Of a stretch of 14,559 bases of DNA, positions 1 to 14,559 are shown piece by piece. Position 1 is the first letter of the stretch. The number at the start of each line of letters is the position of its first letter. Origin of the DNA: Capitella teleta (Eukaryota); assembly GCA_000328365.1 (NCBI GenBank), contig KB294684.1:235904-250462 (forward strand), written 5' to 3'. A program made the translations under genes and the position numbers. Below the pieces are notes generated by a model. The model was not told where the DNA came from. It saw only the letters and a program-made list of their open reading frames with translations, and did not search any database.

Positions 1-347
1 CTCCTTTATCGTGTGCGCTGAAAACTGAGGAATATCGCGAAAACGTCACGCCAATTTGGTCGCGCGCTTCTGCTTGTCTTGCTCGATTTGTTTGCATGTA
101 TTTCAGTTTGTTTTCGGTGTCAGCTTATCTGAACCGTCTTTTTCAAATTCCAATACTAATATTGTTTATGATTTTATGAGTACCTGAATATGAAATTAAT
201 ACGGCTGAAACGATAATCTTGAAGATATATCAGCAGGTCTTTGGCGTCCAAGTCATCCAATTGGGAGCATAATTATAAGGTAATGGCGAGTGAGTTTTAA
301 TACGTTCTTCATAGGTGCCCACATTTCAAGCAAACTGAAAATCATTG

Positions 348-948
348 TCATTGTGAGGGATGAATTCCACCCAGTAACAAGGCTTTCAAAGTTTTATATC
401 GAATGGTGTCGGCTTCTGGGGTCGCATTGCTTGCTTGTTTTTCGCTTTTTGTTTCTGTCAAATGCTGCTCAACATGAAAACTGCTGTCCAGTGAGAGTTC
501 TTTGTAAACAACATCGATTTTCCCCATCAAATTTCTCATACTCGTTTCATTCCTTATATGGCTGAGCATTTTTCTGCGATAATATGTCCTTTAAAGTGAA
601 GAATATTCAGAATGTCCTTACACAGGACCAGAATGTCTGCAATATGGCTGAGACCTTTGCCATCCCATGAGTTAAAATTATGAGAAGCAACGCGTGTGCC
701 ACGCAAAACCGATAATGCTGATGACTTTCAGCAGTTTGCTGGCCTGCACCATGTTGCTCGCTCCATCCATCATGGGCTGAGTACAACTTGGTCAGTTTGA
801 CAGTTTCAATGAACTGGCTCAATTCTGCAATGACATGCTTGACAACAGATTCGGCATTGTGTGCGTCTTTCGTACCGGTTGAATGCATGTTTTCAACAGT
901 TGGTTTGATTGCTAAAAAGAAGCGATGTTGCCTAGCTATCATGCACAA
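348..948 (-). mobile_element. Degenerate hAT-superfamily transposase remnant: two adjacent minus-strand ORFs (948-607 and 569-348) that are internally deleted or frameshifted.
   Basis: Seen in sequence, plus family-motif knowledge: ...LYSAHDGWSEQHG... resembles the hAT 'tDgWTS' catalytic-region motif. ...HYRFCVAHALLLII... resembles the hAT 'RCFAHTLNLVV' motif. The spacing between the two motifs (~20 aa) is far shorter than in intact hAT transposases (~90 aa). No C-terminal hAT dimerisation motif or TIRs were found, so this is a relic at best. Confidence 0.28.
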
Positions 949-1489
949 TTTGATGCACTCACCTTCTTAGACGACAACCTGAATTAAGACTTAAATACAT
1001 TATGTACATGTACACGTGTATACTAGTATCACATAGTGTTCTTAATACATGCGTTGTATAAGCAAGTTGCCAAGTTCTTTTTGTTCAATCACTGTCTCCA
1101 TTGCAATGTGTATCTATAACAGACTATTTTATTTTGTTCTTGAATCTTAATAAAACGTATTATCAAATCCTCTGTATTTTACACTGGTCTATATACTATT
1201 AGAGACAAATGTTATGCGTGTAGACCTTAGTGAGTGAAACGTTACTACTAAATCTAGCGTAATCAAGTGGGCCCAGAACCAACATTGTAGAATGTCATCT
1301 GTTGCGTGGCGCTGCAGTACAAATTATCTGTTTTGTTTTGATTTTAGTAGATAAATATCAGTGCTACAATATCAACAAAAAGCACTCACAAACAATAGAA
1401 TACTTTTTTCCTTCCAATTACATGTACGTACATGTATAGTAATTTAAGAAAAATAGTATTTGATGCATGAAGATTATTAATAATGCGTG

Positions 1490-1580
1490 CAATTTAAACG
1501 ACCGGCGCCCAAAAATGTTTCGCACGTTTTCTGCCGCTCGCGGCTCAACATCGTACTTCCGCGAAAAACGTATATCTTAG
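1490..1580 (+). promoter_or_regulatory. CpG-rich island-like patch ending in a consensus splice donor (CTTA|gtgagtg at ~1575). It is a candidate promoter or non-coding first exon of a + strand gene, possibly the MVP 5' UTR exon.
   Basis: Seen in sequence: gaccggcgcccaaaaatgtttcgcacgttttctgccgctcgcggctcaacatcgtacttccgcgaaaaacg is strikingly CpG-dense against an AT-rich background. The short ATG ORF it contains (MFRTFSAARGSTSYFREKRIS) has no MVP similarity, and its phase does not join exon 3573. Confidence 0.25.
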
Positions 1581-2529
1581 TGAGTGTTTTATTGAACATT
1601 TGTTCTTGCAACTTTTTCATTGTCGTTACTTCTTGAGCAGGTCGTTACTTACGCGATGTGCTACGTACCATAATTCCACTTAACTTGTCTGTCCGATCAC
1701 TACGTAGGTAGTATGGTATTCGATCCTTGTGAAATTAAATGTTGGTAAAACTCTCCTTCTGTTATGTAATCACTAATTAAAATTTACAATGTACGATGCA
1801 TTCCCATTATTATGCACTGTAAGGCGTGCACAAAGATCACCCACCCCACGCATGCTAGTATGCAACGGGTCACCAAGTGCAGCAGCTTGCATGTTCACAA
1901 CGAATAGAGCGATGCCTTATTTCGGCATCCAGTGACGCCTATTCATGCATGGTTCGGGGTTGAAAGGTAAAAGAATCAAAATATCATAATATTTTTTTGG
2001 TGCACTCTTTTGATTGCGATAAAGCGGCATCAACGTTGACAAAATTGGAATATAAATGAAAGGGATATAGCAGCATGAAATGTTAAATTATCCATAACAA
2101 GTATTTATTTCTCTTATCTTTGGGCGGTTTTTACACGGCGACCTGTTTTGTAACACTTTCTCGTCTTTAGGAATACGTTTTAGCACGAAAGAAGTATTTA
2201 TAAACACGGCCTAATATGGCACAAGTCTCCAGAACTAGCAAGTGTGAGATCATAACGCACAAAATTACACGATGACATTATGATTTCTGAATTGAAGCAC
2301 TAAATGCTCTGTGCCGATAATTGTTGCTCGGTCTTTCTGAAACATTTTTCTTTACCCTAAACAGACATACATATATTTTATGCTTTATTATTGACACGGT
2401 GGTTGTCAATTCACATTCCAAGATGCAAGGCGTCTATGGCATCAAACCGTTTCATTTCGTTCATATTTTGGACTTGGTGCGTTGAATATTTAAATGTTTG
2501 TTTTGTATAATAATGTATTATAATTAAGC

Positions 2530-2544
2530 TATATATATATATAT
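2530..2544. repeat. (TA)7 dinucleotide microsatellite.
   Basis: Seen in sequence. Confidence 0.9.
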
Positions 2545-3369
2545 TATTATAGAATATAGGAAGTGACTAAAGTTACATACCTGTAATCCCAAGTTATAGA
2601 CCTCAAAATTAAGCCTAGGAAAGCATCTGTATTAATTGTATGCATAATAAAATTATAAAATTATAATATTATAACCGAGTCTCCACTCCAATTTTTGTGC
2701 GTGATCATTTGCACTAAAATTATAAGTAAAATCATTATAAGAAAACAAGACTACATTAACCCAATGCCAATGACATTTTTTTCAGTGAGAAGAATTTGAG
2801 AATTACTACTTTTCTATGCTTTTTTAGTGATACAAGGTGAATCATTTTGTTTGATATTCTTCATATGCATCCATTACCAATTAACTTAAGACTGCATATG
2901 CATGTGTATGTTGATAGTCTCTTAATTTGACTTAATAAGGAATTTCCAACATCAGATCTGTAAGTTTAACATTATGTCTAAGGATTACGGGTCTGTAATT
3001 TAACTTTATAATTTGCCTATAATTAAATTGGTAATTTCCTATTTGCCAATTGGTAGCTGACTAGCTAGCTCCCCAAGCTGCAGCATAGTTTATACACTAC
3101 ATCCTGGATTTGTTAACAGTTGTATTACATTTACATCAAATACATTCTGAGTAAAAAATAGAAGAATACTAACACAGATACTTAGATACAATAATCACAT
3201 GATATAGTACCTAATTATATTACAGCATCTACATCAGTATGCCTAATTTTTATCGACAAGTATACTTGAGAGAAAAAACAGAAATCAACATCAAAGAAAG
3301 TTTATAAAAAATTCTTTGTCGACACCTAAAAGCATTGAAATGAATGACAAACTGAATATATAGTATAAA

Positions 3370-3420
3370 CTTGAAATTTCGCGCCTTTCGTGGAAATCAG
3401 GCCGGCGTCGAATAAAAAAT
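3370..3420 (+). promoter_or_regulatory. Second small CpG-rich patch (ttcgcgcctttcgtggaaatcaggccggcgtcgaat), about 150-200 bp upstream of the first recognisable MVP exon. It is a candidate proximal promoter or TSS region.
   Basis: Seen in sequence only; the role is an inference. Confidence 0.2.
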
Positions 3421-3572
3421 TGAAAACGGATTATTTCTAAAAGAATCAACAATTATTGACCTGAGATAGACAAAATGCCATCTGAATATTCTCATATACT
3501 GAGATCGCCACTGACAAATAAACTACACTGCATGTCACAATCTATGCACTACTGGAGTTAGATTTTTTTCAG

Positions 3573-6500
3573 AACTCAAACGTAACTCGAGTCGAAGTGG
3601 GCCCTTTGACAATCGCTTTGAAAACAAATGAGTCAGTGGTTGCTGGCCCCCATCCCATGGTCATCGTGCCTCCGGGTCACTACTGTGTCATCCTCAACCC
3701 TTGCTGGTCAGTGGTCAAGCTCTTAGGTGATGCAATCATACTCATTTCAACTTCTTATAGTGATCACTCTTCAGAAGGAAAGCTGTGCAAATTGAAACAT
3801 GGTTTTCGTGATATTCGCTTCTTTAAGGTGAGAGCAGTTTGTGCCAATGTTATTGATTATATCTTGCTTCAATCAAAGGAACCTTTCCCTCTTTGTCCTG
3901 GTGAAATTCTAGATGGTGCTGAGTCATTTCTGGTATCTGGGGATCACAAAGCAGCTATTAAGGTGAGTGGTAGTCAGGAGATTATTTGTGTTGCAGTAAT
4001 GATATTTGCAGGCTCTGCCTGTGATTGGGTCGTCTTCTGCTTTGATTCTGGAAGCTGAGGTTGATCACAAAGACGGAGACGTTCAACGTCGCTCAGGAGA
4101 GCTGTGGCAAATCGAGGGACCATGCACATACAAGCCAACCTGCCACGCTGTGAGTCTTACCCTTGCGGCCAGGAGCAACAGATTCTAATGCTGAATGTTG
4201 CAGATCATGAAAGGAATGAAACAAGCGGAAATTCTTAAACCAGGTCAAGCGCTACGTCTGAGAGCCGAACAGGAATTGATTGACCGAAGCGATAAGTAAA
4301 GACATAATCCTCTCAATGTGAAGATGATTAGATTTCTGTTTTTTTTTTTTTAATCTTTAGAAGGCGTGTGACTGATGAGGAATGGTTGGTGACTACGGCC
4401 GGCGCTTATCTCACTGGGGTTTACGAGGCAGTTGTCGGCATCGAGGAGGCGTGGACGCTAACCCCCGATGTTGCGCTTCACCTCAGAGCTTCTGAACGTG
4501 TGACTGACTCAATAGGCGTCGATCGGTTCCCAGGGGAGGAGTGGATTGTCACAAGGGCTGACATGGAGATGCTCTATCCCACCATAGGAATTGTGAGACA
4601 TGCATACTGCAATGTGAACACTTTCTTCAATATATTTTGTCATAGGAAGTTGTTGCAAATGTGAAGAGGACAGTTCTGAGACGGAATCAATTCTGCGTTC
4701 TTCTCAATCCAGTAGACCAGAATGGACGACCTCAGTTGGGAAAGAGGAAGGTCATTGAGGGCATTGCAACGTTCTTCCTCCATCCCGGTTTGTGCGCAAT
4801 ACTTGTATTTATAAGTTGCATCATCCTTAAGTGTGCAGGTGAACATCTGGAGAACGGAATCCAAGTGGCGTATATTCTGACCAATGCTGAGGCTCTCGTT
4901 CTGCAGTGTCTGGAAGCATTCTCAAATGGTTGATTCAATATTGAAGCAAAGAATGATTCAACTGATTACATCTTTATTTTGAAACAGAGACCGAGAGGAG
5001 GTCTCCTGGTGAGCGGTGGATGATAAGAGGTCCAAGGCAGTACGTTCCGACAAAATTTATCAAGGTGGTCGAAAAGAGAGAAGAGATTTCATTGGCCGAC
5101 AACCAAGGAATCTACGTTAGAAACGTCAAGAGCGGCCTAGTCCGTTCTGTCATGGGACCACAAAGCTACATCCTGACCGAAAATGAAGTTTTCTTTGAGA
5201 AAGAACTGTCCAAGAATGTTGAGGAAATGTTGAAGTGAGTGGAATTAACTGACAATACTGTGTAATGATAATCTGATTGTGTCTTCAGGAGGGGAGGGGG
5301 TATGGGTGCCGAAGACATCCGAAAGATTGCCTACTTTGAACAGTGCATTGATCCGACCATTCTAAAAGGGAGAGACAAGACATGAGTTGTTACGTATCGT
5401 TGCCCCCACAACACTGCCTGCCAGGTTTATGATTTTGCGAAGAAGAAGGCGCGGGTGACCTTTGGACCTGACCTAGTTATTTTAGGTCCAAACGAAAATT
5501 TCAACGTTCTCAGTTTGAGTGGTAAGATTTTCGTAGAATTGTTAACATTTCATTGACTTTTCTTGGAAGCTGGAAAACCTAAGAAGACAAATGCATTGAT
5601 GAGTTTGGCACTGATGTTGGGCCCTGATTTCATCACGGATATCATCACCGTGGAAACATCTGATCACGCCAGACTTCAAATCAAATTGGCGTTCAATAAT
5701 CGTTTTGAGGTTTGCATGACTGCACTTCAATTTCCAGACTTTCAGCTAATGGTTTCTATTTATCTGCGTAGTATGATCCGAATGATGACAAGTCAGCAGC
5801 GAAGCTTTTCAATGTTCCGGATTTTATTGGATTCGCAGCCCAACAAGTTGGTTTGTGATCTCCACACTTTCTGTTTTTTATTGTTACCTAAAATTGCTCT
5901 TGCACAGCGAGTCACATCAGAGCTGCGGTAGCGAGGATTTCTTTTGATGAATTTCATCGCCATTCTTCAAAGATTATTCAAAGTGCTGTGTTTGGTCAAA
6001 AATCGGAATTGAAGTTCTCTGCTAACAACCTGGTTTGTGTCATGGGATCCTCTCATTGCATGATGCAAGTTTCTTTCTCTGAAGGTGATAAGCAACATTG
6101 ACATTCAGAGCATTGAACCGGTCGACCTAAAGATGCGAGACAGCCTCATGAAATCTGTTCAAATGGCAATTGAAATTTCCACCAAGTAAGAGTGTGTGGT
6201 GTCCCTTGGTTGTCATAGCAACTTCAATTTCAGCTCGATTGAAGCCACAGCGACTCACGAAGCGACTCGTTTGGCGCAAGTGGCGTACGGAAACTTGGAG
6301 AGACAGAAGATATCAAACGAAAAGGAGGCTGAGAAGGAGAGAGGCCATCTCCTGCAGCTGCAAGCGCTGTCTGCAGCTGTGGAATCAACGGGACAAGCGG
6401 TCGCTGAGGCTCAGGCAAAGGCGCAACGCATGAAAATTGAAGGCATCAGTCGTATTGAAGGTGACTTCAAACTTTCGAATCAGATCTTTTAATTTTTGTT

Positions 6501-6940
6501 TCAACACAGGAGCAAAGCTGAAGGCGAAGGCTGCTGATATTATGCACAGCGTGGAGTTGAATAACCTCTCTTTGGTAATTGCATCACTCACTTGATGCCC
6601 TAGCTCATTTCTTCCCAATCAGCTAAGGTCTTCGGAATTGGATTTTGAGAAAATGATGCACGAATTGAACTTTGAAAGAGCTCACCAGATGTCTGATATT
6701 GAGGTGAGATTTCATACAATAATCCCCATATTTACTTTATGCCTTTCTTGACAGGTCAGTAAATTTTCCGCCATGATCAAAGCAATTGGCGCTGATACAC
6801 TGAAGTCTATCGCAACCGCTGGTCCCGATATGCAGGCGAAACTGCTCTCATCGCTGGGCCTGGAATCTGTGTTGCTCACTGACGGAAATTCTCCCGTTAA
6901 TCTCTTCAATACCGCTAAAGGTCTTGTTTCAGAAAACTGA
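3573..6940 (+). CDS. MVP: Major vault protein (MVP) gene, 5'-partial. Exon 1 (expected ~20 aa ending ...IPPYHYIHVLD) was not located. At least 18 coding exons: 3573-3706, 3761-3827, 3879-3962, 4012-4149, 4204-4295, 4361-4592, 4646-4787, 4839-4928, 4988-5234, 5289-5521, 5570-5709, 5772-5850, 5908-6032, 6085-6185, 6234-6460, 6510-6574, 6623-6703, 6755-6940 (stop TGA 6938-6940 followed immediately by TAA).
   Basis: Seen in sequence: exon translations align collinearly with human and rat MVP across the MVP repeat domains, the shoulder/cap-helix region and the C-terminus (e.g. [27 protein letters not shown]; [12 protein letters not shown]; [19 protein letters not shown]; [16 protein letters not shown]; [28 protein letters not shown]; [29 protein letters not shown]; [13 protein letters not shown]; [19 protein letters not shown]; [27 protein letters not shown]; [33 protein letters not shown]; [37 protein letters not shown]). 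Every junction has a GT donor (gtgagt, gtaaga, gtttgt and similar) and a pyrimidine-rich AG acceptor, and the codon phases match across all 17 introns. The exon nucleotide total is 2463, a multiple of 3. Exact placement of the first two donors (3706 vs alternatives; 3962 vs 3934) is less certain. Confidence 0.88.
4339..4351 (+). repeat. T13 homopolymer forming the polypyrimidine tract of MVP intron 5 (acceptor tttag|A at 4360/4361).
   Basis: Seen in sequence. Confidence 0.85.
5383..5385 (+). other. MVP: In-frame TGA stop codon inside MVP exon 10 (5289-5521). It sits at the position of the conserved Arg in the human motif NKTRVVSYRVPHN; here the sequence reads [12 protein letters not shown].
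   Basis: Seen in sequence: the frame is fixed by the phase-2 donor of exon 9 (TTGAA|gtgagt at 5234) together with the acceptor tcttcag|G at 5288/5289, and downstream by the conserved [17 protein letters not shown] block. No GT...AG pair can remove the codon without deleting conserved residues. The context acaTGAg is consistent with CGA to TGA transition at a CpG. Confidence 0.8.
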
Positions 6941-7561
6941 TAAGAAAAATGAGTCATTGTGAATTTAGGTCAAATTTCTGTGACCTAGATTTTATTCAAA
7001 TTTCTTCAATTTTTGTTTTTCAAATCATGTAATATTTTGTTTTAAATGACACAATTTTGTATTGAACAAAATCTGTGATGAATTATGGTGAGATACTTTC
7101 TGTTTAGAACTGTGATATTTTTTTCTGGTTTTCAGGCTGATATTGTTGTGCTAAATTTATGCACATTTATAAAGAAAGCATAAAATCTGAATTATTTAAA
7201 TTTTTTTGTATTTGCAATTGTACTTTTTTGAGTGCTTGTCAAAATAGCACACGTGTTTTTTGCACTTGTTTCAATGTTGAATTTCTAAGTGAATTTGGTT
7301 GTATTCTTCTGTGAGGAACAGAGATTATATTATACATAAATATTGGGTTTTTTGAAGGTTAAAAGGTTGAATCCTTTGATCGCGGTATTTAACGCCAGAA
7401 TCAGGAAAATGTCAATGGCTTGTGACAATCTCCATGGAGTCATTCTGGCAGGTAACAGTGTTCATGTCCTTTGCTTCAGGTCAGGCAGTGCATATTTTAA
7501 TCTAGATTTAATATTTTCATAATTATTCTCAAGAGTTTTAACTCCGAATTTCTAACCTGCA

Positions 7562-7567
7562 AATAAA
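7562..7567 (+). terminator. AATAAA hexamer on the + strand, about 620 nt downstream of the MVP stop. It is a possible MVP polyadenylation signal; a second copy lies at 7633-7638.
   Basis: Seen in sequence. There is no canonical hexamer closer to the stop. Confidence 0.2.
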
Positions 7568-7756
7568 ATTGAGTTGCATCAAAACACATTTACGGTATGT
7601 CGATCTGGGATGTTTTAGTAAAGCTTTTAAGGAATAAATATTATATAATTCAAAGTGTTATTCAATTTTATTCAACTTCATACTGATATATATATTATAT
7701 ATCACAGAACCAGAAATGCAATTGATGTTCACGTGCTGATTTGTATCTTTTCGGGT

Positions 7757-7864
7757 TCAAGAGGTCGGAACGCCTCTCCTTCCTGGGTTATTGGTGGACG
7801 TCAAACGGGCGATCTTTTCTTGGCGTTGTTCCAGCTCTCTCCAACGACTCTCCTCCATCATATG
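7757..7864 (-). other. Candidate alternative 3' terminal coding exon (35 codons plus TGA) for the minus-strand gene, or a separate small ORF. Translation: HMMEESRWRELEQRQEKIARLTSTNNPGRRGVPTS*.
   Basis: Seen in sequence: a locally GC-richer block in AT-rich DNA. A strong acceptor cttttacaaatcaacag|CAT lies at 7865-7867 on the reverse complement and is phase-0 compatible with the phase-0 donor AAG|gtatgt at 8470. The charged, coiled-coil-like composition resembles the upstream exons. It competes with the nearer acceptor at 8387/8386. Confidence 0.22.
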
Positions 7865-7935
7865 CTGTTGATTTGTAAAAGTTAAATTTGTGTGAATAAT
7901 GTTTTGATATTCTGTTAATTACAAATGATTGGTCC

Positions 7936-7941
7936 TTTATT
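7936..7941 (-). terminator. AATAAA polyadenylation signal on the minus strand (reverse complement of tttatt), about 385 nt downstream of the TAA at 8324 of the minus-strand gene.
   Basis: Seen in sequence. The function is inferred from its position in the convergent 3' intergenic region. Confidence 0.3.
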
Positions 7942-8323
7942 TTAAAGCCCAGATTTCAAGTGAAAAGTCATCCATTTTTGAGAGAAACGTGAGAAGAGAT
8001 TTTGTCGTACTAAAAATAGTTGCATACTGATCAAAGTCACAACATGTAGTAAGGTAAAAATGCCTCCATTTCCCCTAAAAAAACCTGAGGAGGCCAATTA
8101 AAGAGGAGGGAATGTTACACAAGAATGATTTGAAATAGGAAGAAAAATCATTTACTAACTATAACTGGAAGAAGTTTCCATCAAATGTAAGGTAAAAACT
8201 GTGCATGAAGCAAAGATGTTCAAAGTGAAAATTTCCTGTCTTAAAGAAGTAATTGGATTTCAAATGGAATTTAAAAATACCAATCAGGTATTAGAAGGAA
8301 ATGATAATTGAAAAGTGCATAAA

Positions 8324-11287
8324 TTAACAAATTAACGATCCCTTAATTATCTTCACCTCTTTAGCAAGACGACCAGCTTCAGTCGGCTGTAACAAGTTAT
8401 TATCAATATGTTAGTTGGGTGCAGAAACCATTTATATTTCACACATCAACCTCCTGAAACTTTACATACCTTAGCTGCATTGATTTGCTTCAATTTCTGA
8501 GATGTCTTTTTGTTTGGTTGAATCTTCAGTCGCGTCTGCTGTGCCTTTCTCTCCTGGCGTTTCTCCTCTAGCTTCCGCTGCAAATCAATTAACTTGGGAT
8601 CATCCACAACGGCCTTTGCGTTGTGGCCTTTCTTCCGTTCTTCCAGCCGAATAGCAGCGGCTTTGCTCTGCTCCGTGCGATGTCTGTTGATCGTCTCCAA
8701 CGTTTCCATCAGAAGTTGTTCTTTTTCTTGTTTCGTGTTCAAAATGTCGTCTCGTTTGTTTTCCTCTTCAGCTTCTGAATTCATTCTCAGTAAGGATAAT
8801 CGTTCCTTCAACTAGAAAATTATACAAAGTTGTACCTTAAGATACCTCCATCAAGTGATAAATGTACCTCCACTATAGACATCTCTCCCAGGAAGCCATA
8901 ACCAGCATTCTCTGCCAAATCAACAGTCTTGAATTTCGTCTTAGGGACTGCTTGGGCCGCTCGTATTTGACGAATGAGAAGCATTTTCTGTTGCATTTCA
9001 GCTTCAGCCTGCAAACATATTCAAATGAACACTGTTTCACACTGAAAACATGCGTGATTTACCTCCTCTAGAGCCTGTTTCATCAGCTCACGACTTTCTT
9101 CTGTGACTGCCTGAACTAGAAAGAGATCAGAGTAAAAATGAATCCTCTATCAGCTGAATTACACTCACCAATCTTTGCTTTGTATACTTGTAGTTTTTTC
9201 TTGGCTTCCTTTGCATTCTCGTGAGTATCCAACACTTTTTCAACCAATTCCCTGCAGAACAACTTAAGACACTTCTGTTGCTCCTGCTATTTTCTCTCAC
9301 CTTGTCTCAATCTCTTCCTGCATTTTCCTCTCCATATATGCTTGCATCAAACCAGCTGCCTGTTGGGGAACCATAACCGATCCATATCACACTCCACTCA
9401 TGGTCCAATCCTACCTCTTCACGCATGCTGCGGGCTTTCTCTTGATTTTCCTGTATCAAATTCTGACGAGCGATGATTGCTTCCTCGTGGCTCAGCTTCC
9501 CCTCCAAGCGTCTCCGCTCAACGTCCGCAAACTGAGCTTCTAAATCTTGCTTGCGCATTTTACGCTGCCATTCGAAGAAATCACTGGCATCTTTTGCCCC
9601 TGCTTCTAGTCTCTCCAGCCTTTAATAAAAAATATAGAAATGGAAATATTTATTTCTAAAATTTTCACTTTTTGAGTTCTTCCTGTTCACGCTGACGATA
9701 CAACTTTCCTTCTCTTAGAATCGAAGTCGCGTTGAGTTTGATTGGAATATTCTCATCCTGATGAGCAACAAGGCATAAAAATAAATATTCCTGTAAAATA
9801 TAATAAACAGTGTAAATACCAGCAAAGCCTTAGGGAATGGATGTGACTTGTGGCGCTCAAAATCCAGCTTCTGTTCTTCTTCCACTAAAATATCTCTCAT
9901 ACGCCTCTGAGTTTTCTCAGACTTTTCTGGATTAGCGCAAGCAAATCTCTGCCTAGAGGCCTCCATCAGATGCTCCTACAGAAAACATCAAGTGAATTGC
10001 TTTAATTTATCATGAGACTTACTTCAGCTCTTCGTCGATTCTTCTCTCGAATGGCAGCCATGATGTTCTCTTCTTCCGGTTTCTCATAAGTTGTCTTTGG
10101 TGTCGGTTTGAATGGCTTCAATTTGGGAATCTTTATATTTAAAGAAAAACAAATCAATCTTCGCTGAAATTCAGAGGGTATGTTAATCTCACAGGCATTG
10201 GCATGGGAACACTGCGAGGCCGTGGCCTTGTGAGATTAAACGGCTTCACCTCTGAAAAAAGCGCATTCAATCTCATTATGAAGCATGTCATTAATTTGAT
10301 CACACCTGTGCTTGAAACTGTCTCTTTCTTGAGTTTCAATTTATTTGTGATTTCCTTCTGCATCTGCTGAAGAAGATCTTCCAACTCAGGCAGCCATCTG
10401 TGTTGCAATATATCGATGACCACATGGAAGCATGATCAACTTCTTACCCAAGAAGGGAGGAGAGCAAGGTGGTCTGCACAAAAGAAGTGTCGTAGATTTT
10501 CACCCAAGAATCTTTCATCCAAGTTCGGATTGATTTATCATTGAAGAAGAAATTCAAGAACTGAGGAAAGGGGTGAATTTGAAAATAGCGTCTATAAAAT
10601 GAATAAAGTTGAAGTTGACAAACCTTGTGCATTTTATTCAAGTCCACAGCTCTTACAAATTTCCTAAAATGAGGCATTCCTAACTCGTCCAATCGAAAGA
10701 TGGCCAGGTATACAAAAACTTAACGGATAGAAATTAGTGTTCATTAAGCACAATTATTATAAAATAATCAAAGCATTGAAGCACTGAAATTAAACTAATA
10801 AAATTCCTTATCTTTGAAATGCTGCATAAAATAACAAAATTTCATTGTGAAAGCGGATAATATTGTAATCCTAAAAATCTTATCAATTAATTAATCTCAC
10901 CCTTGAAGGATGCACAAGAATGATTATTCAAGAGAAAGTTTTATCAGTGAAATACAAAAGATTGATAAGCCTACCTCTGTACAGATTCTCTTCAGAACGA
11001 AGAACATTTTTCCCATCACGATTATAAAAAGCTTCTGTGACAACTGATATAACACTGTGGTACCTAACACAGCCAGAGAATACCTCCGTTATAAAGGTAT
11101 GGTCATCATCAGGCAAATTCTGAAATCAGAAATAAATTAGATATAAGAGATAAATGCAAAAATTGATATTAGCCTTTTGTTGTAGCAAGAATTCATTGAT
11201 GTGTTCTTCCAGGGACATCAAATCAACTTTGAAAGAGTTGAGCACTTCAACACAGGCAGTGATTAGTTCTCTGTGATTTTGCGCCAT
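8324..11287 (-). CDS. 15-exon gene encoding a ~667-aa protein with an LZTFL1-like N-terminal domain fused to a Pro-rich linker and an extended E/K/R-rich coiled coil. Exons on the - strand, given on + coordinates: 11287-11174, 11119-10975, 10718-10448 (which may contain an optional in-frame 63-nt intron at 10623-10561), 10397-10306, 10251-10193, 10130-10023, 9975-9820, 9790-9669, 9619-9415, 9359-9301, 9251-9169, 9106-9063, 9008-8868, 8811-8470, 8386-8324 (stop TAA at 8326-8324).
   Basis: Seen in sequence: a Kozak-like aagATGg start (reverse complement of 11285-11287) gives MAQNHRELITACVEVLNSFKVDLMSLEEHINEF. Exon 2 gives NLPDDDHTFITEVFSGCVRYHSVISVVTEAFYNRDGKNVL. Exon 3 gives YLAIFRLDELGMPHFRKFVRAVDL. 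Exon 4 gives WLPELEDLLQQMQKEITNKLKLKKE. From my memory of human LZTFL1, these resemble (NEHHQNEVINYMRFA...KTVDSCFQDLKE...EDTFTIDEVSEVLNGLQAVVHSEVESELINTAYTNVLLL...WYLKLQTDISELENRELLEQVAEF...ILDVTKPKLAPLNEGGTAELLNKEILRLQEEN). Downstream exons encode RPRPRSVPMPMP / IPKLKPFKPTPKTTYEKPEEENIMAAIREKNRRRAE, then long charged heptad-like sequence (…DFFEWQRKMRKQDLEAQFADVERRRLEGKLSHEEAIIARQNLIQENQEKARSMREE…, AEAEMQQKMLLIRQIRAAQAVPKTKFK…, …LEERKKGHNAKAVVDDPKLIDLQRKLEEKRQERKAQQTRLK…). All junctions have GT (one GC) donors and AG acceptors. The phases are mutually consistent and the exon total is 2004 nt, which is 668 codons. The family assignment is tentative; the gene structure is well supported. Confidence 0.68.
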
Positions 11288-11488
11288 CTTGATCCATGAG
11301 AGAGAACCTGTAACATGAATAATAATAAGAATGAATGAAACAATTGTCCCACTTTCCCTATTTTGGTTGGATTTGAGTGATGGGGCATTAGGTATCGATG
11401 TGCTGTTGGTGGATGAAGTGCATTACGTCATTTAAACCACTTGCACTGATAATTGTTTTGATTATTTCCTTCAATGTAGTTTTTGTAG

Positions 11489-11503
11489 TTTTTTTTTTTT
11501 TTT
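11489..11503. repeat. T15 homopolymer (A15 on the minus strand) embedded in a TGTAGTT x3 micro-repeat. It lies about 200 bp upstream of the minus-strand gene's start codon.
   Basis: Seen in sequence. Confidence 0.85.
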
Positions 11504-12030
11504 GTAGTTCACATTTTATTTTTCTATTTTTTTCTTCAGTTTTATGATGTGAATAAATTAAATATACATTATGCACACTATCAAATAATAACTAATTGAT
11601 AGCACGCATATAATAGCAATAATATCAACTCCTTAGCTGGCAGTAATATAAGGCTAAGTAACTATTATTTACTATACAGTAGATATGTTTGTCATGTCTG
11701 ATGATCAGATGATGATATGGCATGATCTTATTACTTATAATTTATTTGTAAATTACTGTATAGTATATCAATTATATCAGCATTTGTCATTCTGAGCACT
11801 TTATATAGTATATAAACATGGCACAACTGTGGCGATAACGGTATATATTATCATTTTGTATGATATGGTCTGACGAGATGGAAGTAGTAGAGTAGAGGAA
11901 GTAGAGCAATGGAGTCAGTTACTCAGTATTTGAGAATATTATTTAAGACTAAATTAGCAGATTAGACTATATCAGCAGTCTATTATTAGCCATTGGTCTG
12001 TATCTGTGTATATCAAGTATACCTGATATA

Positions 12031-12064
12031 CAGAGTGGGCTAAAAGTAGTCTATCTACTCCATG
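12031..12064 (+). repeat. Left terminal inverted repeat of the MITE.
   Basis: Seen in sequence: it pairs with the reverse complement of 12668-12707. Confidence 0.65.
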
Positions 12065-12667
12065 TTATCGATTACAGTGCTTTTCAATGGCATTGCACTT
12101 TTCCAAGAAAGTGTTACAAAACAGGTCGCAGCATAAAACTATGCTAAATAAGAGAAATAAATACTTGATATGGGACGTTAGTCTAACATGTCATGCTGCT
12201 ATTCCTATAATGTTTATTATAATTTCATCGACGTTCAATTAATGGAAAGCACCCAACTTTCGGCAAAATTTTCCCTTTTGGCGGCAAAGAGAGCCCCGGA
12301 CCATGGATAGGGTTCATTGCACTATTCTTTTGTTTGAGAATGTTGTTGTTTTGATTATAACACTAATGTTTACTTCTTAAAATCAAAACAGAGCAGAGAG
12401 TTTGTATTGAAGCGCCATGCAACAAATAATATTCCATAATGCTTGTTCAGGGGTTCATCCAATTTAATTCTCTTCACGAACACACAATACTCGCATTTAA
12501 ATGTTCCTACCTCATTAAATTTTGACTTTTTATTTGATATCTTGGTATGAATAGATGCAGAATAAGTTAGTCAATCCAGACTAGGTGAATATTTTTGGGA
12601 ATAATTGGTCCTTTTTTTTCCAATGAGAATTTTAGTTTTTAACATCATAACAACATAATCATTTTAG

Positions 12668-12707
12668 CATGGAGTAGATAGACTTAGACTACTTTTGGCC
12701 CACTCTG
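12668..12707 (-). repeat. Right terminal inverted repeat of the MITE, carrying a 6-bp internal duplication.
   Basis: Seen in sequence: its reverse complement matches 12031-12064. Confidence 0.65.
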
Positions 12708-12778
12708 TATAGTATACATGTAATGTGTGAAGTATATAAGTTTTAACTATATAAGTCTATCAAGTATGACTTATTAAG

Positions 12779-12805
12779 TGTCAGTCAGTGACTCAGTCAG
12801 TGAGT
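12779..12805. repeat. Short tandem repeat GTCAGTCAGTGA(C) x2 (gtcagtcagtgactcagtcagtgag), flanked by TATTAGTATTAGTATA at ~12867-12882.
   Basis: Seen in sequence. Confidence 0.7.
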
Positions 12806-14441
12806 GGGACATCTCAGCATCACCTCTCACCCCTCTGTCAGTTTGTGAGTGTTAGTCTGTCAGTATTACTATTAGTATTAGTATAACAGCCAGACACTCG
12901 ACTTCAAAAAAGGCATTTGACTTCAAAATGTCTACCGATTATTGAAATATACCATGCTAATTAATACCTGCTTAATTACCTACGATAAACCTGCGTCTGA
13001 AATTCACAATTAACGAGTTTATGGGTGGTTTAACAAGGAATTCCTCAATTTGTTCGCCATTTGTTTACTGTAGTTACTGAAAAGTCACGGAGCCAAATTT
13101 CTGAAATATACGTACTCTGTAAGTATATATTACTTAAATTTTTTGTAATAATTTATGAATTTATAATAACAAAATATCCTTTAAAATTATTTTTAATTAA
13201 TTAAATTGTCTATAAATGGCCTTACAAGCCTAAATAAATTGAATCGAAACTTCCCAGAAAAGCGACCTCTTAGCCGAATCTTCGGCAATGATCGGAGGTG
13301 CTCGGTATTTTCCGCCAAGCCCGGCGCTTTGTGTATTGTGAAGTGTTTACATGAAGGTTGTCAAACGTCACTGGATAACATATCGCTAAAGCGTATTTTA
13401 CTAATTGAATCTGTGAACATGACAGACAACGACAACTCTCAGGTATTGTTGCATTACCATGATAAAATCATTTGACATCATTTTCCATTACCTGTTTACG
13501 TTGATATTTGCGATAAAGCCCAGAAAATTCGCTCCGAAGAATCGAATCGCGAGGGATTCTCGCTTTATGCTGACTCGCCACTTTTTCAATCTGCGCGCTT
13601 CGTGATCTATTTTTAGCCTAATTAGGTTATAACTTGTTACGATTGACAATATGCTACCATTATGCAATGAGTACGAATGCATTAAAAATGACATGTAAAT
13701 TCTTGATGCAGGGTGTTCTATTTGAATGAATTTAAAACATGATTATAAAATCGGTAATTATAAAAAATAAATTCAAAATTAAATTGAGAGCGACGGCTTA
13801 TTCGAATTGGTTTGCCCTATATTAATTAATGTATTCACTTTTTCATTTCGGCATTTAATGGAAAATATTCAGACCGTATGTTTAGTGCACCAATTTCATG
13901 TAGTACCGGTATATATATTTTTAATAGCATTTTATAATGTGTGATCGCGAATATCGACCTACTCCATATTCTTATTCTATATGGCAGCCATTCAGGATAT
14001 ATCATTGTAACATGCTGGATTATATTACATAATCCTTGGGATGTGTTATGTACAATAGTATATGTTGTTTGGACTAAAGGCTTTATAGTGTGATTATACA
14101 TACCGGTATATAAAATGTTGTAATATTGTGTTAATGAATTGAAACACCATGATAATGTGTGCATTTCGACTCTACGAGTGCTGTTCGGTTGACTTTATGG
14201 ATTACTTCAAGGATTAACTCAATTGAATTAATTGATTGTCTAAATTGGCATTGTGATTCTCTTGGATTTGAGCAACCGTTTGGAATTATCAATATGATAT
14301 CAAGATTTGGTTCATTCCGGAAGTTGAAGATGAGATGGTCTCTGGGAATGACTGATTATCAATCTCTCAACAGCGCAAATTGCCTGGTGAATATATAATA
14401 ACTCATTTCATGTAAAATGAATTGTGTGTTTTACCTGTTCG

Positions 14442-14461
14442 AAAAAAAAAAAAAAAAAAAA
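14442..14461 (+). repeat. A20 homopolymer followed by purine-rich GGAAGAAAAGAGG. It may be the poly(A) tail of a retroposed insertion.
   Basis: Seen in sequence. I found no flanking target-site duplication. Confidence 0.6.
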
Positions 14462-14559
14462 GGAAGAAAAGAGGCTTATGAATTGCTTTTAACAATTTAT
14501 TTCTGATTAAAATCTAATTGCATTTTGTTATCGAATACTCAGTTGTTGATGTTCATTGT

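Follow-up and report, generated by a model that had tools for sequence, protein, structure and literature searches.

Introduction

Mice survive in good health when MVP is knocked out, and the gene is missing from fungi, insects and nematodes (PMC7916137; PMC3762200). Loss of MVP function is evidently tolerated, and the gene has been lost repeatedly among eukaryotes; in the lineages without it, it is gone or unrecognisable. Where the gene is retained, as in the spiralians Owenia fusiformis, Liolophura sinensis and Lingula anatina and in human and rat, the latter two with solved vault structures, its product shows one canonical domain order.

Two further groups of genes are close in kind to an MVP gene that carries a stop codon inside its coding region. 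CpG-transition nonsense alleles are classic in CpG-methylated genomes and place TGA at a conserved arginine, with TG where CpG is expected. Selenoprotein and readthrough genes carry an in-frame UGA inside a conserved coding region.

The window described here, the whole 14,559-nt stretch of Capitella teleta contig KB294684.1 that was analysed, contains a complete MVP locus of 19 coding exons interrupted by one in-frame TGA. The reading favoured below, with a probability of roughly 0.6, is that this is the single recognisable MVP gene of C. teleta and that it carries one real, very recent germline nonsense mutation.

Structure of the MVP locus

The rebuilt gene model has a coding sequence of 2517 nt (838 codons plus the stop) in 19 exons, running on the + strand from the ATG at 2423 to the TGA at 6938-6940. 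The exon chain was built from all GT...AG intervals that keep the frame open between blocks of MVP similarity; a human MVP sequence served only as a guide for locating exons, and the authoritative alignment is that made by phmmer against PDB chains. The features of the locus and its neighbour are:

2423..2476, + strand: MVP exon 1, encoding MQGVYGIKPFHFVHILDL; begins at the first ATG of the open reading frame, with the donor GTGCGT at 2477
2477..3572, + strand: MVP intron 1, 1096 nt, GT-AG, GC 29%; the sole long intron
3573..3706, + strand: MVP exon 2, from the gene model and the human MVP alignment
3761..3827, + strand: MVP exon 3, from the gene model
3879..3962, + strand: MVP exon 4, with the donor GTGAGT at 3963 preferred over 3933
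4012..4149, + strand: MVP exon 5, from the gene model
4204..4295, + strand: MVP exon 6, from the gene model
4361..4592, + strand: MVP exon 7, from the gene model
4646..4787, + strand: MVP exon 8, from the gene model
4839..4928, + strand: MVP exon 9, from the gene model
4988..5234, + strand: MVP exon 10, from the gene model
5289..5521, + strand: MVP exon 11, 233 nt, carrying the premature stop
5383..5385, + strand: premature TGA, codon 459 of 838, in exon 11, opposite human MVP Arg456
5570..5709, + strand: MVP exon 12, from the gene model
5772..5850, + strand: MVP exon 13, from the gene model
5908..6032, + strand: MVP exon 14, from the gene model
6085..6185, + strand: MVP exon 15, from the gene model
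6234..6460, + strand: MVP exon 16, from the gene model
6510..6574, + strand: MVP exon 17, from the gene model
6623..6703, + strand: MVP exon 18, from the gene model
6755..6940, + strand: MVP exon 19, ending on the TGA at 6938-6940, with TAA next
7757-11287, minus strand: CFAP99 (cilia- and flagella-associated protein 99), a complete gene lying tail-to-tail with MVP

All 18 introns have GT-AG boundaries and there is no frameshift; apart from intron 1, the introns are short (48-65 nt for the other 17). A preliminary description of this DNA had already noted that the exons keep frame and splicing, and that the natural stop is followed by TAA with no gap, and both observations hold. Its exon numbering has to be revised, as it had counted 18 exons, regarded exon 1 as missing and placed the premature stop in exon 10. 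Exon 1 is present at 2423-2476 and matches the human N-terminus, its residues 6-18 pairing with human MVP residues 9-21 in the phmmer alignment to PDB chains; once it is counted, the coding exons number 19 and the stop falls in exon 11.

The end of exon 4 (3933-3962) encodes about 10 residues that are extra relative to human MVP. An in-frame donor at 3933, weaker than the GTGAGT at 3963, would drop these residues; the donor at 3963 was chosen because a Lingula MVP isoform (P0304) has a comparable insertion.

The best database match of CFAP99 is the C. teleta protein CAPTEDRAFT_191698, and its exons are 100% identical to that protein (tblastn against the window, residues 1-657), which identifies the window as nuclear DNA of C. 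teleta. The gene is of normal length, has no in-frame stop and terminates on the TGA at 7757-7759, 816 nt from the MVP stop. It had been described as ending on TAA, but the open reading frame at 8446-8811 that seems to form its 3' end is an exon read through into its intron. No Pfam match was found in the open reading frames of the flanks (1-2422 and 11288-14559). Several open reading frames of 70-113 aa, likewise without a Pfam match, lie at 348-948 (minus strand) and 13206-14398, and these may be chance reading frames, untranslated exons or degraded repeats. The search for tRNA genes in the window found none, and one short tandem repeat is present at 11480-11522.

Identity and conservation of MVP

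Residues 6-835 of the model align with residues 9-849 of human MVP (phmmer against PDB chains, E = 5.6e-233). Pfam matches above the cut-offs comprise Vault (4 stretches), Vault_2, Vault_4, Vault_3 (460-521) and MVP_shoulder (522-633), in the canonical order for MVP, and the C-terminal cap-helix and cap-ring region is covered by the human alignment. Judged by every sequence criterion other than an open frame, the gene is an MVP orthologue. The exception is the one in-frame TGA at codon 459, which breaks the uninterrupted reading frame that a functional MVP gene would have.

Conservation was scored over an alignment of 118 full-length MVPs. All 115 near-invariant columns (at least 98% invariant) are kept in Capitella, as are 203 of the 215 columns that are at least 90% invariant, a score below which 15 of the 118 other sequences fall. 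The 12 missed columns are mostly conservative exchanges (L/I, L/V, D/E, V/I, E/Q), 7 of them before the stop and 5 after it. Identity between Capitella MVP and the MVPs of other spiralians and of deuterostomes is 54-57%, against 59-63% for those MVPs among one another. This lag of about 5 points is approximately the same as that of the intact neighbour CFAP99, which argues that there has been no acceleration of rate specific to MVP. On these comparisons the gene is otherwise intact and highly constrained.

Given that the invariant columns survive and that MVP lags about as far as CFAP99, any inactivation of MVP would be very recent, probably on a within-species time scale. Neutral drift beyond roughly 1% would be expected to have added indels, further stops or hits at invariant residues.

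The premature stop codon

The TGA at codon 459 is the only interruption of the MVP reading frame; the gene has no other premature stop and no frameshift. There is no alignment gap near it in the phmmer alignment, where the TGA faces the Arg of human NKT-R-VVSYRVPHN (R456, as counted on that alignment). Among the 118 full-length MVPs this column holds R in 92, K in 16, H in 3, Q in 3, and C, L, S and N in 1 each, and among 118 shorter homologues it holds R in 79 and K in 29. The column is thus Arg or Lys in 108 of the 118 full-length homologues, bearing out the earlier report of an in-frame TGA at a conserved arginine. The stop lies one residue ahead of Vault_3 and upstream of the shoulder domain, and the C-terminal region downstream of it also aligns to human MVP.

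Searches for other copies of MVP

One possible explanation for the stop is that an MVP paralog or pseudogene has long been decaying at this locus while an intact copy elsewhere in the genome supplies the function. The premature stop itself is the sole observation in its favour. The supposed absence of exon 1, on which the preliminary description had based its idea of a decaying paralog, is contradicted by the model, in which exon 1 is present, all splice sites are canonical and exactly one disabling change is found, and the preserved near-invariant columns and the rate shared with CFAP99 likewise speak against long decay.

The protein searches point the same way. In a collection of 5.8 billion proteins, which does contain the C. 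teleta CFAP99 model, no named Capitella MVP protein was present among the best 120 matches of either MVP search. The nearest match of these protein searches, at 67% identity (P0030), is an environmental transcript fragment on an intron-less 1-kb JGI contig, derives from another species and has Lys at the stop site; full-length proteins of Liolophura and Owenia follow at 57%. The closest relatives found are therefore at most 67% identical, with K or R at the stop site.

P0304, with 63% identity over half of the query and a UniParc id as its only label, was considered as a possible second Capitella copy and rejected, the C-terminal stretch compared by eye being identical to Lingula anatina MVP; it is taken to be a Lingula isoform or an older model of that gene. 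An old paralog backed by an intact copy is judged very improbable. Metagenome contigs were also scanned for independent sequence of the locus: exact matching to the 28-base flank of the TGA (N at the T) gave 0 matches, and a protein-guided scan returned one relative, 59% identical, and nothing from Capitella.

The public gene set also appears to have no model for the MVP locus. A missing MVP model is what a stop in the public assembly that blocks the gene model would predict, and the single premature stop is the likely cause.

Possible decoding or bypass of the in-frame UGA

Another explanation is that the UGA is real and does not end translation, being read through in a programmed way, used for selenocysteine, converted to UGG by A-to-I editing, or read with a different meaning in this organism. 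Near-cognate decoding can place Arg, Trp or Cys at a UGA, and rare readthrough of this kind would sometimes give back the wild-type residue. Conservation downstream of the stop is also as good as that upstream, which would be expected of a decoded codon, but it fits a very young mutation equally well.

The other evidence points away from decoding. No SECIS element was found by Rfam at E <= 10 over the whole window on both strands, including the 816 nt between the two stops, and the output at this threshold consisted of four weak, unrelated matches. The homologues have Arg or Lys at the site and Cys in 1 of 118 MVPs, so that a selenocysteine-type column is absent. The base after the premature stop is G, and UGA-G does not belong to the contexts known to be leaky, of which UGA-C and UGA-CUAG are examples. 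Folding of the 100 nt that begin at the stop gives -17.4 kcal/mol, less stable than the mean of -22.2 for shuffled sequences (z = +1.47), and 194 of 200 shuffles equal or exceed its stability.

Bypass of the stop by splicing fares no better. Skipping of exon 11 would remove 233 nt and shift the frame. Splicing out the TGA within exon 11 was also rejected, as any GT...AG interval that does so also deletes the conserved VVTYRCPHN block; GT is absent from roughly 38 nt upstream of the stop.

Stop-codon usage had been thought uninformative in this DNA. Both MVP and CFAP99 end on TGA, within a few residues of the ends of their homologues, which, for two genes only, is weakly informative against reassignment of UGA. 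A count of in-frame TGA codons in other conserved genes had been proposed, and CFAP99, the only other gene counted, has none. Nothing suggests an unusual genetic code, and the finding has no bearing on the genetic code.

Decoding of the UGA in any of these forms is accordingly judged extremely unlikely. The same holds for the specific case in which the sequenced stock is fixed for a genuine TGA and full-length MVP is made by efficient UGA readthrough inserting Arg or Trp, to which hardly any weight is given; if true, it would mean that a conserved structural gene of an animal depends for its function on recoding at an internal codon. The preliminary ranking, which placed a sequencing error, a nonsense allele or a recent pseudogene above recoding, stands, and these tests add evidence against recoding; its argument from exon 1 for a decaying paralog was wrong.

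Origin of the stop codon

If the base was miscalled, or the consensus of the draft assembly is wrong at this point, the true codon would be a sense codon, for example CGA, and the gene fully functional. Sanger shotgun reads at about 8-fold coverage underlie the published C. teleta genome (PMC4085046), and a low-coverage Sanger consensus does contain wrong bases here and there. The gene is, moreover, otherwise flawless, which is the appearance expected of a working gene in which a single base is wrong.

The type of change counts against such an error. Stop-creating substitutions make up 303 of the 7542 possible substitutions (4.0%) in the MVP coding sequence, and TGA at a CGA or AGA Arg codon accounts for 18 of these 303 (5.9%) when all changes are taken as equally likely. 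With a 10-fold CpG transition bias the same share rises to 26-29%, and mutation is favoured over random error by a likelihood ratio of about 4-5. A single CpG transition turns CGA into TGA, and Arg is the majority residue at the column; the change bears the signature of a biological CpG transition. The CpG would be internal to the codon (CGA to TGA) and would not, as first described, involve the flanking base. The ancestral codon may have been AGA instead of CGA, in which case the CpG argument would fall away; the gene uses CGA 5 times and AGA 12 times.

The base composition of the window is in keeping with a mutation of this kind. The observed/expected ratio of CpG is 0.36 in the pooled MVP introns, a strong depletion, 0.59 in intron 1 and 0.61 across CFAP99, and it is 1.01 in the upstream flank (1-2422). 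This contrast is consistent with methylated gene bodies beside an unmethylated upstream or promoter region. Gene bodies of C. teleta carry CpG methylation in a mosaic pattern (PMC11292947), and a CpG bias at MVP is plausible because the introns of the gene are CpG-depleted and the species methylates gene bodies. Taken together, a wrong base in the assembly is the main rival reading, possible but less likely than a real mutation.

Under the favoured reading of a real and recent germline mutation, the most likely change would be CGA (Arg) to TGA through deamination of a methylated CpG in the gene body. We infer from the sequence that the base is real and that the ancestral codon was CGA, and the fate of the transcript and its product is predicted on that footing. 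With the stop in exon 11 of 19, the mRNA would be expected to undergo nonsense-mediated decay. Any protein made from it would be cut off after residue 458 and, by the MVP domain order (PMC7916137), would be without the last body repeat, the shoulder, the cap-helix and the cap-ring. The allele would be null because such a truncated fragment could not build the vault shell. It may be segregating or fixed in the sequenced culture, and would accordingly represent either a loss-of-function polymorphism or a newborn unitary pseudogene.

Implications for C. teleta

For annotation, the result is a complete MVP locus of 19 exons in C. teleta, apparently without a gene model in the protein collection. 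The further meaning depends on the base. If the stop is real and homozygous in culture, it would constitute a natural vault knockout in a tractable spiralian, and the widely used laboratory stock of C. teleta may be a natural MVP-null, vault-less spiralian model. Such a stock would be of modest use for the long-open question of vault function, and MVP would have been caught at the very first step of the loss known in insects, nematodes and fungi. Should the base instead be wrong in the consensus, the finding would only mark it for correction.

Comparison with known systems

The MVPs of Owenia fusiformis, Liolophura sinensis and Lingula anatina, and those of human and rat, share their domain order with the Capitella protein, whose length of 838 aa and both termini also match. 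The best spiralian matches are 57% identical to it; they differ from the Capitella gene in that their frame is open, with Arg or Lys at the site of codon 459.

An in-frame UGA inside a conserved coding region is the sole feature that Capitella MVP has in common with selenoprotein and readthrough genes, and it has neither a SECIS element nor a Cys/Sec column, a leaky context or a downstream structure. Of the features looked for as marks of a selenoprotein, programmed readthrough, codon reassignment or an old pseudogene, none was found at the MVP locus.

With CpG-transition nonsense alleles Capitella MVP shares TGA at a conserved Arg and TG where a CpG would lie, together with CpG-depleted introns and gene-body methylation in the species. 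It differs from that class in that the ancestral codon is reconstructed, and the alternative change, AGA to TGA, would be a transversion. The event would fall within the familiar class of CpG-transition nonsense alleles and newborn unitary pseudogenes, or would be a base error.

Fungi, insects, nematodes and knockout mice indicate that loss of MVP is tolerated, but the naturally MVP-less lineages are in a different state from C. teleta. The Capitella case would be at most a first step of MVP loss, or only a polymorphism, in a gene that is complete apart from one base.
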